Assembly (NCBI GenBank): GCA_965217775.1 | Contig: CBDCJH010000002.1 | Coordinates: 6,112,001-6,176,000 of the forward strand | DNA: 64,000 nucleotides | From: Acidobacteriota bacterium | GTDB lineage: Bacteria > Acidobacteriota > UBA6911 > RPQK01 > JAJDTT01 | Direction of reading: 5' to 3' | The notes under the pieces: generated by a model | Database searches by the model: none | What the model was told of the DNA's origin: nothing | Seen by the model: the letters and a program-made list of their open reading frames with translations, nothing else | Translations under genes and position numbers: made by a program | Shown: positions 1-64,000 of the stretch, one piece after another | Numbering within the stretch: position 1 is the first letter of the stretch | How the letters are laid out: every line of letters starts with the position of its first letter

Positions 1-2
1 CG

Positions 3-2177
3 GCCACGGGGATCGTCCACCAGGTCAACCTGGAGTACCTGGCCCGGGTCGTGTTCCAGTCGGGCGACAACGGAACTCCCCTCTGCTATCCCGATACCCT
101 CGTCGGGACCGACAGCCACACCACCATGGTCAACGGATTGGGCGTCCTGGGCTGGGGTGTGGGCGGCATCGAGGCGGAAGCCGCCATGCTGGGACAACCC
201 ATCAGCATGCTGTTGCCGCAGGTCGTGGGGTTCGGGCTGCACGGCGTTCTGCCCGAGGGAGCCACGGCCACCGACCTGGTCCTGCGGATCACCCAGATGC
301 TCCGGGAAAAGGGCGTCGTGGGGAAATTCGTGGAGTTCTACGGCTCCGGAGTCGCCGGCCTTTCGCTGGCCGACCGGGCGACTCTGGGCAACATGTCCCC
401 CGAGTACGGAGCCACCTGCGCCATCTTTCCCATCGATGAGGAGACCTTGACCTACCTGCGGCTGACGGCGCGGCCGCCGGAGCGGGTGGCCCTGGTGGAG
501 AGCTACGCCAAGGCCCAGGGGATGTTCCATGGTCCCGGGAGCCCCGAGGCGGAATACAGTGACACCCTGAACCTGGATCTCGCGTCGGTCGAGCCTGCAA
601 TAGCGGGACCGAAACGTCCTCAGGACCGCATCCCATTGACCCAGTCCAAGCCGGCGTTTCTGGAGTTCCTGTCCCAGTCGGCGGGGAACGGAAAACCCGC
701 CGGAGAGGATTCGCTGGCTATCGTGCAAGGAGACGGAAACGGCTCGGGCGCTCTCGATCTGGACCACGGGTCCGTGGTCATCGCCGCCATCACCAGTTGC
801 ACCAACACCTCGAATCCGTCGGTCATGGTGGGGGCCGGACTCCTGGCACGCAAGGCGGTGGAGCGGGGTCTGGTCCGAAAGCCATGGGTCAAGACCAGCT
901 TGGCGCCGGGATCGAAGGTGGTGACCGAGTACCTGGAGAAGGCCGGCCTGATGGAAGATCTGGCCGCCCTGGGGTTCGATCTGGTGGGTTACGGCTGCAC
1001 CACCTGCATCGGCAACAGTGGTCCCCTGGCCGCGCCGATTTCCAAGGCGGTCCATGAGCGCGACCTGGTGGTCTGCGCCGTCCTGTCGGGCAACCGCAAC
1101 TTCGAGGGTCGGATCAGCCCGGACGTTCGAGCCAACTACCTGGCCTCGCCGCCTCTGGTCGTCGCCTACGCCATCGCCGGCCGCATGGATCACGATCTGT
1201 ACCGAGAGCCCCTGGGCCGCGATTCCCAGGGACGGGAGGTCTTTCTGCGAGACATCTGGCCGACCCACCACGAGATTCAGGCGGTGATCGGCGAAGCCGT
1301 GCTGCCGGAGATGTTCCAGGAGAAGTACGGTGACGTCTACAGTGGGAACAAGCAGTGGCGGGCGTTGCCCGCACCCGAGGGTCAGGGCTTCTCCTGGGCG
1401 GCGGATTCCACCTACGTCCGGAGACCGACTTTCTTCGATGGAATGCCTCGAATCCCGGAACCGCTCCAGGACCTGCAGGGAATGAGGGTCCTGGCTTTGC
1501 TGGGAGACTCGGTGACCACGGACCACATCTCTCCGGCGGGTGCGATTCCGGTAGAGGGTCCCGCCGGCCGCTATCTCATGGAGCAGGGAGTCGAACCCGT
1601 CGATTTCAACTCCTTCGGCTCGCGCCGCGGCAACCATGAGGTCATGGTGCGAGGGACCTTCGGGAACATCCGGCTCCGGAACCTGCTGGTTCCGGGCGTG
1701 GAAGGCGGCTACACCCGATGTTCCCCCGGAGGCGACGTTGTCTCCATCTACGACGCCGCCATGGAGTACCAGCGTCACGGTACGCCACTGATCATTCTGG
1801 CCGGCAAGGAATACGGCTCCGGCTCTTCCCGGGACTGGGCTGCCAAGGGGACCCGGTTGCTGGGGATCCAGGCCGTTCTGGCCGAGACCTACGAACGGAT
1901 CCACCGGAGCAACCTCATCGGCATGGGTGTCCTGCCCCTCCAGTTCATGGACGGGGAGAATCACGAATCCCTGGGCTTGAACGGCTACGAGACGTACGGA
2001 CTGTCGGGCCTCTCGAAGGGTCTGGAGCCGGGGTCCCGCCTCCGGATGCAGGTCTCCTCTCCCGGGGGCGAGGTTTCGGAGTTCCCGGTCCTGGTTCGAA
2101 TCGACACCCCCAATGAGTTGGCCTATTTCGAGCACCAGGGCATCCTTCACTATGTTCTGAGGTCCCTGGCGAATTGA
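3..2177 (+). CDS. acnA: Aconitate hydratase A (5'-partial; begins before the window)
   Basis: Motifs [71 protein letters not shown]; the frame is open back to base 3. Confidence 0.97.
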
Positions 2178-2214
2178 CCCGGGATGAGGGAGGAGACCGG
2201 TTGAGGCTGAATCG

Positions 2215-2883
2215 TTGACGGCTCCAGGCCAAACCATTGAGCTGCCCATCTTTCCCCTCCCCGGGGTGGTGTTCTTCCCCCGGGTGATCCTGCCGCTGCA
2301 CATCTTCGAGCCGCGCTACAAGGCCATGGTCGCCAGCGCCCTGGATGGGAACGGCCGCATCGGCATGGTCCTGCTCCGGCAGGGCTGGCGTCCCCAATAC
2401 CAGGGCTCCCCGCCGGTCTTCGGAACCGGAACCATGGGTCTGATCACTCAGCCGGAAGAGCTGGAGGACGGCAAGTACAACCTCCTGCTCCGGGGACTCC
2501 AGCGTTATCAGATCCTGGAATTCCTGCAGGAGACGCCCTTCCGTCTGGCCCGGGTCCGGCTCCTGGAGGATGTGGCGCCCACCGAGCCCGACGCCCAGAC
2601 TCTTCGCTGGAAGATGGCCAAGCGCCTGAACCAGTTGGCGCCCGAGATCCGGTTTCCGCCGCTGGAGCCCAAATTGGCCGGCCAACTCGATTTCCTGACC
2701 ATGATCAACCTGATCTGTTGTTGCATGGATCTCTCCGTCTACGACAAGCAGAGGCTGCTGGAGACGGGCGATCTGGCGGTGCGGGCACGTGGAGTCCTGG
2801 GGGTGCTGGACCGGAAGCTGAAGGCGAAGAAACTGGTCTCCGGCTTTCAGACCCTCCGGCCCGAGCATCCGGAGAGGAATTGA
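2215..2883 (+). CDS. Lon peptidase N-terminal substrate-binding domain protein
   Basis: LPIFPLPGVVFFP-LHIFEPRY-M signature; no ATPase or protease domain. Confidence 0.88.
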   Translation: MTAPGQTIELPIFPLPGVVFFPRVILPLHIFEPRYKAMVASALDGNGRIGMVLLRQGWRPQYQGSPPVFGTGTMGLITQPEELEDGKYNLLLRGLQRYQILEFLQETPFRLARVRLLEDVAPTEPDAQTLRWKMAKRLNQLAPEIRFPPLEPKLAGQLDFLTMINLICCCMDLSVYDKQRLLETGDLAVRARGVLGVLDRKLKAKKLVSGFQTLRPEHPERN

Positions 2884-2929
2884 ATTCCCGACCCGGCGAC
2901 CGGCGGAAGCCGGCCGGACTGGACTTTCG

Positions 2930-5056
2930 ATGAGAGTTATTGGGCTGCTGGCGCTTTGGCTGACGACCTCCGTCCTCCCGGCGGCTCCGCCCGGTCTCGG
3001 CGAGACGCCGGCTGCTCCGGAACGGAATCTCAGCTATGACATCCAGGCCAAGCTGGATCCGGTATCGAAAACGGTCGAAGCCCAACAGGTCCTGAACTGG
3101 AGAAACTCCTCGGACACACCGATCCGGGAGTTCCACTTTCACCTCTATCTGAACGCCTTCCGGAACAACCGGTCCACCATGATGTGGGAGCAGGCGTTCG
3201 CCCCCTTCTGGAGGGGCAAGGACCCGATTCCGGAGGACTACTGGGGCTTCATCGACGTTGGTTCCATCCAGGTCGAGACGGACGGATCCCAGGGCCCCAC
3301 CCGCGTGGCGAGCCGCCGCTTCATCCATCCCGACGACGACAATGCGGAGGACCGGACGGTGCTCCAGGTGGAGTTGGACCGGCCTCTGGCCCCCGGCGAG
3401 CAAGTACGCTTTCGAATCGAGTTCACCTCCAAGCTGCCCCGGGGCGCCCGCAGGACCGGCTGGGTGGAGGACTACTACTTCGTGGCCCAGTGGTTCCCCA
3501 AGCTGGGAGTCTTTGCCGACGGCGCCTGGTATTGCCACCAGTATCACTTCCACTCCGAGTTCTTCGCCGATTTCGGAGACTTTGACGTGAGCCTGACGGT
3601 GCCGTCGGGCATGGTGGTGGGGGCCACCGGCCGCCAAGTCGGCGAGACCGACAATGGGGACGGAACCCACACGCTCCGTTTCCAACAGGAAAACGTGCAT
3701 GACTTCACCTGGGTGGCCAGCTCCCGGCTACTGCCGAGGACCCGCAGGTTCGAACATCCCGGACTTCCTCCCGTCGACATGCGGCTGCTTCTGTTGGAGG
3801 AGCATGCCCACCTGGAGGAACGGTACTTCCGGGCCATGGAGCACTCCCTGCGCCTCTTCGGGACCTGGTTCGGAGCCTATCCCTACTCCGTCCTCACCCT
3901 GGTCGATCCTCCCTACAACAGCCGCACCGGGGGAATGGAGTATCCCACTCTCGTGACCGGGAGGACCGACTTCTGGTCGCCCCCGGAGACGCTCTCGCCC
4001 GAAGGGGTCACCATCCATGAGGTGGGCCACCAATGGTGGTACGGCCTGGTGGCCAGCAACGAAGCCGAAGAGGCCTGGCTGGACGAAGGGATCACCTCCT
4101 GGGCCACGGACCGGGCCGCTCGCGAAGCCTATGCTCCCAGGGTTCACGTGGAGTGGCTCCTGGGGGAGATTCCTCTGTCGTTCCCCCCGGTGGTCCGGCC
4201 CTTCGAGACCCGCAACCTGCACTGGTTGCGCCGCGGCGGACGCCTGGACGTCATGACGCGCGACTCCTGGAGTTTCCGGAACCGGCGCAGCTATTTCGTC
4301 AACGCCTACGCCAAGCCCGATATGGTGCTGTGGACCCTGGAACGGTACCTGGGCTCCGAGGTCATGCTGCGGGCGATCCGGACCTACTTCGAGCGTTACC
4401 GCTACCGTCATCCCACGACCGGGGACTTCGTGCGGACGGTCAGCGAGGTGGCCGGCGAGGACCTGGAATGGTTCTTCCGGGAGACGCTCCACAGCGCCGA
4501 GGCGGTCGATTACGCGGTGACCGAAGCCCGATCCGTGGCCATTCCGGCCCTGAAGGGAGTGCCACCCGGCTATGCCGAACCCGTTGAAGAGGTGACCGTC
4601 GCGGACGGCGGCGAGAGTGCTGAAGCCGAAGTCCCGGCGCAATCGGAGGCGGAGGTCCCGGTTCCGGATCAGGAACCGGAAGTCGCTGGCGATGTTTCTA
4701 CCGAAGAGGAGACCGCGTCGAAAAAGGTCTACTGGAGCCGGGTGGTGGTGACCCGGCTGCAGGGAGGGCGGTTCCCCGTCGACGTGGTCATGGAGTTCGA
4801 GGACGGGAAACGGTTCCGCCGCCTCTGGGACGGGCAGTACCGGTGGGTCCGGTACGAGTTCAAGCGGCCGTCGCGGCTCAAGTCGGCCGTGGTCGATCCC
4901 GACCGGAAGCTGCTTCTGGACATCGATCCCACCAACAACAGTCGGCTGGTGAAGCCGCCAACCAGTGGCGGGCGCTCTCTGGCCACATGGAAATGGACCG
5001 CGAAGTGGCTCTTCTGGTTGCAGAACCTGATGGAAATCTTCGCTCTGATCTCATGA
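2930..5056 (+). CDS. Secreted M1-family zinc metallopeptidase
   Basis: Signal peptide; GGMEYP exopeptidase motif; HEVGH...WLDEG zinc motif. Confidence 0.92.
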   Translation: MRVIGLLALWLTTSVLPAAPPGLGETPAAPERNLSYDIQAKLDPVSKTVEAQQVLNWRNSSDTPIREFHFHLYLNAFRNNRSTMMWEQAFAPFWRGKDPIPEDYWGFIDVGSIQVETDGSQGPTRVASRRFIHPDDDNAEDRTVLQVELDRPLAPGEQVRFRIEFTSKLPRGARRTGWVEDYYFVAQWFPKLGVFADGAWYCHQYHFHSEFFADFGDFDVSLTVPSGMVVGATGRQVGETDNGDGTHTLRFQQENVHDFTWVASSRLLPRTRRFEHPGLPPVDMRLLLLEEHAHLEERYFRAMEHSLRLFGTWFGAYPYSVLTLVDPPYNSRTGGMEYPTLVTGRTDFWSPPETLSPEGVTIHEVGHQWWYGLVASNEAEEAWLDEGITSWATDRAAREAYAPRVHVEWLLGEIPLSFPPVVRPFETRNLHWLRRGGRLDVMTRDSWSFRNRRSYFVNAYAKPDMVLWTLERYLGSEVMLRAIRTYFERYRYRHPTTGDFVRTVSEVAGEDLEWFFRETLHSAEAVDYAVTEARSVAIPALKGVPPGYAEPVEEVTVADGGESAEAEVPAQSEAEVPVPDQEPEVAGDVSTEEETASKKVYWSRVVVTRLQGGRFPVDVVMEFEDGKRFRRLWDGQYRWVRYEFKRPSRLKSAVVDPDRKLLLDIDPTNNSRLVKPPTSGGRSLATWKWTAKWLFWLQNLMEIFALIS

Positions 5057-6090
5057 CTCTCACCGGCTGCGTGGCTCAGGGTTGGCGGAATCTGTCGGCC
5101 CACAAGAAGTCGATCCTCTATCTCTACCTGGTGATCCTGGGATCGGCGTCCATTCTGCTGCTTCCCTTCATGGAGAGCTTCGAATCCTCCCTGGGCGCCG
5201 GCCTCTATCGGGAACGGCTGGTGACGGTTCTGGACTACGACTGGTACCAGCTCTTCCGGGACCGGGTCCAGGGGGCGGCCGAGAGCTTCGGTCCCTGGGT
5301 CCTGGGAGCCGGACCCTTTCTCCACACCCTGGAGGTTCTGCTGGAAGACGGCTTCGGCAAGTTGCCGGCGGCGGTGCTCGGCGCCGCTGCCATCTATCTC
5401 CTGCTGCACACCTTCGTACTCTCGGCGGCGGTCAGCTCCCTTCACCTCCACCCCGGCGGGGGCAGCACCCGCGGGTTCCTCCGCAACGGAGCCGAGTTCT
5501 TCGGCCGGTTCCTCAGGCTGAGCCTGCTGGCGCTTCTTCTCTACTGGTTCTTGAGGCACGTGCTCCTGACCCCCGTGAACGGGTGGGTCGACTCGTTTTC
5601 CGACGCCGCCGCGACCGAGGTCACGGGTTTCTACCTCAGTCTGGCGCGTTATCTTCTGGTCCTCGTCCTGGTCCTGGGACTGGACCTGATCCTGGACTAC
5701 GCTCGAATCAAGGTCGTGCTGGAGGACCGCACCAGCATCCTGTTGGCCGTGGTGGCCGCGGTCGGATTCTGCAAGAGGAATTTCCTGGGCGCCACCGGGC
5801 TCTACCTGCTCCTGGTGGGCTTCACCCTGGTCTGGGCCGGCGTTTATCTGGGCTTCGATACCCTGGTCGGAGACGATTCCCGGGGAGGCATCCTGGTGGT
5901 CTTCCTGGCGCAGCAGATCCAGGTTTTGGGCAGAATGGCCCTCAAACTCCTGGGCTTCGGCGCCCAGATCCAGTTCGTCAAGAGCCGCGATCCCTGGTTC
6001 CGCGACCGGGACCCAGGAGGGGGGACAACAGGAGGGGGGACATCCCTGTCCCCCACAGTCCCAAGCAATGGACCCGAGGAAACGGCATGA
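5053..6090 (+). CDS. Polytopic membrane protein, translationally coupled to the M1 and M28 peptidase genes
   Basis: ATGA overlaps at both ends (5053, 6087); several hydrophobic segments; start placed at the ATG at 5053 within ORF 4843-6090. Confidence 0.8.
   Translation: MTLTGCVAQGWRNLSAHKKSILYLYLVILGSASILLLPFMESFESSLGAGLYRERLVTVLDYDWYQLFRDRVQGAAESFGPWVLGAGPFLHTLEVLLEDGFGKLPAAVLGAAAIYLLLHTFVLSAAVSSLHLHPGGGSTRGFLRNGAEFFGRFLRLSLLALLLYWFLRHVLLTPVNGWVDSFSDAAATEVTGFYLSLARYLLVLVLVLGLDLILDYARIKVVLEDRTSILLAVVAAVGFCKRNFLGATGLYLLLVGFTLVWAGVYLGFDTLVGDDSRGGILVVFLAQQIQVLGRMALKLLGFGAQIQFVKSRDPWFRDRDPGGGTTGGGTSLSPTVPSNGPEETA
6014..6057 (+). repeat. GGAG-type REP palindrome (GGGGGACATCCCTGTCCCCC) inside the 3' end of a CDS
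   Basis: Same palindrome as at 7871-7941; preceded by a duplicated CAGGAGGGGGGACA half-copy. Confidence 0.75.
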
Positions 6091-7865
6091 CGATGCGTCT
6101 CAGATGGTCGTTCCTGGCTCTGCTCTGCCTCACCGGCGCCGCCGGCGCCCGGGACGAGGGGCGGCTCATGGAGCACCTGCGTCATCTCGCCTCCGACGAG
6201 ATGCAGGGCCGAGGGAACGGTTCGCCCGGCATGGAGCGGGCGGCACGCTATCTGGCGGAGGAATTCCGCCGGATCGGCCTGGAGCCGGCCGGTGCCGACG
6301 GCACTTTCTTCCAGCCCTTCACCATCACCACGGGCCGGAACCTGGGACCGGAAAATCGACTGAGGATTCAGGGGCCCAAGACCGCTCGAGAGTTCTCACC
6401 CGGCGCCGAGTACCGGCTCGTGACCTATGGACCAGATCGGAGTGTTTCCGGAGAACTCTTCTTCGCCGGTTTCGGAATCACCGCGCCCGATGATCACAAG
6501 TACGACGATTACGGCGACTGGGATGTCCGAGGCCGGGTGGTCGTGGCGTTCGAGCACGAACCCCAGGAGCGCTTCGCGTCCAGCCCCTTTCACGGCAAGG
6601 ACCTGACGTCCTATTCGACGGTGATCCACAAGGCGCTCAACGCCAGAAGGCGCGGCGCCGTGGCGCTGATTCTGATTCCCGATCGATTCAATCACCCCAA
6701 GCGGGGTTCCCGGCGGACCCCGGAACTGGAAACGGTTGCCAACGTGGGGATCCCCACCGTTCGGCTGAGCGGACGTTGGGGCGAGCGCCTGCTCCGCGAG
6801 GCGGGACGCGATCCGTCCGAGATCGACCGCTGGATTCACCATCACCTCACCCCCTACTCGTTTCCCATGGATGGGATTACCGTCCGTCTGGATGTGGACG
6901 TGGTCTCGGTCAGCCACCGGGTGAATAACGTGCTGGGCTATCTTCCCGGCGACTCCGAGGAAGTGGTGGTGATCGGCGCGCACTATGACCACCTGGGGTA
7001 CGGGGACGAATCCTCGTTGGCCGAACAACGCTTGGGACAGATCCACAACGGGGCGGACGACAACGCTTCCGGGGTGGCCGCGATGCTGGTCCTGGCCCGG
7101 GATCTGTCGGCGGCCCGGCCCGGCCGTACCGTGCTTTTCGCCGCATTCGCAGCCGAAGAGCTGGGACTTCTGGGCTCTCGCCACTACGTGCAGCATCCGC
7201 CTTTGCCGCTGGAACGAACCGTGGCCATGATGAACCTGGACATGATCGGACGCAGCGACGGCGATGTGCTGATTGGAGGAACGGGCACGGCGGAGGAGTT
7301 CCGGGACCTGCTCCACGAGGTGGAGGCGAACTCGCCGCTGACCTTCAAATACGCCAGCACCCCACGGGGTTCGAGCGACCATCTGTCGTTCGCCGCAGCG
7401 GGAGTGCCGGTCCTCTTCTTCTTTACCGGTCTGCATTCGGACTACCACAAGCCGTCCGACGACTGGGAGAAGATCGACCTGGTCCGAACCTGGCAGGTGG
7501 TGGAGGCCGTGCGTCAGACGGTGGTCCGGCTGAACCGTCTGGAGAGCCGGCCCCGGTATGTGGATCTCCGGCACGGGAGGACGCCGCTCGACGATCGGCC
7601 CTGGTTGGGGATCGCTCCCGACATGAGCTGGACTCTGGGAGGCGTCCGGATCGCGCAGGTCTTGAGTTGGAGTCCCGCCCACGACGCGGGATTGCAGGAG
7701 CAAGACGTGCTGGTGGAATTCGGCGGACGGGAGGTACGCAATCTTCGGGACCTCCGGAACCTGCTCCGGTCCCGGAAGCCGGGAGACCAGGTCCGGATCC
7801 TGGTGCTGCGGCAGGGGCAACTGGTCGAGATGACTGCCCAGCTCGATCGCCGGTCCGCGCAGTAG
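6087..7865 (+). CDS. Secreted M28-family peptidase with PA and C-terminal PDZ domains
   Basis: Signal peptide from the ATG at 6087; GAHYDH, GADDNASG, AEELGLLGS, NLDMIG, SDH, YHKPSD; PDZ-like tail (SPAHDAGLQEQDV). Confidence 0.92.
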   Translation: MTMRLRWSFLALLCLTGAAGARDEGRLMEHLRHLASDEMQGRGNGSPGMERAARYLAEEFRRIGLEPAGADGTFFQPFTITTGRNLGPENRLRIQGPKTAREFSPGAEYRLVTYGPDRSVSGELFFAGFGITAPDDHKYDDYGDWDVRGRVVVAFEHEPQERFASSPFHGKDLTSYSTVIHKALNARRRGAVALILIPDRFNHPKRGSRRTPELETVANVGIPTVRLSGRWGERLLREAGRDPSEIDRWIHHHLTPYSFPMDGITVRLDVDVVSVSHRVNNVLGYLPGDSEEVVVIGAHYDHLGYGDESSLAEQRLGQIHNGADDNASGVAAMLVLARDLSAARPGRTVLFAAFAAEELGLLGSRHYVQHPPLPLERTVAMMNLDMIGRSDGDVLIGGTGTAEEFRDLLHEVEANSPLTFKYASTPRGSSDHLSFAAAGVPVLFFFTGLHSDYHKPSDDWEKIDLVRTWQVVEAVRQTVVRLNRLESRPRYVDLRHGRTPLDDRPWLGIAPDMSWTLGGVRIAQVLSWSPAHDAGLQEQDVLVEFGGREVRNLRDLRNLLRSRKPGDQVRILVLRQGQLVEMTAQLDRRSAQ

Positions 7866-7870
7866 GGGCA

Positions 7871-7980
7871 GGAGGGGGGACATCCTTGTCCCCCATTCCC
7901 CAATGCAGTGACGTCTGGGAGGGGGACATCCATGTCCCCCACAGCCGCCAGAATCGGGGGTTACAAACCCCCGCTCCCAC
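7871..7980. repeat. Cluster of three REP-like palindromes between convergent genes
   Basis: GGAGGGGGGACATCCTTGTCCCCC, GGAGGGGGACATCCATGTCCCCC and inverted ATCGGGGGTTACAAACCCCCGCTCC. Confidence 0.8.
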
Positions 7981-8114
7981 GCTCCCCCATTTTCTGCCAG
8001 GATTACGCGGGCCATCGGCCGTTGGGGGAGCTTTTCTCTTTCCTATTTTTCTCAGTTTTACAGAGGTTCGGGTCACCGTGTCCTTCGCCCCAGCGTTCGT
8101 GAACGCCCCGGTCG

Positions 8115-8897
8115 TCATCCCCAGTCCAGGACACGTTCGCCGAGCGGCTGCACGGGCCGAAAGTTGTTCGGATAGATGGCGCCGAACGTGGCGATCTGCT
8201 CCGCCGACATCGTAAGCGGCTCGGTCAGGATTACCCAGTCGACACCCTCGGAGCAGGGCGGAGTCGTGAGCGATCCTCGGTAGCGCCACGTGGTGCGCGT
8301 GGCGGGCAGCAACGACGCCAAGTCGAGTTCGCCCGGCACCACGCGCGCCGCCGCAGGTTCGGGTGGGAGGTGTGCCCAGACTGGTCCCAGCGCGTAGTTC
8401 GGCTTTCCTTCCTCGAACAGCACGCCGACCACCGCAAGCGAGCCGCCATCGCTCCGATGCACCAAGTGCATCTCCAGCGGCAGCTGAGTGCCGTCAACCG
8501 TGTGTTCGCTGGCATGGTGGAAGTGAAACTGCATCAGGTCGAAGCGTAATCCGTCGAGGACGGTGGCGCTGCCGGGGTCCGGGTTCACCTGAATCGTATG
8601 CCCGGTATTCTCGACGACGATGCGGGTCCGCCGGTAGTCGAACTCGATCGAGATCGGATCGGGACGCCGGCCAGCGGTCAGGTCAATGGGAGACTGCTCC
8701 TTGCCCAAGGCGCACTTGCTGAACGTTGGGTCGAGCGTCCCCCAAAGTGCTGGACCATTGTGCGGCTGGTAGCCCCATGACGGCCCGGTATGTTGTGATT
8801 CACTCTTGCCCCCGACGGGTGGAGAATGCTCGGCACTCTGGCACCCAAAGGGGACTAACGCGACGATGGCAATCCCGGACAAGAGAACTCGCTTCAT
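8115..8897 (-). CDS. Alpha-class carbonic anhydrase, exported (possible lipoprotein)
   Basis: QSPID, NTGHTIQV, QFHFH..SEH, EMHLVH, YRGSLTTPPCSEGV, NFRPVQP; start MKRVLL after a GGAGG RBS. Confidence 0.95.
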   Translation of the reverse strand: MKRVLLSGIAIVALVPFGCQSAEHSPPVGGKSESQHTGPSWGYQPHNGPALWGTLDPTFSKCALGKEQSPIDLTAGRRPDPISIEFDYRRTRIVVENTGHTIQVNPDPGSATVLDGLRFDLMQFHFHHASEHTVDGTQLPLEMHLVHRSDGGSLAVVGVLFEEGKPNYALGPVWAHLPPEPAAARVVPGELDLASLLPATRTTWRYRGSLTTPPCSEGVDWVILTEPLTMSAEQIATFGAIYPNNFRPVQPLGERVLDWG

Positions 8898-9108
8898 GAC
8901 GCCTCCGTATCTCTCAGGGCAACGCGACAGCATTCGGCACCGGGCGACACACGATCTCATTGAAGAACTGATCGCCGAGTTTGAGCACGCTTTCCCAAAC
9001 TGTGGGCGCGTCGAGCCAGCTCGATTTCTACCCGAATGACTCCCCGGTCCAGCCAGATCCAAGCGTAGCTTCCGCCGCCGGCCTGGAGCCTTACACCGGA
9101 TCCGGGTC

Positions 9109-9552
9109 TCAACCTGTCTTGACCCACGCTCTGACTCGTTTCACGTGTGCCAACGGCCGCAACAACGCGGAAAAAACATCGTGCACGATCCCTTGCTCGT
9201 CCACAAGGAAAGTGACGCGCCCGGGTAGCCCCCATGAAAAGGCCCCGTACAGACGACGAACGGCATCATCCGGGTCGCTGGCGATCTGAAAGGGCAAGGC
9301 ATTGCATTCGGCGAAACTCCGGTGCGAGTCCACGCTGGCACGGTTGATGCCGATCACCTCCACGCCCATTCCTGCCAGGTCATCATAAATGTCGCGGAGG
9401 GCACGAACCTGGAAGGTGCACCCCGGGGAATCGTCCGCCGGATAGAAAAACACCACCACCTTCCGGCCGCGTAAAGAGCTCAAACGGAAGGTGTCATTCT
9501 TCGTTGTCTTCAGAACGAAGTCAGGCGCGGTATCACCGACGGAAACTGCCAC
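9109..9552 (-). CDS. bcp: Peroxiredoxin, BCP/PrxQ type
   Basis: VGDTAPDF, FFYPADDSPGCT, PGRVTFLVD. Confidence 0.88.
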   Translation of the reverse strand: MAVSVGDTAPDFVLKTTKNDTFRLSSLRGRKVVVFFYPADDSPGCTFQVRALRDIYDDLAGMGVEVIGINRASVDSHRSFAECNALPFQIASDPDDAVRRLYGAFSWGLPGRVTFLVDEQGIVHDVFSALLRPLAHVKRVRAWVKTG

Positions 9553-9716
9553 AATGTGGAATTTCTACCAAAACGGGCCGAACGAAACGACAAAAGACAC
9601 AGGAGCGAAGACTAAAGGCAGGAACCAAACGTCTCGAGAATGTGCCGGGTCAGGAAGAATCTTCTGGTCAGGAGACTGGCTGAACGGCTAGACCTTGGGC
9701 CCAAACGTGGAACCGG

Positions 9717-10145
9717 TTATTCCATGGAATCCCGCGTGCGGTCGCCCATGTCGACGGTACCTTTGAAGCTGCAGCCCTCTTCCAGAATGACTTGGGGAGC
9801 GATCAGCTTGCCTCGGACGCGTCCGGTTCCACTCAAGAGGATTTGTTCTTCTCCCCGAAGGAGGCCTTCTACAAGACCATCAACGTGAATCACCTTGGCC
9901 AAGAGATCGGCCTTGATCCGGCCTTCCTTCCCCACAGTGATGTTGCACCCGGTAAGGGATAGTTGGCCTTCGATACGACCCTCGATGAGCACATCCTGCG
10001 TTCCGCTCAACTCTCCCCTGATGGTGATACTGGAGCCGATGACGGATCGGTCCCCGTTTCGCCCCGCGGCATCTTGCTGGGTAGAAACTTGAGGAAAAGT
10101 CCCTCGGGGCGCGGTCGATGATTTCGGCGAATCGTTTTCCCACAT
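9717..10145 (-). CDS. Bactofilin (polymer-forming cytoskeletal protein)
   Basis: SVIGSSITIRGELSG-DVLIEGRIEG...G-FKG-VDM beta-helix pattern; start MWEND after an AGGGAG RBS. Confidence 0.9.
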   Translation of the reverse strand: MWENDSPKSSTAPRGTFPQVSTQQDAAGRNGDRSVIGSSITIRGELSGTQDVLIEGRIEGQLSLTGCNITVGKEGRIKADLLAKVIHVDGLVEGLLRGEEQILLSGTGRVRGKLIAPQVILEEGCSFKGTVDMGDRTRDSME

Positions 10146-10297
10146 GTCGTACTCCCTTCGGCGAAGATCCACACTATGGTAGATGACATCCCTGTCATCG
10201 CTCAGACGACTCGCCTGCACCGGACTGATCTTCCCGCCCGGATTGGACCACCCGGAAGTCCAGGCGTCGCACGACCGACCGGCTCCACCACTGGCTC

Positions 10298-11041
10298 TCA
10301 GGGACGGGTGTCCGACCAGCCCGAGGGTTGATCCGCTGGCACGACTTCCACGGCGGGTTCATCACTCCACTGCACGTTATCCCCCTTCTGGACGACGCCG
10401 ATGGCGATGGTCGAGAGATGGAAGTTACTGTCTGGGTCCGGAACCTCCAGGCACATCTTGAGGATGGTGGGTTCCTGGAAGCTCCACGGAAAGGAAGCGG
10501 TCTGTGCCCCGGTGACCTCCATGCTGGGTGGGCTCTCTATGGGATTCCCCTCCAGATCGAAGGCCTGGAAATGGAGTTGGGTTCCGGCCGGGGCGCCAAG
10601 ATTCGGTTCGGTCGTCACCGAGGCAAAACCGAGATTGCGCCCAGGGCCGAAGACTCCGGTCAAGACTTGGCAATCCCCATCTCCGAGCCACTCTCGTGGA
10701 GACTGACCGGAAACGGACAAGAGCTCTTGGATTTGTCCATTCATCCGATTTTCTACCAGGTAGCGACCCCGAACCTGCAGTGAGGTGATCGAGCAGGGAG
10801 CGCGGACGAAGACGGAGACCGCCCCGACCACCAGTTCTTCCGAGTCCGACGTCAAGGTCAGGATCCGGGCAGCTCCCCTGGAAAGAGTGGTGTGGAACAG
10901 GTTCCCCTCAAGCGGCTCGTTGTCTAACAATACCTGCGGCGCTTCGGAAGTTCCTTGGTGAAAGAGGAACGCCATCTCGCAATACAACAACCCACTTCGG
11001 TTGGTCACGAGGATTTCGGCTCGGGCGTCATCCTCGCCGAC
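10298..11041 (-). pseudogene. Hypothetical beta-rich (probably secreted) protein, 5'-truncated at the junction with a half MITE
   Basis: ORF 10298-11008 continues open upstream (VGEDDARAEILVTNR) straight into MITE sequence; no signal peptide or RBS remains. Confidence 0.55.
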
Positions 11042-11166
11042 GTCCCTGCATCCCGGCGGACTGCGTTGCTATCGGCTCACATACTCCCGGTATGCTCCCT
11101 CCGTTGCGCCTTGTCCGGCGGGCGCAGGAACGGTCTCGGTGCTCGCGGGACTTTCACCACGGACTG
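11041..11166 (+). mobile_element. 158-bp MITE family, right ~126 bp only
   Basis: Near-identical to 58821-58945; ends ...CACCACGGACTG followed by CTAT, which overlaps the helicase stop codon. Confidence 0.9.
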
Positions 11167-12459
11167 CTATGCGATGCGTTTCCGGTTGCGACGGCGCCTG
11201 CGGCCGGAGGAATTGGAATTCCGCCCACGATTGGACGACCCTCCGCCAGGCCGCATGCCACGCACGTTATGACCATAGGGCCGGCGAGGGCGTGGGGGCC
11301 GCGCGGCGACGTCGGGCTCAAAGCCGACGACCTTCCGACGCGGGATCGGGGCCCCGATCATGCGTTCGGTGGCCTGAACCCAGCCGCGATCAATACCGGT
11401 GACGAAGGTACAAGCGATACCCTCGCGTTCCGCACGACCCGTACGTCCGATGCGGTGGATGTAGGCTTCCGGAGTGTTCGGCACGTCGAAGTTAATCACA
11501 TGGGAAACACCGCTCACGTCTATGCCTCGAGCCGCGATGTCCGTGGCTACAAGGATATTGAAGCGACGGGTGCGGAACCCTCTCATGGCGCGATCGCGCT
11601 GGGCCTGGGACATGGATCCCTGAAGACCTACGGCTCGGTGTCCGTCCCTGCTCAACTGATTCGCTAGTCGCCGGGCGCGGTACTTCGTACGAGTGAAGAT
11701 AATGGCCGAGTCGCAATCGTCGCCAGTGAGCAGGTGTTCAAGCAGAACTCTCTTACGCCCCTCCCCGACCATGTACAGACCGTGATCGACGGTGGCGACC
11801 GGGGCTGTACTGGCCAGCTCGATCACGTGGGGATCCGTCAACAGATCGTCCGCCAGTCGACGAATCTCTCTCGGCATGGTGGCCGAAAACAGCAGGTTCT
11901 GGCGCCGCTCGGGCATCGCAGCGAGAATCTTGCGAATGTCGGGCAAGAAACCCATGTCAAACATGTGATCGGCCTCGTCGAGGACCAGCGTTTCTACGTA
12001 GCCGAGGCGGAGCACCCGCTGCCCGAGCAGGTCGAGCACGCGTCCCGGACAACCCACAATGATTTCCGGGTGCCGGCGTAGCGAGTTGATCTGGTTACGC
12101 GTCGAAACGCCACCATAGACTGTGAGGGTCTTCAGGCGTGTGAACCTGGCCAGCGTGCGGATCTCAGCCGCGATCTGATTGGCGAGTTCCCGTGTGGGAG
12201 CGAGCACCAGAGCTCGAGGGGCCGGGCGGCGCACTTTGAGAAGCCGGTCGAGCAGCGGCAATGCAAAGGCCGCCGTCTTGCCGGTGCCGGTCTGGGCCAG
12301 GCCCAGCACGTCGCGACCGGCGCGACCCGCGGGAATAGTCTCCTGTTGGATCGGCCAGGGATTCTCGAAGCCAATGCCGCGAATGCCGCGAATGAGGGCT
12401 TGATGGAGTTCGAACCGTTCGAAACCGTTCGAAACAGTAGATACGAAACTAGATATCAA
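11167..12459 (-). CDS. DEAD-box RNA helicase (RhlE-like)
   Basis: AQTGTGKT, PTRELA, DEAD, SAT, HRIGRTGR motifs; Arg-rich tail; probable TTG start at 12459 behind GGAG. Confidence 0.95.
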   Translation of the reverse strand: MISSFVSTVSNGFERFELHQALIRGIRGIGFENPWPIQQETIPAGRAGRDVLGLAQTGTGKTAAFALPLLDRLLKVRRPAPRALVLAPTRELANQIAAEIRTLARFTRLKTLTVYGGVSTRNQINSLRRHPEIIVGCPGRVLDLLGQRVLRLGYVETLVLDEADHMFDMGFLPDIRKILAAMPERRQNLLFSATMPREIRRLADDLLTDPHVIELASTAPVATVDHGLYMVGEGRKRVLLEHLLTGDDCDSAIIFTRTKYRARRLANQLSRDGHRAVGLQGSMSQAQRDRAMRGFRTRRFNILVATDIAARGIDVSGVSHVINFDVPNTPEAYIHRIGRTGRAEREGIACTFVTGIDRGWVQATERMIGAPIPRRKVVGFEPDVAARPPRPRRPYGHNVRGMRPGGGSSNRGRNSNSSGRRRRRNRKRIA

Positions 12460-12748
12460 AATATTGTTCTCCACCGTGCGCGCACAGGCAGATCCTGTAC
12501 GGCACGACTGTAGTTTCCGACCCAGACAACAGCTAAGGGTAAGAGGGATTCGTTGGCGGCGCGACCTTGGAAGGATTACTAAAGAGGTACTGTTGATCGC
12601 CACTTTCGGGCTGAGCCCGATCAAGGAACAAACAGGATAGCTGTTCTTGACGATTATTACCACCCGGGTGTCGGTAGCACGTGATCTGTCCGGTCCAGGA
12701 GGCGTGAGGTTAGGATGAGCTTTTTTCTCTCACACGAAGGAGGGAGAG

Positions 12749-14108
12749 ATGGAGCTGTATCCGCCGCGCGCCGTGGAGTGGGCGATGAAGGTGCAGGAAG
12801 TGATCCTTCGAGCGATGAGTGGGCAGATCAAGTGGTTCCAGGCGGCTGAGATCATCGGAGTGAGTCCTCGAACCATGCGGCGCTGGCGGCGCCGTTACGA
12901 GGAGTACGGCTACGACGGATTATACGATCGACGGCTGAAGCGGCCCTCGCCCAAACGGGTCCTCCTGGCCACGGTCGAGAAGGTGCTGCGGCTGTACCAG
13001 GAGAAGTACCGGGACTTCAACGTCGCCCATTTCGTGGAGAAGCTGCACTTCAAAGAAGGGATTCCTCTGAATTACAGCTGGGTGAAGAAGGCGCTCTCTG
13101 GAGTCGGGACTGGTTCGGAAGCGGCGGCGACGGGGGACGCACCGGCGACGCCGACCGCGGCGGCCTCTGAAGGGGATGATGTTGCACCTGGACGGGAGCA
13201 AACATCGCTGGTTGCCGGGTTCGGGATACCAAGACCTGATCCTGAGGTTCGACGATGCGGACAGCGAGGTCTACCAGTCCGTGGTGAAAGTCCCGCGAGC
13301 ACCGAGACCGTTCCTGCGCCCGCCGGACAAGGCGCGATTCGGGAGCATACCGGGAGTATGTGATCGAATCGCAACGCAGTCCGCCGGGATGCAGGGACGG
13401 TCGGATGCCGTGGCGACTTTTGCCACGGGCTGCTACTACGCGCAACTGGTGGCGGAAGAGAGCACGAAGACGGTGATGGCGGCGATCCGGGAGGTGGTCG
13501 GTCAACAAGGCGTGTTCAATTCGCTTTACACGGACGCGGCGAGTCACTTCGTGCACACGCCGGTGGCGGGATACCCGCCGGACCGGGAGCATCGGACCCG
13601 GGTGGCGCGGGCGTTGGAGCGGCTGGAGATCGAGTTGATCGTGGCGCATTCCCCCCAGGCGCGGGGTCGGTGCGAAGGGATGTTCGGGACCTGGCAGGGC
13701 CGGCTGCCGCAGGAGTTGCGGTTGCGAGGGATCCGCACGCTGAAAGAGCCGAACCGGTATCTGCGGGAGGGGTGGATCGGGTTTCACAATCGACGCTTCA
13801 CGGTGCCGCCGGCTCCAGCGGGAACGGCCTTTGTTCCGGCCGACGGGATCGATCTGGAGCAGATCTTTTCCCACCGGGAGAACCGGGTGGTGGGCGCGGA
13901 CAATACGGTGCGGTACCGGCGGCGGGTTCTGCAGATCGAACCGCAGAGGTTTCGCCACACTCTGGCCAAGTGCCGGGTGTGGGTGTGCGAGCACCTGGAC
14001 GGGAACTTGAGCCTTTACTACGGGCTTCACCGGCTGGGGCGATCCGACGGGGGGTTCAAATTTTCACCGACCGGACAGATCACGTGTCAAAAAAACCGGA
14101 CAACTTGA
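12749..14108 (+). pseudogene. ISNCY/IS1202-type DDE transposase, frameshifted near 13098 and carrying an in-frame MITE
   Basis: N-terminal HTH in ORF 12749-13363; LHLDGSKHRW, DDA, LYTD, SPQARGR.E...TWQGRL in ORF 13176-14108; the frames join if one base is removed in GCGCTCTCTGGAG. Confidence 0.88.
13275..13432 (-). mobile_element. 158-bp MITE, full copy, 4-bp target duplication CTAC
   Basis: TIRs CAGTCCGTGGTGAAAGTC / GACTTTTGCCACGGGCTG; CTAC at 13271-13274 and 13433-13436; removing it restores the codons S-E-V-Y-Y-A-Q-L. Confidence 0.95.
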
Positions 14109-14287
14109 CGTGCTAATGACACCGGGCACTCGCCATCATCCTGATGCCGAGGCCGATTGAGTATTGCGGATTGTTGATGCAGTGCCTATCAGCATGACCG
14201 CCACCCGCCAAGAGGTGCGCCAGGATGAGAGAAGTAAAGGATCTCAATGACCGCTTACTCCAATTGCCCAGGTGTGAGGCATCCCGG

Positions 14288-14755
14288 TCAGCAAGCCTCG
14301 GCTTCGTCCTTTTCCGCGTAGACCGAGGCTTCGAAGTCCGTCCATGCTTGGGCTCGTACCTTCCGTGCCTGCTCACGAAGATCGACGCCTTTGGCGCGGG
14401 CATCGGCGAGGGTGGTTGTCATGGCGACCTGTTCGTTCTTCGGCGGGATGGAAAAAGTGAAGCCCAAAAAGCGGGTTTCGAGATGTTCTTCATCGTTGGT
14501 GAAGTCCGGTCACGTTCGCTCCGATCTGGCGCCGAACATCGGAGATACGGAGAATCTCCATCAGAAACGTCGCGTCAACCGGCGCGGGTTGGCGTGCAAC
14601 GGACCGGAAGATCTTGTCGCAAAGCATGAGTTTCGGGCACCTCTCTCTAATCAAGGCAGTTACGCCGACGAGCCGCGTGATGTTGACGCGGCTAATCAGG
14701 AGTTGCCCTGGCTTCGCCTCAAGGTGTGGACGCGGCTTGAGGTGTTTGGGCAGTG
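14288..14755 (-). pseudogene. Relic of a type I restriction-modification specificity subunit (HsdS, C-terminal TRD)
   Basis: Across frameshifts it reads KPGQLLISRVNITRLVG...KLMLCDKIFR...RRQIGANVTG/TSPTMKNISKPAF/LGFTFSIPPKNEQ followed by a helical tail; cut at the 5' side by the IS6 end. Confidence 0.7.
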
Positions 14756-15310
14756 GGTTGTGTTGCAACTTTGGCCGACGACGGCTGGTAGCCTGAGGAG
14801 ATCATGAAGAAGGCAATCCGACCGGCGATCTTCAAGTGGCGAGAAACGGAGCCCGATTTGATTCTTTGCGCCGTGCGCTGGTAGCTTCGCTATTCCTCTC
14901 GTTCCGCGATGTCGAAGAGCGGCTCAGCGAGCGCGCCCTGGAGGCGGACCCCACGACAATCTGGCGCTGGGTCCAGCGCTACGGTCCCGAACTGGAGGAG
15001 CGGAGGCGCCGTCGTCTCAAGCCAACCAACAAGTCCTGGCGTGTCGATGAGACCTACGTTCGCCTCAATGATCGCTGGTGCTACCTCTACCGCGCCATCG
15101 ATTCCACCGCCGCCACGATCGACTGCGTACTCTCGGGGTTGCTCATGCCGCGGCGGCCAAACGCCTGTTCCGCAAGGCGCTGACTGATCCGTCGCATCCT
15201 CAACCCCGCGTCATCAACCCGGACCAGGCGCGCATCTGTAAACTCGGCGATCCTCGCCGTGCAAGAACAAGGAACGCTGCGTCGCCGATGCCGACATCGC
15301 CTGACCCCTG
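14756..15310 (+). pseudogene. Degenerate IS6-family element (left IR plus broken transposase)
   Basis: GGTTGTGTTGCAACTT resembles an IS6 IR; FKWRETEPDLILCAVRW*, TTIWRWVQRY, SWRVDETYV...YLYRAIDS, AAKRLFRKAL; contains stops and frameshifts and is 3'-truncated. Confidence 0.85.
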
Positions 15311-15431
15311 CAAGTCGCGAACCCGACGGTGGGTTTAGAGGGACGCAATCTCCGATGCCGCTGGCCGACTTGCCAGTCAGAAGCGATCGATTGGACAGAT
15401 CCAGGTTTCCCTGTGAGGATAGGGGCTATCC

Positions 15432-16967
15432 GTGATCAACCAAAACACAGAGGCTGCGTGGCAATATCACAACGCCACCAAGCATTCGCCGTGGAGTGTC
15501 CGGGCCAATACACACCGTATGGATTGGTCCATCAAACCCCTTCCGTTCAAGATTTACCCCAAACTGGAGCCGATCCGGCTGGATCCGTCGATTGCCAGAA
15601 CCGAGGTTCCGGCTCTTGTGGCCGTGTCGGCCACCGAGGTCGACTCGGAAACCGAATCCGCTCCGGACCTCAAGCAGCTGGGGCAGTTGCTCTACCTTTC
15701 GGCGGGTATCACTAAGAAAGTCGATTACCCGGGCGGGACCCAGTACTTCCGTGCCGCATCCTGCACGGGCGCACTCTACGCGTTCGAGGTGTACATCGTA
15801 TGCGGCGATCTCAATGGGCTCGACGCAGGCGTTTACAACTTCGGTCCAGGCGACTTGAGCCTTCGCCGACTGCGCGAAGGCGATTATCGGGGCGTGCTGG
15901 CCGGGGCAGCCGGAAATGATCCGGCCATCGCCGGCGCTGCTGCGATCCTCATCTGCACCGGCACTTACTGGCGGAACGCCTGGAAATATCAGGCTCGAAC
16001 GTACCGTCATTTTGGCTGGGATAACGGCACGATCGTTGCGAACACGCTGGCCGTTGCCGAGGCTCTCGGTCTCCCGGCTCAAGTGACGTGTGGTTTCATC
16101 GACGCTGATGTCAATCGTCTGCTCGACCTCGACACGGAACACGAGGTGGCGTTTTCGATGATTCCGCTGGGGAGTCAATCCGTTTCTCACCCAGCGTCTC
16201 CAAGGGACATTCCACCACTGAATCTTGAGACGGTACCGCTTTCAGAGAGCGAAGTGCAGTACCCTCAGATGACCCGGATGCACGAGGCGTCGTCGCTCGG
16301 GAGTATTGAGGAGGTCGTGGCTTGGCGCGGCCACACGCCGGTCGGCCCGGGACCGTCCTTAAACAGCGAAACTATTTCTCTCTTGCCGCCGCCTGACAGT
16401 CAGATACCCAAAGACAGCATCGAGACAGTGGTCCTGCGACGTGGATCAACACGGCAGTTCGACCGGGTGTCGATAGAGGCCAAGCAGTTAGGGACAATGC
16501 TCCACTGTGCGACGCGGGGCATTCGGGCGGACTTTCTCTCTCGCTTCGGTTCGTCCCTGAACGACGTTTATCTGATCGTGAACGCCGTGGACGGAATCAA
16601 ACCCGGCGCGTATGTGTACCATCATGAAGAGAACAAGCTGGAGCTTTTGAAGGAAGGGGATTTCCGTGGCGAGGCCTCACACCTGGGGTTGGACCAATCG
16701 CTTCCCGGCGACGCCAGTATCGCCGTCTTCTTTTTGGCGGACCTCGCCCCAATTCTCCGGCGGTTTGGAAACCGCGGATACCGTGCAGTGCAGCTTGAAG
16801 CCGGGATCCTCGGTGGGAAACTCTACCTGGGGGCCTATGCCCAGCGTCTCGGCGCGACGGGACTCACCTTCTACGACGACGAAGTCATCGAGTTCTTCTC
16901 ACCCCACGCCGCCGGCAAGAGTGCAATCTTTTTGATGGCGCTGGGCAAGAGCGTCAAGCGCGGTTAG
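15432..16967 (+). CDS. SagB/ThcOx-family dehydrogenase with two nitroreductase-like domains
   Basis: YHNATKH, FRAASCTGALY, WKYQARTYRH, RRGSTRQF, RGYRAVQLEAG, TGLTFYDD. Confidence 0.88.
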   Translation: MINQNTEAAWQYHNATKHSPWSVRANTHRMDWSIKPLPFKIYPKLEPIRLDPSIARTEVPALVAVSATEVDSETESAPDLKQLGQLLYLSAGITKKVDYPGGTQYFRAASCTGALYAFEVYIVCGDLNGLDAGVYNFGPGDLSLRRLREGDYRGVLAGAAGNDPAIAGAAAILICTGTYWRNAWKYQARTYRHFGWDNGTIVANTLAVAEALGLPAQVTCGFIDADVNRLLDLDTEHEVAFSMIPLGSQSVSHPASPRDIPPLNLETVPLSESEVQYPQMTRMHEASSLGSIEEVVAWRGHTPVGPGPSLNSETISLLPPPDSQIPKDSIETVVLRRGSTRQFDRVSIEAKQLGTMLHCATRGIRADFLSRFGSSLNDVYLIVNAVDGIKPGAYVYHHEENKLELLKEGDFRGEASHLGLDQSLPGDASIAVFFLADLAPILRRFGNRGYRAVQLEAGILGGKLYLGAYAQRLGATGLTFYDDEVIEFFSPHAAGKSAIFLMALGKSVKRG

Positions 16968-17188
16968 TTCAAGCAATACGAAAGGTCGTTCAAAGAGTCG
17001 GTCTAACCGAGCATCGCCTCTGGCTTGCGACGGTTGTGCACCTGCGGCCAGTGGGCCTCTACACTGAATCTTCTTTATGACCGAGCCAAGACAGACGGGT
17101 CAGTTCTTTGCGCCGACGCACATTTGAGAGCAGGGTTGCTCCACCGGGGGATAGTGCCTTGAGAATGGGTAATATCAGCGCTTGAGGG

Positions 17189-17509
17189 TCAGGAATGGGC
17201 ATCGGTTCTGCTCCCTGCTACCGCCATCATCGTTTTCCGGGGCTGGACGCGCTCGGCAATACTACGGCCAGACTCGATCTCTTCCCGCCGCAGCTCCCAG
17301 GTCTTCTGCAGATTCATCCAGACCTGCCGTGTCGTCCCGAAGTAGCGCGCCAGGCGCAATGCGGTGTTGGCGGTTACGCCCCGCTGCCCATTCAGGATCG
17401 CCGTGATTCGATTCACCGGGACGTCGAGCGCCTTCGACAACGCATTCGCCGACAGGCCAAGCTCATCCAATTCGTCCCGCAAGATCTCTCCCGGATGCAC
17501 CGCCCGCAT
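17189..17509 (-). CDS. higA: HigA-family antitoxin
   Basis: HPGEILRDEL...TALRLARYFGTT..WMNLQ; the RBS-linked upstream ATG (17527) is followed by an in-frame TAG. Confidence 0.9.
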   Translation of the reverse strand: MRAVHPGEILRDELDELGLSANALSKALDVPVNRITAILNGQRGVTANTALRLARYFGTTRQVWMNLQKTWELRREEIESGRSIAERVQPRKTMMAVAGSRTDAHS

Positions 17510-17596
17510 TCTATTCTAGAAGCTCATCGCCTCGACCTCCTCAGTGATAATCTAGGGGATTATATACGTAAGTGCCGAGAATTCAGGCTGATGGGT

Positions 17597-17602
17597 TACA
17601 AT
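17597..17602 (+). promoter_or_regulatory. Putative -10 box for a leaderless tnpB transcript
   Basis: TACAAT 7 nt before the ATG at 17610; no Shine-Dalgarno sequence. Confidence 0.5.
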
Positions 17603-17609
17603 TCCGACC

Positions 17610-18785
17610 ATGAAAGGCCACGCAACTATCCAGTGCAGAGCCAAGCTGTCCAAGGGTGGAATCCGGCGGTTGGACCGGGTGAGGTCCATCCTGAATCGGC
17701 TGTACAACGCTGCACTGGAGGAACGCAGGACGACGTGGGAATCCGAGGAACGCGGCGTGACCCTGTACGATCAGATGAAGGGGTTGACCTCCCAGAGGAA
17801 GGACGATCCGGAGGGGCTCGGGTCGGTGGCGGTCAAAGCGGAGCGTGGGATGTTGATGCGGTTGGACCGGGCCTTCAAGGCGTTCTTCCGTCGCTGCAAG
17901 GCGGGGGAGAAGCCGGGGTATCCTCGATTCCGGCCCATTGCGAGGATGGAGACCATCGACGTCGTCGACCCCAAAGCGACCATGGTGAAGAAGCGCGCTC
18001 GGGGCTACGCCATCCGGCCCAAGGGCTTCCCGACGATCCGGATATTTCCGTCCCGGCCGTTGCCGGACGGATGCCCGTTGAAGGCGTTGCGGATTGTCCG
18101 CAAGCCGAACCGGGTGTATGTGGACCTGACGTACGAGGTGGAGAAGCCGCCGCTACCGAAATGCGAGTCTTCGGTAGGGATCGACCTGGGCGTCCGCAAG
18201 CGAGCGGTGCTGTCCACGGGTGAGAGGATCGAACGGAATAGACGGGACTGGGCGGGGATCCGAAAGCAGCAGAGAAAGGTCTCCAGGTGCAAGAAGATTT
18301 CCAAGACCAGACGGAAGCGGATCGTACAGCTATCTCGGCTCCGTCACCGGGAAGCGGTCCGAAACCGTAATGCCTGCCATCGTCTCTCCAGCAGGATCAT
18401 TCGTGAGCACGGTCTGATCGCTGTGGAGAAGCTGAACATCCAAGGGATGGTAACGAAGGGCTCGAAGAAGAAGGGGCTGAATCGAGAAATAATGACGCAA
18501 TCCTGGGGGCTTCTGCGGAATCAACTCCAGTACAAGGCAGAATGGGCCGGTCGGAAGTTCGTAGAAGTGAATCCCGCATATACATCGCAGGACTGCCACC
18601 GGTGCGGCGCCCGCCACGATCCAGGGCGGAGCGAAACCTTCCGGTGCAGGGCCTGCGGACTTAGAATGGACAGGGACCACAATGCCGCCCTGAACATTCT
18701 CAGGGCTGGGGTTCTTGCCCTGGGCACCGGAACGTATCTCGTTGGGGAAAGCGTGGTGCCAGAACTGTATGCCAAGGGCACTTAG
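17610..18785 (+). CDS. tnpB: RNA-guided endonuclease TnpB
   Basis: LYNAALEER, KPGYPRF, RuvC-I GIDLG, RuvC-II IAVEKL, YTSQDCHRC...CRAC zinc finger, RuvC-III DRDHNAALNI. Confidence 0.96.
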   Translation: MKGHATIQCRAKLSKGGIRRLDRVRSILNRLYNAALEERRTTWESEERGVTLYDQMKGLTSQRKDDPEGLGSVAVKAERGMLMRLDRAFKAFFRRCKAGEKPGYPRFRPIARMETIDVVDPKATMVKKRARGYAIRPKGFPTIRIFPSRPLPDGCPLKALRIVRKPNRVYVDLTYEVEKPPLPKCESSVGIDLGVRKRAVLSTGERIERNRRDWAGIRKQQRKVSRCKKISKTRRKRIVQLSRLRHREAVRNRNACHRLSSRIIREHGLIAVEKLNIQGMVTKGSKKKGLNREIMTQSWGLLRNQLQYKAEWAGRKFVEVNPAYTSQDCHRCGARHDPGRSETFRCRACGLRMDRDHNAALNILRAGVLALGTGTYLVGESVVPELYAKGT

Positions 18786-18874
18786 GTATATAAGCCCCAT
18801 AATCTATGATGTTGACGGGTGTGGGTGAGTGTATCAGCGGTCATCTGAGTTCTTTCCTCAAGTTCGTCTCACTA

Positions 18875-19474
18875 TCAATTCAGCAGTTGCCGGCAGGTCA
18901 CCTGCAGCATTTTCCGCACTAAGGGGCGCGCTAAGCGATCAGGAAGGCTGGCGTCGCAGCGAAGGAAATCTACAAGCTCGGAGGACCGTCCAAGAACCTG
19001 CACATCTCGAACCGGCGGGTCCCCGACCTGCGGGTCGATCCATCGTGTGCCGACAACCGTCAGGGCATCTCTGCTGTCGACCTGGTCGACGAGGATGACG
19101 TTCGCATCTTGCAGTGATACCTCTATGTCCTGCACTCGGGCCGTCCGAGTCTGGCGGTTAAACTGTAGGTTCAGCGTGAAATCGCCAAAGAAGAAGTGGT
19201 GATCCCAGGTTTCCCCGGAACCGCCAGTCCGGCTTCCGCTGGATTCGTCTCGGCCACCTTCTAAAAACCAGCCAGGACTTCCGCGCCAGAGGACGAGCAC
19301 CTCAAGTTCTCCGTCACCCGCCTGCCCGTGAGAGGTGAACAACGTGGCCACTACAGCGGGAGACACCGGCCGAGACCCGCCGGCTCCCGAAGGGGGACGG
19401 TCCCGTGCCTGGGCTTGGAGGGAGACTGACGCCAAGACGCTTAGCAATAGGAAGCAGTGCACTTTTCGTAACAT
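18875..19474 (-). CDS. Hypothetical exported protein
   Basis: 199-aa ORF with a signal-peptide-like N-terminus. Confidence 0.65.
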   Translation of the reverse strand: MLRKVHCFLLLSVLASVSLQAQARDRPPSGAGGSRPVSPAVVATLFTSHGQAGDGELEVLVLWRGSPGWFLEGGRDESSGSRTGGSGETWDHHFFFGDFTLNLQFNRQTRTARVQDIEVSLQDANVILVDQVDSRDALTVVGTRWIDPQVGDPPVRDVQVLGRSSELVDFLRCDASLPDRLARPLVRKMLQVTCRQLLN

Positions 19475-19508
19475 TGTGTTCCCCGGGTGCCGTTCAAATC
19501 AGCGGTTC

Positions 19509-19601
19509 GCCCAGGCAAGAGACCGGAACATAGTCAATGATTTTCGCACGCGGTGCCTCCGCGAGCTGAAGAAGATCCAGTAGGCGTGGCCGGGCCTGAA
19601 T
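19509..19601 (+). pseudogene. Short relic resembling the C-terminus of a plasmid RepA (RepA_C-type) protein
   Basis: AQARDRNIVNDFRTRCLRELKKIQ*AWPGLN resembles the recalled FR..LRELKKIK.AWP.LN tail. Confidence 0.45.
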
Positions 19602-19816
19602 ACCGGACAAATACGCTCACTTCTCGCCGAATTGAAAGGACAAACATCCTCGCGTCATCTTACAGTTAGTCAGGAGCAAGTAGTGGAGTACATGCACTCA
19701 GCGCGGCGGAGCTGTGGAAATCTCCAAAGAGGAGAATTGCGGACGGCGACGGAGAAAGAGAGGCGAACGGGAGACACTCGAGGAGGGCTGATGATCGAGC
19801 GGAACAAGATCGCACT

Positions 19817-20362
19817 TTGGAGTTGGAGGGCAGCCGCCCGACCCCTCGTAGAAGACTGTCCGTTCCCACCGTCTTCACGCTGCTGCTGATCTCGGCGGCG
19901 ACGGCGAGCGGGCAATCCGTTTCGGAAATCGGTGACTTCATGCTGTACAACGCCTGCCGTCCCATGCGAGTGGCGGTGGGGTCCAGTCTCTCCATGTCTG
20001 ATGGGAGCACAATCGATCTGCTTCCGGATCGCATCCAGGCCGTTGCCGAAAGACGCTTGCGGGAGCGGGGCCTCTACCCGGACCTGGGAAGCGAATCGAA
20101 CCGTCCGCACCTGGTGGTCTCCGTCAATATTGACGAAGTCTGCGCCGAAAAATCGTACGCATACGACATCACACTGCGATACAAAAAGCTCGTGACCGAC
20201 GCGGCCACCGGTGTGGAGCACACGGCGACCACGTGGAGATCCGGAAGCGGCGGGTCCGGAGCCACAGATTCCGAATTCATCGTGGAAAGTTTCGTAGAAC
20301 TCCTCGATGGGTTCATGGAGGAGTACCTGCGAGTGAACGAAGAGGACTGCCACCGGCCCTGA
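19817..20362 (+). CDS. Hypothetical exported protein
   Basis: Hydrophobic signal ending ATASG; 181-aa ORF; start uncertain. Confidence 0.65.
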   Translation: MELEGSRPTPRRRLSVPTVFTLLLISAATASGQSVSEIGDFMLYNACRPMRVAVGSSLSMSDGSTIDLLPDRIQAVAERRLRERGLYPDLGSESNRPHLVVSVNIDEVCAEKSYAYDITLRYKKLVTDAATGVEHTATTWRSGSGGSGATDSEFIVESFVELLDGFMEEYLRVNEEDCHRP

Positions 20363-20406
20363 GCTACAGGAGATCAAGGAGTCGTGGCCCGGATCGCCGC
20401 CGTCGA

Positions 20407-20931
20407 CTAGATAAAAATATCCTCGTCCCTGGTGTAGACGTCGGTCGGCCGCCCATCCCGCCCGAACCATCGCTCCACAATCGACCGGCCCGCCTGAATC
20501 AGAGCCGAAATCTGCTGCGCCGGCGCAATGATGCTGCGATGGATGCGGTAGGTTTCCGTGGAGATCCGGTTCAGGGCCCTGTTCATTTGGGATGCCGCTT
20601 CTTGGGCGCCCGCCCGCAACGTATCCAGGCTCCGGGCGGTCTTCTCCTCGATCTCCCGGACCGAGTCGCGCACGCTGTCCGAATGTCCGGAGGCCTCACG
20701 GGCCCAGCCGGACACCATCTTCAGGACGGGGATCATGTCCTCCAATCCGTCGTCGGCCTGTCTGACTGCTTTCCGAAACCGCTGGGACGTCCGGGTCAGT
20801 TCCTGGCACAATGAGCCGAGACCGCGCAGAGTGGAGGTCAGCAGGAAGCTGGTGAAGAGAGTCTGCAAAATGACCAGAATCGTCATGATGACGACACCGA
20901 TCACCACCGGTTGGGAGAGTTCGGATCCCAT
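20407..20931 (-). CDS. Single-TM coiled-coil hypothetical protein (DUF948-like)
   Basis: N-terminal TM segment, heptad-like helical body, acidic D-E-D-I-F-I tail. Confidence 0.65.
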   Translation of the reverse strand: MGSELSQPVVIGVVIMTILVILQTLFTSFLLTSTLRGLGSLCQELTRTSQRFRKAVRQADDGLEDMIPVLKMVSGWAREASGHSDSVRDSVREIEEKTARSLDTLRAGAQEAASQMNRALNRISTETYRIHRSIIAPAQQISALIQAGRSIVERWFGRDGRPTDVYTRDEDIFI

Positions 20932-21026
20932 GCCGGGAAGAAACCTATCACATGCCCCTGGGTGCGGGAAGAGGTGTCTGAGTGCCCTTCACCCGGAAGC
21001 TACCCGTGGGTGAAGGCCAGTCCGGG

Positions 21027-22178
21027 ATGGAGCCGAATCGTCGCGCTCTGCTCACGCGCAAGATCAAGAAGAGAGCCCGCCAGTTGGGTTTCCATGCCGT
21101 CGGCGTCTCACCGGCGGACCCGGGACCCGATGACAAGCTCCGAGTCTGGCTGGAGCTGGGATACCAGGGCTCCATGGCCTACCTGGAGCGCCAGGCCGAG
21201 AAGAGGCTCGATCCGGGGAAGGTGTTGCCGGGCGTCCGGTCCATGATCTGCGTCGCCCTGGCCTACCCCCATTCCCAGCCGTTGCCCTACGACGATCCCA
21301 ACCGGGGAGTCATCTCCAGGTATGCATCTGGGGACGACTACCACTCGGTCATGGGAACCCTCATGGCGCGGCTCCTGGAGTCGATCCGGGAGGAAATTCC
21401 GGGCATCGGGGCCAGATTCTACGTGGACAGCGGTCCGGTGATGGACAAGTACTGGGCAGCCCGGGCGGGCATCGGGTGGCTGGGAAAGCACACCAATATT
21501 CTGGACCGGAAGCTGGGATCCTGGTTCTTTCTGGGCGAGATACTGCTGGACGTGGAGTTGGACTATGACGAACCGGCCCCGGACCACTGCGGCTCCTGCA
21601 CCCGCTGCATCGATGCCTGTCCCACGGACGCCATCGTCGAACCCTACCTGCTGGACAGCCGCCGCTGCATCTCGTATCTGACCATCGAGCTGAAGGAGGA
21701 CATCCCCGAGGATCTGCGAGAGCCCATGGGCAACCTGGTCTTCGGCTGCGACATCTGCCAGGACGTCTGTCCCTGGAACCACCCGGTTCCCGATGCCTCC
21801 GTCCCTGATCTGGAGCCTCGTCCCGTCAACCGGTCGCCCGAACTTTGGGAGCTGGCCCAGTTGTCCCAGGACGAGTTTCGCGAGAGGTTCAGCGGCAGTC
21901 CCGTCAAGCGGGCCAAGTGGCGCGGTTTCGTCCGCAACGTCGCCGTGGCCATGGGCAACTCCGGCAACTCCGATCTGGCGCCGGAGTTGACGAATCTCCT
22001 GAACTCGGAGGATCCCATGGTCAGGCGTCACGCGGGTTGGGCGCTGAAACAGCTCGTCACGCGGGAGGCGCTGGACGCCGTCCGCAGGCGTTGCTCCCGG
22101 GAGTCGGACTCTGAGACGAGAGCGACGCTACGAGAACTGCTCGACGACGAGGCGGCCGATCCTGCGGGGGTCAGTTGA
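21027..22178 (+). CDS. queG: tRNA epoxyqueuosine reductase
   Basis: ISRYA.GDDYH, GWLGKHT, GSWFFLGE, CGSCTRCIDACPT, CISYLTIE, FGCDICQDVCPWN, HEAT-like tail. Confidence 0.95.
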   Translation: MEPNRRALLTRKIKKRARQLGFHAVGVSPADPGPDDKLRVWLELGYQGSMAYLERQAEKRLDPGKVLPGVRSMICVALAYPHSQPLPYDDPNRGVISRYASGDDYHSVMGTLMARLLESIREEIPGIGARFYVDSGPVMDKYWAARAGIGWLGKHTNILDRKLGSWFFLGEILLDVELDYDEPAPDHCGSCTRCIDACPTDAIVEPYLLDSRRCISYLTIELKEDIPEDLREPMGNLVFGCDICQDVCPWNHPVPDASVPDLEPRPVNRSPELWELAQLSQDEFRERFSGSPVKRAKWRGFVRNVAVAMGNSGNSDLAPELTNLLNSEDPMVRRHAGWALKQLVTREALDAVRRRCSRESDSETRATLRELLDDEAADPAGVS

Positions 22179-22641
22179 TCCGGGTCGAGGAATGCTGTCC
22201 GACGCCGGCCGCGGCGGCGATCGGCGCCATCCTGCGCTCCAGATCGGCCAGTTTCTGCCGGTTCGCCTCCAGCGTCTTGGGCTGGACGACCTGGCCGACG
22301 AACTCGACGTGCATGGTCCAGGACTGTTCCACCTGTCCGGTGTCCGGATTCCGGTACCAGCCCGCCTCCCAGGTGCGCTTGTTGTTCAGGTCCCAGGTGA
22401 TGATCTGACCCGGCTGGTAGCTGTACCGAGTCGGAACGACATCCAATTCCAGGATCTGGTCGTCGGGATCCAAGGGCAGCAGTATGACGATGCGGGCATC
22501 GGGAATCCGGTTGCGGCACTCCGCGTCGGAGAACACGGGCAGGTCCGTGTAAAGGACCCGATAGGGCACGATCGGCATCTGGTCGGTTTCTTCAGGACGA
22601 GCACCCAACTGGGCTGTAGACTCGCTTGTTTCTTCGGACAT
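22171..22641 (-). CDS. Hypothetical protein
   Basis: 156-aa ORF behind a GGAGG RBS, host-like codon usage. Confidence 0.65.
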   Translation of the reverse strand: MSEETSESTAQLGARPEETDQMPIVPYRVLYTDLPVFSDAECRNRIPDARIVILLPLDPDDQILELDVVPTRYSYQPGQIITWDLNNKRTWEAGWYRNPDTGQVEQSWTMHVEFVGQVVQPKTLEANRQKLADLERRMAPIAAAAGVGQHSSTRIN

Positions 22642-22893
22642 TTCAGGAACCTCCCAGGCCGGCGTTTCTCGCGCCGGCGTGAACGCGGCGCTCGGATCTG
22701 AGGTGAGAGCCGCCGACCAAATCGGAGGGGAATGATAGCAGAGGAGAACGAGGAAAGAGAAAAGAGAAAACAGGAAAGAGTGTTTGGGAGCGGGTTGGTC
22801 ACATGGAGGTGAGAGAGTTGCCCCCGGCTTGGCCAGTGGGAGTGTCGCTGGTCATTGTTGCAACCGGATCGTTCGAGAACGGGTCTTGACGGC

Positions 22894-23445
22894 ATGAGCA
22901 GTTTCGTCGCCATCGATTTCGAGACCGCCAATGACAACCGGGACAGTGCGTGCTCGGTTGGCCTCGTCGTGGGCCGGGAGGGCAAGATCGAGGTGTCGCG
23001 GACGTTTCTGATTCGGCCGCCGGAGCCGGAGTTCAGATTCACCTGGGTCCACGGACTGGACTGGGAGGACGTTCGCGGTGCGCCCACCTTCGGCGAACTC
23101 TGGCCGACACTGCGTCCTTGGATCAAGAGTGCGGAATTCGTCGCTGCTCACAACGCGCCTTTCGATAGAAGTGTCCTCCATGCTTGTTGCGCCAGGTACG
23201 GCGTGGTGGCTCCCCGGAAGCCGTTCGTCTGTACGGTGCAGTTGGCGCGGAGGCAATGGGGGATCTACCCGACGACGCTGCCGGATGTCTGCGGACGGCT
23301 CCGCATCCCGCTGAATCATCACGAATCGGGATCGGACGCGGAAGCGTGTGCACGTATCATCCTGGCCGCCGAGGCGGCGGGGTGGAGTCGTTTGCGACCC
23401 CGTCGCCGTCGGAAACGATTCCGAAGGTCGTATCGAAACCGGTGA
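22894..23445 (+). CDS. DEDDh 3'-5' exonuclease (DnaQ-like)
   Basis: FVAIDFETAN, AHNAPFD, HHESGSDAEACA. Confidence 0.92.
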   Translation: MSSFVAIDFETANDNRDSACSVGLVVGREGKIEVSRTFLIRPPEPEFRFTWVHGLDWEDVRGAPTFGELWPTLRPWIKSAEFVAAHNAPFDRSVLHACCARYGVVAPRKPFVCTVQLARRQWGIYPTTLPDVCGRLRIPLNHHESGSDAEACARIILAAEAAGWSRLRPRRRRKRFRRSYRNR

Positions 23446-23464
23446 GTATTACCGAGGGAGCCTA

Positions 23465-23511
23465 ATAATCCTTGAAAATCGGCAGGTCATCTGCCGATTT
23501 TCAAGGATTAT
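23465..23511. terminator. Perfect 21-bp inverted repeat between convergent genes
   Basis: ATAATCCTTGAAAATCGGCAG-gtcat-CTGCCGATTTTCAAGGATTAT. Confidence 0.55.
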
Positions 23512-23686
23512 GACGCTTTGTCATGCTGCTGGAACAGGCCGCCCGGTCCCAGTCCTGGCTACGACTATCTTTGATGCAACTTCAACCGGAGGGACTTCAG
23601 GGGTGCCCATCAGCGTTTCGGAATTGCGCTGCTCTCCTCGCAACAGGCCCTGAGGAGAATTTTGGGATGAAGAAAATCGAAGACCC

Positions 23687-25054
23687 TCAAGTCAGTCGCC
23701 CGAATCCCTGTTCGGGCAAGGGGCCTTTCAGCCTGGACTCCAGGTCGTCCGCTTGGAGGGCTTTTTTCAGGACGGCCAGGACCTCGTCCAGGGCCGCCAG
23801 GTAACCTTCGATGACCTCGTCGGTGTGGGCCAGGGAGACGGTGAACGCTCCCGTGGACAGGTAGCCTCGGTCCAGCATTTCCTGGGTCATCAGCGCCTGC
23901 AGCGCCAGATTCCTCTCACCGTGGCCGAAGGCCATGTGCGACATGGGGTATTGGCCGTGCGGCTTCATGGCGATTCCGTGCCGGCGGGCCAACTCCCGCC
24001 AACCGTCGTGGACCTTGGCGCCGATCCTCATGGTGTGCTCCGAGATGCGGACCCGCTCCATCTTCCGGATGGCGGCGACGGCGGCGGTGGGTCCCACGGC
24101 GTCGGTCCAGTAGGTGCTGCTGATGAAGGAGCTCTGGGCCGCCTCCATCACCTCCCGGCGCCCGATCACGGCCCCCATGGGGTAGCCGTTGGAGGTGGAC
24201 TTGGCGTAGGTGGCGATGTCCGGTTCAACGTCCAGCGTCAGGTGGGCGCCGCCCAGGCAGAACCGCCAGCCGGCGCTGATCTCGTCGATGATCATGACCG
24301 CGCCGATCTGGTCCGCCAGCTCGCGGATCCGGTGGAGAAAGCCGTCCCGCGGAGGCTCGTCCCGCAGCGGTTCCGTGATGATGGCGGCCAGTTCGCCGCC
24401 CGTCCGGTCGATGATGGCCTCCAACTCGTCGATCCGGTTGTAGTGGAAGGGCAGGGCGGTTCCCGCCAGGGAGCGGGGCACTCCGGTCGGGTTCAGTCCC
24501 GGCATCAAGAGGCCGTCCAGGGCGTCGTGGTCCCCCAGGTTGGACGCCAGGTACCAGTCGCTCCAACCGTGGTAGCCGCAGAAGGCCACCTTCTCCCGCC
24601 CCGTGGCGGCCCGCGCAATGCGCACGGCGACGGTCATGGTCTCGCCCCCGGCGCGGGCGTATCGCACCATGTCGGCCCAGGGGTGGAGCTGGCAGAACAA
24701 CTCCGCCAGCTCCACCTCGGCGGGAGAGTTGAGGGTGGACATGTTTCCCCGGTCGATGGCGCCCCGAACGGCCGCGTTCACGTCCGGGTCCGCGTATCCC
24801 AGGAGGCAGGCCCCCACGCAGTGGATGGTGGTGTCGTAGAAATGACGCCCGTCCAGGTCCCAGATCTCGCACCCGCGAGCCTTGCTGAAATAGGCCGGCC
24901 ACTGCCGGGGAAGAAACCGTTCGGGCCGCTTGGAGAGCAGTTGAACTCCGCCCGGGATGATTTTCTTAGCTCTTCGATAAAGCCGAGCGCCCGTGGTTTC
25001 GGTCCAATCCACGCCAGAGTAATCCGTGATCCCTTTCGCGCCGGAGTAATCCAT
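23687..25054 (-). CDS. Class III PLP aminotransferase (glutamate-1-semialdehyde aminomutase-like)
   Basis: PGGVQLLSKRP, WDLDG, GYHGWSDW, IDEI.AGWR, PDIATYAKSTSNGYP, SSTYW. Confidence 0.9.
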   Translation of the reverse strand: MDYSGAKGITDYSGVDWTETTGARLYRRAKKIIPGGVQLLSKRPERFLPRQWPAYFSKARGCEIWDLDGRHFYDTTIHCVGACLLGYADPDVNAAVRGAIDRGNMSTLNSPAEVELAELFCQLHPWADMVRYARAGGETMTVAVRIARAATGREKVAFCGYHGWSDWYLASNLGDHDALDGLLMPGLNPTGVPRSLAGTALPFHYNRIDELEAIIDRTGGELAAIITEPLRDEPPRDGFLHRIRELADQIGAVMIIDEISAGWRFCLGGAHLTLDVEPDIATYAKSTSNGYPMGAVIGRREVMEAAQSSFISSTYWTDAVGPTAAVAAIRKMERVRISEHTMRIGAKVHDGWRELARRHGIAMKPHGQYPMSHMAFGHGERNLALQALMTQEMLDRGYLSTGAFTVSLAHTDEVIEGYLAALDEVLAVLKKALQADDLESRLKGPLPEQGFGRLT

Positions 25055-25225
25055 GATTCTTGCCTCGACTTTCCGTATTCGTGCGCCAGGCAGGCGCCTG
25101 CGACATCTTGTGACAGGCAAACGTTAGAACCGTCTCCCGGACAAAGTCAACCGGCACGGCCGGGGTTGAAGGAGCCGGTTCCCGATATGCGGATTGACGG
25201 TGCCCCGGGGATGCCCGATTCCGAT

Positions 25226-25234
25226 TGATATAAT
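25226..25234 (+). promoter_or_regulatory. Extended -10 promoter (TGnTATAAT), probably leaderless
   Basis: TGATATAAT 7 nt before the GTG at 25242. Confidence 0.55.
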
Positions 25235-25241
25235 CCCCAGG

Positions 25242-27044
25242 GTGCGGGATCTTCGCCGGCTCTTCCCCTTCATTCGGCCCTATTCTCCGCTTCTGGTCCT
25301 GGCCTTGGCGTTGCTGGCCGTCACCAGCGCCGTGGAGACGGGAATCGTCCTCTTGCTGGGCCCCCTGTTCAACCAATGGGCGGGGGTCCCCCTGGGGCCT
25401 GAGGGCGGGTTCGTGGACAAATTCGCGTTCGTCCGCGACCTCCTCGGCATCGGCGAGGATAATTTCACGCGGATCGCCGCCGCCCTGGTGATCTTCTCCC
25501 TCCTCAAGGGCGTATTCCTCTATTTCGCGGAATACTCCATGAGCTACACGGGCCAGCGCGTGGTGGCCGATCTGCGCAAGCGGCTCTACGGTCATCTCCT
25601 GGGCCAGTCCCTCTCCTTCTTCGCGATCAACCCCACGGGGCGCCTCATGTCCCGCCTCGTCGTCGACACCGAGCGGTTGCAACTCATGGTGAGCCGCATG
25701 CTGACCGACCTGATGCGGCAGGTCTCGCTGTTCGTCTGTTTCCTGATCCTGATGATCTACATCGATTGGCTGCTGTCCCTGTTCGCCTTCGTTGTGGGGC
25801 CGCTGGTGGTGGGACTGGCGCTGGCCCTGGGCCGCCGGGTCCGCCGGGCCGGGCAGGAGAGTCAGGAGAACCTGGAGGAGATGAGCCATCTGCTGCAGGA
25901 GACCATCGCCGGGCACCGAACCGTGAAGGCGTTCTGCATGGAGGAGTACGAAGCGGGCCGGTTCCGGGAACTCAATCGCCGTCAGGTGCGGGTCAACGTC
26001 CAGGCCGCCCGGATCGGCGCCCTGGGGTCGCCCGTGACCGAGCTCATCGGTTACGTCTCATTCGTGCCCTTCCTGCTGTACGCCCATAGCCAGATACAAC
26101 AGGGCTTCAGCCTGGGAGCCTTCGTGGTCTTCATCGTGGCCCTGTTCCGGCTCTATGAGCCCGTGCGCAAGCTCTCCCGAATGCACCTGCATTTCCAACA
26201 CGGGTTCGCCGCCTCCACCCGCATCTTTCAGTTGCTGGACACCCGGCAGGAAGTCGCCCGCGTTCCCGACGCACCTCCGTTGGCGCCCCTGACCCGTGAG
26301 ATCCGGTTCGAGGACGTGGCGTTCACCTACGAGGACGGAGCGGCGGCGGCGCTCCAGGACATCGAACTGTCCATTCGCCGGGGAGAGGTGGTGGCTCTGG
26401 TGGGACCGAGCGGGGCCGGCAAGACCACCCTGGCGAGCCTGATTCCAAGGTTCTTCGACGTGGGACGGGGGCGGGTCGCCATCGACGGAACCGACATCCG
26501 CCAAGTGGATCTGGACAGCCTGCGGGATCAGGTCGCCATCGTGACCCAAGAGGTCTTCCTCTTCAACGACACGGTCCGGGACAACATCGGCTACGGCCGG
26601 GAGAACTGCTCCCGGGAGGAGATCGAGGAGGCGGCTCGAGCGGCCTTCATCCACGACGTCGTCACGGCTCTTCCGTCCGGCTACGAGACCGACATCGGCG
26701 AGTGGGGCGAGAAGCTCTCCGGGGGTCAGAGGCAACGCCTGGCCATTGCACGGGCGATCCTGAAGAAGGCTCCGATCCTGATTCTGGACGAGGCCACATC
26801 GGCCCTGGACAGCGAATCGGAGCGGTTGGTCCAGGAGGCCCTGGACCATCTGATGGCGAACTGCACGACCCTGGTCATCGCGCACCGGCTGTCCACCATC
26901 CAGCGGGCCGACCGGATCGTGGTGATGGACTCGGGACGGATACTGGAGCAGGGCGACCACCGGACGCTGCTGCAAACGTCCGGTCTCTACCGCCGCCTCT
27001 ACCAACTTCAGTTCTCGGCGCCCGGGACCGGCAACGGAGGGTAG
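25242..27044 (+). CDS. ABC exporter, fused TMD-NBD (MsbA-like)
   Basis: N-terminal TM region; GPSGAGKT, LSGGQRQR, ILDEATSALD, AHRLST. Confidence 0.93.
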   Translation: MRDLRRLFPFIRPYSPLLVLALALLAVTSAVETGIVLLLGPLFNQWAGVPLGPEGGFVDKFAFVRDLLGIGEDNFTRIAAALVIFSLLKGVFLYFAEYSMSYTGQRVVADLRKRLYGHLLGQSLSFFAINPTGRLMSRLVVDTERLQLMVSRMLTDLMRQVSLFVCFLILMIYIDWLLSLFAFVVGPLVVGLALALGRRVRRAGQESQENLEEMSHLLQETIAGHRTVKAFCMEEYEAGRFRELNRRQVRVNVQAARIGALGSPVTELIGYVSFVPFLLYAHSQIQQGFSLGAFVVFIVALFRLYEPVRKLSRMHLHFQHGFAASTRIFQLLDTRQEVARVPDAPPLAPLTREIRFEDVAFTYEDGAAAALQDIELSIRRGEVVALVGPSGAGKTTLASLIPRFFDVGRGRVAIDGTDIRQVDLDSLRDQVAIVTQEVFLFNDTVRDNIGYGRENCSREEIEEAARAAFIHDVVTALPSGYETDIGEWGEKLSGGQRQRLAIARAILKKAPILILDEATSALDSESERLVQEALDHLMANCTTLVIAHRLSTIQRADRIVVMDSGRILEQGDHRTLLQTSGLYRRLYQLQFSAPGTGNGG

Positions 27045-27068
27045 CTCCGGGCGGCAGCACCGGAGCCG

Positions 27069-27899
27069 TCAACCCTCGTCCGGTCCGGACAGGGCATCCA
27101 ACAGCGCGTCGCTCATGCCGACGGAACTGAACCCTCCGTCGTGGTAGAGGTTCTGCATCGTGACCTTCCGGGTCAGATCCGACACCAGCGCCACCACGAA
27201 ATCGGCGCAGTCCTCGGCCTGAGCGTTGCCCAGGGGAGACATTCTGTCCGCCGCCTCGTAAAGGCGGTCGAATCCCTTGATCCCACTCCCGGCGGTGGTG
27301 CGGGTCGGGCTCTGGGACACGGTGTTGATCCGGATGCCCCGCTGGCCCAGGCGATAGCCGAAGCTCCGGGCCACGCTCTCCAGCAAAGCCTTGGCGTCCC
27401 CCATGTCGGAATAGCGGGAAAAGATCCGTTGGGCGCCGATGTAGGTCAGGGCCACGATGCTGCCGCCGTCATTGAGACTGTCGGACTTGAGGGCCTCGGC
27501 CACGATCCGGTGCAGGGAGAGGGCCGAGACGTCCAGGGTCTTGTGGAACCAGTCGTAATTGAGGTCGCCGTAGGAACGCTGCTTGCGGACGTTGGGAGAC
27601 ATGCCGATGGAATGGACGATGAAATCGACCTTCCCCAGCGAGGATTTCAACTCCTGGAAGGCCTTCTCCAGGTCCTGGGAGGAGGAAGCGTCGCAGGCGA
27701 TGAGAGGGGCGTCCCCACAGATTTGGGCCAGTTGCCGGATGGGGCCGAAGCGGAACGCCATCTTGGTGTTGGAGAGGGCCAATCGGGCTCCCTCCCGGTG
27801 GCAGGCCAGGCCGATCTGCCAGGCCAGGCTCTGTTGGTTCAGGGGACCGAAGATGATTCCCCGTTTGTCCCGCAGCAGGTGATGACTCTCTTGTGACAT
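27069..27899 (-). CDS. fabI: Enoyl-ACP reductase
   Basis: GIIFG.LN..SLAW, DFIVHSIGMS, ALTYIGAQR...Y.DM.DAKALLES, TMQNLYHDGGFS. Confidence 0.9.
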   Translation of the reverse strand: MSQESHHLLRDKRGIIFGPLNQQSLAWQIGLACHREGARLALSNTKMAFRFGPIRQLAQICGDAPLIACDASSSQDLEKAFQELKSSLGKVDFIVHSIGMSPNVRKQRSYGDLNYDWFHKTLDVSALSLHRIVAEALKSDSLNDGGSIVALTYIGAQRIFSRYSDMGDAKALLESVARSFGYRLGQRGIRINTVSQSPTRTTAGSGIKGFDRLYEAADRMSPLGNAQAEDCADFVVALVSDLTRKVTMQNLYHDGGFSSVGMSDALLDALSGPDEG

Positions 27900-27913
27900 G
27901 AGCGATTCCTTGG

Positions 27914-28645
27914 TTAGTTGACGGGGACGGTTCCTCCCAGCGTGATCCGGTCCAGATCGATCCTGCAGCGCCGCGCCACGATCTGCACGCCTTGAGCCCG
28001 GGCCTCGTCCAGGGCGGCGGCGAAATCGGGGTCCAATTCCCGGGCCGCCCGGAAGGAGCGGACGTCCTCTCGTTGGATCACGAAGAGGATGGCGGCGCTC
28101 CAGCCGTCCTGTTGGGCGAGGTGGGCCAGTTCCCGGGCGTGGCGGGCTCCCCGGGCGGTGACGGCGTCGGGAAAGAGTGCCACTCCATCTTCCACCAGGG
28201 TGACGCTCTTCACCTCCAGGGCCAGTTGCCGTCCATCGTCTCGACCCAGGAGGAAATCGATCCGGGAGCGCCCCAGTGGCGCTTCCGCCCGTTGGAGTTT
28301 CCAGTCCCCGAACTCTTCCAGAGCCGACTGTGCCAGAGCCTGGCCGATGAGGCGATTGGGGATCCGGGTGTCGACCGAGACCAGACCAAGCCGGTCCGGG
28401 CTCTCCACAAGGAGAGCTGTCCAGCGGGTTTTTCGCTTGGCGCCAGATGCCGGGAGCAACCAGATCCGAACCCCGGGAATGAGGAGTTCCCGTAGGCGGC
28501 CCGGATCGGCCAGATGGGCGTCCACCGGTTCCGCCTTACCGAGCGGCCGGCACCTCACCAGAAAACGGTTGGGGCGCTCCACGAAGACCGCCTCCTGGAG
28601 TTCGCCCGGAATCGGGATCCAGGTTCTCGTTCGTTCTCCCAGCAT
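27914..28645 (-). CDS. sfsA: DNA/RNA nuclease SfsA
   Basis: RPNRF, DPGRL.EL, SRIDFLL, EVKSVTL, FPDAVTARGARH.REL. Confidence 0.93.
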   Translation of the reverse strand: MLGERTRTWIPIPGELQEAVFVERPNRFLVRCRPLGKAEPVDAHLADPGRLRELLIPGVRIWLLPASGAKRKTRWTALLVESPDRLGLVSVDTRIPNRLIGQALAQSALEEFGDWKLQRAEAPLGRSRIDFLLGRDDGRQLALEVKSVTLVEDGVALFPDAVTARGARHARELAHLAQQDGWSAAILFVIQREDVRSFRAARELDPDFAAALDEARAQGVQIVARRCRIDLDRITLGGTVPVN

Positions 28646-28672
28646 TCCTGGCCGCTCAGTCTACTATGGATA

Positions 28673-28754
28673 GGAGCGGGGGTTTGTAGCCCCCGAGGAG
28701 CGGCGGTTTCCAGCCGCCGATTCCGGGAGGGTGGGGGACAAGACGGTCCTCCGC
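28673..28754. repeat. Cluster of GGAG-type REP palindromes
   Basis: GGAGCGGGGGTTTGTAGCCCCCGA, GGAGCGGCGGTTTCCAGCCGCCGA and a degenerate inverted GGGGGACA copy. Confidence 0.75.
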
Positions 28755-28823
28755 TTATTCAACTCTTGGGATTATGGGGAAAATCCAGGGCCCGTGTTAG
28801 AGTGACCTCCAAAAGGAGGTGCC

Positions 28824-29822
28824 TTGGATCCGATACGAATTGCCCTGGCCGGTTACGGCGAATGGACCCGGGAAGCCCTGATCCCTTCGCTGGAGCGGGA
28901 TGGCCGGGCGAGGATCGTGGCCGCGGCGGCACGCACCCCGGCGACTCGCGAGCGCATCCGATCGGAACTGGGCGCCCAGGTCGAGCTCCATGCCGACTTT
29001 GCCGATCTTTTCGACGAGGAAGTGGACGCCCTCATCCTGGCTCTTCCCTCGTCCCTGCACGAGGAAGGCCTGCTGGCCGCCGTCGAATCGGGGCTCCCTT
29101 TCTTTCACGAGCCTCCCGTGGCCAACCACCGGGATCGGGTTCGTCCCGTCCTGCGGCGCCTCCTGTCCGCCGATCAGGCGACGCACGCCGACATGGAGCT
29201 GCGGTTCATTCCGGTCATCATCCGCGCGGCCCAGCGGGTGGCGGAGGGCTCTATCGGCGAGCCTCGCACCGCCATGATCCGGATGCGCGGTTCTTGGAGT
29301 CCCGATCCCACGGCCGGTATCAGTCTCATGCACTCCCTCTCGCCCTGGTATATCGACGCTCTGGACCAGGTGTTGAGAGCCTCGCCCAAGCGTGTGCTGG
29401 TGCAGGAAGGACGGGGGTATCCGGGACGGATGCAATCTTACGCACTGACTCAACTGGACTACGGCGGGGTCTGGGGCAGCTTCGATGCCAACATCTCGGC
29501 GGTTCCGGGAATGGCCACCACCCTCGAGGTCACGGGCACGGAAGGCGACCTGCAAACGGACCTCTTCACCGCCGAAATCCGGCTGCGGACTCTGACCCGG
29601 CCGGAGCCGGAGATCGAGCGGGTCCCGGCCCTGGAGCCCTATGCCGGATGGCCCGGGATGTGTGAATGCGTTGCGGCCTTCCTGGATGCCGTGTCCGGAC
29701 TGACTCCCGAGCGCGCCGGAGCCCGGGCCGTTGCCCGCAGCCACCTGGTGGGACTGGCCGGCGAGCGCTCCATCGACACCGGGACCTGGGCCGAAGTCGA
29801 GGGGCTGGAGGACCTGGAATGA
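28824..29822 (+). CDS. Gfo/Idh/MocA-family oxidoreductase
   Basis: IRIALAGYGEW Rossmann start; H-E-P-P in place of EKP; LRF.P; AGGAGG RBS. Confidence 0.8.
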   Translation: MDPIRIALAGYGEWTREALIPSLERDGRARIVAAAARTPATRERIRSELGAQVELHADFADLFDEEVDALILALPSSLHEEGLLAAVESGLPFFHEPPVANHRDRVRPVLRRLLSADQATHADMELRFIPVIIRAAQRVAEGSIGEPRTAMIRMRGSWSPDPTAGISLMHSLSPWYIDALDQVLRASPKRVLVQEGRGYPGRMQSYALTQLDYGGVWGSFDANISAVPGMATTLEVTGTEGDLQTDLFTAEIRLRTLTRPEPEIERVPALEPYAGWPGMCECVAAFLDAVSGLTPERAGARAVARSHLVGLAGERSIDTGTWAEVEGLEDLE

Positions 29823-30352
29823 GCCTCTGGCGGCTTTTGGGCCTGAACAAATTGGAACCGCGCCGCGAGGAGTCCGCTGACGAGGGACATATCGTCCGCG
29901 AGATTGCCGCCAAGCTGGATCAACTGGAAGACGCGGAAGCCCGGTACATCGCCTGCTTCTCCTACATTCTGAACCGGGTGGCCCATGCCGATCTGGAGAT
30001 CAGTCCGGAGGAAGTCGCCCAGATGGAGAAGATCGTCCAGGAGCAGGGGGGCCTGCCCGAGTCGCAATCGGTTCTGGTGGTTCAGATGGCCAAGACCCAC
30101 AACCGCCTCTTCGGCGCCACCGACAACTACCTGGTGACGCGCGAGTTCAATCGCATGGCCACCCGCACGCAGAAGCTGGAACTGATGGGGTGCCTCCTGG
30201 CGGTGTCTGCTTCGCACGAGGGGATCTCCACGGCCGAGGATGCGGAGATGCGCCAGATCACTAAAGAGCTGCAGCTCTCCCACCGGGACTTCATCGCCCT
30301 CCGATCCCGCTTCCGGGATCATCTGAATGTTCTCAGGAGGATCGCGGAGTAG
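29819..30352 (+). CDS. TerB-family (tellurite-resistance-like) protein
   Basis: RVAHADLEISPEE and SHEGISTAE metal-site motifs; ATGA overlap with the upstream gene. Confidence 0.8.
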   Translation: MSLWRLLGLNKLEPRREESADEGHIVREIAAKLDQLEDAEARYIACFSYILNRVAHADLEISPEEVAQMEKIVQEQGGLPESQSVLVVQMAKTHNRLFGATDNYLVTREFNRMATRTQKLELMGCLLAVSASHEGISTAEDAEMRQITKELQLSHRDFIALRSRFRDHLNVLRRIAE

Positions 30353-30361
30353 AGGCGTCCC

Positions 30362-30448
30362 GGAGGGGCGATTTCCAATCGCCCATTCCCCCTTCGCCTT
30401 CCGTTCCCTCGCGTACTTGGGAGTTCGGCGACTGGAAGTCGCCGCTCC
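30362..30448. repeat. REPIN-like inverted pair of GGAG-type REP palindromes
   Basis: GGAGGGGCGATTTCCAATCGCCC and inverted TCGGCGACTGGAAGTCGCCGCTCC between convergent genes. Confidence 0.75.
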
Positions 30449-30451
30449 CCT

Positions 30452-32230
30452 CTACAGAATGCCCAGCCGCTGCGCGGTGCTACGGATCCGTTCCATTCGA
30501 TCCTCTACGGGCACGATCCTCGTGCCGGCCGGGTTCGGCCTGGAGAGGTGGGCGTACTCGTAGACGTCGAAGCCGGCGAATCGCGGGTCGTGGTAGATCT
30601 GCTCCATGTCGGAGACGTACTCCTGCATGCTGTTGGTCCGCTTCAGGTAGCGGTTCAGGTAGACGGGAATTCCGTTGCGATTGGACAGTTCCAGGGCTTC
30701 CTCTACGACCGGATTGTCCAGGGCATTGGGAAGCAGGCCCCGATCCGCCTCGGGGGCCTCGAACCAGGTGGTCCGGAGCGTGATGCCGTCGGCCAGACCC
30801 TCCAGGAGCCACGTCCGCCAGTCGAATTCCAGGTTGGCGGGGAAGCCCATGAGTTGGCCGTGGCACGGGTCGGGCCCGAAGGCCTCGGCGTGGACGTGGA
30901 CCTGGAACTTCTTTCCGGCGCTCCGGATGCGACGGCTGGCCTGGCGGATGAATCGTGTGTAGTGGCGACCCCGAAGTCGGGCGAGTCGTCCGAGATCCCC
31001 ATCCGTATTGCCGATTTCGGTCCCGTATCTCTCCCGGTACTCTTCCAACAGCGGTGCGTTGAAGCCATACTCCAGGGGTTCGTCCGTCAAGGATCCGTGG
31101 GCGGAGACGCGAACGTCCACTCCGTCGACGCCTGCTTCAAGGAGCCGGTCCACCCAGCCCATCCAGAGCTTCTCCACCTCGGTGTAGAGTGCGCAGGGAG
31201 TGCAGGCCAGCGTGTCGTTTCGTCCCCGGGCGAAGGCGATGCAGCCGCCCCAGTTCCATTTCGACTTCTTGACGATGCCGAACATGGTGCCTTCGGTGGA
31301 GGCATTGTTGGTGTCCAACAGGACCGGGAACGGTCCCATCCCCGAATCGAATTCCAGTCCGCCCGTCCGGAAATCGCGGGGGCGGATCCACATGGCGCTT
31401 CGGGTCGCGATGACGATGGGCAGCGGATCCGGACCCGGACCGTAGGCTTCGATCATGGCCGAGGGAGCGTTGCCGAAGTCTCCCTCCTCGTCCTCGAAGT
31501 CGGTGGTGACCAGGATGAAGCGTCCGGTCAGATCGAGGCCTTCCAGCGTCAAGGTCCGCACGGGTGCGCCGGAAGCGGTCAACAGGTCGCCGAAGAACTC
31601 CCGGACCTCCCGGGTTGAAGGCTCTACCCGTTCCGTCAGGGAGAAGTCCACCGGTTGTCTCCGATAGCGGTAGTTGTCCGGGCTGGTCCAGATCTGGAGA
31701 CGCTCCTTGCGGATGCGGGTGGGCGAATCATCCGACTTGAGGAGCCGAATCTTCCGGATCGGAATGTTGTCCAGGCCAACCGGAGCCTCCCAGGGCCGCC
31801 GCGCGACGCGGGTGTGGGGGAACCGCTCCACGAACGGAAACACCTGTTGGAGGCAACCTCCGATTCGATGGACGCGAGTGTGGTTTCCCTTTGGTGAACC
31901 TTCCGGGTAGGTGCCCGCCAAGCCGGTGTTGAAGGGCTTCAGGACCGCGTAGACCTCCAGGCCGTGACGGTGAGCGATGGGGGTCACCGCCTTCAGAGGC
32001 TCTCCGATTCGCTCCACGGTGGCCGTGCCATACTGCATGTAGTCGAATGTGTTTCCCGCCCAGTAAGATCCGGACTCCTCGTCACCGTAGTAGAGCCAGT
32101 AGATTCTGCGGATCGCCAGACTCTTGATCTGGGTGACCATTTCCTCCAGAAGCTCCAGGCTGTAAGGCCCGTAGCGGACGTCGTCCGGGAAGTCTACGGT
32201 GGCCGAGAGAAGAAACGGGCGGGTGCTCAA
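30452..32230 (-). CDS. Hypothetical protein, possibly a glycoside-hydrolase-like TIM barrel
   Basis: 592-aa ORF; AHRHGLEVYA, GVDGVDVR, YGFN, DWRTWL.EGL.D patterns resemble GHL10-like proteins. Confidence 0.6.
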   Translation of the reverse strand: MSTRPFLLSATVDFPDDVRYGPYSLELLEEMVTQIKSLAIRRIYWLYYGDEESGSYWAGNTFDYMQYGTATVERIGEPLKAVTPIAHRHGLEVYAVLKPFNTGLAGTYPEGSPKGNHTRVHRIGGCLQQVFPFVERFPHTRVARRPWEAPVGLDNIPIRKIRLLKSDDSPTRIRKERLQIWTSPDNYRYRRQPVDFSLTERVEPSTREVREFFGDLLTASGAPVRTLTLEGLDLTGRFILVTTDFEDEEGDFGNAPSAMIEAYGPGPDPLPIVIATRSAMWIRPRDFRTGGLEFDSGMGPFPVLLDTNNASTEGTMFGIVKKSKWNWGGCIAFARGRNDTLACTPCALYTEVEKLWMGWVDRLLEAGVDGVDVRVSAHGSLTDEPLEYGFNAPLLEEYRERYGTEIGNTDGDLGRLARLRGRHYTRFIRQASRRIRSAGKKFQVHVHAEAFGPDPCHGQLMGFPANLEFDWRTWLLEGLADGITLRTTWFEAPEADRGLLPNALDNPVVEEALELSNRNGIPVYLNRYLKRTNSMQEYVSDMEQIYHDPRFAGFDVYEYAHLSRPNPAGTRIVPVEDRMERIRSTAQRLGIL

Positions 32231-32240
32231 ACGGCGGACC

Positions 32241-33014
32241 TCATACCGTCGCCATCCAGCCTCCGTCCACCACCAGCGCGGAACCGGTGACCCAGGAGGC
32301 GTCGTCGGAGGCCAGGAAGACGCAGGCCCGGGCGATGTCCCGGGGCGTGCCGAAACGGGGCAGGAGCGTGCGCTGGCGCCCCTCCTCGATCTGTTCCGGA
32401 GTCAGGTAGTCCTGGTTCGCCGTCTCGATGAAGCCGGGACAGACGGCATTGACGGTAATGCCCAGAGGTCCCAGTTCCACGGCCGTGTCGCGGGCGAGAT
32501 TCACCACCGCGGCCTTGGTCGGGGCATAGACTGGTCCCGCTCCTCCGCCCCGGTAGTTCACCGATGAGATGTGGATGATGCGCCCCTGGGGAGACCGTTT
32601 CAGGTGGGGAACCGCCGCCTTGGTGGTCAGGAAGAGGGCCCGGAGATTGATCGACATGACCCGGTCCCAGTCGGCAATGGTCAGCGTCTGGGAGGTTCCC
32701 GGGATGTGGACGCCGGCGTTGTTGACCAGGATGTCCAACGCCCCGAATTCCTCGACCGTCCGGTCGACGAGCTGTTGGACGAAGTCCTCGCAGGCGATGT
32801 CCCCCTGGAGGAAGATCCCCCGGCCGCCGGCCCTCTGGATCTCCTCCACGGTGGGCTTGCGGGGCTCGGTCTCGTAGTAGCGGCCGACCTTGGGCGTCGC
32901 GCGGATGTCGGCGACCGCCACGGCGGCCCCCTCCCGGGCCAGTTCCAGGGAAATCCCTCGGCCGATTCCCGAACTCCCTCCGGTCACGATGGCCACTCTG
33001 TTCTTCAAGCGCAT
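32241..33014 (-). CDS. SDR-family oxidoreductase
   Basis: TGGSSGIG, NNAG, YAPTK, VNAVCPG, VDGG. Confidence 0.95.
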   Translation of the reverse strand: MRLKNRVAIVTGGSSGIGRGISLELAREGAAVAVADIRATPKVGRYYETEPRKPTVEEIQRAGGRGIFLQGDIACEDFVQQLVDRTVEEFGALDILVNNAGVHIPGTSQTLTIADWDRVMSINLRALFLTTKAAVPHLKRSPQGRIIHISSVNYRGGGAGPVYAPTKAAVVNLARDTAVELGPLGITVNAVCPGFIETANQDYLTPEQIEEGRQRTLLPRFGTPRDIARACVFLASDDASWVTGSALVVDGGWMATV

Positions 33015-33114
33015 AGGATGTCACCTTGGGAATTGACCGCGAAGTGCAGGGAATGATACCAGACTCCCCGGCGGGATCGTTCCGGTCCATGCCCGTTGCG
33101 ATAGGCGGATCCGA

Positions 33115-33819
33115 ATGCTGGGGAGAGCGTTCAAGGCCGAGTATCTGGACTTCGGAAAGGGAATCCGGGTGGGGCACCTGGAACCCCGTGCCCGCATCAC
33201 CCAGATCCTCAAGCTGTCCCTGCAAGAGCTTTATGGGCAGGATTTCATCATCGATCGCTGGGGCCGCGGCGTCTACTGGCAGTGGATCTGTTTCGTACCG
33301 CGAGCCAATCGCCGGGCCAAGCCGCTCTCGGGCGGCCGCAGCTACTCCAGCGCCAAGTTCTTCATCATGGTCGACCGGGAGGAGGGACTGTTCAAGTCCG
33401 GTCTTCATGTGGAGCGAGGGTTGATCCAGCCGCCGGACTCACAAGAGGCCTACCGGCTCCGGCCGGACTGGGACTGGCATCGGCTCGCGCAGGGTTTGGA
33501 ACCGAACGGATGGTGGGAACGGGAGGTCCGCCGGTTGATCGAAGAGGACGGGTTCCAACTGACGCTGGGGTCGTTCAGAACCGGTCTCCGATCCTTCTCC
33601 GGCCGTCTGCCTCCGGCATCGGACCTTCGCGAAATCATTGCGAACGCGCCGCCGGACAAGTGGTTTGTATTCCAGTTGCACTATCCCATGACGCCGGAAG
33701 AGGTCGAGGGCTCGGCGGGACCCGACCTGGTGGCCGGCATGCTGGCCGTCTTCCGGGAACTGACGCCGGTGATGAACCTCTGTCTGGAGGACGCCGCCGC
33801 ATTGCGCGTGGGAATCTAA
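33115..33819 (+). CDS. Hypothetical protein
   Basis: 234-aa ORF with host-like codon usage. Confidence 0.65.
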   Translation: MLGRAFKAEYLDFGKGIRVGHLEPRARITQILKLSLQELYGQDFIIDRWGRGVYWQWICFVPRANRRAKPLSGGRSYSSAKFFIMVDREEGLFKSGLHVERGLIQPPDSQEAYRLRPDWDWHRLAQGLEPNGWWEREVRRLIEEDGFQLTLGSFRTGLRSFSGRLPPASDLREIIANAPPDKWFVFQLHYPMTPEEVEGSAGPDLVAGMLAVFRELTPVMNLCLEDAAALRVGI

Positions 33820-33937
33820 CGTCGATGTTGTCCTGACCCAAGTTTCTCTTCCATCGAGTACAAGAGCCCTATAAGGCCTATCTTACGGATAGAATAGGGT
33901 GAACTAGACTAATTTGTTTCGCGCTTGTTCCGGTGAT

Positions 33938-35933
33938 CCCAGATTATTCATCACGCAAACATAAAATGGGAAAGCGTTCCCGCCATGTCGAGTCGGATCA
34001 GAGGGTTACGGGATACCCACATAAAAAGGTCGAGAGCCGCCGTGGGTGAAACGCTATCGTGGTTTTCGACTCCGCCTTAATCTTTGGGTTCAGAGGGGTC
34101 CGAAACCCTCGCATTTCCAAGGTTTTCTCCCCTTCCATGGGCGGCAAAAAGAGGCGGCGTGCCCGTCATTTGTGGTATGATTATGGTGCTAAGAAACAAC
34201 AACAAAGAACGGAGCACGCCATGCCTGAGACGATACCGCAGATCCGGCCCTCATTCAACCGATCCCTCCGCCTCGAGACCCGCCCCGAGTTGCTCAGTGC
34301 GGACACGGGAGCCCTGGTGCAACGGGAGCTGATGGATCGTAGCGGCCTCATCGATTGGTTGACCGAGCGGTTGCACGATCCGCGACACCCGAGTTCGATC
34401 CGCTATCCGCTGTCGGATCTGCTGCGGACTCGACTCCTGCTGTTGGGGCAGGGCTGGCGCGACCAGTCCGACGCCGACCGCCTGCGTCAGGATCCGAGCT
34501 TGCGGGTGGCGAGCCAGACCCGTCGGGGCACGGCGGCCTTGGAGGAGGGCCAGGGGCTGGCGTCGCAGCCGACCTTGTCCCGACTGCTGGACACACTCAG
34601 CCGGGAGGAGAACCTTCCGGTCCTGCACCAGGCGGTGACGGAGCTGGCGTGCCGTCGGATCGAGATGATCGCAGGCCGGCGGCGAAAACGGGGGAAAAAG
34701 ACCCCACGGAAGAAGAGACGGAAAAAGACGATGTACCTGGACGTGGACGGTCTCCCGGTGGAGGTCCATGGGCATCCCCCGGGAAGCGAATGGAACGGAT
34801 ACTATCGCCAGCGGATGTACCACGGGTTGGTGGCGAGTTGTGCCGAGACGGGGGACCTGATCGACGGGGAGATTTTTCCGGGAGCCAGCTACCTGGGGAA
34901 GAAGGCGCTGAAGTTGACGCTCCGGGTCGTGGACCGCTGTCGGGGGCGTCTGTGCGGCTCGATGATCGTGCGGATGGATGCGGGGTTCCCGGAGCCGGGG
35001 CTGCTGCAGGGGCTGGAGTCGAGAAGCGTGCCCTATATCGCTCGAATCCGCAAGAATGAGGTCCTGAACCGGATGGCGAAGCTCTACTTGACCCAACCGG
35101 CGGGGCGGTCCCCGAAAGCACCGCCGAGGCTCTGGTTCCATGAGCTGACCTATCAGGCGGAGAGTTGGGATCGGGCGCGCCGGGTGGTGCTGGTGGTGCG
35201 GGAGCGACCGGGGGAGTTGTATCCGGATCATTTCTGGTTGCTGACGAGCCTGAGCCGGAAGCGTTATGAGGCGGAAGCGTTGCTGGCAAAGTATCGCAAG
35301 CGGGGGAAGGCGGAAGGGCACATGGGGGAGTTGATGGACGTGTTCGATCCGGCCTTGTCCTCCGCGAGCCGGCCCAAGACGCACTATCGGGGCAAACCGC
35401 TGAAGCCGGGAACCAAGCCGGAAGCGACGACGGAGGCCGGGGTTCGACCCCACAACGAAGTCTTGTTCCTGCTGAATCTGCTGGGGTACGAGATCCTGCA
35501 CCTGGGTCGGGTGCTGATGGAGCAGGCGACGCGTCGGGGCTGGAGTCTGCGTCGTTTTCGCGAGCGGGTGTTGCGAGTGGCGTCTCGGGCGTTGCGTCAG
35601 GGGAGGCGATTGATTTTCGTCATCAGTCAAGGGGCGACGGACTGGAAGCGGTTGTGGAAGAGCCTGGCGCGGGTGTCCTGGGCGCCGGGATAGTGGACGG
35701 AGGAGGCATCGGGCCCGTGGAAGGGACCGAAACGGTGGGAATTTCTCACCGGAAAGTCAACCTGTCGGCGGATGACGGTCCCCCTGGCCGGTAAACGGTT
35801 TATGAGTGGTTCAATCGTCCTGTTTTTGAGCCGATTCAGTCGAATCGACAGAGGTTCGAGAGAAACCGGGCTCCGACCGCCAGAAAACGCCGGGCTGGAA
35901 GCCCTTATCAACATGTCCCATGAATAATCTGGG
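33938..35933 (+). mobile_element. IS1380-family insertion sequence, 5-bp target duplication GTGAT
   Basis: Perfect 14-bp TIRs CCCAGATTATTCAT / ATGAATAATCTGGG; GTGAT at 33933-33937 and 35934-35938. Confidence 0.93.
34221..35693 (+). CDS. IS1380-family DDE transposase
   Basis: DPR...RY.L.DLL, LASQPTLSR, LDVD, NGYY...YH, VRMDAGF, Y..RG..E...GE. Confidence 0.92.
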   Translation: MPETIPQIRPSFNRSLRLETRPELLSADTGALVQRELMDRSGLIDWLTERLHDPRHPSSIRYPLSDLLRTRLLLLGQGWRDQSDADRLRQDPSLRVASQTRRGTAALEEGQGLASQPTLSRLLDTLSREENLPVLHQAVTELACRRIEMIAGRRRKRGKKTPRKKRRKKTMYLDVDGLPVEVHGHPPGSEWNGYYRQRMYHGLVASCAETGDLIDGEIFPGASYLGKKALKLTLRVVDRCRGRLCGSMIVRMDAGFPEPGLLQGLESRSVPYIARIRKNEVLNRMAKLYLTQPAGRSPKAPPRLWFHELTYQAESWDRARRVVLVVRERPGELYPDHFWLLTSLSRKRYEAEALLAKYRKRGKAEGHMGELMDVFDPALSSASRPKTHYRGKPLKPGTKPEATTEAGVRPHNEVLFLLNLLGYEILHLGRVLMEQATRRGWSLRRFRERVLRVASRALRQGRRLIFVISQGATDWKRLWKSLARVSWAPG

Positions 35934-36205
35934 GTGATACCTATGCCTGTTACGGCGATCGAGGCCAATCATTTCTACGAAAGTACGATCATAGTTTTAG
36001 TGGCATATTCTTCCTATGTTCTGACCATGTGGGCGCTTTGTCTTGCTTGGTAGTCCCGCGGACACAACTGGCTGAACTCCTCGATGCTATGTTCTGGTCT
36101 TACGGTACTACTTCGTTGCCGTAACACTTTTTTCTTCTGGTGCCGCAACAGAAATGTGGTCCGGCATCATTTCCTGGCGCCCAATAGAGAGAGCCCCCAG
36201 AAGAT

Positions 36206-39200
36206 CTAATCGAATCTCGTCGTTTGAGTTTCCAGCCATTGCAGACGCCGATCAACCTCCAGTTTTGGCTCGGCATCTACCAATCGGTCGATAATTTTGG
36301 AAATTTCGAAGAAACTTCCTCGGCTCCCGGGACCGCACACCAGCCAAAGTAAGGAGAGGGTCTCTTGGGGAAACTGTTCCGCTATCTTCGACGATAGGAT
36401 CGTATGTAAGGTTCCGTACCGCTGGTCATATGGAGCAATGTATGGTCGTAGTTGCTCCAGAGCAGCCGGGAATTCGTTGCCCGCTCCAACCAATAAATCA
36501 ATCCAGGGGGATGTGAGAGATGAATCGCGGAATTCGAGTTCTTTTGGCCAATAATCTTCAAGAAAAATTCGGACGCCGAGGCGCCAATTATCTTCAACAC
36601 TGGATTTGCCGCCGTGAAGCCAGCTTGCCAGCACCTCCAGTGCTCCAGATCTAATGCTGTGCTGAGTCTTTCGTAGCACCTGGGCGACGTCCGACGCGCC
36701 AAGCCCCCAATTCACACCAGTATCTCCCCGAACCTCAGCCATTGCAGGGCGAAGAACTTTGGAAGCAATCGTAGCGGCGGCGTGATCAGCTTGCTCGCTT
36801 TCAATCGCGCCTTTTATGATTGCCGGTCCGAGCACGTGAGTTAGCTCTGGCGTAATCGGGCCGTAACGCAACAACACTGCGCGTAGAGCTACTCCCTCAG
36901 CATTCTCAGCGTTGATGCGTGGTTCAAGAATCTCAATCACGGACTGTTGATCGACCGCGAGCAAAAAGGACAAATAACGTGCAAGAATAGCGCGCCCGAG
37001 CTGTCCGGCTGCGCCAGGGTAGCCGGATATTCTTCTAATGAGTCGGAATTGTAATGGTGAGGGTGAAGCGCCAACTTGCCGCTTGGCATCTACCTCATAC
37101 AGCAACGCCTCCGTCACCTTCCCGGCGTCAGAATTAATCGCTATTTCGTAGATATCGGTCGAGAGATCGACCGGCTCCTCCCGCTGCTCTCCAACAATTT
37201 GCCAAATGCGCTCAAGCCAGCTCACAACACCCACAATATCTTGTCGGGGCGCGAAATATATTAAGTTAGCTAAACTCGAAGCCATTGGCCGAAGCAGATC
37301 CTGACTGAAAGCGGACAAGTGTAGGAACACCTTAGGTACTAGTCCGTCCCGAATCGTCTTGCTCGCTTCATCGCCAACCGCCAGTCCAAAGAGGAACTCA
37401 TTCCATAGGACCCCATTTTCTATAGTAAGGTTGTCTCTGCAGAGTAAATCGAATGCTCCTTGCGGGTCGGTTCGGCAGTAAGCGGACCACCCTTGTCGCA
37501 AGTCCATTTCTGGGCTGTCGATGAGTTCCTGTGCAACTGTGAGGCGATCGTCTTCCGCAGCCTCCAAGATCGGTGCCGGATTTCCAACAATACGGCGCAC
37601 GCCGGAGCTATAGGCGCCAAAAAAATCTCGGTCTTCCACCGCGCGGTTAAGGTAGTCCCGCCGCACTTTGATGGCGGCAAGCACTTCGCTGCCGTGTTCG
37701 GATAGAACACCGGCGTCCTGCAGCATGTTGAGTCGAAGCCATACTGCTGTATCGCGCGCGTGGGATCGCCAGTCAGCTTCGCCGGGTTCAATCGTATAGC
37801 GGTCGAAATATGCCTTACTAGTTTGGAGTATGCGCTCTTCAACCCCGCTCACGATTTCTGGAGAAGCAGTTTCTGCCCGCTCCTTTAAGAGGAGCGCGAT
37901 TTCACGGCGGATCCTCCAGAAATCAATATCGGATGTGGACAACAAGGTTGACATCGCCTCGTCTGCGTCGAAGAGTTCGACATTACGCATAGCATGGAGG
38001 CAAAGCCGCAGCCCGATTCGTCCGGTCAAGCTCTTCCAGCCGATTACAATTCTTCTTGTGTAATCCCGGTCCAAAGTCGCAGCCTGACAAAAAATTTCCG
38101 CAAGCAACTGAACCAGAAAATTCACTCCTTCGCGAAACTGGTTCTGCGTGTGGCGTTCAATCGAGGGTACTGTGAAATCGTTTGAGTCGTTTTCTTCACC
38201 GATTTGCTCAAGTTCGACCTGGAGTTCGAGAGCAGAACGCAGTTCAGCCGTTGCGAGGTCGAGAATCTGTGTAGCTCGGGCCGGCATTGAGCACAACGTA
38301 TCAGCGAGGTCCTCGGCATTGTGCCGGCTGGAGATCGCCATGCGAGGCCACACGATATCGGCAAGCCGCCGGATTGGTTGACTTTCATTCTGTTCACGTG
38401 ACTCGCGATAACTCTGGCTCAGCACGAGCCGGGGCGCGAGTAGGCCCACGGCCTTCCGAAGATCGCTGTCTAGAACAACGGCACTCGTCAGCCGTTTCTT
38501 AGTCGCGTAATAGGCCTGATCGTCGTCTGGGACAGGTTCAGCGAGGCAGAAAAGTCGCCAAATACGGGTCCATGTTTCGTCCAAACCCTGTGTTTGGACC
38601 AACCGCTGCGAGATATGTTCGGTAAATAGCCGTTTTAGACGGCGCTGCCACTCGCATGCAAATTCAAACCGGTCGCGATCTTGAAAGTCCTGGGAGACCC
38701 AGTCTGCGATCACCCAAGGAGCGTCTTCAACTGACCACAATCCCGAGTCCTGAAAAAACTCAAACCATTCGGGGTCCGTAATCGCATCGAGAGCGACTGA
38801 CCAAAGATCGCGGCGGCCACTGAAGAGCCAGCCAAGTTCTCTTCGAGAATCTCCGTCCGCCTCCGCGACAGGTCGCTCCAAAATCGTGCGTGCCCGTTCC
38901 CTCCGCGACCGTTTCGGGCGGTCAACAATCTCCGCCAGTTCCGCTAGGTCTCTCCACAGCGGGGAGTGGTCGTGTTTGCCGCTGTCCCGATTTATTTTGC
39001 TGTAGGGCAGGGTCACCACGGCGAGCGTGCCCCAAGGGCGGGTGGCTTCCTCCGGATCGCGCTCATATGAATCGAACGCATATACGGGCTTAAGATCCGG
39101 GAAGCGTACACGATCCGCTTCAAGCACATTGAGGAAATACCTGACTGGCGCGTCCTTTGCGCTGTATCCCACGAGAACAATCGCCTTGCAGCGCGCCAGA

Positions 39201-39814
39201 TCGAAGAGAAAGCGCGATGCCCATCCGGAGCGCAAATAAGCATCGCCATAATCGGCGCTCGTAAGTACGAGCGGGGTCTGTTCGAGGTCGAGTTTGCGAT
39301 CGGGGAGACGGCCATGAATGTGAATGATGCCCGAAAAAGACGGGCTGCCCGGAGCGGGAAGCGCTTGACCTGCGAAGCTGACTACAACTGGTGTTTCGCC
39401 CAGTATGTCCGCTGCAGCTCTCTCCAGCAGAGTGTCAAAGTTCGTGGTGACTACCGAGATTCTGTTATCGAGGTCACGTGACAGACGCAGAATTGTGCAA
39501 TGCTGATGGTGGATGGGTTTCTCGGGTATCTCAAGGATTTCCGAAACCGTCCGTGTCACGGCGTACGGGTCAGATAGCCGTCGGCTAAGTGATCCCAGGA
39601 CTTCTTCATAGCGGTCCTCGGCAAACGCACGTTGCTCCGACTCCGTTTTCTCAACAGATAGGGCCTCGTACGTACGCTCGACCAGAGATCTAAAACCCGG
39701 CATTTGCGGTGCACTTACTCCTGTGCCACATAGGAAAACCACCTCGCCGCCCAAGAGTGCGTCGACGAATTCGTCCGGGAATTCGGGGCCATCGTTGGAA
39801 AAACGAAGGGTCAC
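36206..39814 (-). CDS. Large SIR2-domain protein (~1200 aa; Dsr1-like anti-phage sirtuin)
   Basis: GPEFPD...GEVVFLCGTGVS, TTNFD, HIHG, LVGYS; long helical C-terminus; GTG start at 39814 behind GGAGA; lower GC than the flanks. Confidence 0.82.
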   Translation of the reverse strand: MTLRFSNDGPEFPDEFVDALLGGEVVFLCGTGVSAPQMPGFRSLVERTYEALSVEKTESEQRAFAEDRYEEVLGSLSRRLSDPYAVTRTVSEILEIPEKPIHHQHCTILRLSRDLDNRISVVTTNFDTLLERAAADILGETPVVVSFAGQALPAPGSPSFSGIIHIHGRLPDRKLDLEQTPLVLTSADYGDAYLRSGWASRFLFDLARCKAIVLVGYSAKDAPVRYFLNVLEADRVRFPDLKPVYAFDSYERDPEEATRPWGTLAVVTLPYSKINRDSGKHDHSPLWRDLAELAEIVDRPKRSRRERARTILERPVAEADGDSRRELGWLFSGRRDLWSVALDAITDPEWFEFFQDSGLWSVEDAPWVIADWVSQDFQDRDRFEFACEWQRRLKRLFTEHISQRLVQTQGLDETWTRIWRLFCLAEPVPDDDQAYYATKKRLTSAVVLDSDLRKAVGLLAPRLVLSQSYRESREQNESQPIRRLADIVWPRMAISSRHNAEDLADTLCSMPARATQILDLATAELRSALELQVELEQIGEENDSNDFTVPSIERHTQNQFREGVNFLVQLLAEIFCQAATLDRDYTRRIVIGWKSLTGRIGLRLCLHAMRNVELFDADEAMSTLLSTSDIDFWRIRREIALLLKERAETASPEIVSGVEERILQTSKAYFDRYTIEPGEADWRSHARDTAVWLRLNMLQDAGVLSEHGSEVLAAIKVRRDYLNRAVEDRDFFGAYSSGVRRIVGNPAPILEAAEDDRLTVAQELIDSPEMDLRQGWSAYCRTDPQGAFDLLCRDNLTIENGVLWNEFLFGLAVGDEASKTIRDGLVPKVFLHLSAFSQDLLRPMASSLANLIYFAPRQDIVGVVSWLERIWQIVGEQREEPVDLSTDIYEIAINSDAGKVTEALLYEVDAKRQVGASPSPLQFRLIRRISGYPGAAGQLGRAILARYLSFLLAVDQQSVIEILEPRINAENAEGVALRAVLLRYGPITPELTHVLGPAIIKGAIESEQADHAAATIASKVLRPAMAEVRGDTGVNWGLGASDVAQVLRKTQHSIRSGALEVLASWLHGGKSSVEDNWRLGVRIFLEDYWPKELEFRDSSLTSPWIDLLVGAGNEFPAALEQLRPYIAPYDQRYGTLHTILSSKIAEQFPQETLSLLWLVCGPGSRGSFFEISKIIDRLVDAEPKLEVDRRLQWLETQTTRFD

Positions 39815-40382
39815 TGACCATCTCCGTGCAGGTTTATTGAGTATTCCCTGATCATCAGAGCGAAGCCGTAACCGCCACCGGTCGGACCTCCGAAATACGA
39901 TTCGTGAAGGGACGCCGGACCAATCGCCCGCTGCGGACGAAGAGAAATGGCGCAACTGTAGGAACCAACGTAAGAACACATAGGCGGAATTGGAGCGATG
40001 ACCTTGCCCGAGAAAGGCCAGCGAATGCCAGACGATGGATTCCGGGGATTTCCACGAACGCCGTCCGCGGTGCACTGATTTCTGAGAAGGTTCATCTTCA
40101 GGTTTCTTCTGCAAAAATGTCCCAACAAACTGGAACTAATTTCTGCAAGTTTCTTTACCGTGGTCGACACAGCGGATGAAAGTTCCTTCGTTCCCATTCT
40201 CGCAACCAAAGACCTCATAATCTCCGGGCTAAGCGAAAAGGTAGTCGGCAATGGAATGGCAGCCATAACTAAGCACACATGGGCCACTCTACACCGATTC
40301 GGTTCGAGAATTGAAAACCGACCGGACCGTTGTGTGTAGTCGATGCTTGTCGCTGGCTGTACACGGTAGCGCCCCGGTGCGG

Positions 40383-41801
40383 TTACTTGACCAGCCGGGT
40401 GTTGGGAAACTGGGCTCGCCAGCCGAACCAGAAGGCGCGGTGTGCGGCCAAGCGGATGAGTTTATCGCCGTTCGGTCCCACCAGAGCGGTTTCCGTCGCC
40501 TCCCACTGCCGTCCCGAACTGTCCCGGACCTTGGAACTCCGATCCCACTTGGTGAACTTGATGCCTGTGGCGTCGTAGACCCGGTTGGCGCCCGACTTGT
40601 CGGTGAGGATGACCAATTCCTGCCCCGCCACTCGATCCTGGTGCAGCCGGCGCTTGCGCAGGAACCGCGTGTCGTAGGCGACCGCCTCCCCGTCCATGAG
40701 CAGGGCCACGACCTCCTGCTTGTTCTTCAAGCGCTTGTCCTGAAATGGGGTGGGGAACATGAGCCGGTCGGTGGCGAAATACTCCCTGTAGGCGGCGCCT
40801 TCCCCGTAGTCCCGCTCGTGGCCCGTGTCCAGGGACAGGACCTTGGTCTCCGGGTGCCGCCGCCGCCACTCCTTCCAGCGGGTGGTGACGATGGGCAGGC
40901 GTTTCAACTGCAGTCCGGAGCCCACCAGGGAGCCCATGACGGGAACCCCCTCCAGGGCCGACCAGAGGGTGTTGGTCTGGCGGTCGTACATCAGCTTGTT
41001 GGAGCGGTAGAGAAAGCCGCTGGTCCCGAAACTGAACTGGCGCTCTCCCACCTTCTGGTCGTAGAGGACCGCGGAGCCGCACAGGGTGCAGTAGGCGCAG
41101 GTGACGTCGATACCGCCGACACGATCGTTGAAGAGTTCATGCCAGGCCAGAATCCGTTTGGGATAGGCCTTGGCCTCGCCGTTCAGGTAGACGCCGAAGA
41201 CGATATGGCCGTTCTTGAGATAGTCCGCCTCCGCGGCGGAGATCATCTTGGGATATTCCAGGGGCGGAATGCCGTCCTTCTTCACGCCGCCCCAGACCAC
41301 CTCGTCGAGACGAATAGTGCGTGGGGTCCCGGGGACGAAGAAGCGGGCGAAACGTTTGTCGATAAAGGAGTAGAGAGTGGCTTTGAAGGTGGCGTACTCG
41401 GGATGTTCCTGCTCCTCCCGGCTCCAGATCCAGCGCCACCAGCGGTCCGTGTCAGCCGGCAGATTCTGGCCGGTCCCTTTGCGCAGCAGCCTCAGGACGT
41501 TCTGGCCGCGGACGTCTCCGGGGGGCAGCAGCATGAAGATCTCCACCAGCATGGGGGCGAATCCCGGATGCCAGTTGGCCTCCAGCCTCCGTGCGGCCGC
41601 CCGATGCACCTTGCGGTCGCGGTCGGCCAGATCGCCGACGGCGGCGGAAGGGGAGGAGTCCTTGGTCTCGGCGGCTTGGGCCAGGGCGCCAGGCGGGGTG
41701 CCGGCCAGCAGGAGCAAGACGGCCAGCGCAGGGATCTTCGTTCCCGTTTCCACTCGTTCCCCGGCTCTCGGCGGGATCGATCTTGTACGGATTGCGGCCA
41801 T
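40383..41801 (-). CDS. DUF3179-family exported protein
   Basis: GGV.KDGIP, AKAYP.RIL.WHE, YCTLCGS, FGTSGFLYRSNKLMYDRQT.TLW, FWFGW; alternative GTG start at 41753. Confidence 0.85.
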   Translation of the reverse strand: MAAIRTRSIPPRAGERVETGTKIPALAVLLLLAGTPPGALAQAAETKDSSPSAAVGDLADRDRKVHRAAARRLEANWHPGFAPMLVEIFMLLPPGDVRGQNVLRLLRKGTGQNLPADTDRWWRWIWSREEQEHPEYATFKATLYSFIDKRFARFFVPGTPRTIRLDEVVWGGVKKDGIPPLEYPKMISAAEADYLKNGHIVFGVYLNGEAKAYPKRILAWHELFNDRVGGIDVTCAYCTLCGSAVLYDQKVGERQFSFGTSGFLYRSNKLMYDRQTNTLWSALEGVPVMGSLVGSGLQLKRLPIVTTRWKEWRRRHPETKVLSLDTGHERDYGEGAAYREYFATDRLMFPTPFQDKRLKNKQEVVALLMDGEAVAYDTRFLRKRRLHQDRVAGQELVILTDKSGANRVYDATGIKFTKWDRSSKVRDSSGRQWEATETALVGPNGDKLIRLAAHRAFWFGWRAQFPNTRLVK

Positions 41802-41808
41802 TTCCGGT

Positions 41809-42330
41809 TCAGTAGGCGATTTGCGTCCCCTCCCGCAGTACCCAGAAGAGCCGTTGTGCCGCCGGTTCCTCCATCTCCAGTTGCAGGACCGACACCTCCC
41901 GAACCAGGGCTTGAAACTGGGCCAGGATCAGGCGCAGGCGCCGGCCGGAGCGCTTCTTCCAGGTCAAACCGGTCAAATCCGGAGGAGCGACGAACAAGAC
42001 CGAAGCGTTTGCCAACTCCACCGCATAAGTGGCGGGCATGGAGGCGACGCCTCGACGGGAGGCCAGCGGAACCGGTTTTCCCTGGGCAGCCCGGATTTCC
42101 TCCACGGGACGGGGAGGGACCAGTCTGGAAACCCGGGAGGAACGAGGAGGGGTGGAATCGCGGTTGGATCGGTGTATGGGGATCTCCTTGAGCAGGATTC
42201 CCCGCTGCAGGATCCGTGCCGAATGGGTGCCGATCTCCACGCGTGGGCCGGGCTTTTCCGAGAGCGCCCAACCAGGGGCTTGAATTCCCAGGAAAAGGAT
42301 CGCCAGAAGGAGTCGGTCGCCGCTCCCCAT
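41809..42330 (-). CDS. Exported protein resembling a catalytically dead L,D-transpeptidase domain
   Basis: TGATG coupling to the upstream ykuD-like gene; C-terminus parallels the YkuD tail but lacks HG..HGC. Confidence 0.55.
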   Translation of the reverse strand: MGSGDRLLLAILFLGIQAPGWALSEKPGPRVEIGTHSARILQRGILLKEIPIHRSNRDSTPPRSSRVSRLVPPRPVEEIRAAQGKPVPLASRRGVASMPATYAVELANASVLFVAPPDLTGLTWKKRSGRRLRLILAQFQALVREVSVLQLEMEEPAAQRLFWVLREGTQIAY

Positions 42331-42905
42331 CAGAAGATGAAAACCGGAGTCCCCAACGGGGCCAAGTCCACGAGCTTGTTCAGATCGGGTTCGGACAGAC
42401 GGATGCAACCGTGGGTCACGTTCTGTCCCAGAAGCCGGGTGTACAGCGTCCCGTGGATGTAGTAGCCGTCTCCGATTCCCAGGGCGAAACTTCCCAGTAC
42501 CCCGTATTCCATCCGATCGCCGTCTCGCGCGGGTAGGGGCTCACCTACTTCCACGAATGCCCAGTCCGGTTTGCGCCAGACCGGGAACTCGGTCACGTAC
42601 TCGATCTTGAATTCACCCCGGGGAGTATCGAAGGTCCACTCCCGGTCGCCGACGATCAGGCGATGTCCACTGCCGGTTGCGCACAGTGCATCGAGGAGGA
42701 CCCGCTGCCCGCGACGGACATAGAGGCGGTTTTCCGCCGTGTCGATGAGAATTATGCGCCCTCGCGGCGGGTTTTCCCCGGATTTGGAAAGATTCCGCTT
42801 TGCCGGGGCGGGGCTGGCGCCGTACGCTTCGAACCGGCTCTCGGGGCTGGAAAAGGCGGAAGCCCCCAAGATGACGGCGCCAAGCAGGAGAACGGCTCGG
42901 TTCAG
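42330..42905 (-). CDS. L,D-transpeptidase (YkuD family)
   Basis: ILIDTAENRLYV, TPRGEF, PVWRKPDW, IHGT...GQNVTHGCIRL; signal peptide complete only from the CTG at 42905. Confidence 0.92.
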   Translation of the reverse strand: MNRAVLLLGAVILGASAFSSPESRFEAYGASPAPAKRNLSKSGENPPRGRIILIDTAENRLYVRRGQRVLLDALCATGSGHRLIVGDREWTFDTPRGEFKIEYVTEFPVWRKPDWAFVEVGEPLPARDGDRMEYGVLGSFALGIGDGYYIHGTLYTRLLGQNVTHGCIRLSEPDLNKLVDLAPLGTPVFIF

Positions 42906-43501
42906 CGTCGCCTTCTCTGCTGAATGGCCCGTTCAATCTCGGAGCTGACTCCGTCCGCCTTCCGCTTGACTGCGCCGAATTGATTCAAGGCGTCCATGTA
43001 CTTGCCCGCTTCGTAGGCCTGCTGCGCGCCTGCCAGCATGGCTTCGGCCGAGGCCACGTCGCCCTCCAGGGCGGCCAAGCTCTCGCGGGCTCCCTTGCCC
43101 CATCGCGGCGCCTTGCGCAGCATGGCCTGGGCGTTTTTGATGGCGGCCTGAGCCGCTTCGTTGGCCGCCTCGGCCTGACCCTTGACCTTGATCTTGTTCT
43201 CACCGGCCGCCGCGGTTGCGGCTTCAGCCTCGGAGGTGGCCCGGCTCACAAGCTCTCTGGCCTGATCGTAGCTGCGGGTCAGGGCGAAACTTCCGTCCTG
43301 CACCGCGATCTCGGCTTCGGCCTCCTTCAGCGTCGCCGACGCCTTGCCGAACTCATCCGGCGCGTAGATTGCGGCCTCCGCGGCCCGCGCCGCGTCCAGA
43401 GCCTGGCGCGCCGCGTCGAGTTCCGATGCCGGCGGGCTGTCGCAACCCGTGAGAAGCACCAGCAATGCGGCGCAAGACGAGAACAGGAGAACTCTCCTCA
43501 T
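42902..43501 (-). CDS. Ala-rich coiled-coil lipoprotein (DUF4398-like)
   Basis: LLTGC lipobox; A..YAP.EF..A pattern; AGGAGG RBS. Confidence 0.8.
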   Translation of the reverse strand: MRRVLLFSSCAALLVLLTGCDSPPASELDAARQALDAARAAEAAIYAPDEFGKASATLKEAEAEIAVQDGSFALTRSYDQARELVSRATSEAEAATAAAGENKIKVKGQAEAANEAAQAAIKNAQAMLRKAPRWGKGARESLAALEGDVASAEAMLAGAQQAYEAGKYMDALNQFGAVKRKADGVSSEIERAIQQRRRR

Positions 43502-43659
43502 GTGACCTCCTTCAGACCGTTCCGAGTCTGTTCGTGAGAATGGGAAATACGCGTTGGGCAATAATTGGTCCATGTTAGCATGTTTGCCTCCGGACCTGGA
43601 ACCGGGGATTTCTTCGTGAATTCCCGAACTTGGCCGGAATCAGCCGGAGCAGGCATTCC

Positions 43660-44862
43660 ATGACCCAGCGACTCTATCACCAGGACTCCTTTCTCAAGAG
43701 TTTTCGGGGGCGCGTCACCGGTGTCGGCCGGTGGAAGGGGAAACCAGCCGTGGAGCTGGACCGGAGTTGTTTCTATCCCGCCTCCGGAGGGCAGCCTTCG
43801 GACCGCGGTCTCTTGGAGGGACTGCCGGTCGTAGATATGACGGACACAGGCGGCCGGCTGTTGCACGTGTTGGAGTGGGGGGACTTGGCGGAAGGTCAGG
43901 AGGTGGATGGCCGCCTCGACTGGGAGCGGCGCTTCGACCACATGCAGCAGCATACGGGCCAGCACATACTCTCCCAGGCCTTCATTCAGGTTTTGGATTG
44001 GGATACGGTCTCCTTTCACCTCGGGCGGGAGCTGTGCACCATAGATCTGACCGGAGACGCGCTGACCCCGGAACTGATCTACGAGGTGGAAGACGTGGCC
44101 AATCGCATCATCATCGAATGCCGGCCCGTCCGCGTGCATCTGGTTGACGCGCGCCGCCAGAGTGAGTTCCCCCTCCGCAAGCCCTCCAACCGCAAGGGCA
44201 CGTTGCGGATCGTTGAGATCTCCGATTTCGATTTCTCCGCCTGCGGTGGAACCCATTGCCGTTCGGCGGGGGAAGTCGGTCTCATCAAGATCCGCCGCTG
44301 GGAGCGGGCGAAGAAACGGGTGCGGATCGAGTTCTACTGCGGCGGAAGAGCCCTCCGGGACTACCGCTGGAAGAACCGGGCCGTCTATCGGCTCTCCCGC
44401 CTCTTTTCCCGGCCCGACCGGGAAGTGGTGGAGGCCGCCATGGAGCACCTGGAGCGGGAAGAAGGGTTGCGCAAGAAGCTGGTGGAGGTTCAGGATCGCT
44501 ACCTGGAAGCGGAGGCCGCCCGGCTGCTGGAAGGCACTCCGGAAGTGCGGGGGATTCGAGTGGTCCGGCGGGTCTTGACCGGGATCGATATGGGGGCGCT
44601 GCGGGAGCTGGGCCGCAAACTGGTCCAGGACGGGGAAAAGAGGTTGGCTCTTCTGGGGTTGGCAGGCGAATCTCCGGCTCTCGTCTTTGCCCGGTCGGAG
44701 GACCTGCCCTGGCACATGGGCGACTGGATTCGGAGAGCCGCACCCTTGATCGCGGGCCGAGGCGGCGGCAGTCCCCGCCACGCTCAGGCCCGGGGCTCAC
44801 GGTCCGAAGGATTGGAAGCGGCTCTCGATGACGCTTTGAACCACGTTCGCGAGGAGGACTGA
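43660..44862 (+). CDS. Alanyl-tRNA editing protein (AlaX-like with DHHA1 domain)
   Basis: FYPASGGQPSD, HMQQHTGQH, ACGGTH, GRGGG. Confidence 0.92.
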   Translation: MTQRLYHQDSFLKSFRGRVTGVGRWKGKPAVELDRSCFYPASGGQPSDRGLLEGLPVVDMTDTGGRLLHVLEWGDLAEGQEVDGRLDWERRFDHMQQHTGQHILSQAFIQVLDWDTVSFHLGRELCTIDLTGDALTPELIYEVEDVANRIIIECRPVRVHLVDARRQSEFPLRKPSNRKGTLRIVEISDFDFSACGGTHCRSAGEVGLIKIRRWERAKKRVRIEFYCGGRALRDYRWKNRAVYRLSRLFSRPDREVVEAAMEHLEREEGLRKKLVEVQDRYLEAEAARLLEGTPEVRGIRVVRRVLTGIDMGALRELGRKLVQDGEKRLALLGLAGESPALVFARSEDLPWHMGDWIRRAAPLIAGRGGGSPRHAQARGSRSEGLEAALDDALNHVREED

Positions 44863-46376
44863 TGCTCCGTTCCCGGATTCCCGCCTTTCTGATTCTCCCT
44901 GCGCTGCTCTGGTCCTGCTCCGAGCCGGGTCCCGTGTCTCCCGCCGTCCTGGAGATCGGATTGCAACCCCAGGTGCTGGTGGACGATTTCATCCTGGAGC
45001 GAACCGAGGCTCTCAGGCGACGCGTCAATCCCCTGGAAAAGCATGCGGCCAACCCGGTGTTGAGTTCTCGGCGGCCGTGGGAAGGACGGTCCGCCTTGCC
45101 GACCACCGTCCTCTTCGATGACGCGGACCGGCGCTTCAAGATGTGGTACCAGTGCCGGGACGAGCTTTCGAGTTCCCGCCGGAGCCGGGATCGCTGGGCC
45201 TACGCCGTTTCCAGCGACGGCATCACCTGGGAAAAACCAAACCTCGGACTCGCTTCCTTCGCCGGCTCCCGCCGTAACAATTTGATTCCCTATCCGGTCA
45301 GCCGGGTGTTACTGGATTTCACGGAGACCGATCCCGAACGCCGCTTCAAGGCCTTGGCATACGACCGGATCAACGAGGATGGACCGGCCGGCATCTTGGT
45401 CGGGTTTTCTCCCGACGGTCTTCGTTGGAGCCTGCAGTCGCCGAGTCCCCTCCTCGCCGAGACCAGGGGCCAAGGGACGCACGCCGGAATCGGCGACACT
45501 CATACGGTCTTGGGCTGGGATGAACGCTGGGACAGGTATGTTGCCTTCATGCGACCCAGCCGCCGTTTTCGGGACATCGGCCTCTCCCACAGCACCGACT
45601 TCACGGACTGGCGCCTTCCCACGCCGGTGCTGACCCCAGACCCAAACGATCCGCCGGGAACCCAATTCTGCGAGATGGGGGTGTTTCGGGATCGCGGCGT
45701 CTATTGGGGACTGCTCTCGGTCTACCATCCCAACTCGCTCATGGTGGACGTGCAGTTGGCCTTCAGCCGCGACGGGGTCGGCTGGCGACGCGTCGGGCGG
45801 CGGCATCCCATTCTCACTTACGGGCTTCCGGACCGGTTCGACTCCCATCAACTGAGGGCCCTCGATCCGCTGGTGGTGGGCGATGAAATTCGGGTCTACT
45901 ATGCCGCCGAGAACGAGCCGCATGCCCTCACTTCCCAGGACGCGACTCTCCTGACCCATGCCGTGGCCGCCGCGTCCGAGACACCCCCCGAGCAGGGTTG
46001 GGTCCGGAAGGGGCGCGGGTTCGGAGGTTTGGCCCGATGCCGGCGGGACGGATTCGTCTCGCTGGACAGCGGCTCGTCTCTGGGGTCCCTGCTGACCAAG
46101 CCCTTCACCTGCCGGGGAGACCGGATTCTGGTCAACGCAGACGCGGGTCGAGGGGAGATCCGGGTGGAGATACTGAATGCCGAGGGACGGCCTCTGGAGG
46201 GTTTCGCCGAGGCCGATGCAGATCCCATCCAGGGAGATTCCCTGCGCCACGTCGCTGGTTGGAGAGGCAATTCAGACCTTTCTTCTCTGACGGGCAGGGC
46301 CATCCGGCTCCGGATCCATATGACCAATTCCAAGCTTTACTCCTTCACCATCGGCGAATCCGGGAGGCCGGAATGA
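44862..46376 (+). CDS. Lipoprotein, five-bladed beta-propeller glycosidase-like
   Basis: Lipobox LWSC; FKMWY, SSDGITWEKPNLG, SRDG..W.R, RRDGFVS, LYSF. Confidence 0.75.
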   Translation: MLRSRIPAFLILPALLWSCSEPGPVSPAVLEIGLQPQVLVDDFILERTEALRRRVNPLEKHAANPVLSSRRPWEGRSALPTTVLFDDADRRFKMWYQCRDELSSSRRSRDRWAYAVSSDGITWEKPNLGLASFAGSRRNNLIPYPVSRVLLDFTETDPERRFKALAYDRINEDGPAGILVGFSPDGLRWSLQSPSPLLAETRGQGTHAGIGDTHTVLGWDERWDRYVAFMRPSRRFRDIGLSHSTDFTDWRLPTPVLTPDPNDPPGTQFCEMGVFRDRGVYWGLLSVYHPNSLMVDVQLAFSRDGVGWRRVGRRHPILTYGLPDRFDSHQLRALDPLVVGDEIRVYYAAENEPHALTSQDATLLTHAVAAASETPPEQGWVRKGRGFGGLARCRRDGFVSLDSGSSLGSLLTKPFTCRGDRILVNADAGRGEIRVEILNAEGRPLEGFAEADADPIQGDSLRHVAGWRGNSDLSSLTGRAIRLRIHMTNSKLYSFTIGESGRPE

Positions 46377-48124
46377 GACGATTCCTTCTACTCTGGATCC
46401 CCGGTGCGCTCCTCACTGTCTCCTGCGGCCAGGCGCCCACCGTGACCACGGGAGAGGCGACTCCCCTGGGTCTGGGCGCCCTGAGCCTGAACGGTGAGAT
46501 TCATCCCAATGGGATCTACACCACCTACCATTTCGAGTACGGACCGACGCCTTCGTTCGGATTCAAGACCCGGGAACGGCCGTTGCCGCCGCGCCTGGCG
46601 GCCCATTACCGGGAGACCTGGGATGAGGACACCGGGGGCTGGGGCAGTTGGACTCAGGAGCATATCCATCATCCCGAGGGAGGAGCTTCGGGGGGGTATA
46701 TCGAGTGGCGCGAGCCGGCGACCAACAACGATTTCAACCACATGGCCGCCGACGTGCTGCACCTGGTGAAATTCCTCCGGACCGGGCTGCTCCCCCAATG
46801 GAGACAGGAGGGCAACGCCACCCTGGGCGGAGCGGATCCCGATCTCCGGGATGCCCGCGTCTCCATCTGGGTCCGGGGAGACGGGTGGGAGCCCAGGGGC
46901 TCGGAGTTGACGTGGTGGCTGCAGAGCCAGAGCAACCCGGGAATGGGGGACCAGGTGGGTTGGCGGCGGGCCAACTGGGCCTACAGCGGCACCACCCTGA
47001 CCGACGAGCTCATGGACGGTGAGTGGCACCATGTCGTGTACCGCCTCGAGAACGACACCCACAAGTGGACCTACGGCGGAAAGAACATCGGCCAGGGCCG
47101 TGCGTCCGAGCGCTACGAGTACTGGTCCATCGAACAGGCCCTGGGGCACAACAACAATAATTTCTTTCACCTCCTGTCTTTCATAGATCCCCAGAACCTT
47201 CCGGTCGGCGCCCTTCACTTCGACGAGTTCGAGCTGACTTACCGCAACGAGTCCCTGCTCTTTGAAAGCAACGGCGGCCGCTTGATCCGTTGGCCGGACA
47301 GCGGTAACGACGACCCGTCCACCCTGACGGACGGGTGGCGCCACGGCGAGGGGAAGATGTGGCGCAGCGGGCAGGATCCGTCCGAGCCCTTGGAGTTCGT
47401 CTACGAGTTTCAGGATCCGGTGACCATCGAGACGGTTCAGGTGCACCAGAATCCCGAGTGGCCGAGCCGGGACCTGGAGATGTCGGTTTCGACGGACGGA
47501 GATTCGTTCACGCCGCTCAGCCTCTTGGCACTGCCCGAAACAGGCGTGCCCAATGCCAACTTCGCCTTCGACCTGGAGACCGGGCTCTCGGTACGGGCCG
47601 GATTTATGAAGGTCCGAGTGCTGTCCGGCTACCATTCGCGGCACTGGGGCCTGGGAGAGATCGAGGTCTTCGGAAGCGGCGCCAGAATGCTTCCCGACGA
47701 CGACCTCTACCACGTGAACCAGGATGTGTGGGACCTGCGGCCGGGCGCCACCATTCACTACCGGTTGGTGGCCACGGGAGCCGAAGGCGTCGCCCGGGGC
47801 GAGACCAGGAGCTTCACCCTTTCCCCGGATCGGCGGCCCCACGTCCGGGCGCTGGAGCCGCTTCGCTCGACTCCGGCCACCGCCCGGCTACAGGGGAGGC
47901 TGTCGCCCATGGGGCTTCTTACCTATTACCACTTCGAATACGGGCCCGATCCCGGGCTGGGAAGCAGGACTCCCCTGCGCTATGCCGGAGCCGAGATCAC
48001 CCCCCGGTCCATCTTCACCGACCTGGACGGGTTGCAGCCCAGAACCCGCTACCATTACCGGCTGGTGGGTATCAACGAAGAGGGCGTGGTCCGGAGCGAA
48101 ACCGTGTCGTTTCTGACGCGTTGA
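46373..48124 (+). CDS. Lipoprotein with FN3-like and discoidin-like domains
   Basis: Lipobox VSC; two T.YHFEYG / HYRLV repeats; GLGEIEVFG discoidin-type end. Confidence 0.7.
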   Translation: MRRFLLLWIPGALLTVSCGQAPTVTTGEATPLGLGALSLNGEIHPNGIYTTYHFEYGPTPSFGFKTRERPLPPRLAAHYRETWDEDTGGWGSWTQEHIHHPEGGASGGYIEWREPATNNDFNHMAADVLHLVKFLRTGLLPQWRQEGNATLGGADPDLRDARVSIWVRGDGWEPRGSELTWWLQSQSNPGMGDQVGWRRANWAYSGTTLTDELMDGEWHHVVYRLENDTHKWTYGGKNIGQGRASERYEYWSIEQALGHNNNNFFHLLSFIDPQNLPVGALHFDEFELTYRNESLLFESNGGRLIRWPDSGNDDPSTLTDGWRHGEGKMWRSGQDPSEPLEFVYEFQDPVTIETVQVHQNPEWPSRDLEMSVSTDGDSFTPLSLLALPETGVPNANFAFDLETGLSVRAGFMKVRVLSGYHSRHWGLGEIEVFGSGARMLPDDDLYHVNQDVWDLRPGATIHYRLVATGAEGVARGETRSFTLSPDRRPHVRALEPLRSTPATARLQGRLSPMGLLTYYHFEYGPDPGLGSRTPLRYAGAEITPRSIFTDLDGLQPRTRYHYRLVGINEEGVVRSETVSFLTR

Positions 48125-48227
48125 AGGGGAAGAGGCGGAAGAACGTGAAGTTTGGGGTTCCGAATTTCGTAATCCGGAGCCGTGTGATTCCTTCCGGCTG
48201 TCGGCTGCCTCAGGCGGGAGCCTCCCA

Positions 48228-49181
48228 ATGAACCCGGCTGAGTTCGTGGAGGCCCGGGAGCGACTGTCGACGGTTGCCCGGGTGACCCCACTGGTCCAGT
48301 CCAAGTTCGATCCCGGGCTCCACTTCAAGACCGAGAACCTCCAGGTGACCGGCTCCTTCAAGATCCGGGCCGCCTACAACCAGATGGTTCAGCTCGACCC
48401 GGAACAGCGGGATCGGGGCATCGTCACCTCCAGCTCCGGGAATTTCGCCCAGGCGGTGGCCTACGCCGCCAAGATGTTGGGCCTCTCGGCCAAGATCGTG
48501 ATGATGGAGAACTCCAACCCCATGAAGGTGTCGGGCACTCGGCGCTGGGGCGGCGAGGTGGTCTTCTGCGAGAGCCGCTTCGAGGCCCGGGACCGCACCG
48601 TAGAGCGGATCCGCGAGGAAGAGGGCCGCAGCACGGTGCACCCTTACGATCACTCTGCCGCCGTGGCGGGAAACGGCACCGCCGGACTGGAGATAGTGGA
48701 GCAACTGGACCAGGTCGAGAACGTCGTCGTTCCCATCAGCGGCGGCGGGCTCATCAGCGGAATCGCCATGGCCGTCAAGGAACGGAAACCTTCGGTCAAG
48801 GTGTGGGGCGTTCAACCGCGGGGCTCCAACGCCACGTATCTCTCCTTCCGGAAGCAGGAGCCGGTGGCCCTGGACCGGGCCGACACCGTGGCGGACGGCC
48901 TCACCGTCACCCGCCCCGGGAGCCTGACCTTCCCCCTGATTCTCCGCTATGTGGACGGCGTGGAAATGGTGGAGGAAGACTCGATCCTATACAGTGTGGG
49001 GCATCTCATGAGAGAGGAGAAATTGGTGGTGGAACCCTCCGGCGCCGTTCCCCTGGCCGCGATTCTGGAAGGCAAGGTCCCCCTGCGAAACACGGTTCTG
49101 GTTCTGAGCGGGGGAAACATGGGGCAGGAGATCATGAACCGGTCTCTCGGCCTCTTCTCCGAGGGAAGGAGTCCAAAATGA
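48228..49181 (+). CDS. PLP-dependent threonine/serine dehydratase
   Basis: KTENLQVTGSFKIR, SSGNFAQ, PISGGGLISG, VEPSGA, LSGGN. Confidence 0.93.
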   Translation: MNPAEFVEARERLSTVARVTPLVQSKFDPGLHFKTENLQVTGSFKIRAAYNQMVQLDPEQRDRGIVTSSSGNFAQAVAYAAKMLGLSAKIVMMENSNPMKVSGTRRWGGEVVFCESRFEARDRTVERIREEEGRSTVHPYDHSAAVAGNGTAGLEIVEQLDQVENVVVPISGGGLISGIAMAVKERKPSVKVWGVQPRGSNATYLSFRKQEPVALDRADTVADGLTVTRPGSLTFPLILRYVDGVEMVEEDSILYSVGHLMREEKLVVEPSGAVPLAAILEGKVPLRNTVLVLSGGNMGQEIMNRSLGLFSEGRSPK

Positions 49182-50305
49182 AGATCAGATCCGGTCGAAC
49201 GTCGCACGTCTGGCTGCGTCCGGGTGCCTTTGTCCTGGGAGTCGTCTCCTGCCTCGCGGGGGGAGTCTCTGCCCAGGAGGCCTTCGTCATGGACGAGTTG
49301 CAGGCGGAACGGGTGGTGGTGGCGCCCGGCGGCTATTTCCCGCGCATGGAGATTCTTAAGAACGGCGACCTGCTGGTCTCGGTGAAGGCGGGCGCCGCTC
49401 ACGTCGGCAAGACGGGGCGCGCCGACATCGTCCGCTCCACCGACGGAGGCCGCACCTGGGGCAAGCCGGTGACCGTGTTCGACCTGCCCGGCCGGGACGA
49501 CGCCATCGACGCCATGGGACGCCTCTCGGACGGAACCCTGATCGCCGGCATCGTGTCCTATTCCTGGGCGGGTGAGCGCTATACCGGTGAGGGATGGAGC
49601 GCGGACACCTGGGTGATCCGGTCGTCCGACCACGGGTTCACCTGGAGCGAGCCGGTCAAGCTCGAAGCCACGCCCCACGATTGGCTCTACCCCTTCGGGC
49701 GCCCCGTGGAACTGGAGGATGGGACGGTTCTCTTGTCCGGATACGGTTCGGCTCTTCCCAGGGACCGCAAGACGCCGACCACCTCCTTCGTGGTCCGGTC
49801 CCGGGACGGCGGCAAGACGTGGGGCGAGTACGTCCCGGTGGCCAGCCGTTTCGACGAGCTCTGCATTGCCCGGCTGCCCTCGGGGAAGCTGGTCGCCGCC
49901 CTGCGTGAGACCGGGGGCTCGGCCTCCCTCTCCTTCTCCTCCGACGGCGGCCGGACCTGGAGCGAAACGCGCCGCTTGACCGAGGCGGCGGAGCATCCCG
50001 CGGACCTGCTGGTGCTGGCCGACGGAAGACTGCTGATCTCCTTCGGCGTGCGCCATCAGCCCTACGGCGTCCAAGCCATGCTCAGCCGGGACGGAGGCGA
50101 GACCTGGTCCAAGCAGAAGAGGATCCTGTTGGCGTGGGACGGAGACCACGGTGACCTGGGTTACCCGGTCTCCATTCAGAGGCCCGACGGCAGAATCGTC
50201 ACCGCCTACTACATAGTCTACGGTGAACGGGACTCCTGGGGAGACAAAGGGGTCGCCATGAAGAACTCCTTCACCAAGGCGGTCATCTGGTCGCCGCCCC
50301 GATGA
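49178..50305 (+). CDS. Secreted sialidase-like (BNR/Asp-box) protein
   Basis: YFPR motif; five S.D.G.TW Asp-boxes; DLGYP. Confidence 0.88.
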   Translation: MKIRSGRTSHVWLRPGAFVLGVVSCLAGGVSAQEAFVMDELQAERVVVAPGGYFPRMEILKNGDLLVSVKAGAAHVGKTGRADIVRSTDGGRTWGKPVTVFDLPGRDDAIDAMGRLSDGTLIAGIVSYSWAGERYTGEGWSADTWVIRSSDHGFTWSEPVKLEATPHDWLYPFGRPVELEDGTVLLSGYGSALPRDRKTPTTSFVVRSRDGGKTWGEYVPVASRFDELCIARLPSGKLVAALRETGGSASLSFSSDGGRTWSETRRLTEAAEHPADLLVLADGRLLISFGVRHQPYGVQAMLSRDGGETWSKQKRILLAWDGDHGDLGYPVSIQRPDGRIVTAYYIVYGERDSWGDKGVAMKNSFTKAVIWSPPR

Positions 50306-52128
50306 GCCGAGCCCGGAGAACCCGGTCCCGAGCCGCCCGGAGGCGGCAGCCGCCACGCCCAACAAGCCGTTTCGACACGTCCCGACTGTTTCCCCTACTA
50401 CTTTTCCTGGTAGTGCTGGGGGTCTACGCCCCATCGGCGGTCAACGACTTCGTTTACGACGACAACGAAGTCATCGTCAACCAGAAGGCGCCCACCTCGT
50501 TCGCCGAGGTGGCCGGGATCTTCGGCGAACGCCACTTCCCCAATCTCCCCTATTACCGTCCCGTCACCCGGACCACTCTGCTCCTGCAGAAGACTTTCCA
50601 CGGAGACAACCCGGCCCCGTTTCACCTCTTGAACGCCACCTTCATGGCCCTGGCTGCTCTGGTGGTCTATTTCCTGCTGCGGCTCCCCGTCTTTGGGGTG
50701 GCCCGGACGCCGGCACTCTTGGGTGCGGCCCTCTTCGCGCTGCATCCGATCGCCTCTTCCTGTGTCTATCCCACCGCCTCCGGGCGGGAGACCCTGCTGC
50801 CGTCGCTCTGGACTCTGCTCTCGGTTTACGCGTACCTGCGGCCGGGCAGGAACTGGCGGGCGCTTTCGCTGGTGGCCTTCGCCGGCGCCCTCTTCAGCAA
50901 GGAGCAGGCGGTGGTGATCCCCGCCCTGTTCGTGCTGGCGGACGTTGCGGGAATAGCTCCGGACCCGCCCGGGTGGAAACCGCGCCGTTGGATCGTTCGC
51001 TACCTGCCTCTGTTTCCGATCCTGGCGGGATACTTCTGGATACGGCACCTCCTCTTCGGCGGTACCGAGTACGCCTTCGGCGAACTCTCGGGTCCGCTTC
51101 TCAGCCTGGGCTACGCCTTCCAGACGACGTTCCTTCCCTCCGTCGAACTGGTCTACGAGCCCACCTTGCCGATCTGGCTCTCGTGGCCGCGCTTGATCCT
51201 GTCCTGCCTGGCCGTTGCGGGGTTGCTGGTCCTGGCCCTGCGCCTGGAGTCCCGGCGCCGCCCCGTGCTCCTCTTCTGGACGGGCTGGTTCCTGGTGACC
51301 CTGGCGCCCACCGCCAACATCATCCAACAGGAGGCCAAGTACGACGAGCGCTACCTGTTCCTGGCCTCTCTGGCGCTGATCGCCCTAGCCATGGCTGCGG
51401 TTTTCCAGGGAGAATGGTCAGGCCAGCTCGGCACGACCACGACCGTAGTGGGCCTCCTCCTGGTCGGAATCGCGGGACTCATCAGCTACCACCGGTCCGC
51501 CTATTTCCACGACAACCTGGCCTTCAGCCGCCAGTGGCTCCGGACCGACCCTGATTCGGTCAACGCCCACTACAACCTGGGCTTCGGTCTGGCTCAATTG
51601 GGACGTCATCAGGAGGCGGTGGGGGCCTATGAGCGGGCTCTGGGGATCGAGCCGGACTACGGCTTCGCGCACAACAATCTGGGAAACGCCCTGACCCAGG
51701 TGGGAAGACCTGAGGAGGCGATCGGGCACTTCCGAAAAGCCTTGGAACTCGATCCAGCCTATGCCGAGGCGCACCACAACCTGGCCAACGTCCTGGTGGA
51801 GGAGAACCGGCGCGACGAAGCGATGGAGCATTTACGGGAGGCTGTGCGGCTCCGGCCCGACTTCGCCGAGGCCCAAATGAATCTGGGCAACCTCCTCACC
51901 GAAAAGGGGAACGCCGCGGAGGCGGTCACCCACTACCGCTCGGCCCTGAAACTGAAGCCCGACTTCGCCGAAGCCCACAACAATCTGGCCAACGCGCTGG
52001 TGGCGTTGGGGCGGCTTCGGGAGGCGATCTCGCATTACTCGGAGGCTCTCCGGATCCGTCCCGGCTATCCCGAGGCCCGGCGCAACCGGGAAATAGTATT
52101 GATGGAGTTGACGAGAACCGGAGGTTGA
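50302..52128 (+). CDS. TMTC-like membrane glycosyltransferase with TPR repeats
   Basis: FVYDD, YYRPV, LFALHP, SKE, ERYLFL; about 6 C-terminal AHNNL TPRs. Confidence 0.85.
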   Translation: MSRARRTRSRAARRRQPPRPTSRFDTSRLFPLLLFLVVLGVYAPSAVNDFVYDDNEVIVNQKAPTSFAEVAGIFGERHFPNLPYYRPVTRTTLLLQKTFHGDNPAPFHLLNATFMALAALVVYFLLRLPVFGVARTPALLGAALFALHPIASSCVYPTASGRETLLPSLWTLLSVYAYLRPGRNWRALSLVAFAGALFSKEQAVVIPALFVLADVAGIAPDPPGWKPRRWIVRYLPLFPILAGYFWIRHLLFGGTEYAFGELSGPLLSLGYAFQTTFLPSVELVYEPTLPIWLSWPRLILSCLAVAGLLVLALRLESRRRPVLLFWTGWFLVTLAPTANIIQQEAKYDERYLFLASLALIALAMAAVFQGEWSGQLGTTTTVVGLLLVGIAGLISYHRSAYFHDNLAFSRQWLRTDPDSVNAHYNLGFGLAQLGRHQEAVGAYERALGIEPDYGFAHNNLGNALTQVGRPEEAIGHFRKALELDPAYAEAHHNLANVLVEENRRDEAMEHLREAVRLRPDFAEAQMNLGNLLTEKGNAAEAVTHYRSALKLKPDFAEAHNNLANALVALGRLREAISHYSEALRIRPGYPEARRNREIVLMELTRTGG

Positions 52129-52274
52129 GTCTGCCGCGGGCCGTACGTTCACGGTCGCCCGAGGGGCCGCGGCCAAGGTCGAACGCGAAGACGACTCGTG
52201 CCGCAGGCTGATATCATGGGGGCAACGAAGTCAACGGATTCCCGGGAAACGCCCGATCGAAGGGGAAGAGACAG

Positions 52275-53900
52275 ATGTCATCGAGCTTGAGATGGAGCGG
52301 CGGTCCAGTGGCATTGCTGGTTCTTCTGGGCCTGTTGGCCGGCGGCTTCCGGCCCGGGTTGCCGGAAGAGGAGGATCAACGGTCGAAGCAGGCGCAGGAA
52401 GAGCAGGATTACTTCAAGAAGTGGCTCAGCGAAGACGTGGTCTACATCATCACGAAAGAAGAACGGTCCGTCTTCGAGAAGCTCAACACGCCTGAAGAGA
52501 AGGAGCGGTTCATCGAGCAGTTCTGGGTCCGCCGCGATCCCTCCCCGGGGACCTCCTACAACGACTTCAAGGAAGAGCACTACCGGCGGATCAAGTACTC
52601 CAACGAGCGCTACGCCGCGGGCTTCCCGGGCTGGATGTCGGATCGGGGGAAGATCTACATCAAGTTCGGTCCTCCCGACGAGATCCGAAGCAACCCCAGC
52701 GGTGGGATCCACACTCGGGAATTCTACGAGGGAGGCGGCACGGCGGTCACCTTTCCCTTCGAGATCTGGTGGTACCGGTATATCGAGGGGATGGGGCAGG
52801 ACATCGAGATGGAATTCGTGGACCGTCTCAACAGCGGCGAGTTCCGGCTGGCCATGGACCAGTGGGAAAAAGAGGTCGGATTCGAGATGGGGATCGGACC
52901 CACCACCTTCGAGCAACTGGGACTGGTGAGCCGGGCGGAAATGAACCGGGCGCGTTTCCTGGGCAACCCGGGCAACCCCTACATCCACAGCACGCGCATC
53001 CAGGACCAGCCTCTGGAACGGCTGAGCCGTTACAGTCAACTCATGAAACCGCCCGTGATCCGGTTCGACGACCTGAGGACGGTGGTGGAGACCCGGGTCC
53101 GGTTCCAACAGATCCCGGTTTCCCTGGTGGCTCACATCACACCTGTTCACGAGAGCCTGAGCTTGGCGTTGGTGACGGCCAAGATCCAGGTCAGCCCGGA
53201 AAACTACGTCCGGATCGGAGAGGTCTGGCGTGCCGAAACCCATATCTACGGCCGGATGACCGACCTCACCGGAAAGGTCGTCTACGAGTTCGATGACGAC
53301 GTGGTCAGCACCCTTGGCACCGCGCCGTCCGGTCTCGGAACTGCCCAACGCCTGTATCAGAGGAAGATTCCCGTCAAGCGGGGACGGTTCAAGCTCCAGT
53401 TCGTAGTGCGGGAGGTGAAGTCGGAGAAGACCGGAACCTTGGACACCGTGGTCGTGGTGCCGGGTCCGTCGGAGAAGCTCCGGGGCACCCTGGTGCTGGC
53501 GGACCGGGCCGCCCCGGTCCGGCCGGGAGAGTCCCTGGTCGACCCCTTCGTGGTCACCGAGGACCTGAAGGTGTATCCCAGCATCGATGGAATGTTCGCC
53601 CCCTCGGATCGGCTGGGCGTCTACCTGGAGGTTCACAATCTGGCCCAGGACATGGCGACCCAGACGGCGGACGTGAAATTCCGCTACAGCGTGGTCTCCA
53701 AGGATGGAACGCCCGTCGCCGATCTGGACAAGGAGCTGGAGCCGAGGCAGGTCGAGAACAACTCGGTGGTCAACGCCTTCTTCGCCTTTCCCCTTCAGAG
53801 GTTGGCGGCCGGTGAGTACTCGTTCCAGATGGAGGTGACGGATCTGATCTCGGAAAACCGCCTGCTGCTCAAGGACAACTTCAGCATCGAAGCCAACTGA
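52275..53900 (+). CDS. GWxTD-domain protein
   Basis: KKWL.EDVVYII..EE, FIEQFW.RRDP, EEHYRRI, GWMSDRGKIYI.FGPPD. Confidence 0.9.
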   Translation: MSSSLRWSGGPVALLVLLGLLAGGFRPGLPEEEDQRSKQAQEEQDYFKKWLSEDVVYIITKEERSVFEKLNTPEEKERFIEQFWVRRDPSPGTSYNDFKEEHYRRIKYSNERYAAGFPGWMSDRGKIYIKFGPPDEIRSNPSGGIHTREFYEGGGTAVTFPFEIWWYRYIEGMGQDIEMEFVDRLNSGEFRLAMDQWEKEVGFEMGIGPTTFEQLGLVSRAEMNRARFLGNPGNPYIHSTRIQDQPLERLSRYSQLMKPPVIRFDDLRTVVETRVRFQQIPVSLVAHITPVHESLSLALVTAKIQVSPENYVRIGEVWRAETHIYGRMTDLTGKVVYEFDDDVVSTLGTAPSGLGTAQRLYQRKIPVKRGRFKLQFVVREVKSEKTGTLDTVVVVPGPSEKLRGTLVLADRAAPVRPGESLVDPFVVTEDLKVYPSIDGMFAPSDRLGVYLEVHNLAQDMATQTADVKFRYSVVSKDGTPVADLDKELEPRQVENNSVVNAFFAFPLQRLAAGEYSFQMEVTDLISENRLLLKDNFSIEAN

Positions 53901-53924
53901 CCGGGCGGTAGACTGCCCCCTGGC

Positions 53925-55826
53925 TTGAGCATGCTCTCGTTCATCAACAGTCTGCCGGATCGGATCTCCGGAACCCGAGCGTGGGCGCTGACGCTGCTGC
54001 TCGCGAGCTTGGCCTTCCTGGCGGCGCTGGAGTCGTGGTCCAGGCTCTCAGCCGCTCAGGGTCGTCCCGCCGCTCCTTCGGGAATCATTCTGATCACGGT
54101 GGACACGCTTCGGGCCGACCGGCTCGAAGCCTACGGCTATGCCGGGACGCCGAATCCGGCGGTCAACGCCCTGGCGGAGGACGGCGTTCTGTTCGAGCAG
54201 GTCATCGCCCAGTCACCGCTCACGCTCCCTTCCCACTGCTCCATACTGACCGGCACCTTTCCCTACCACACGGGAGTTCGGGACCAGGCCGGGTTCAGCC
54301 TGAAGCCGGAGCATCTGACGCTGGCCGAGCGGCTCCGGTCCCAAGGGTATCGGACGGCGGCCTTCATCGGCTCCTCCGTCCTCAACGCCGGGACGGGGCT
54401 GGATCAGGGGTTCGATCTCTACTGGGATCTTCCCGAACAGGGTCCTCCCGAGCGGCGGGGCGGGGAAGTGATGAACCGGGCGCTGGAGTGGATGTCTTCC
54501 CAGGGAGACGGCAAGTTCTTCACCTGGATTCACCTTTTCGATCCCCATTCCCCCTATGGTGCTCCCGAGCCCTTCGGGGGCCGTTACCGGGCCCGCCCCT
54601 ACGATGGCGAGGTGGCCTACGTCGACTCGCTGACCGGCGACCTGGTCCGGCATCTGAAACGGCTTCGGCTCTACGATCGGACGCTTCTCGTCTTCACCAG
54701 CGATCACGGAGAGAGTCTGGGAGAGCACGGCGAGTCGAGTCACGGCATGTTCCTCTACGACGCCACCGTGCGGATTCCGCTCATCCTCAAAGCCGCCGCC
54801 TCGACCTGGAAGGGAAAGGTGATCCGGGAACAGGTGAGGGGCGTGGATATCGCCCCGACCATCCTCCAACTGGCCGGTCTGCGGGTGGATGACCGGATTC
54901 AGGGGAGGGGTCTCCTCTCCCTGATCCGCGGTCGTTGGAACCAGCCGGAGCTGGCCGCCTACAGCGAGACCTACTATCCGTACTACCACTTCCAGTGGAG
55001 TCCGCTCTTCTCCATGCGGGCTCGCGGCTTCAAGTACATCGACGCGCCCCAGCCGGAGCTCTACGAGCTGGCAAGCGACGCGGGAGAGCGGCGGAACATC
55101 ATCGGGGAACGGCCCTCCATGGCGGCGTATCTGAAGGAGACGCTGGAAGGGGAGTACCAGAAGTTCTCCGCCGGCCGCGACGAGCCTCCCCAGCCGGAGC
55201 AGATGGACCGGGCCACCATCGAGCGGCTCAAGAGCCTGGGCTACCTGGGTTTCGCCTCAGGCACCGCCAAGCTCCCGTCCACCGAGGGACTGGCGGACCC
55301 CAAGGACCGGATCGGGCTCTACGAACTGCTGCAGCAGGCGTTCCAGGACTCGGAGGAGGGACGCCTCATCGAATCCAACAGCAAGTTGAGAAAGGTGGTG
55401 GCTCAGGAAGAGGGTCTGATCGACGCCCACCTCTACCTGGGTCTGAACTCGGTGCGGATGGGGCAGTTCAGCGATGCCGTCGAGGCCTTCCAGGCCGTGC
55501 TCCGCCGCGACCCTGGCAACCTGATGGCCCTCTACAACCTCTCCCTCTCCTACCTCAATCAAGGCCGTCCCGAGGCGGCCGTGCCCGGTCTGGAACGAAC
55601 CCTTCAACTGGACCCGGAAGACGTGACGGCCCGGGTCGCCCTGGGAAGGGCCTACCAGTTGATCGGCAGACTGGATGACGCCGTCGATGCTTTGGAAAAG
55701 GCCGTCGCCGCCCGTCCGGATTTTGCCGATGCCCTCGACTTTCTGAGCCAGGCCTATGCCCGGAAAGGATGGACCGCCAAAGCCGAAGCGGCCCGCCGGC
55801 GCGCCGACTCGGCGCGAAAACGCTGA
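53925..55826 (+). CDS. Sulfatase-like hydrolase/transferase with C-terminal TPRs
   Basis: LITVDTLRAD, TLPSH.SILTG, HLFDPH.PY, SDHGE.LGEH, LKSLGY; TPR tail. Confidence 0.9.
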   Translation: MSMLSFINSLPDRISGTRAWALTLLLASLAFLAALESWSRLSAAQGRPAAPSGIILITVDTLRADRLEAYGYAGTPNPAVNALAEDGVLFEQVIAQSPLTLPSHCSILTGTFPYHTGVRDQAGFSLKPEHLTLAERLRSQGYRTAAFIGSSVLNAGTGLDQGFDLYWDLPEQGPPERRGGEVMNRALEWMSSQGDGKFFTWIHLFDPHSPYGAPEPFGGRYRARPYDGEVAYVDSLTGDLVRHLKRLRLYDRTLLVFTSDHGESLGEHGESSHGMFLYDATVRIPLILKAAASTWKGKVIREQVRGVDIAPTILQLAGLRVDDRIQGRGLLSLIRGRWNQPELAAYSETYYPYYHFQWSPLFSMRARGFKYIDAPQPELYELASDAGERRNIIGERPSMAAYLKETLEGEYQKFSAGRDEPPQPEQMDRATIERLKSLGYLGFASGTAKLPSTEGLADPKDRIGLYELLQQAFQDSEEGRLIESNSKLRKVVAQEEGLIDAHLYLGLNSVRMGQFSDAVEAFQAVLRRDPGNLMALYNLSLSYLNQGRPEAAVPGLERTLQLDPEDVTARVALGRAYQLIGRLDDAVDALEKAVAARPDFADALDFLSQAYARKGWTAKAEAARRRADSARKR

Positions 55827-55986
55827 GCCCTTCCACCAGGGTTTTCGCGAACTGATTTTCTCTCAATCCTCATCTCCCGTTCTTGACCGGCAACCCTCCG
55901 GCGGCTACGCTTTGCGCGTTGAAAACGAGGCCGCGGCCGATCCGTCCGCGAGCTTTCACCCGGTTCATAAGGAGGTTAGGAATCGA

Positions 55987-57000
55987 ATGTATCTGACCAA
56001 CGAGAAAGTCGCCGTTCTGGGCGCCGCCGGCGCCATCGGCTCCAACCTGGTGCAGTCGCTGCTTCAGACCGGAACCGCCAATCGGATCTCCATGTACGAC
56101 CCGTTGGAAGGTCCGCTCAAGGGGTCGGCCGATGAGATCTATCACTGTTCGTTTCCGGGAGCCCAAGTGACCTGGACCGTGGACGAGGCGGAGGCCCTCG
56201 CGGACGCCGCCTACATCATCACCGCGGGAGGCGCTCCTCGCCGTGCTGGCATGACCCGGGAGGACCTGCGCAAGGACAACTGCAAGATCGCCCGGAACCT
56301 GGGCCAACAGATCAAGCGGCACTGTCCGGCCTGCAAGCTGGCCGTCGTCATCTTCAATCCCGCCGACATCACGGGCCTCACCACCCTGGTCCACTCGGGC
56401 CTGCCGGGGTCGGCGGTCTCGACCCTGGCCGCGTTGGACAGCACCCGGCTCCAGAGTGCGCTGGCCCAACATTTCTCCGTCGCCCAGGATCAGGTGACCG
56501 GTTGCGCCACCTACGGGGGGCACGGCGAGCAGATGGCCGTCTTCAAGGGCAGCATCGCCGTCGCCGGGACGCCCCTTGGCGAGATTCTCGATGGCGCCAC
56601 CGTCGAGGGCCAGGGCCTGACGCTGAGCCAATGGGCCGATCTACAGCAGCAGGTCCGGGGGGGCGGCGCGGCCATCATCAAGCTGCGAGGGCGTTCTTCC
56701 TTCCAGTCCCCGGCTCACCTGAGCACTTCCATGCTCCGGGGCCGCATCGGAGCCGACGAATTTCCCTGGCCCTGCGGCACCTACGTCAACCGGGGCGAGT
56801 TCCGCCACATCATGATGGCCATGGACACGCGCTTCGGACCCGACGGCCTCGAGTACTCGATGCCCGAAGGAGACGCCGAGGACATGGCCGCGCTCCGGAA
56901 CTCCTACCGGCACCTGACGAACCTCCGGGACCAGACCATCGCCGACGGACTTCTGCCGCCGTTGGACGAGTGGAAGGACGTGAATCCGAACCTGGTGTGA
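55987..57000 (+). CDS. mdh: Malate dehydrogenase
   Basis: GAAGAIG, GGAPRRAGMTREDL, FNPAD, LDSTR, GGHGE, RGRSSF; AGGAGG RBS. Confidence 0.9.
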   Translation: MYLTNEKVAVLGAAGAIGSNLVQSLLQTGTANRISMYDPLEGPLKGSADEIYHCSFPGAQVTWTVDEAEALADAAYIITAGGAPRRAGMTREDLRKDNCKIARNLGQQIKRHCPACKLAVVIFNPADITGLTTLVHSGLPGSAVSTLAALDSTRLQSALAQHFSVAQDQVTGCATYGGHGEQMAVFKGSIAVAGTPLGEILDGATVEGQGLTLSQWADLQQQVRGGGAAIIKLRGRSSFQSPAHLSTSMLRGRIGADEFPWPCGTYVNRGEFRHIMMAMDTRFGPDGLEYSMPEGDAEDMAALRNSYRHLTNLRDQTIADGLLPPLDEWKDVNPNLV

Positions 57001-57096
57001 AGTGTTACGGTCGCTCGATACCGGGCGATCTTGGCACCGATACCCCGTCATTGACGCTGCTCTGAGTTGGCGAAGGCGCAGCAGGCAGAGCGCGGG

Positions 57097-57315
57097 TTAA
57101 AGGTCTGAATAGGCCTTGGTGTCCGCTTCCGATCGCCATTCCTCGAAGGTGCGGAACGCGTCGTCCCTCGTGGCGCCTCGCCTCGGCTTGGTGAGGATTA
57201 CTTGTCCATCAATGATCTCGTACAACAGCTCGTCCCCGGGCTGCAACCCGAGCGCAGTGCGGATCGGAAGCGGGATGGTTGTCTGGGCCTTGGAAGTAAG
57301 CTTGCTGATGATCAT
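57097..57315 (-). CDS. AbrB/MazE(PrlF)-type antitoxin, orphan
   Basis: SKLTSKAQTTIP..IR.ALGL.PGD; F.EW.SEAD..AY tail. Confidence 0.85.
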   Translation of the reverse strand: MIISKLTSKAQTTIPLPIRTALGLQPGDELLYEIIDGQVILTKPRRGATRDDAFRTFEEWRSEADTKAYSDL

Positions 57316-57472
57316 GGAACCGACCTCCGTCTGGTTTGTCGGCCTCCCCCATTGTGAGGAATTTCCTTACTTGCTGTCACCCCTCCATGACGTCACCTCT
57401 CACCGCGAACCAGACCCAGAGCGCTCTTGGTCATAGTCCTGCGGGGAGGGCCGCTGTGGAAGAATCGGAAGA

Positions 57473-57498
57473 GAGGAGAAGGGGACAGTCACGTTCTC
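57473..57498 (+). repeat. 26-bp direct repeat, copy 1
   Basis: GAGGAGAAGGGGACAGTCACGTTCTC; 25/26 identical to 58339-58364. Confidence 0.85.
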
Positions 57499-57601
57499 AA
57501 CGGCCAATTTCTGCGTACCCATGATCTGCTACAGGGGATAAATTATTGAGTTTCCTGGGCGCAATTTGAAAAAGTCGCTACCAGTTGCTACTTTGTTTCG
57601 T

Positions 57602-57895
57602 ATGAGATCGGTTGGGATAAAGATGCTCAACAGCCGTTTGAGCGAGTACATTCGCCTCGCAGCGTCGGGGGAGACGGTTCTGGTGACAGACCGTGACCGA
57701 GTCGTCGCGGAAATCGGTCCGCCTAGGCCAACCAGGAGCCCGATTCTTGCCGACGCGTTGCTGGCAGAGGCGGTACGCAAGGGCTGTTTGACCCCGCCGG
57801 CGCTGCCGTCTGTTGGTACGCCGCTGACCCCCGAACCAGTAGCGCCGCTCCGGGATCTACTTGCCGAAATGGCTGAAGACCGAAGCGAGCGATGA
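57602..57895 (+). CDS. Phd/YefM-type antitoxin (VapB partner)
   Basis: VGIKML..RLSEYIR.A..GETVLVTDR..VVAE; overlaps the PIN gene. Confidence 0.85.
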   Translation: MRSVGIKMLNSRLSEYIRLAASGETVLVTDRDRVVAEIGPPRPTRSPILADALLAEAVRKGCLTPPALPSVGTPLTPEPVAPLRDLLAEMAEDRSER

Positions 57896-58287
57896 TCTAC
57901 CTCGATACCTCCGTAGTGCTTGCCCAACTGTTGGCTGAAGACCGCCGCCCACCCGTCTGGCTCTGGACCGAGACCCTCGTATCCAGCCGGTTGATGGAGT
58001 ACGAGGTATGGACCCGGCTTCACGCGCGCAATCTCGCCGATTCCCACGGTGAGGCGGCCCTTGGGCTCATTGGACGAGTTGCGTTTCTGGAACTCACTCC
58101 AGCAGTGCTGGTCCGCGCTCTGGATGCTTTTCCTGAGTCTGTTGCCGTGCGGACCCTGGATGCCCTGCATCTGGCCTCCTGCGACTATCTGCTCAGGCAG
58201 GGACAGTCGGTCGCACTTGCGAGCTATGATCGCCGGATGACCGCAATCGCCGACGCCATGAACATCCCCCTCGTGGACTTGGAATAA
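57892..58287 (+). CDS. vapC: PIN-domain toxin (VapC family)
   Basis: IYLDTS, E, RTLDALHLA, YDRRM. Confidence 0.9.
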   Translation: MIYLDTSVVLAQLLAEDRRPPVWLWTETLVSSRLMEYEVWTRLHARNLADSHGEAALGLIGRVAFLELTPAVLVRALDAFPESVAVRTLDALHLASCDYLLRQGQSVALASYDRRMTAIADAMNIPLVDLE

Positions 58288-58338
58288 GCCTGAACCACCT
58301 GCGAAATCCTTGGTGGATCGCCCGCAAAGTTCCATTCG

Positions 58339-58364
58339 GAGGAGAAGGGGACAGTCACTTTCTC
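58339..58364 (+). repeat. 26-bp direct repeat, copy 2
   Basis: GAGGAGAAGGGGACAGTCACTTTCTC. Confidence 0.85.
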
Positions 58365-58368
58365 TACG

Positions 58369-58490
58369 CGACTCCAGAGCGCGCTGCCCCAACGTTTCTC
58401 GGTCGCCCACTACCAGGTGACCGGTTGCGCCACCTCCGGCGGGCACGGCGAGCAGATGGCCGTGTTCAAAGGCAGCATTGCCGTCGCCGG
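58369..58490 (+). pseudogene. 122-bp diverged copy of an internal mdh segment
   Basis: Ungapped match to 56446-56567 (RLQSAL...GGHGEQMAVFKGSIAVAG). Confidence 0.92.
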
Positions 58491-58787
58491 TCCTGAGTGG
58501 GTCTGGTTTTCTATTTGGGATACCGGGAATGAACGAGGGTTCGGAAGTCACTCACAGATCAAGCTGCTGGGGTTGCGCGTGCCAGGTTACTCGCAGCTCA
58601 CGTCCACGGAAAGGCCGATCCGTTGTGCCCCGCTGACCGTGGCCAGTACTCCAGTGGCTCGGCCACGGGAGCCGTTCCAGTCCGTGTGAAGAAGCGGATG
58701 GCAGCGACGACCATGAGTCTCCGTCCTCCCGCCGCCAGAGAATGCCACCGGGACCCATACCGGTGTGAAAGGCGAGTTGAACCTTAA

Positions 58788-58945
58788 CAGCCCGTGGCAA
58801 AAGTCATCACGGCATTCGACCGTCCCTGCATCCCGGCGGACGGCGTTGCGATTCGGGCACATACTCCCGGTATGCACCCGAATCGCGCCTTGTCCGGCGG
58901 GCGCAGGAACGGTCTCGGTGCTCGCGGGACTTTCACCACGGACTG
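58788..58945 (+). mobile_element. 158-bp MITE, full copy, 4-bp target duplication TTAA
   Basis: TIRs CAGCCCGTGGCAAAAGTC / GACTTTCACCACGGACTG; TTAA at 58784-58787 and 58946-58949; internal hairpin GCGATTCGGG...CCCGAATCGC. Confidence 0.95.
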
Positions 58946-59017
58946 TTAAGGTGAGTAAGGGGGCAGTTCGGACTTGGACTCGGAAACTCCCCGGGAAGAA
59001 GGCGTGAATGACCAGGT

Positions 59018-59395
59018 TCAGTGGACCCTGCCGGGTGAGAAGGCTTTCTCCTCCTCGTAACCATGGGTCAGGACGAAGAAATAAGAAGCGGCCGGACCCA
59101 CGTCCGACTCGATGACCAGCTCGAAGAGGTTCTCCTCGTTGCGCTCTCCGGCCACGGCCTGGACGTAGCGAATCTCCTCGGATTTGACGAAAAGCTCGCC
59201 CAGCAGGAGCTTTCCCCGGAGAACCTGAACCAGCAAAGTGCCGTCCGGCTCACTGGCGAAATGCCAGTGGAGGTCCTCGTCGTCGTAGAGGACGGCGTTC
59301 ATGGTCCCCGCCCTCAAGATGCAGTTGGGATGGGCGTTGAGCCATCTCCAGAAAGCGTCGAACGTCATCGTGAAAGGAGCTTCCATGGAATTCAT
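59018..59395 (-). CDS. Hypothetical protein
   Basis: ORF with host-like codon usage (FWRWL..HPNCILRAG...); start uncertain. Confidence 0.7.
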   Translation of the reverse strand: MNSMEAPFTMTFDAFWRWLNAHPNCILRAGTMNAVLYDDEDLHWHFASEPDGTLLVQVLRGKLLLGELFVKSEEIRYVQAVAGERNEENLFELVIESDVGPAASYFFVLTHGYEEEKAFSPGRVH

Positions 59396-59400
59396 GTTAA

Positions 59401-59435
59401 CAGTCCGTCGCAAAAGTCGTCACGGCATTCGACCG
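59401..59435 (+). mobile_element. 158-bp MITE family, left ~35 bp only
   Basis: TTAA followed by CAGTCCGTCGCAAAAGTCGTCACGGCATTCGACCG, matching 58788-58822. Confidence 0.85.
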
Positions 59436-59444
59436 GTTCTCCGG

Positions 59445-60689
59445 TTATCGCCGGAGCGCCGCGTCGACGCCCAGATATCCTGCCAGCAGGAAAAATAGGA
59501 GGATGGAGGCCAGCACTATCGAGGTCCAGGGCCGGTTCCTGTAGCGGCGGCCGATCCATCCGGCCTTGCCGTTCATGCGCAGCAACGCGGCTGCCAGCAT
59601 GGGGACGAAGAGCACGCCGACAATGGCGTACGTTTTCTGCATCCGGGCGAACCCGACCCACAGACCCACCATCGGAACGGTGGCCATGGCGTACATGAAC
59701 CCACGGTAGAATCTGGAGTCGCAGTCCACTCGGCGGCGCTTGACTGACCCCTTGATCCCCATCAGGGAGGTCAGGTCCGTGAACAGGTACGGAATGCTTT
59801 GCCACGCTCCCAGCAGACTGCTGAAGATGGCTCCCCACGCTCCCAACAGGAACGCCCACCCCCCCAAGGGACCCAGCGAGTCCGTAAGCCGTTCGGCCAG
59901 GCGAATCAGTAGCGTGGCGCCGCCGCCCCGGACCTCGACCTGGCTGCCGATGATCACCATGGCCAGGCCGAACAGGGCCGTCACGACGTAGGCGGCGGCC
60001 AGATCGAGGCGGCAGACTTTGAGATCCTTCGTGCCGGTGCGCCCCTCCTCCTGGATCCAGTAGCCGTAGCAGAGAATTGTGACCGTACCGCCGACGCCCC
60101 CCATGAGGGCCAGTATCCATCCCAGTCCCTGTCCGTCCGCCTGGGGAATGGCAGGCCACACCAGACCGGCGATGACGTCCCCCCAATCGGGAGCCAGCCG
60201 AACGGCGGAGATCACGACCGTACAGAACATCAGGCCGATACAGACTTTCATGACCTTTTCGAAGAGCCGGTAGCCCCCCAGGCGGACCATCAAGAGTCCG
60301 ATCAGACTCCACACGATCCCGTGGATGATCTTGCCCGTCACCGGGTCGGAATGAAGAGGCAGGAGGGCGTGGGAAGCCACACCGCAGGCGCTCATCAACG
60401 CCGCCGCCACCAGGAAGCTCCAGACCACCAGATATCCCAGGAATAGATATTGGACGGGTCGGCCCAGGTGAACCACCGCGCCTTCCAAAAGGGTCTGCCC
60501 CGTGGCCAGTTGCCAGCGCGTGATGCCCTCGCTGAGGACGAACTTGAAGAAGCTGCCGGCCAGCACGGCCCAGAGGATTGCGACCCCCAGCTCCGATCCG
60601 GCGAAACCGGCGGTGGCCAGGTCGCCCGCGCCCACGCCGGTGGCCGCCACCAGAATCCCGGGCCCCAATATGGAGAGCGGATTTCTCAT
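59445..60689 (-). CDS. NRAMP-family transporter
   Basis: LGPGILVAATGVGAGD; about 11 TM segments; Y.YWI.E.G. Confidence 0.88.
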   Translation of the reverse strand: MRNPLSILGPGILVAATGVGAGDLATAGFAGSELGVAILWAVLAGSFFKFVLSEGITRWQLATGQTLLEGAVVHLGRPVQYLFLGYLVVWSFLVAAALMSACGVASHALLPLHSDPVTGKIIHGIVWSLIGLLMVRLGGYRLFEKVMKVCIGLMFCTVVISAVRLAPDWGDVIAGLVWPAIPQADGQGLGWILALMGGVGGTVTILCYGYWIQEEGRTGTKDLKVCRLDLAAAYVVTALFGLAMVIIGSQVEVRGGGATLLIRLAERLTDSLGPLGGWAFLLGAWGAIFSSLLGAWQSIPYLFTDLTSLMGIKGSVKRRRVDCDSRFYRGFMYAMATVPMVGLWVGFARMQKTYAIVGVLFVPMLAAALLRMNGKAGWIGRRYRNRPWTSIVLASILLFFLLAGYLGVDAALRR

Positions 60690-60763
60690 CTTGTGTCTCG
60701 CGGCAGTCTGCTACAGTGAACGGCCGTTCATCGGATTTCCAGCTAATCTGTAAGGGGTTGAAT

Positions 60764-62305
60764 GTGAACCTGTTACCAGCCCGAGCCTTTCTCCTGGTCC
60801 CACTCCTCTTCGTTGCGGCGGCAACATCGGCCCCCGCGCAGGATTCCTACATTTATACGATACGAGCGGGCATACGCGAGCTTTTCCTGGATGACCACCA
60901 CCTCGGCTCCGTCTACAATCTCGAGCGCCGAGTCCACCCGGTCCGGAAGCAACCCGGCGGACCTGTGGTGTGGGCCGACCAGCCCTGGGAAAAGACCTCC
61001 GCGGGCGAGAACAGCTACAGCGAACTGGTGGAGTACTACGGTGCTCCCGGATGGGACCCGGACGAAGGGGTCTGGAAGATGTGGTACGTCATCGGTGACG
61101 GGAAACGGGCGGCGTATGCCCGATCACGGGACGGAGTCGGTTGGGAAAAACCGAATCTGGGCATCGTGCAATACGAGGGATCGGGCGAGAACAACCTGGT
61201 CAAGGTCGAGGGAGATCCTAGCGCCCTGATCGTCCACGTCCTCATGGATCCGAACGCCCCAGCGGAGCGCCGTTACGTCGGATTGTGCTGGGTGGGACGA
61301 CGGGGAAGGGAGGCCGTTGCCTCCTCCGACGGTTACGTGTTTCGAAAGCTGGGGTACCCGCCGATCCCGGGGCAAGACACGTCCCATCTGAACTATGACG
61401 AAAAAGGCGGCCGCTTCCTGCTGACCGTCAAGCATCCCGGACCTTTCGGGCGCTCCGTCTATCTTTCGATGAGCCGCGATCTCCAGGAATGGACTCCCCA
61501 CGAACTCATCTTCCACGCCGACCTGCGGGATCAGGAATTGGGGCGGGAGCGGATCCGCACGCATCTGTCCGACCCCGGTCTTCACACACCCACCTACCAT
61601 CGCCCCCAGGAGTACCGGACCGAGATCTACAACATGCCCGTCTTTCCCTACGAGAGCCTCTACATCGGGCTGCCCACCTTCTTCGAAGCCGCCGGCCTCA
61701 TCCCCCTGCCGCGGGGCAACCAGGACGGGTTCAACTCGGTGAAGCTGGCCAGCAGCCGGGATCTCAAGCGCTGGAACAAGGTGGGGCGGCGCGAGTCCTT
61801 CATTCCCGTCTCCCGGTTGTCGGAAGGACGGCTGGACACCGTGCAGATTCTGGCCGCCTCCCGGCCGGTGGTGAAGGAGAAGGAGCTCTGGTTCTACTAT
61901 TCGGGCATCAAGGAACGGTACACTCCCGACGGCACCTATCATGGCGCCATCTTCCTGGCCAAGTTGCGCCGCGACGGCTTCGTATCCTTCCGGGCCGGTG
62001 CCGAGGAGGGCTTCGTCGAGACGCGGCCAATCCGGTTTCAGGGAGACCGCCTGTTCTGCAACGTGGACGCGCGCGGCGGCGAACTGACGGTGGAGGTGGT
62101 GCCGCCGTCCAGAAGAAGATCCGAGTTGCGAGAGTGGGCCGGAAAGCGATCGCGGCCCATTCGCGGGGACCGTCTGGAGGCCGAAGTGACCTGGGAGGGA
62201 CGGGACGACCTCCGCGAACTGAACGGGAAGGTTCTCCGTCTGCGCTTTCACCTCACGGACGCCGATCTCTACTCCTTCTGGTCGGAATCGGGTAGGAAGC
62301 CTTAG
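60764..62305 (+). CDS. Secreted five-bladed beta-propeller glycosidase-like protein (paralogue of 44862-46376)
   Basis: Signal peptide; ELFLDD, WKMWY, SRDGVGWEKPNLG, LRRDGFVS, LYSF. Confidence 0.78.
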   Translation: MNLLPARAFLLVPLLFVAAATSAPAQDSYIYTIRAGIRELFLDDHHLGSVYNLERRVHPVRKQPGGPVVWADQPWEKTSAGENSYSELVEYYGAPGWDPDEGVWKMWYVIGDGKRAAYARSRDGVGWEKPNLGIVQYEGSGENNLVKVEGDPSALIVHVLMDPNAPAERRYVGLCWVGRRGREAVASSDGYVFRKLGYPPIPGQDTSHLNYDEKGGRFLLTVKHPGPFGRSVYLSMSRDLQEWTPHELIFHADLRDQELGRERIRTHLSDPGLHTPTYHRPQEYRTEIYNMPVFPYESLYIGLPTFFEAAGLIPLPRGNQDGFNSVKLASSRDLKRWNKVGRRESFIPVSRLSEGRLDTVQILAASRPVVKEKELWFYYSGIKERYTPDGTYHGAIFLAKLRRDGFVSFRAGAEEGFVETRPIRFQGDRLFCNVDARGGELTVEVVPPSRRRSELREWAGKRSRPIRGDRLEAEVTWEGRDDLRELNGKVLRLRFHLTDADLYSFWSESGRKP

Positions 62306-62433
62306 TCGCCGAAAGCGCTTCAGTTGGCGCCCCAAGCCGCTCCGGGATGAAGTTCGCTCGAAGCAAGTTCAAGGTGCAAAATCGATGATATGGCAGGACC
62401 TTACGAAACTAATCCGATACTACGAGGAACAGA

Positions 62434-62706
62434 ATGAGGACAGGATGCATTCTCAGCGATTACCTTGAACAGGCTATGGCGACGGCGACATACGACAGGT
62501 TGGATGGCGGTTCGTTTGCGGGTTGGATTCCGCCGTGCAAGGGCGTTGTCTCCTTTGGCGCCACGCTGAATGAATGTGAGCATCTACTCCGCTCGACTCT
62601 GGAGGATTGGCTTTTCCTCGGCCTGAAGCTCGGACACGAATTACCGGTTATTTCCGGAATCGATCTGAACCGGGAACCGCCTCGTGAGCTGGTGGGCACC
62701 GTGTGA
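62434..62706 (+). CDS. hicB: HicB-family antitoxin
   Basis: AM..A.Y..L..G.F.G.IP.C.GV..FG.TL.EC...L...LEDW...GL.LG..LP. Confidence 0.85.
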   Translation: MRTGCILSDYLEQAMATATYDRLDGGSFAGWIPPCKGVVSFGATLNECEHLLRSTLEDWLFLGLKLGHELPVISGIDLNREPPRELVGTV

Positions 62707-62749
62707 GCGAAGCCTTTTCGTTCGCCGCGAACATGCCCTGCGCCGATGA
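62684..62749 (+). pseudogene. Truncated HicA-like toxin start
   Basis: GTG-SWWAPCERSLFVRR overlapping the hicB end, as in hicBA pairs, then a stop after 21 codons. Confidence 0.45.
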
Positions 62750-62808
62750 GTGGGGGAAGAGGTTGCGAATATTGAATCGTGGTCCGGATGGGAAGTCCGG
62801 CCTGTGGA

Positions 62809-63990
62809 TCAGCGGCGGCCCAGGAGTCGGGACAACTGGGCCATAGCCGGGTGAGTCGTCGAAGTGGCAGACGGCATGCTTTCATACCGATCCAGCAGTT
62901 CGGACTCAGCAAATAATTGTGGCCAGTCCAGGTTGGCGGCGATTCGTCCTCCGTCCACCACGACGGCGGATAGTTCCAACAGCCTGAACAGATCTCTCAC
63001 CATTGCGCGATCGGGATGCTTGAGACCCAGGTAAAGCGCTCGTCCCCGATTCACCAGGTCGCGCGGTTCTGTTGGGCCGGTGTCCAGCAGGATCTCCAGG
63101 ATCTCCAACTGGCGCTGGGCCAGAACTCGACGGCGAGGACTGCGTAGTTTCCCAAACAACGATCTGGCGAATTCCCGGAACAGCACTCGCCGATGGTTGG
63201 TGGCGATGGCCTCGGTGACCGCGTTGCATCTCTCGGCCACCGCCGGCAGCGCAAACTTCAGGAACGGCGTCAGATCGTGTCCGTTCTTCCGGGTTTCGTA
63301 CAGAGCGGTCAGGTACTCGTCTTGGTGTTCGTAGTAGTAGTTGGACAGGCTGACCATGATCACGTCGTTGACGCCGGCCCGCCGCAGCATGAACGCTTCC
63401 AGGGCACGGGCGGTGCGGCCGTTTCCGTCGCCGAAAGGGTGCATCGCACCGATGTGGTAGTGAGCCGCGATGGCCTGAATGAGGCGGTCGTGGCGCCGGA
63501 ACTCTCCGGCGATGGCGGTGACGAGGCCGTCGAATGCGGCGCGGCATTCATTGCCGCCCTCAGCGCCCCGGCAGCGTGGCGTTCCGAATGTGACGTTCCA
63601 ACCATCAGGACGTGTCTCACCCGGTGTGCAATTGCGATCGTCGCATCCGGTTACAATGCGCCGGTGAATTTCCCGGCTGAACTCGGCGGTTACCGGCTGT
63701 TCGGCTGGTCGCGAGCGCAGCCACCGGTAGGTAGCGTCGGCGGCCCGCAGTTGACGCTGGGAATGGGTCAATTTGGTCGCCCCAGTCGCGGCGGGTGCAA
63801 GAGCTTTTTCTTGTTCGCGCTGCGTGAACTGGGCGCCTTCGATGCGCGAAGTGCCGGCCGCTTCCAATCGCAACTGCTCCTCGTGTGCCTGCTCGATCCA
63901 CTGAGGTAGATACGGCATCTGATTCAGGACGCCGCCGGCGGTCCTGGCCTCGATCAGCAGGTGGAAGACGGCAGAGGGATCGTAGTGCAC
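62809..63990 (-). CDS. Fic-family protein (probably starts beyond the window end)
   Basis: TSRIEG; canonical HPFGDGNGRTAR motif; Y..AL...DLT. Confidence 0.93.
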   Translation of the reverse strand: MHYDPSAVFHLLIEARTAGGVLNQMPYLPQWIEQAHEEQLRLEAAGTSRIEGAQFTQREQEKALAPAATGATKLTHSQRQLRAADATYRWLRSRPAEQPVTAEFSREIHRRIVTGCDDRNCTPGETRPDGWNVTFGTPRCRGAEGGNECRAAFDGLVTAIAGEFRRHDRLIQAIAAHYHIGAMHPFGDGNGRTARALEAFMLRRAGVNDVIMVSLSNYYYEHQDEYLTALYETRKNGHDLTPFLKFALPAVAERCNAVTEAIATNHRRVLFREFARSLFGKLRSPRRRVLAQRQLEILEILLDTGPTEPRDLVNRGRALYLGLKHPDRAMVRDLFRLLELSAVVVDGGRIAANLDWPQLFAESELLDRYESMPSATSTTHPAMAQLSRLLGRR

Positions 63991-64000
63991 CCATCGCCGG

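Follow-up and report, generated by a model that had tools for sequence, protein, structure and literature searches.

The window analysed here is a 64,000-nucleotide stretch of DNA from an Acidobacteriota bacterium. It contains a 1244-bp unit (17555-18798) with tnpB as its single gene, 22-nt inverted ends and an exact 8-bp duplication on either side (Table 1). The two repeat arms, each of 22 nt, are 91% complementary (20/22) across a spacing of 1200 nt (pair I2), and the ends of the unit start with GGGGATTAT. The tnpB start codon comes only 33 nt after TIR-L, and the stop codon of the gene, TAG at 18783-18785, falls within TIR-R. An ORF search of 17555-18798 found no transposase, the 391-aa tnpB being the only long ORF. 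An earlier note on this DNA had described tnpB as the sole gene between 22-bp TIRs and an exact 8-bp duplication, with no transposase inside; the coordinates, the ORF and the ends all agree with that description. Two traits of the IS1341 group of IS200/IS605 are absent: in place of subterminal hairpins the unit has 22-nt inverted repeats at its extreme ends, and in place of duplication-free insertion 3' of a fixed motif it shows variable 8-bp duplications. Its ends and AT-rich 8-bp duplications resemble the ISfinder hallmarks of the ISNwi subgroup, to which it may belong.

Table 1. Positions of the unit, its flanks and its predicted RNA features in the window.
Feature	Position	Strand	Remarks
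G directly 5' of the left duplication	17546	+	Candidate TAM base
Left target-site duplication, 8 bp, ATAATCTA	17547-17554	.	Single copy in the empty allele
TIR-L, GGGGATTATATACGTAAGTGCC	17555-17576	+	21/22 identical to the ends of the own-genome 1762-bp IS1595-family elements
tnpB	17610-18785	+	391 aa and a stop codon; with RuvC D-E-D triad and four zinc-finger cysteines
Predicted omegaRNA/reRNA scaffold	18693-18798	+	Overlaps the tnpB 3' end and all of TIR-R
SL1 (predicted)	18701-18706 with 18717-18722	+	
Pseudoknot (predicted)	18708-18713 with 18793-18798	+	Loop with the last six bases of the element
SL2 (predicted)	18723-18728 with 18755-18760	+	Plus inner pairs
Conserved linker	18761-18767	+	
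SL3 (predicted)	18768-18773 with 18785-18790	+	
TIR-R, GGCACTTAGGTATATAAGCCCC	18777-18798	+	Includes the stop codon of tnpB and two strands of the scaffold
Right duplication copy, ATAATCTA	18799-18806	.	Putative first 8 nt of the guide
Right flank	18807-18818	+	Putative remainder of the guide

The protein encoded by the unit matched Cas12f1-like_TNB (1.3e-26) and OrfB_IS605 (2e-17) in Pfam, and it aligned with ISDra2 TnpB along almost the entire length (5e-32). Its score against NF040570 was 217 bits, compared to a cut-off of 100, and lay under the exception cut-offs for IS200_TnpB and IS607_TnpB. The gene had been reported to be intact, with the RuvC D-E-D residues and the CxxC zinc finger present, and this was confirmed by an alignment of 19 homologues in which D192, E273 and C349 never vary, while conservation reaches at least 90% at D354, D356, C329, C332 and C346. 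Between subfamilies the dN/dS of tnpB was 0.13-0.31 (seven comparisons).

Twelve copies of the unit, with 94-100% identity, are present in its own genome. The similarity between them ends exactly at the TIR ends, and therefore the structure of the unit is not due to chance. Of the 12, eleven have an 8-bp duplication of their own, exact in 10 and matching at 7/8 in 1, and no two are alike; the remaining copy has no duplication. Overall, 59 independent tnpB-only insertions were collected with a duplication matching at 7-8 of 8 positions. It is clear from a comparison of these sequences that the unit has transposed many times in its own genome. Empty sites with a single 8-mer were found in related genomes for three other copies, and in these the G that precedes the duplication was already present. 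Related genomes offered no empty site for the window's own locus, where the left flank consists of a multi-copy higA-like module and synteny has been lost. The empty form of this locus is, however, present in metagenome contigs of two DNA runs (X1 and X5), where 17546 is joined to 18799 with 8 letters shared, 1252 bases skipped and the G already in place. The window's copy is thus still polymorphic. Copies with the same ends and different duplications, and an empty allele with a single 8-mer, were both looked for at the suggestion of the earlier note, and both exist.

The same genome carries IS1595-family transposase elements (PF12762 at 1e-38, NF033547 at 177 bits), present as four intact copies of 1762 bp and one that is broken. 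The 1762-bp elements have perfect 22-nt ends, identical to TIR-L at 21/22 positions and to TIR-R at 19/22, and carry their own 8-bp duplications; their similarity to the unit is restricted to the repeats plus about 4 nt. All of the 35 end matches in the genome belong either to tnpB units or to transposase elements, and among them there is no tnpB-free miniature element with the ends of the unit. A second form has the transposase and tnpB together within one pair of repeats; it was found as four 2249-bp copies (relatives L139, L141, L142 and L153), each with an exact 8-bp duplication. The transposase of both the autonomous and the cis form has PF12762 (DDE_Tnp_IS1595), PF12760 (zinc ribbon) and NF033547. 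All 16 TNB-domain matches of the unit's own genome fall in the family of the unit. Three weak matches to Y1_Tnp (PF01797; 3e-9 to 7e-4, at 39, 31 and 22 bits) were found there, none of them near any tnpB copy, and a typical IS200-type gene was not seen. Among related genomes, G041 has five tnpB elements and no IS1595 transposase at 1e-10, and G045 has one IS1595 transposase, interrupted by a stop codon.

By its ends and duplications the unit is a non-autonomous derivative of the IS1595 family. This upholds the earlier note, which had read it as a non-autonomous DDE-type element and had looked to an autonomous IS1595 element with matching TIRs for support; the intact 1762-bp copies elsewhere in the genome are such elements. 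Since the ends match, the duplication length matches and the two kinds of element co-occur, we infer that the IS1595 transposase mobilises the unit in trans.

The arrangement extends well beyond this genome. Among 80 relatives of the protein, 58 have the same end type, at 43-96% identity and in four phyla, while the end-type scan left the other 22 unclassified; the 58 comprise 47 with repeats and a duplication, 7 with repeats alone and 4 of the cis form. Repeat-ended tnpB elements are present in every major clade of a quick IQ-TREE tree, which is unrooted, has no outgroup and contains one very long branch (L095). The tabulation of end types across the clade, as had been suggested, gave the same type throughout, and it does not bear out a one-off recent capture: judged from relatives and tree, the association of IS1595 ends with tnpB is old and broad, and it includes a form with the transposase and tnpB together.

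The last roughly 105 nt of the unit form a conserved, covarying RNA structure, as the alignments show, with TIR-R as part of the scaffold. The structure was read by eye from a trimmed alignment of 19 sequences (A3) and tested afterwards; of its 31 base pairs, 15 have compensatory changes on both sides. In total 90.1% of cells are paired, compared to 39-50% when slid, and none of 500 shuffles reached an equally high value; four Chloroflexota rows of A3 are off by one column in SL1 and were scored as unpaired there. RNAalifold on a wide alignment of 26 sequences (A2), in which the middle is poorly aligned, gave only 8 pairs, and a single-sequence fold reproduces SL2 and SL3. No Rfam family matched at its gathering threshold, and the lone match (E = 0.69) was taken as chance. 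The loop covaries with the element tip, as GGGGTT/AAGCCCC, GGGAAT/AATTCCC and GGGACT/AAGTCCC. A copy of the left tip at the DNA level would give the same covariation, but with 58 nt between the matching segments this is unlikely. Contigs from RNA libraries extend beyond the element, crossing TIR-R and reaching 48 and 67 nt into the flanks of other copies; these contigs give sequence and junctions only, rather than transcript ends, strand or level, and could include DNA carry-over. The pseudoknot ends at 18798 and, together with the position of the conserved G, this suggests that the guide starts at 18799.

The base directly 5' of the left duplication, position -1, is G in 58/59 of the tnpB-only insertions and in 3/4 of those with transposase and tnpB, giving 61/63. 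Among transposase-only IS1595 insertions it is G in 7/20 (or 6/20), a control made up of 20 insertions with clear ends from three genomes; many IS1595 transposase loci, in G002, G004 and other genomes, did not yield clear repeats and are not part of it. The difference between tnpB-bearing and transposase-only insertions is significant (Fisher p = 1.3e-8), also within two genomes alone (G000 and G006; 15/16 compared to 7/18, p = 0.0011). No base is favoured just after the right duplication (A17 C14 G15 T13 in 59 insertions). The near-absolute G at -1 is orientation-specific and has no counterpart in the transposase-only siblings. Such a pattern is consistent with a one-base TAM that acts on empty sites. 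Published TnpB TAMs are longer, TTGAT for ISDra2 (PMC13565253) and GGG for ISXfa1 (PMC10711439), and a TAM of one base would be unusual beside them.

Taken together, these data make it probable that the unit is a non-autonomous member of an old IS1595-family (DDE) lineage which carries an OMEGA module, tnpB and its guide RNA, as cargo. We further propose, more tentatively, that a TnpB with a one-base TAM (G) may decide which DDE cut-and-paste insertions survive, the transposase itself being indifferent to that base. In such a mechanism the IS1595 transposase would bind the ends of the unit in trans and move it; transcription would exit through the right end, so giving a guide made of the 8-bp duplication and the flank. 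The TnpB-RNA complex would then cut the empty version of its own site, in which the G is followed by the 8-mer and the flank, and the filled site would escape cutting since the C of the repeat tip occupies the required G position. Recombinational repair using a filled copy would restore or spread the insertion, and only insertions with G at -1 would persist or multiply. Retention of this kind would account for a near-absolute, orientation-specific G that is absent from the transposase-only siblings. A 2026 review regards the encounter of such a TnpB with its target as puzzling, as cut-and-paste excision normally leaves a break and not a resealed empty site (PMC13565253).

The same base could instead be picked at the time of insertion, by the transposase with or without a TnpB ribonucleoprotein bound at one end, which would place tnpB-bearing units only beside a G and in a single orientation, with no later filtering by cleavage and repair. 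It is consistent with this that every own-genome copy with a duplication (11-12) has the G, although some share 99-100% identity and the copy in the window is still polymorphic, and that the G is also seen in the cis-form elements (3/4). However, transposase-only elements with ends identical at 21/22 positions show only the background level of G in the same genomes (7/18 in G000 and G006), and thus the transposase alone does not require it. A single base holds very little information for the recruitment of a complex; furthermore, both repeat tips are identical in several subfamilies, so the tips alone cannot fix the orientation. We regard selection at insertion as unlikely. If TnpB were instead a passive or re-purposed cargo, such as an RNA-guided regulator or an inactive relic, with the 3' RNA serving transposase binding, mRNA stability or termination, an orientation-specific flank base would not be expected. 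Relatives of TnpB have been domesticated as transcription factors (PMC10705468), and some genomes retain tnpB elements with no detectable partner transposase. Against such a role, conservation of the catalytic D-E-D and of the zinc finger extends across the clade, dN/dS is 0.13-0.31, the elements are mobile and multi-copy, and the RNA has its pseudoknot beside the guide position, as is usual in guide RNAs of active TnpB; we consider such a role very improbable.

In a last and least likely reading, a classical tnpB-only element of the IS200/IS605 type would have come to lie by chance inside a miniature element derived from IS1595, with repeats unrelated to tnpB. IS1341-type tnpB-only elements are common, and the similarity between the unit and the autonomous element is confined to the repeats plus about 4 nt; both facts speak for it. 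Yet the 33 nt between TIR-L and the start codon and the stop codon inside TIR-R leave no room for separate IS605-type ends. Bases of TIR-R pair and covary with upstream segments of the RNA, the same layout is kept down to 43% protein identity and in four phyla, no tnpB-free miniature element occurs among the 35 end matches of the genome, and the search for a Y1 transposase there gave only three weak matches, none of them canonical or near a tnpB copy. Chance packaging is therefore scarcely credible, and a lineage in which the OMEGA module and the IS1595 ends belong together remains the preferred reading.

Cas12 descends from TnpB, which is itself a compact genome editor. To our knowledge, scarless excision is common to all the transposons for which the selfish role of bacterial TnpB has been worked out (IS200/IS605 and IS607). 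Its link to these two families is questioned in recent texts, which see little use for TnpB in DDE transposons (PMC10711439, PMC13565253). What is new here is the G at -1 of tnpB-bearing insertions, set against their transposase-only siblings. This is a clean natural comparison within the same genomes: elements that carry tnpB and elements that do not have near-identical ends and duplications of equal length, and what differs is a single flank base; the question of what use TnpB is to a DDE transposon therefore becomes directly testable. One 22-nt sequence is predicted to be both a transposase binding site and an RNA scaffold, and these TnpB enzymes may need only a single target-adjacent G, which would widen the range of editable sites. 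If the proposal is true, it would be the first natural read-out of OMEGA homing or retention for a duplication-making transposon, one whose guide begins with the variable duplication, with the inverted repeat of the transposase itself acting as guide-RNA scaffold.

The IS1595 family has ISNwi1-like members, some of which carry passenger genes. The unit resembles them in its inverted ends, which open with GGGG(A/C)TTAT, and its AT-rich 8-bp duplications, features of the subgroup; it differs in having no transposase, in a passenger that is predicted to be an RNA-guided nuclease with its RNA, and in one inverted repeat which is predicted to double as RNA scaffold. With the IS1341 group of IS200/IS605 it shares tnpB as the sole gene, a 3' guide RNA (predicted in the unit) running into the flank and probable mobilisation in trans. 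That group has no inverted repeats or duplication, inserts 3' of a 4-5-nt motif and is moved by Y1 HUH enzymes (PMC13565253), whereas in the unit the repeats are 22 nt long, the duplication is 8 bp and the partner is of the DDE type.

Closer relatives may be found among the TnpB branches DDE-1 to DDE-6 of Altae-Tran et al. (2023, PNAS, PMC10691335), prokaryotic DDE-associated TnpBs with inverted ends. There, too, tnpB lies between inverted terminal repeats with its 3' end close to the transposon end, and the ends of solo tnpB elements are almost the same as in elements that bear a transposase, from which the authors infer mobilisation in trans. Both features of a DDE branch, inverted terminal repeats and, in some members, a DDE transposase beside tnpB, are found in the lineage of the unit, which may be one of the six. 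The main text of that paper names only IS630 (DDE-6), a 2026 review lists ISL2, IS630 and IS1031 as TnpB-associated (PMC13565253), and IS1595/ISXO2 is named in the main text of neither. Unlike the lineage of the unit, DDE-1 to DDE-6 have no target-site asymmetry, TAM or repeat-built guide-RNA structure reported in what that paper says of the branches (PMC10691335). The earlier note had proposed a prokaryotic parallel to Fanzor; the parallel itself is supported, but it is not the first, DDE-associated TnpB having been known since 2023 (PMC10691335).

The guide RNAs of ISDra2 and ISXfa1 have stem-loops and a pseudoknot that joins an apical loop to the five or six bases ahead of the guide (PMC10711439), as predicted here. 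Their TAMs (TTGAT and GGG) are set by the target of the HUH or serine transposase, whereas the single conserved G of this lineage is not shared with the target preference of its DDE transposase. In the non-autonomous Fanzor transposons with TIRs known from eukaryotes and their viruses (such as SfAV Fanzor1; Yoon et al. 2023, PMC10711439), as in the unit, a TnpB-family gene stands alone between repeats and a duplication, and repeat bases lie within the guide-RNA scaffold. In those elements a short fixed duplication joins the scaffold, and the pseudoknot has been lost from Fanzor1 RNAs (PMC10711439); in the unit, by comparison, the variable 8-mer duplication appears to start the guide, the pseudoknot is kept and the host is bacterial.

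The tnpB unit carries the 22-nt ends, the 8-bp duplication and the lone intact tnpB that the earlier note described, in every detail. An inverted-repeat search of the window showed its two 22-nt arms to be complementary at 20/22 positions with a spacing of 1200 nt; tnpB starts 33 nt past the left repeat and has its stop codon within the right one. The protein matches the Pfam families Cas12f1-like_TNB (1.3e-26) and OrfB_IS605 (2e-17), is assigned to guided_TnpB by NCBIfam (217 bits, cut-off 100) and has ISDra2 TnpB as its nearest solved structure (5e-32 over residues 27-375). Among 19 aligned homologues the residues D192, E273 and C349 never vary, and conservation of D354, D356, C329, C332 and C346 is 90% or higher. 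Seven comparisons between subfamilies gave dN/dS values of 0.13-0.31 (two more were saturated), so TnpB evolves under purifying selection. The unit's neighbourhood is rich in mobile-element debris.

Features of the window at and around the tnpB unit
Feature	Position	Strand	Remarks
310-aa ORF	13176-14105	+	no Pfam match; just upstream of the IS6-family fragment
IS6-family transposase fragment	14836-15180	+	DDE_Tnp_IS240 6e-12
higA-like HTH gene	17189-17509	-	HTH_3 1.8e-9; directly adjoins the insertion
tnpB ORF	17610-18785	+	391 aa; sole long ORF between the arms
Junctions of the unit			CTCAGTG, ATAATCTA, GGGGATTATATACGTAAGTGCC ... GGCACTTAGGTATATAAGCCCC, ATAATCTA, TGATG (window sequence)
Epoxyqueuosine reductase QueG-like gene	20982-22178	+	QueG_DUF1730, Fer4_16, HEAT; ordinary

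In the unit's own genome (6.43 Mb, two contigs) there are 12 copies with 94-100% identity, a further one at 85% and three remnants, and all 16 TNB-domain matches of that genome lie within this tnpB family. Similarity to the window's copy begins and ends at the two repeats; 11 of the 12 copies are flanked by an 8-bp direct repeat that differs from copy to copy (10 exact, one 7/8), and in 10 of the 12 the reading frame is complete. For three other copies an uninterrupted site with a single 8-mer is present in related genomes. Related genomes gave no uninterrupted version of the window's own site, whose left flank belongs to a multi-copy higA-like module and around which synteny is broken. In contigs from two DNA runs 17546 is followed directly by 18799, a jump of 1252 bases with 8 letters common to both sides; this joint is an empty allele with a single ATAATCTA, and the insertion therefore remains polymorphic. 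Both the same-ended copies with other duplications and the empty allele that the earlier note proposed to look for are thus present, and the unit is a transposon that has transposed frequently and recently.

The higA-like module has copies of about 85% identity in 7/8 other genomes of the genus and two more in the own genome; these show a single 8-mer followed by sequence unlike the window's. Five full-length units with good repeats (L004 of the own genome, which has no direct repeat, and L039, L043, L124 and L159) carry unrelated 8-mers at their two sides, for which recombination between copies or an adjacent rearrangement would account. The loci L012 and L015 (own genome, C2 around 4647300-4648700) are one copy of 1406 bp whose tnpB is broken by an insertion of ~160 bp, and another own-genome copy, L011, is 1265 bp long with a shortened frame. 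A ~160-bp sequence in the left flank of a further own-genome copy (L002:890-1060) is a miniature element or REP-like repeat of very high copy number and has no relation to the tnpB unit; it recurs well over 200 times, with 85-100% identity, in five genomes of the genus.

A profile search of the own genome with PF12762 (DDE_Tnp_IS1595) gave ten matches, among them four intact elements of 1762 bp and one 1760-bp copy with a broken frame. These have perfect 22-nt inverted ends, GGGGATTATATACGAAAGTGCC, identical to the tnpB unit at 21/22 bases of the left end and 19/22 of the right, and 8-bp duplications that all differ; inward of the repeats the two kinds of element have only about four bases in common. 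The transposase shows both IS1595-family domains, the zinc ribbon and the DDE domain (NF033547, 177 bits, cut-off 75), and all 35 end-pattern matches in the genome fall in tnpB units or in transposase elements of the 1762-bp type. The same genome gave just three weak Y1 (IS200-type) profile matches, far from every tnpB copy. An autonomous IS1595 partner with matching ends, which the earlier note had suggested seeking, is therefore available, and its central proposal, that a trans-acting enzyme moves a non-autonomous DDE element, is well supported, although we infer the mobilisation itself. Two genomes count against a simple partner picture: G041, with five tnpB units and zero IS1595 transposases at 1e-10, and G045, whose single IS1595 transposase carries a stop codon. 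The weak Y1_Tnp matches (C2:5635604, 4665981 and 2626245) lie in ORFs of 225-316 aa that may be REP-associated tyrosine transposases. In one 1762-bp element a second ORF of 110 aa (L022:912-1241, minus strand) has weak matches to NA-iREase1 (1.4e-7) and Mrr_cat (2e-4), and is perhaps a truncated passenger gene resembling a restriction endonuclease.

Genomes of the same genus contain diverged subfamilies of the unit at 72-85% nucleotide identity, each with its own repeat variant and 8-bp duplications. A search limited to a single genome for each species gave 313 relatives; the best 80 of the 313 (43-96% protein identity) come, by record titles and tree labels, from Acidobacteriota, Candidatus Binatota, Chloroflexota and one Pseudomonadota record, and comprise 47 with repeats and a duplication (7-8 of 8), 7 with repeats without duplication, 4 two-gene elements and 22 unclassified, several of which have one recognisable end. 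When end types were placed across the protein's clade, as the earlier note advised, a quick unrooted tree had classified elements in every major clade, with the unclassified scattered among them. The two-gene form (L139, L141, L142 and L153) measures 2249 bp and is bounded by perfect repeats and 8-bp duplications that are exact. Its transposase, of the IS1595 family and 50% identical to that of the 1762-bp element, is followed downstream by tnpB in the same orientation; the family thus has an autonomous form as well as tnpB-only forms. The presence of tnpB between IS1595-type ends is a lineage, not an accident. Three Chloroflexota relatives (L143, L147 and L150) have another inverted repeat, starting AGACGATTTCA, with a 7-of-8 match in the 8-bp duplication and, here too, G at -1, and may represent another type of end in the TnpB clade.

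The final ~105 nt of the unit (18693-18798) are conserved beyond what the weakly conserved protein tail explains. A structure of three stem-loops and a pseudoknot, tested on a 19-sequence alignment, has standard pairs in 90.1% of 585 cells, as against 39-50% with partners slid by 1-3 columns; 15/31 pairs show changes on both sides, and for four of five measures the observed value was reached by 0/500 shuffles. Bases 18785-18790 of the right repeat pair with 18768-18773, and the apical loop of the first hairpin (18708-18713) pairs with the last six bases of the repeat (18793-18798), loop and tip covarying across lineages (GGGGTT/AAGCCCC, GGGAAT/AATTCCC, GGGACT/AAGTCCC). A single-sequence fold recovered the second and third stems (z = -1.9), and an Rfam search of the scaffold returned no matching family. 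Since the predicted scaffold ends at the last base of the unit, the 8-bp duplication should form the start of the guide. Two RNA libraries yielded contigs that cover the unit and continue past the right repeat, 48 and 67 nt into DNA flanking other copies, which is compatible with read-through into the flank but, for contigs, cannot prove it.

With all insertions oriented by tnpB, the base immediately 5' of the left duplication (position -1) is G in 58/59 independent tnpB-only insertions and in 3/4 two-gene insertions, against a background of 0.32 over nine positions further out; in the own genus the next base outward is likewise G-enriched (count over printed flanks). On the right side, the base that follows the duplication is unbiased (A17 C14 G15 T13), so the motif is asymmetric and tied to the orientation of the element, whereas the duplication itself has the AT-rich, roughly symmetric profile expected of a transposase. 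Transposase-only insertions of the same type have G at -1 in 7/20 cases oriented by the transposase and in 6/20 in the other orientation (Fisher p = 1.3e-8 against tnpB-bearing ones), and within genomes G000 and G006 alone the counts are 15/16 tnpB-bearing and 7/18 transposase-only (p = 0.0011). As their ends are near-identical, one enzyme presumably moves both kinds of element, in which case the G is not a preference of the transposase itself. If the guide is the duplication plus flank, -1 is the exact position of a target-adjacent motif.

In the most likely scheme the IS1595 transposase would move the unit, TnpB with its RNA would recognise the G, 8-mer and flank of the empty allele and cut it, and repair templated by a filled copy would restore or spread the insertion; insertions without the G would be unprotected and lost over time. 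The main rival to such retention is directed insertion beside a G. Empty sites already carry G at -1, and in the filled site the C of the repeat tip occupies the position where the empty site has the G. For retention by cleavage and repair, a 2026 review raises the question at what stage after excision by a DDE enzyme an intact empty site would be available to TnpB (PMC13565253).

Classical tnpB elements are described as having neither inverted repeats nor duplications (PMC13565253; PMC6188088). Altae-Tran et al. (2023) report six branches of TnpB that are associated with DDE transposases and lie between inverted terminal repeats, as well as solo tnpB sharing those ends and interpreted as mobilised in trans; the only DDE family named in their main text is IS630 (PMC10691335), and the 2026 review lists ISL2, IS630 and IS1031 (PMC13565253). 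IS1595 and ISXO2 are absent from the main texts of these two papers, although one of the six branches may be this lineage, and full-text literature searches for TnpB with IS1595, or IS1595 with RNA-guided, gave nothing on such a pairing by titles and abstract starts. A tnpB in a DDE transposon is a known kind; its association with IS1595, the dual-use repeat, the variable duplication as guide start and the tnpB-specific G are not described in the literature covered. The guide-adjacent pseudoknot predicted here is as described for the ISDra2 and ISXfa1 RNAs (PMC10711439), and the two-gene and tnpB-only forms of this family parallel the autonomous and tnpB-only forms of IS605/IS1341.

Follow-up and report, generated by a model that had tools for sequence, protein, structure and literature searches.

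A tnpB element with terminal inverted repeats from an Acidobacteriota genome and a predicted omegaRNA scaffold that would run through its right end

Introduction

Members of the IS200/IS605 family have neither terminal inverted repeats (TIRs) nor target site duplications (TSDs), carry subterminal hairpins and insert 3' of a fixed tetra- or pentanucleotide (PMC13565253). In the omegaRNA of one well-described element, ISDra2, a pseudoknot joins positions -6 to -2 to positions -102 to -106 and stacks on stem 1 (PMC10097598). TnpB has also been found in other surroundings: Altae-Tran et al. (2023; PMC10691335) described DDE-transposase-associated TnpB branches with inverted terminal repeats, as well as solo TnpBs whose ends are nearly identical to those of transposase-bearing elements, from which mobilisation in trans was suggested. 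A 2026 review, which discusses the rarity of DDE-OMEGA pairings in prokaryotes, names ISL2, IS630 and IS1031 as the DDE partners of TnpB (PMC13565253). In Fanzor1 and Fanzor2*, a TnpB-family nuclease is the sole gene of non-autonomous TIR/TSD elements (PMC10711439, PMC10432273); for their RNAs, a scaffold comprising both TIR and TSD is predicted, and the RNA continues outward past the element (PMC10711439). Both TnpBs with inverted ends and TIR-containing Fanzor RNAs have therefore been published before.

The DNA investigated here (the window, a stretch of 64,000 nucleotides from an Acidobacteriota bacterium) contains at positions 17555-18798 what we consider, on balance, to be a non-autonomous transposon of the type with TIRs and an 8-bp TSD, whose sole cargo would be an ISDra2-like TnpB together with its omegaRNA. 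With the ISDra2 TnpB-omegaRNA complex (8bf8, 8exa, 8h1j) it shares the RuvC D/E/D residues, the zinc finger and an RNA overlapping the tnpB 3' end, and within this predicted RNA a stem 1 loop containing a pseudoknot strand, inner stems, a last stem and a second pseudoknot strand just before the guide. It differs from ISDra2 by its TIRs and 8-bp TSD and by the lack of IS605 ends and of tnpA; moreover, the last stem and the pseudoknot strand are TIR sequence, and the guide would begin with duplicated target DNA. Inverted repeats are present in the window element as they are in the DDE-associated TnpB branches; a transposase-bearing counterpart was not found in the window, in the flanks of five relatives or on plasmids, and the RNA anatomy at the TIR, which is the point described below, is not part of the accessible sections of that account (PMC10691335). 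Fanzor resembles the window element in having a nuclease as sole gene, the TIR in the predicted RNA scaffold and an RNA read outward. For Fanzor, hosts are eukaryotic or viral, a pseudoknot is reported to be absent from Fanzor1 RNAs and the TSD is said to belong to the scaffold, whereas the window element and its close relatives have bacterial hosts, a predicted pseudoknot and a TSD that more likely serves as guide.

The element, its ends and its target site

The following features delimit the element:

17547-17554, no strand assigned: left copy of the TSD, ATAATCTA, identical to 18799-18806 and directly abutting the TIR
17555-17576, + strand: left TIR, 22 nt, complementary to 18777-18798 at 20/22 positions
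17610-18785, + strand: intact tnpB encoding 391 aa, sole gene of the element (ORF and Pfam)
18777-18798, + strand: right TIR, 22 nt, predicted to double as 3' arm of hairpin 3 and as 3' strand of the pseudoknot
18783-18785, + strand: tnpB stop codon TAG, located within the right TIR; its G (G18785, TIR mismatch 1) would pair with C18773 in hairpin 3

Computation delimits an element of 1244 bp with TIRs of 22 nt (20/22) and an 8-bp TSD, and what a first-pass annotation of this DNA stated about the sequence was confirmed, apart from one correction given below. Allowing three or fewer mismatches, the TIR 22-mer was found at two places only in the 64 kb (expected 0.00, 100 shuffles). The two TIR copies disagree at two positions, 18785 and 18794; the TAG of the right TIR corresponds to TAC in the reverse-complemented left TIR.

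A genome scan confirmed 523 relatives, of which 80 were listed. The same build was observed in seven out of seven complete elements (the window element and six more), with TIRs matching at 14-22 of 22 positions and exact 8-bp TSDs (8/8) in each of them; the lower value belongs to L002, whose left TIR is decayed (14/22). All seven elements start with GG, and in six of them the base 5' of the TSD is G. The first two bases of the TSD itself are A and then T or A in the five elements of the window type; the two Bosea elements have CT instead. A comparison of the bases 5' of the TSD had been recommended as a way to find a TAM: across the seven elements this single G is what can be seen, but no conserved multi-base motif. 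The five elements taken from genomes sit amid unrelated housekeeping genes.

The TnpB protein

Pfam assigns the tnpB product to Cas12f1-like_TNB (PF07282, 1.3e-26) and OrfB_IS605 (PF01385, 2e-17), both above the cut-offs. ISDra2 TnpB (8bf8/8h1j) is matched at an E value of 5e-32, with homology over residues 27-375, and in the alignment the catalytic motifs are intact: D192, E273 and D356 fall on the ISDra2 motifs GVDVG, GTEHL and DRDEN. Among 37 relatives D192 and E273 are invariant, and D356 as well as C329, C332, C346 and C349 are conserved in at least 90%; the window protein hence carries both the RuvC D/E/D residues and the CxxC..CxxC zinc finger by which a TnpB or OMEGA nuclease is recognised. 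One protein 96% identical to it stands for a cluster of 188 member sequences. Five of the residues with which ISDra2 TnpB contacts its TAM are replaced at the aligned positions (Y52L, S56M, K76V, F77K, Q80R), and the ISDra2 TAM, TTGAT, is therefore not expected here. Behind the residues ..PEL, length and sequence of the TnpB tail vary among the relatives. In a quick tree, spanning three phyla, the seven TnpBs from TIR/TSD elements are placed on one side of a branch with an SH-aLRT of 97; the proteins of this clade measure 386-393 aa.

The predicted omegaRNA scaffold

Downstream of the last catalytic motif, the following parts of a putative omegaRNA were delineated:

18701-18722, + strand: hairpin 1, stem 18701-06 with 18717-22, counterpart of ISDra2 stem 1
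18707-18716, + strand: loop of hairpin 1, carrying the predicted 5' strand of the pseudoknot
18723-18760, + strand: hairpin 2, with outer (18723-28/18755-60), middle (18732-35/18751-54) and inner helix (18737-40/18745-48)
18761-18765, + strand: single-stranded linker AGAAC, conserved in the alignments, positional counterpart of canonical AGAAGC
18766-18792, + strand: hairpin 3, 18766-76 with 18781-92, loop 18777-80, consisting of a linker and most of the right TIR
18793-18798, + strand: predicted pseudoknot 3' strand AGCCCC, pairing with 18708-18713 (GGGGTT); G18794 is TIR mismatch 2 and would form a G-U wobble with U18712

Together these parts would make up a scaffold of approximately 98 nt (18701-18798), overlapping the last 28 tnpB codons and the entire right TIR. 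It would begin with hairpin 1 and its pseudoknot 5' strand, continue with hairpin 2, the AGAAC linker and hairpin 3, and end with the outer 6 nt of the TIR. Hairpin 3 would combine linker sequence with the inner 16 nt of the TIR, and the outer 6 nt would pair back to the loop of hairpin 1. The canonical plan (stem 1, pseudoknot, stems 2 and 3, stem 4) would thereby be kept, the TIR sequence replacing the IS605 right-end hairpin together with its ..TCAC tail.

The two hairpins which the first-pass annotation had noticed inside the coding sequence are present at the positions given there and covary in five related elements. In the six related right ends 96.4% of the cells belonging to hairpins 1 and 2 and the pseudoknot can pair, compared to 37-49% when the strands are slid, and both sides have changed in 14 of the 27 pairs; these values were reached by none of 500 shuffles, but hairpins 1 and 2 were counted on a model-fitted alignment, which leans towards the structure. 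Taken separately, hairpin 1 shows changes on both sides in 4/6 pairs (94.4% of cells paired) and the outer helix of hairpin 2, which is also present in the minimum free energy (MFE) fold, in 6/6 pairs (100%). For hairpin 3, pairing was counted on alignment columns unconstrained by the model: 86.7% of the cells pair (18-64% slid) and 4/8 pairs have changed on both sides. It should be noted that the scaffold helices overlap coding sequence and that their conservation is partly protein-driven; in the relatives, part or all of hairpin 3 and the tail lies outside the coding sequence, and they still covary. The right-end alignment is based on a covariance model, MAFFT having misplaced L003 and L018 among the six. 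Built from three members, such a model recovers the other three, and it also matches two further tnpB 3' ends, one of a TIR element (L081) and one of a canonical element (L051).

Folding of the single sequence gave an MFE of -44.4 kcal/mol with a z-score of -1.95, which improves on chance only modestly (7 of 200 shuffles were equally good). A nested pairing of the terminal C-run appeared in this fold and was rejected, as by inspection it cannot form in L001. Scanning 17300-19100 against Rfam at E values up to 10 yielded four weak matches, all of them far below the gathering scores and none relevant, and neither a sigma-70-like promoter on the + strand nor a terminator-like site was seen in 17400-19000.

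The pseudoknot has to be judged by itself. In 6/6 family members the six bases at the outer end of the TIR could pair with the hairpin 1 loop, and 92.5% of the pseudoknot cells pair (32-72.5% slid). Changes on both sides concern two of seven pairs, both in the lineage of L003 and L018, which are near-copies of each other; a third sequence version occurs in L081/L082, and the Bosea variant was read by eye. With the pseudoknot alone, the covariation score was reached by 9 and the percentage paired by 24 of 500 shuffles, which is modest. A matrix of loop against tail complementarity could not tell the window-type members apart from mismatched pairs, since G-rich loops fit any C-rich tail. The predicted pseudoknot occupies the same position as in six canonical relatives, and we infer from these data that it also forms in the omegaRNA of the window element.

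In these canonical relatives, hairpin 1 with a pseudoknot from its loop to the tail is followed by hairpin 2, AGAAGC, the right-end hairpin and a terminal ..GTCAC; 97.2% of their cells pair, with compensatory changes in 16 of 24 pairs (L049 was left out of this set, as MAFFT had put its hairpin 1 out of register). The linker, AGAAC or AGAAGC, lies directly 3' of hairpin 2 in both kinds of elements, and folds of the individual sequences identify hairpin 3 as the positional counterpart of the IS605 right-end hairpin. The earlier statement that neither a right-end hairpin nor a terminal tetranucleotide of IS605 type is evident is correct as regards the terminal ..TCAC/..TCAA, which follows the right-end hairpin in 13 canonical relatives and is absent from the TIR clade, but a hairpin (18766-18776 with 18781-18792) does stand in the place concerned. 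That the tnpB 3' end and the right TIR resemble an omegaRNA scaffold, as had been proposed, agrees with the covarying helices seen in the computed alignments and with the pseudoknot complementarity. OMEGA systems are characterised by a structured RNA that spans the 3' part of tnpB and the right border of the element and has a pseudoknot adjoining the guide; on computational grounds, such an RNA is predicted here.

The stop codon had been seen as the product of a TIR mismatch. The G of TAG is indeed a mismatched base, but its significance is probably incidental: both bases specific to the right TIR are paired in the RNA model (C18773-G18785 and U18712-G18794), so the stop codon in the TIR looks like a by-product.

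Guide position and alternative explanations

The guide predicted from this scaffold is shown with 16 nt:

18799-18814, + strand: predicted guide, comprising the right TSD copy (18799-18806) and flank; its start may lie 1-2 nt further in

No other match to it with three or fewer mismatches exists in the window. Considering the position of the pseudoknot in the canonical relatives and in ISDra2, the scaffold most likely extends as far as the final base of the element, with the guide starting at the TSD or 1-2 nt inside it. As the scaffold would reach the end of the TIR, the guide would be transcribed from DNA just outside the element, first from the TSD copy and after it from the flank; it would match the element-free allele, and the TAM would lie at the end of the left flank. 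This guide start, and likewise expression, processing of the RNA and cleavage by TnpB, are what we infer from the model. Of two options put forward by the first-pass annotation, a guide read from the TSD with a TAM supplied by the left flank fits best, given the pseudoknot, while the TIR itself as guide is disfavoured, as nearly all its bases are paired in the scaffold model, with compensatory changes. The geometry, said there to depart from the standard model, is not entirely without precedent, Fanzor RNAs with TIR and TSD having been described (PMC10711439).

Where exactly the guide begins is the point on which another reading, not listed in the first-pass annotation, deserves most attention. 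The scaffold may be as proposed and yet include the TSD or its first bases, the guide starting later, either behind the complete 8 bp, in line with the proposal for Fanzor elements with TIRs, or at TSD position 3 with a TAM straddling the border of flank and TSD. Fanzor1 and Fanzor2* RNAs reach approximately 15 nt past the TSD, with TIR and TSD in the predicted scaffold (PMC10711439), the canonical relatives keep 2 nt between the pseudoknot 3' strand and the right end, and both the G 5' of the TSD (6/7) and the shared TSD starts (A then T/A in five window-type elements, CT in both Bosea elements) would suit such an arrangement. However, the scaffolds of the window element and L001 are nearly alike while their TSDs differ at three of the last four positions, so that the TSD as a whole cannot be a constant component of the structure; in ISDra2 pseudoknot and guide are a single nucleotide apart (PMC10097598), and the common TSD start may be due to nothing more than a preference of the transposase for AT-rich targets. 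We regard a later guide start as rather unlikely. Far less probable is a scaffold that stops before the TIR, the TIR being the guide and transposon ends the target: with 22 nt, and located 3' of hairpins 1 and 2, the TIR is near guide length, but 18781-18792 pair with the linker in every member folded (4/8 pairs compensatory), the last six bases complement the hairpin 1 loop, the homologous stretch is scaffold in the canonical relatives, and a guide identical to the element's own end would cut all copies.

Two further explanations were weighed. The hairpins could be by-products of GC-rich coding sequence in a dead relic without functional RNA, which would agree with a single-sequence z-score of only -1.95, the lack of an Rfam family, the lack of a sigma-70-like promoter on the + strand and of terminator-like sites in 17400-19000 and a partner transposase that was found neither in the window nor in the flanks of relatives or on plasmids. 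Compensatory changes in 14/27 pairs are nonetheless unexpected under coding constraint alone, hairpin 3 and the tail covary even where part or all of them lies outside the coding sequence, the ORF with its catalytic residues, the TIRs and the TSD have stayed intact, and the cluster represented by a protein 96% identical to that of the window has 188 members; we judge this explanation improbable. Finally, the locus might be an ordinary tnpB-only element of the IS200/IS605 family (IS1341-type), its inverted repeat being a likeness between left-end and right-end hairpins, and databases do label the protein family 'IS200/IS605 accessory protein TnpB'. IS200/IS605 elements, however, are without TIRs and make no TSDs (PMC13565253), and from this definition the window element and the six further complete elements all depart: the repeats are terminal and inverted, exact 8-bp duplications flank 7/7 elements, and the canonical ..GTCAC end is missing. 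It would be hard to reconcile these data with an ordinary member of that family. The reading preferred here remains a scaffold extending to the last base of the TIR.

The partner transposase

In the proposed mechanism the element would be moved in trans, presumably by a DDE transposase. No partner was found among the 78 ORFs of the window (4 adjoining the element and 74 others), and DDE_Tnp_IS1595 was not among the domains detected in them. The same scan gave a DDE_Tnp_1_4 gene, an IS6-like fragment and an HTH_28 ORF, none of which is linked to the TIR. Nor was a transposase present among the 47 ORFs in the flanks of approximately 4 kb around L001, L002, L003, L018 and L021. When a plasmid collection was searched by tblastn, all 4250 records matching the window TnpB and all 3815 records matching the TnpB of L021 were below 60% identity. 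By blastn, the whole Bosea element found 21 records in the collection, full-length only in itself and in one 77% relative, and its 42-nt right end found four records, with no transposase-bearing element sharing the TIR.

As to the type of transposase, 8-bp TSDs are usual in the IS1595 family, and the related eukaryotic Merlin elements have TIRs with conserved terminal GG and TSDs of 8-9 bp (PMC8101967). An 8-bp TSD and a GG start characterise all seven elements described here, the GG being stated for Merlin, and no DDE_Tnp_IS1595 was found among the 78 window ORFs or the 47 flank ORFs of five relatives. The end consensus of one IS1595 subgroup is presumably compatible with the window-type TIR. 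TSDs of 8 bp are also made by IS1, IS6, ISL3 and IS66; those of ISL2, IS630 and IS1031 are shorter than 8 bp. Among the papers listed for TnpB together with IS1595, none reports such an element, judging from titles, the beginnings of abstracts and sections of one of them. The connection to IS1595 should be taken as a lead and not as a result.

Significance for TnpB biology

Tentatively, and with considerable doubt, we suggest that in one bacterial TnpB clade, distributed over Acidobacteriota, Chloroflexota and Alphaproteobacteria, a DDE-type TIR has taken the place of the IS605 right end and the omegaRNA fold has been retained, so that 22 bases would at once constitute the transposase site, the last stem and a pseudoknot strand, with a TAM that straddles the left flank and the TSD. 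If this is true, the role in the RNA would explain why the two TIRs are not identical, and the G before the TSD, together with the A and the T or A at its start, would be read as TAM. As the guide would start in the TSD, the nuclease would be able to recognise the element-free allele only. The clade bears on how an OMEGA nuclease could serve cut-and-paste DDE transposons. What these leave behind is a break and a TSD, not a scarless joint.

With 1.24 kb and one gene, the clade offers a compact test case, in which RNA, TIR and TSD can be mutated separately. Where the guide starts, where the TAM lies when the transposase fixes no target motif, and whether one sequence serves both transposase and RNA are questions that could be addressed with it. 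Small TnpBs (386-393 aa) with short scaffolds (approximately 75-100 nt) might in addition be useful as editors. Should the proposal hold, the clade would be the equivalent, among prokaryotes, of the step from which Fanzor in TIR transposons arose, and TnpB function would help to decide which insertions persist.

The element and its relatives

The element is 1244 bp long and contains tnpB alone, and the features to be considered here are as follows.

17547-17554 and 18799-18806: TSD, exact 8-bp direct repeats, both abutting the TIRs
17555-17576: left TIR, 22 nt, 20/22 complementary to 18777-18798
17610-18785, + strand: tnpB, the single long ORF (391 aa) in the ORF list of the 15800-19400 reading
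18701-18706 with 18717-18722: hairpin 1
18723-18728 with 18755-18760: hairpin 2, with two inner helices
18766-18776 with 18781-18792: hairpin 3, linker and most of the right TIR, from per-member folds
18777-18798: right TIR, 22 nt, 20/22 complementary to 17555-17576
18783-18785, + strand: tnpB stop codon TAG, inside the right TIR
18793-18798 with 18708-18713: predicted pseudoknot, last six element bases complementary to the hairpin-1 loop

Re-reading and a repeat scan bore out all that the first-pass annotation had read from the DNA, namely two hairpins at these places, the TIR, a TAG within its right copy and a G of that TAG as a TIR mismatch. The two mismatches are G18785, in the stop codon, and G18794. 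The window holds no further TIR copies (expected by chance 0.00, 100 shuffles).

The tnpB product matches OrfB_IS605 (2e-17) and Cas12f1-like_TNB (1.3e-26) in Pfam, and its nearest natural solved structure is ISDra2 TnpB (8bf8/8ex9/8exa, 8h1j; E 5e-32, residues 27-375), whose three RuvC motifs align with D192, E273 and D356. Across 37 aligned relatives D192 and E273 are invariant, while D356 and the four cysteines of the zinc finger show conservation of at least 90%; judged from these residues, the nuclease looks intact. A word-based protein search scored 8000 candidates, of which 6506 were homologues; the top one (96% identical) represents a cluster of 188 member sequences. In one 473-aa homologue (P0036, 65% identical at 98% query coverage) an HTH_37 domain at the N-terminus takes the place of the OrfB_IS605 call; a fusion or a wrongly called start may account for it.

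A genome scan confirmed 523 relatives, 80 of which were listed, and among the matches listed the inverted-repeat scan found strong TIRs around tnpB in 4 of 81 sources (the window and the genomic loci L001, L003 and L021). Alignments added L002, whose left TIR is decayed, and L018, a truncated copy keeping the right end alone. Two loci on Bosea plasmids, L081 (2911-4269) and L082 (2436-3807), with TIRs matching at 18/22 and 20/22 positions and an exact 8-bp TSD, are built as the window element is but differ in TIR sequence, and thus form a second TIR type within the clade; the database annotates them merely as 'RNA-guided endonuclease TnpB family protein'. The seven complete elements measure 1244-1429 bp, their TIRs begin with GG and agree at 14 to 22 of the 22 positions, and every one has an exact 8-bp TSD. 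The neighbours of the five genome-derived elements are unrelated housekeeping genes, with no transposase among their 47 flank ORFs. Judging from sequence, these elements are independent insertions of a putatively non-autonomous transposon. A quick maximum-likelihood tree built from 41 TnpBs, with a midpoint root only, has all seven TIR/TSD proteins on the same side of one branch (SH-aLRT 97), and none of 500 label shuffles was as clustered. The tree drew on 47 of 82 loci plus the window, seven being dropped for in-frame stops (L005, L010, L032, L044, L050, L064, L066); the 35 loci outside it are mostly partial matches or additional actinobacterial and cyanobacterial copies. More distant relatives (at most 37% identity) are without TIR.

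Every window-type TSD is AT-rich although the DNA is GC-rich, which points to what would be a strong target preference. L003 and L018, from the same genome, have near-identical A-rich TSDs, and the window element shares an identical TSD with L002 (3894-3901 / 5235-5242), which is from another organism, has 50% protein identity and lies between unrelated flanks. The target sites of L003 (3825-3837 / 5158-5170) and L021 (3651-3663 / 5093-5105) are near-palindromes with the AT-rich TSD in the centre, as if a hairpin-like site had received the element in its loop.

In the window, the element lies 38 bp upstream of the start codon, in the presumed promoter region, of an HTH_3 (Cro/C1, antitoxin-like) gene without a toxin partner upstream. 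Insertion-sequence debris (12749-15183) lies 2.4-5 kb upstream of the element. Elsewhere, an intact DDE_Tnp_1_4 transposase gene adjoins a gene for a 1302-aa SIR2_2-domain protein, possibly a defence gene, and a Fic/DOC family protein is encoded near the window end.

17189-17509, - strand: HTH_3 gene, 106 aa
12749-13363: HTH_28 ORF, in the debris cluster
13176-14108: 310-aa ORF without Pfam match at E up to 1e-6, in the debris cluster
14836-15183: IS6-like DDE_Tnp_IS240 fragment, in the debris cluster
34059-35693 and 36206-40114: DDE_Tnp_1_4 transposase and SIR2_2-domain protein genes
62809-63990, - strand: Fic/DOC family protein

The predicted RNA at the right end

Folded alone, the 121-nt stretch is barely better than its shuffles (z -1.95; 7/200 equally good), and it is comparative evidence rather than the single-sequence fold that carries weight for an RNA. 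A covariance model trained on the window, L001 and L002 recovered L021, L003 and L018, as well as two further tnpB 3' ends, those of the TIR element L081 and of the canonical L051. The six-row alignment was made by fitting to a model of hairpins 1 and 2, which biases it towards these; the pseudoknot and hairpin 3 were outside the model. In this alignment 96.4% of cells in hairpins 1 and 2 and the proposed pseudoknot pair, against 37-49% with the partners slid; 14 of 27 pairs have changed on both sides, and none of 500 shuffles attains these values. All 6 pairs in the outer helix of hairpin 2 are compensatory. Comparative pairing hence supports both hairpins of the first-pass annotation. A 16-nt inverted repeat (18660-18675 with 18688-18703, 81% complementary) in the RuvC-III coding region immediately 5' of hairpin 1 could be an extra upstream RNA stem or a coincidence of the coding sequence.

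In folds of each member that began at the linker and ran to the right end of the element, the linker paired with most of the TIR (z from -0.30 in L021 to -4.83 in L018). In unconstrained alignment columns 86.7% of hairpin-3 cells pair (18-64% with the partners slid), and 4/8 pairs are compensatory. For the pseudoknot the figures are 92.5% against 32-72.5%; it has two pairs with changes on both sides, the L003/L018 lineage accounting for both, and 9/500 shuffles reach its covariation score. The Bosea elements show a third version, another loop being complementary to another 5-nt end; a general loop-versus-tail matrix gave no discrimination for window-type members.

The same plan is found in canonical relatives, where hairpin 1, hairpin 2, AGAAGC, the right-end hairpin and a short tail ..GTCAC are followed by unrelated DNA. 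In six of them (L049, misaligned by MAFFT, was excluded) the hairpin-1 loop pairs with tail bases lying 3-8 nt from the end, and over the whole structure 97.2% of cells pair, with 16/24 pairs compensatory and 0/500 shuffles as high. This plan matches the solved ISDra2 RNA, for which the available excerpts (PMC10097598) give a 116-nt scaffold of four stems, a pseudoknot of -6..-2 with -102..-106 stacked on stem 1, and a guide of 16 nt, about 12 nt of which form the seed. In terms of position, AGAAGC is the counterpart of the window linker AGAAC, the right-end hairpin that of hairpin 3, and the pseudoknot tail that of the TIR tip. An IS605-type right-end hairpin had been called absent; its place is in fact kept and now occupied by TIR sequence, while the ..TCAC end is indeed gone.

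The modelled RNA also bears on the stop codon. G18785 pairs with C18773 in the hairpin 3 model, and G18794 forms a wobble with U18712 in the predicted pseudoknot (alignment columns 13 and 176); the left-TIR bases would yield C-C and U-U. At the outer mismatch L021 (40% protein identity) is asymmetric in the same way, and the TnpB tail after ..PEL varies in length and sequence among relatives. It stands that a TIR mismatch makes the stop codon, but since G18785 pairs in this model and the tail is variable, we read the TAG as a probable by-product of RNA constraint and not as a designed feature.

Proposed guide start and candidate TAM

The first-pass annotation had left open whether the guide begins at the TSD, with the TAM supplied by the left flank, or whether the TIR itself is the guide. 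As the last six element bases form the predicted 3' strand of the pseudoknot, the guide would begin with the first base of the TSD or 1-2 nt further in: 2 nt are kept after this strand in canonical relatives and 1 nt in ISDra2 (excerpts of PMC10097598). The modelled strand position thus favours a guide from the TSD start and argues against the TIR as guide. A start past the whole TSD has been proposed for Fanzor (excerpts of PMC10711439) but is less likely here, the window element and L001 having a common scaffold and TSDs that differ in their second halves. With its start at the TSD, the guide would match the element-free allele, and the left flank would end in the TAM. Allowing up to 3 mismatches, the window contains no further site matching the predicted 16-nt guide.

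Five TAM-contact residues of ISDra2 TnpB all differ at the aligned positions, so that a TTGAT TAM is not expected. A multi-base motif common to the seven left flanks was not seen; the base preceding the TSD is G in 6/7 elements, and the five window-type TSDs begin with A followed by T or A. This gives a lead to a candidate TAM straddling the border of flank and TSD, and could equally express a transposase preference for AT-rich targets.

Relation to known systems

The window-type TIR looks compatible with the end consensus of one IS1595 subgroup. In that family 8-bp TSDs are usual, and a terminal GG is found in the TIRs of the related Merlin elements (excerpts of PMC8101967). An IS1595 transposase was found neither among the window ORFs nor among the flank ORFs of five relatives, and none of the papers in the searched library that name both TnpB and IS1595 describes an element of this kind, judged from their listing and from excerpts of one. 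Since TIRs and TSDs are both lacking in IS200/IS605 and IS607 (excerpts of PMC13565253), the element, classed by its ends, is as a transposon outside both families. DDE-transposase-associated TnpB branches with inverted terminal repeats, and solo TnpBs with matching ends, have been reported (Altae-Tran et al. PMC10691335), and the present clade may overlap with those branches. Fanzors have been described as the only gene in TIR elements, their RNA taking in the TIR (Yoon et al. PMC10711439; Saito et al. PMC10432273).

TnpB in TIR elements is a known kind, and every functional step of the present one remains inferred from sequence. The finding is real, and a guide from the TSD, as first interpreted, is the better reading. 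Within the literature searched, a bacterial clade with 8-bp TSDs appears new, as do a TIR predicted to double as last stem and pseudoknot strand, a TIR asymmetry that the modelled RNA would explain, and the TSD as putative guide start.
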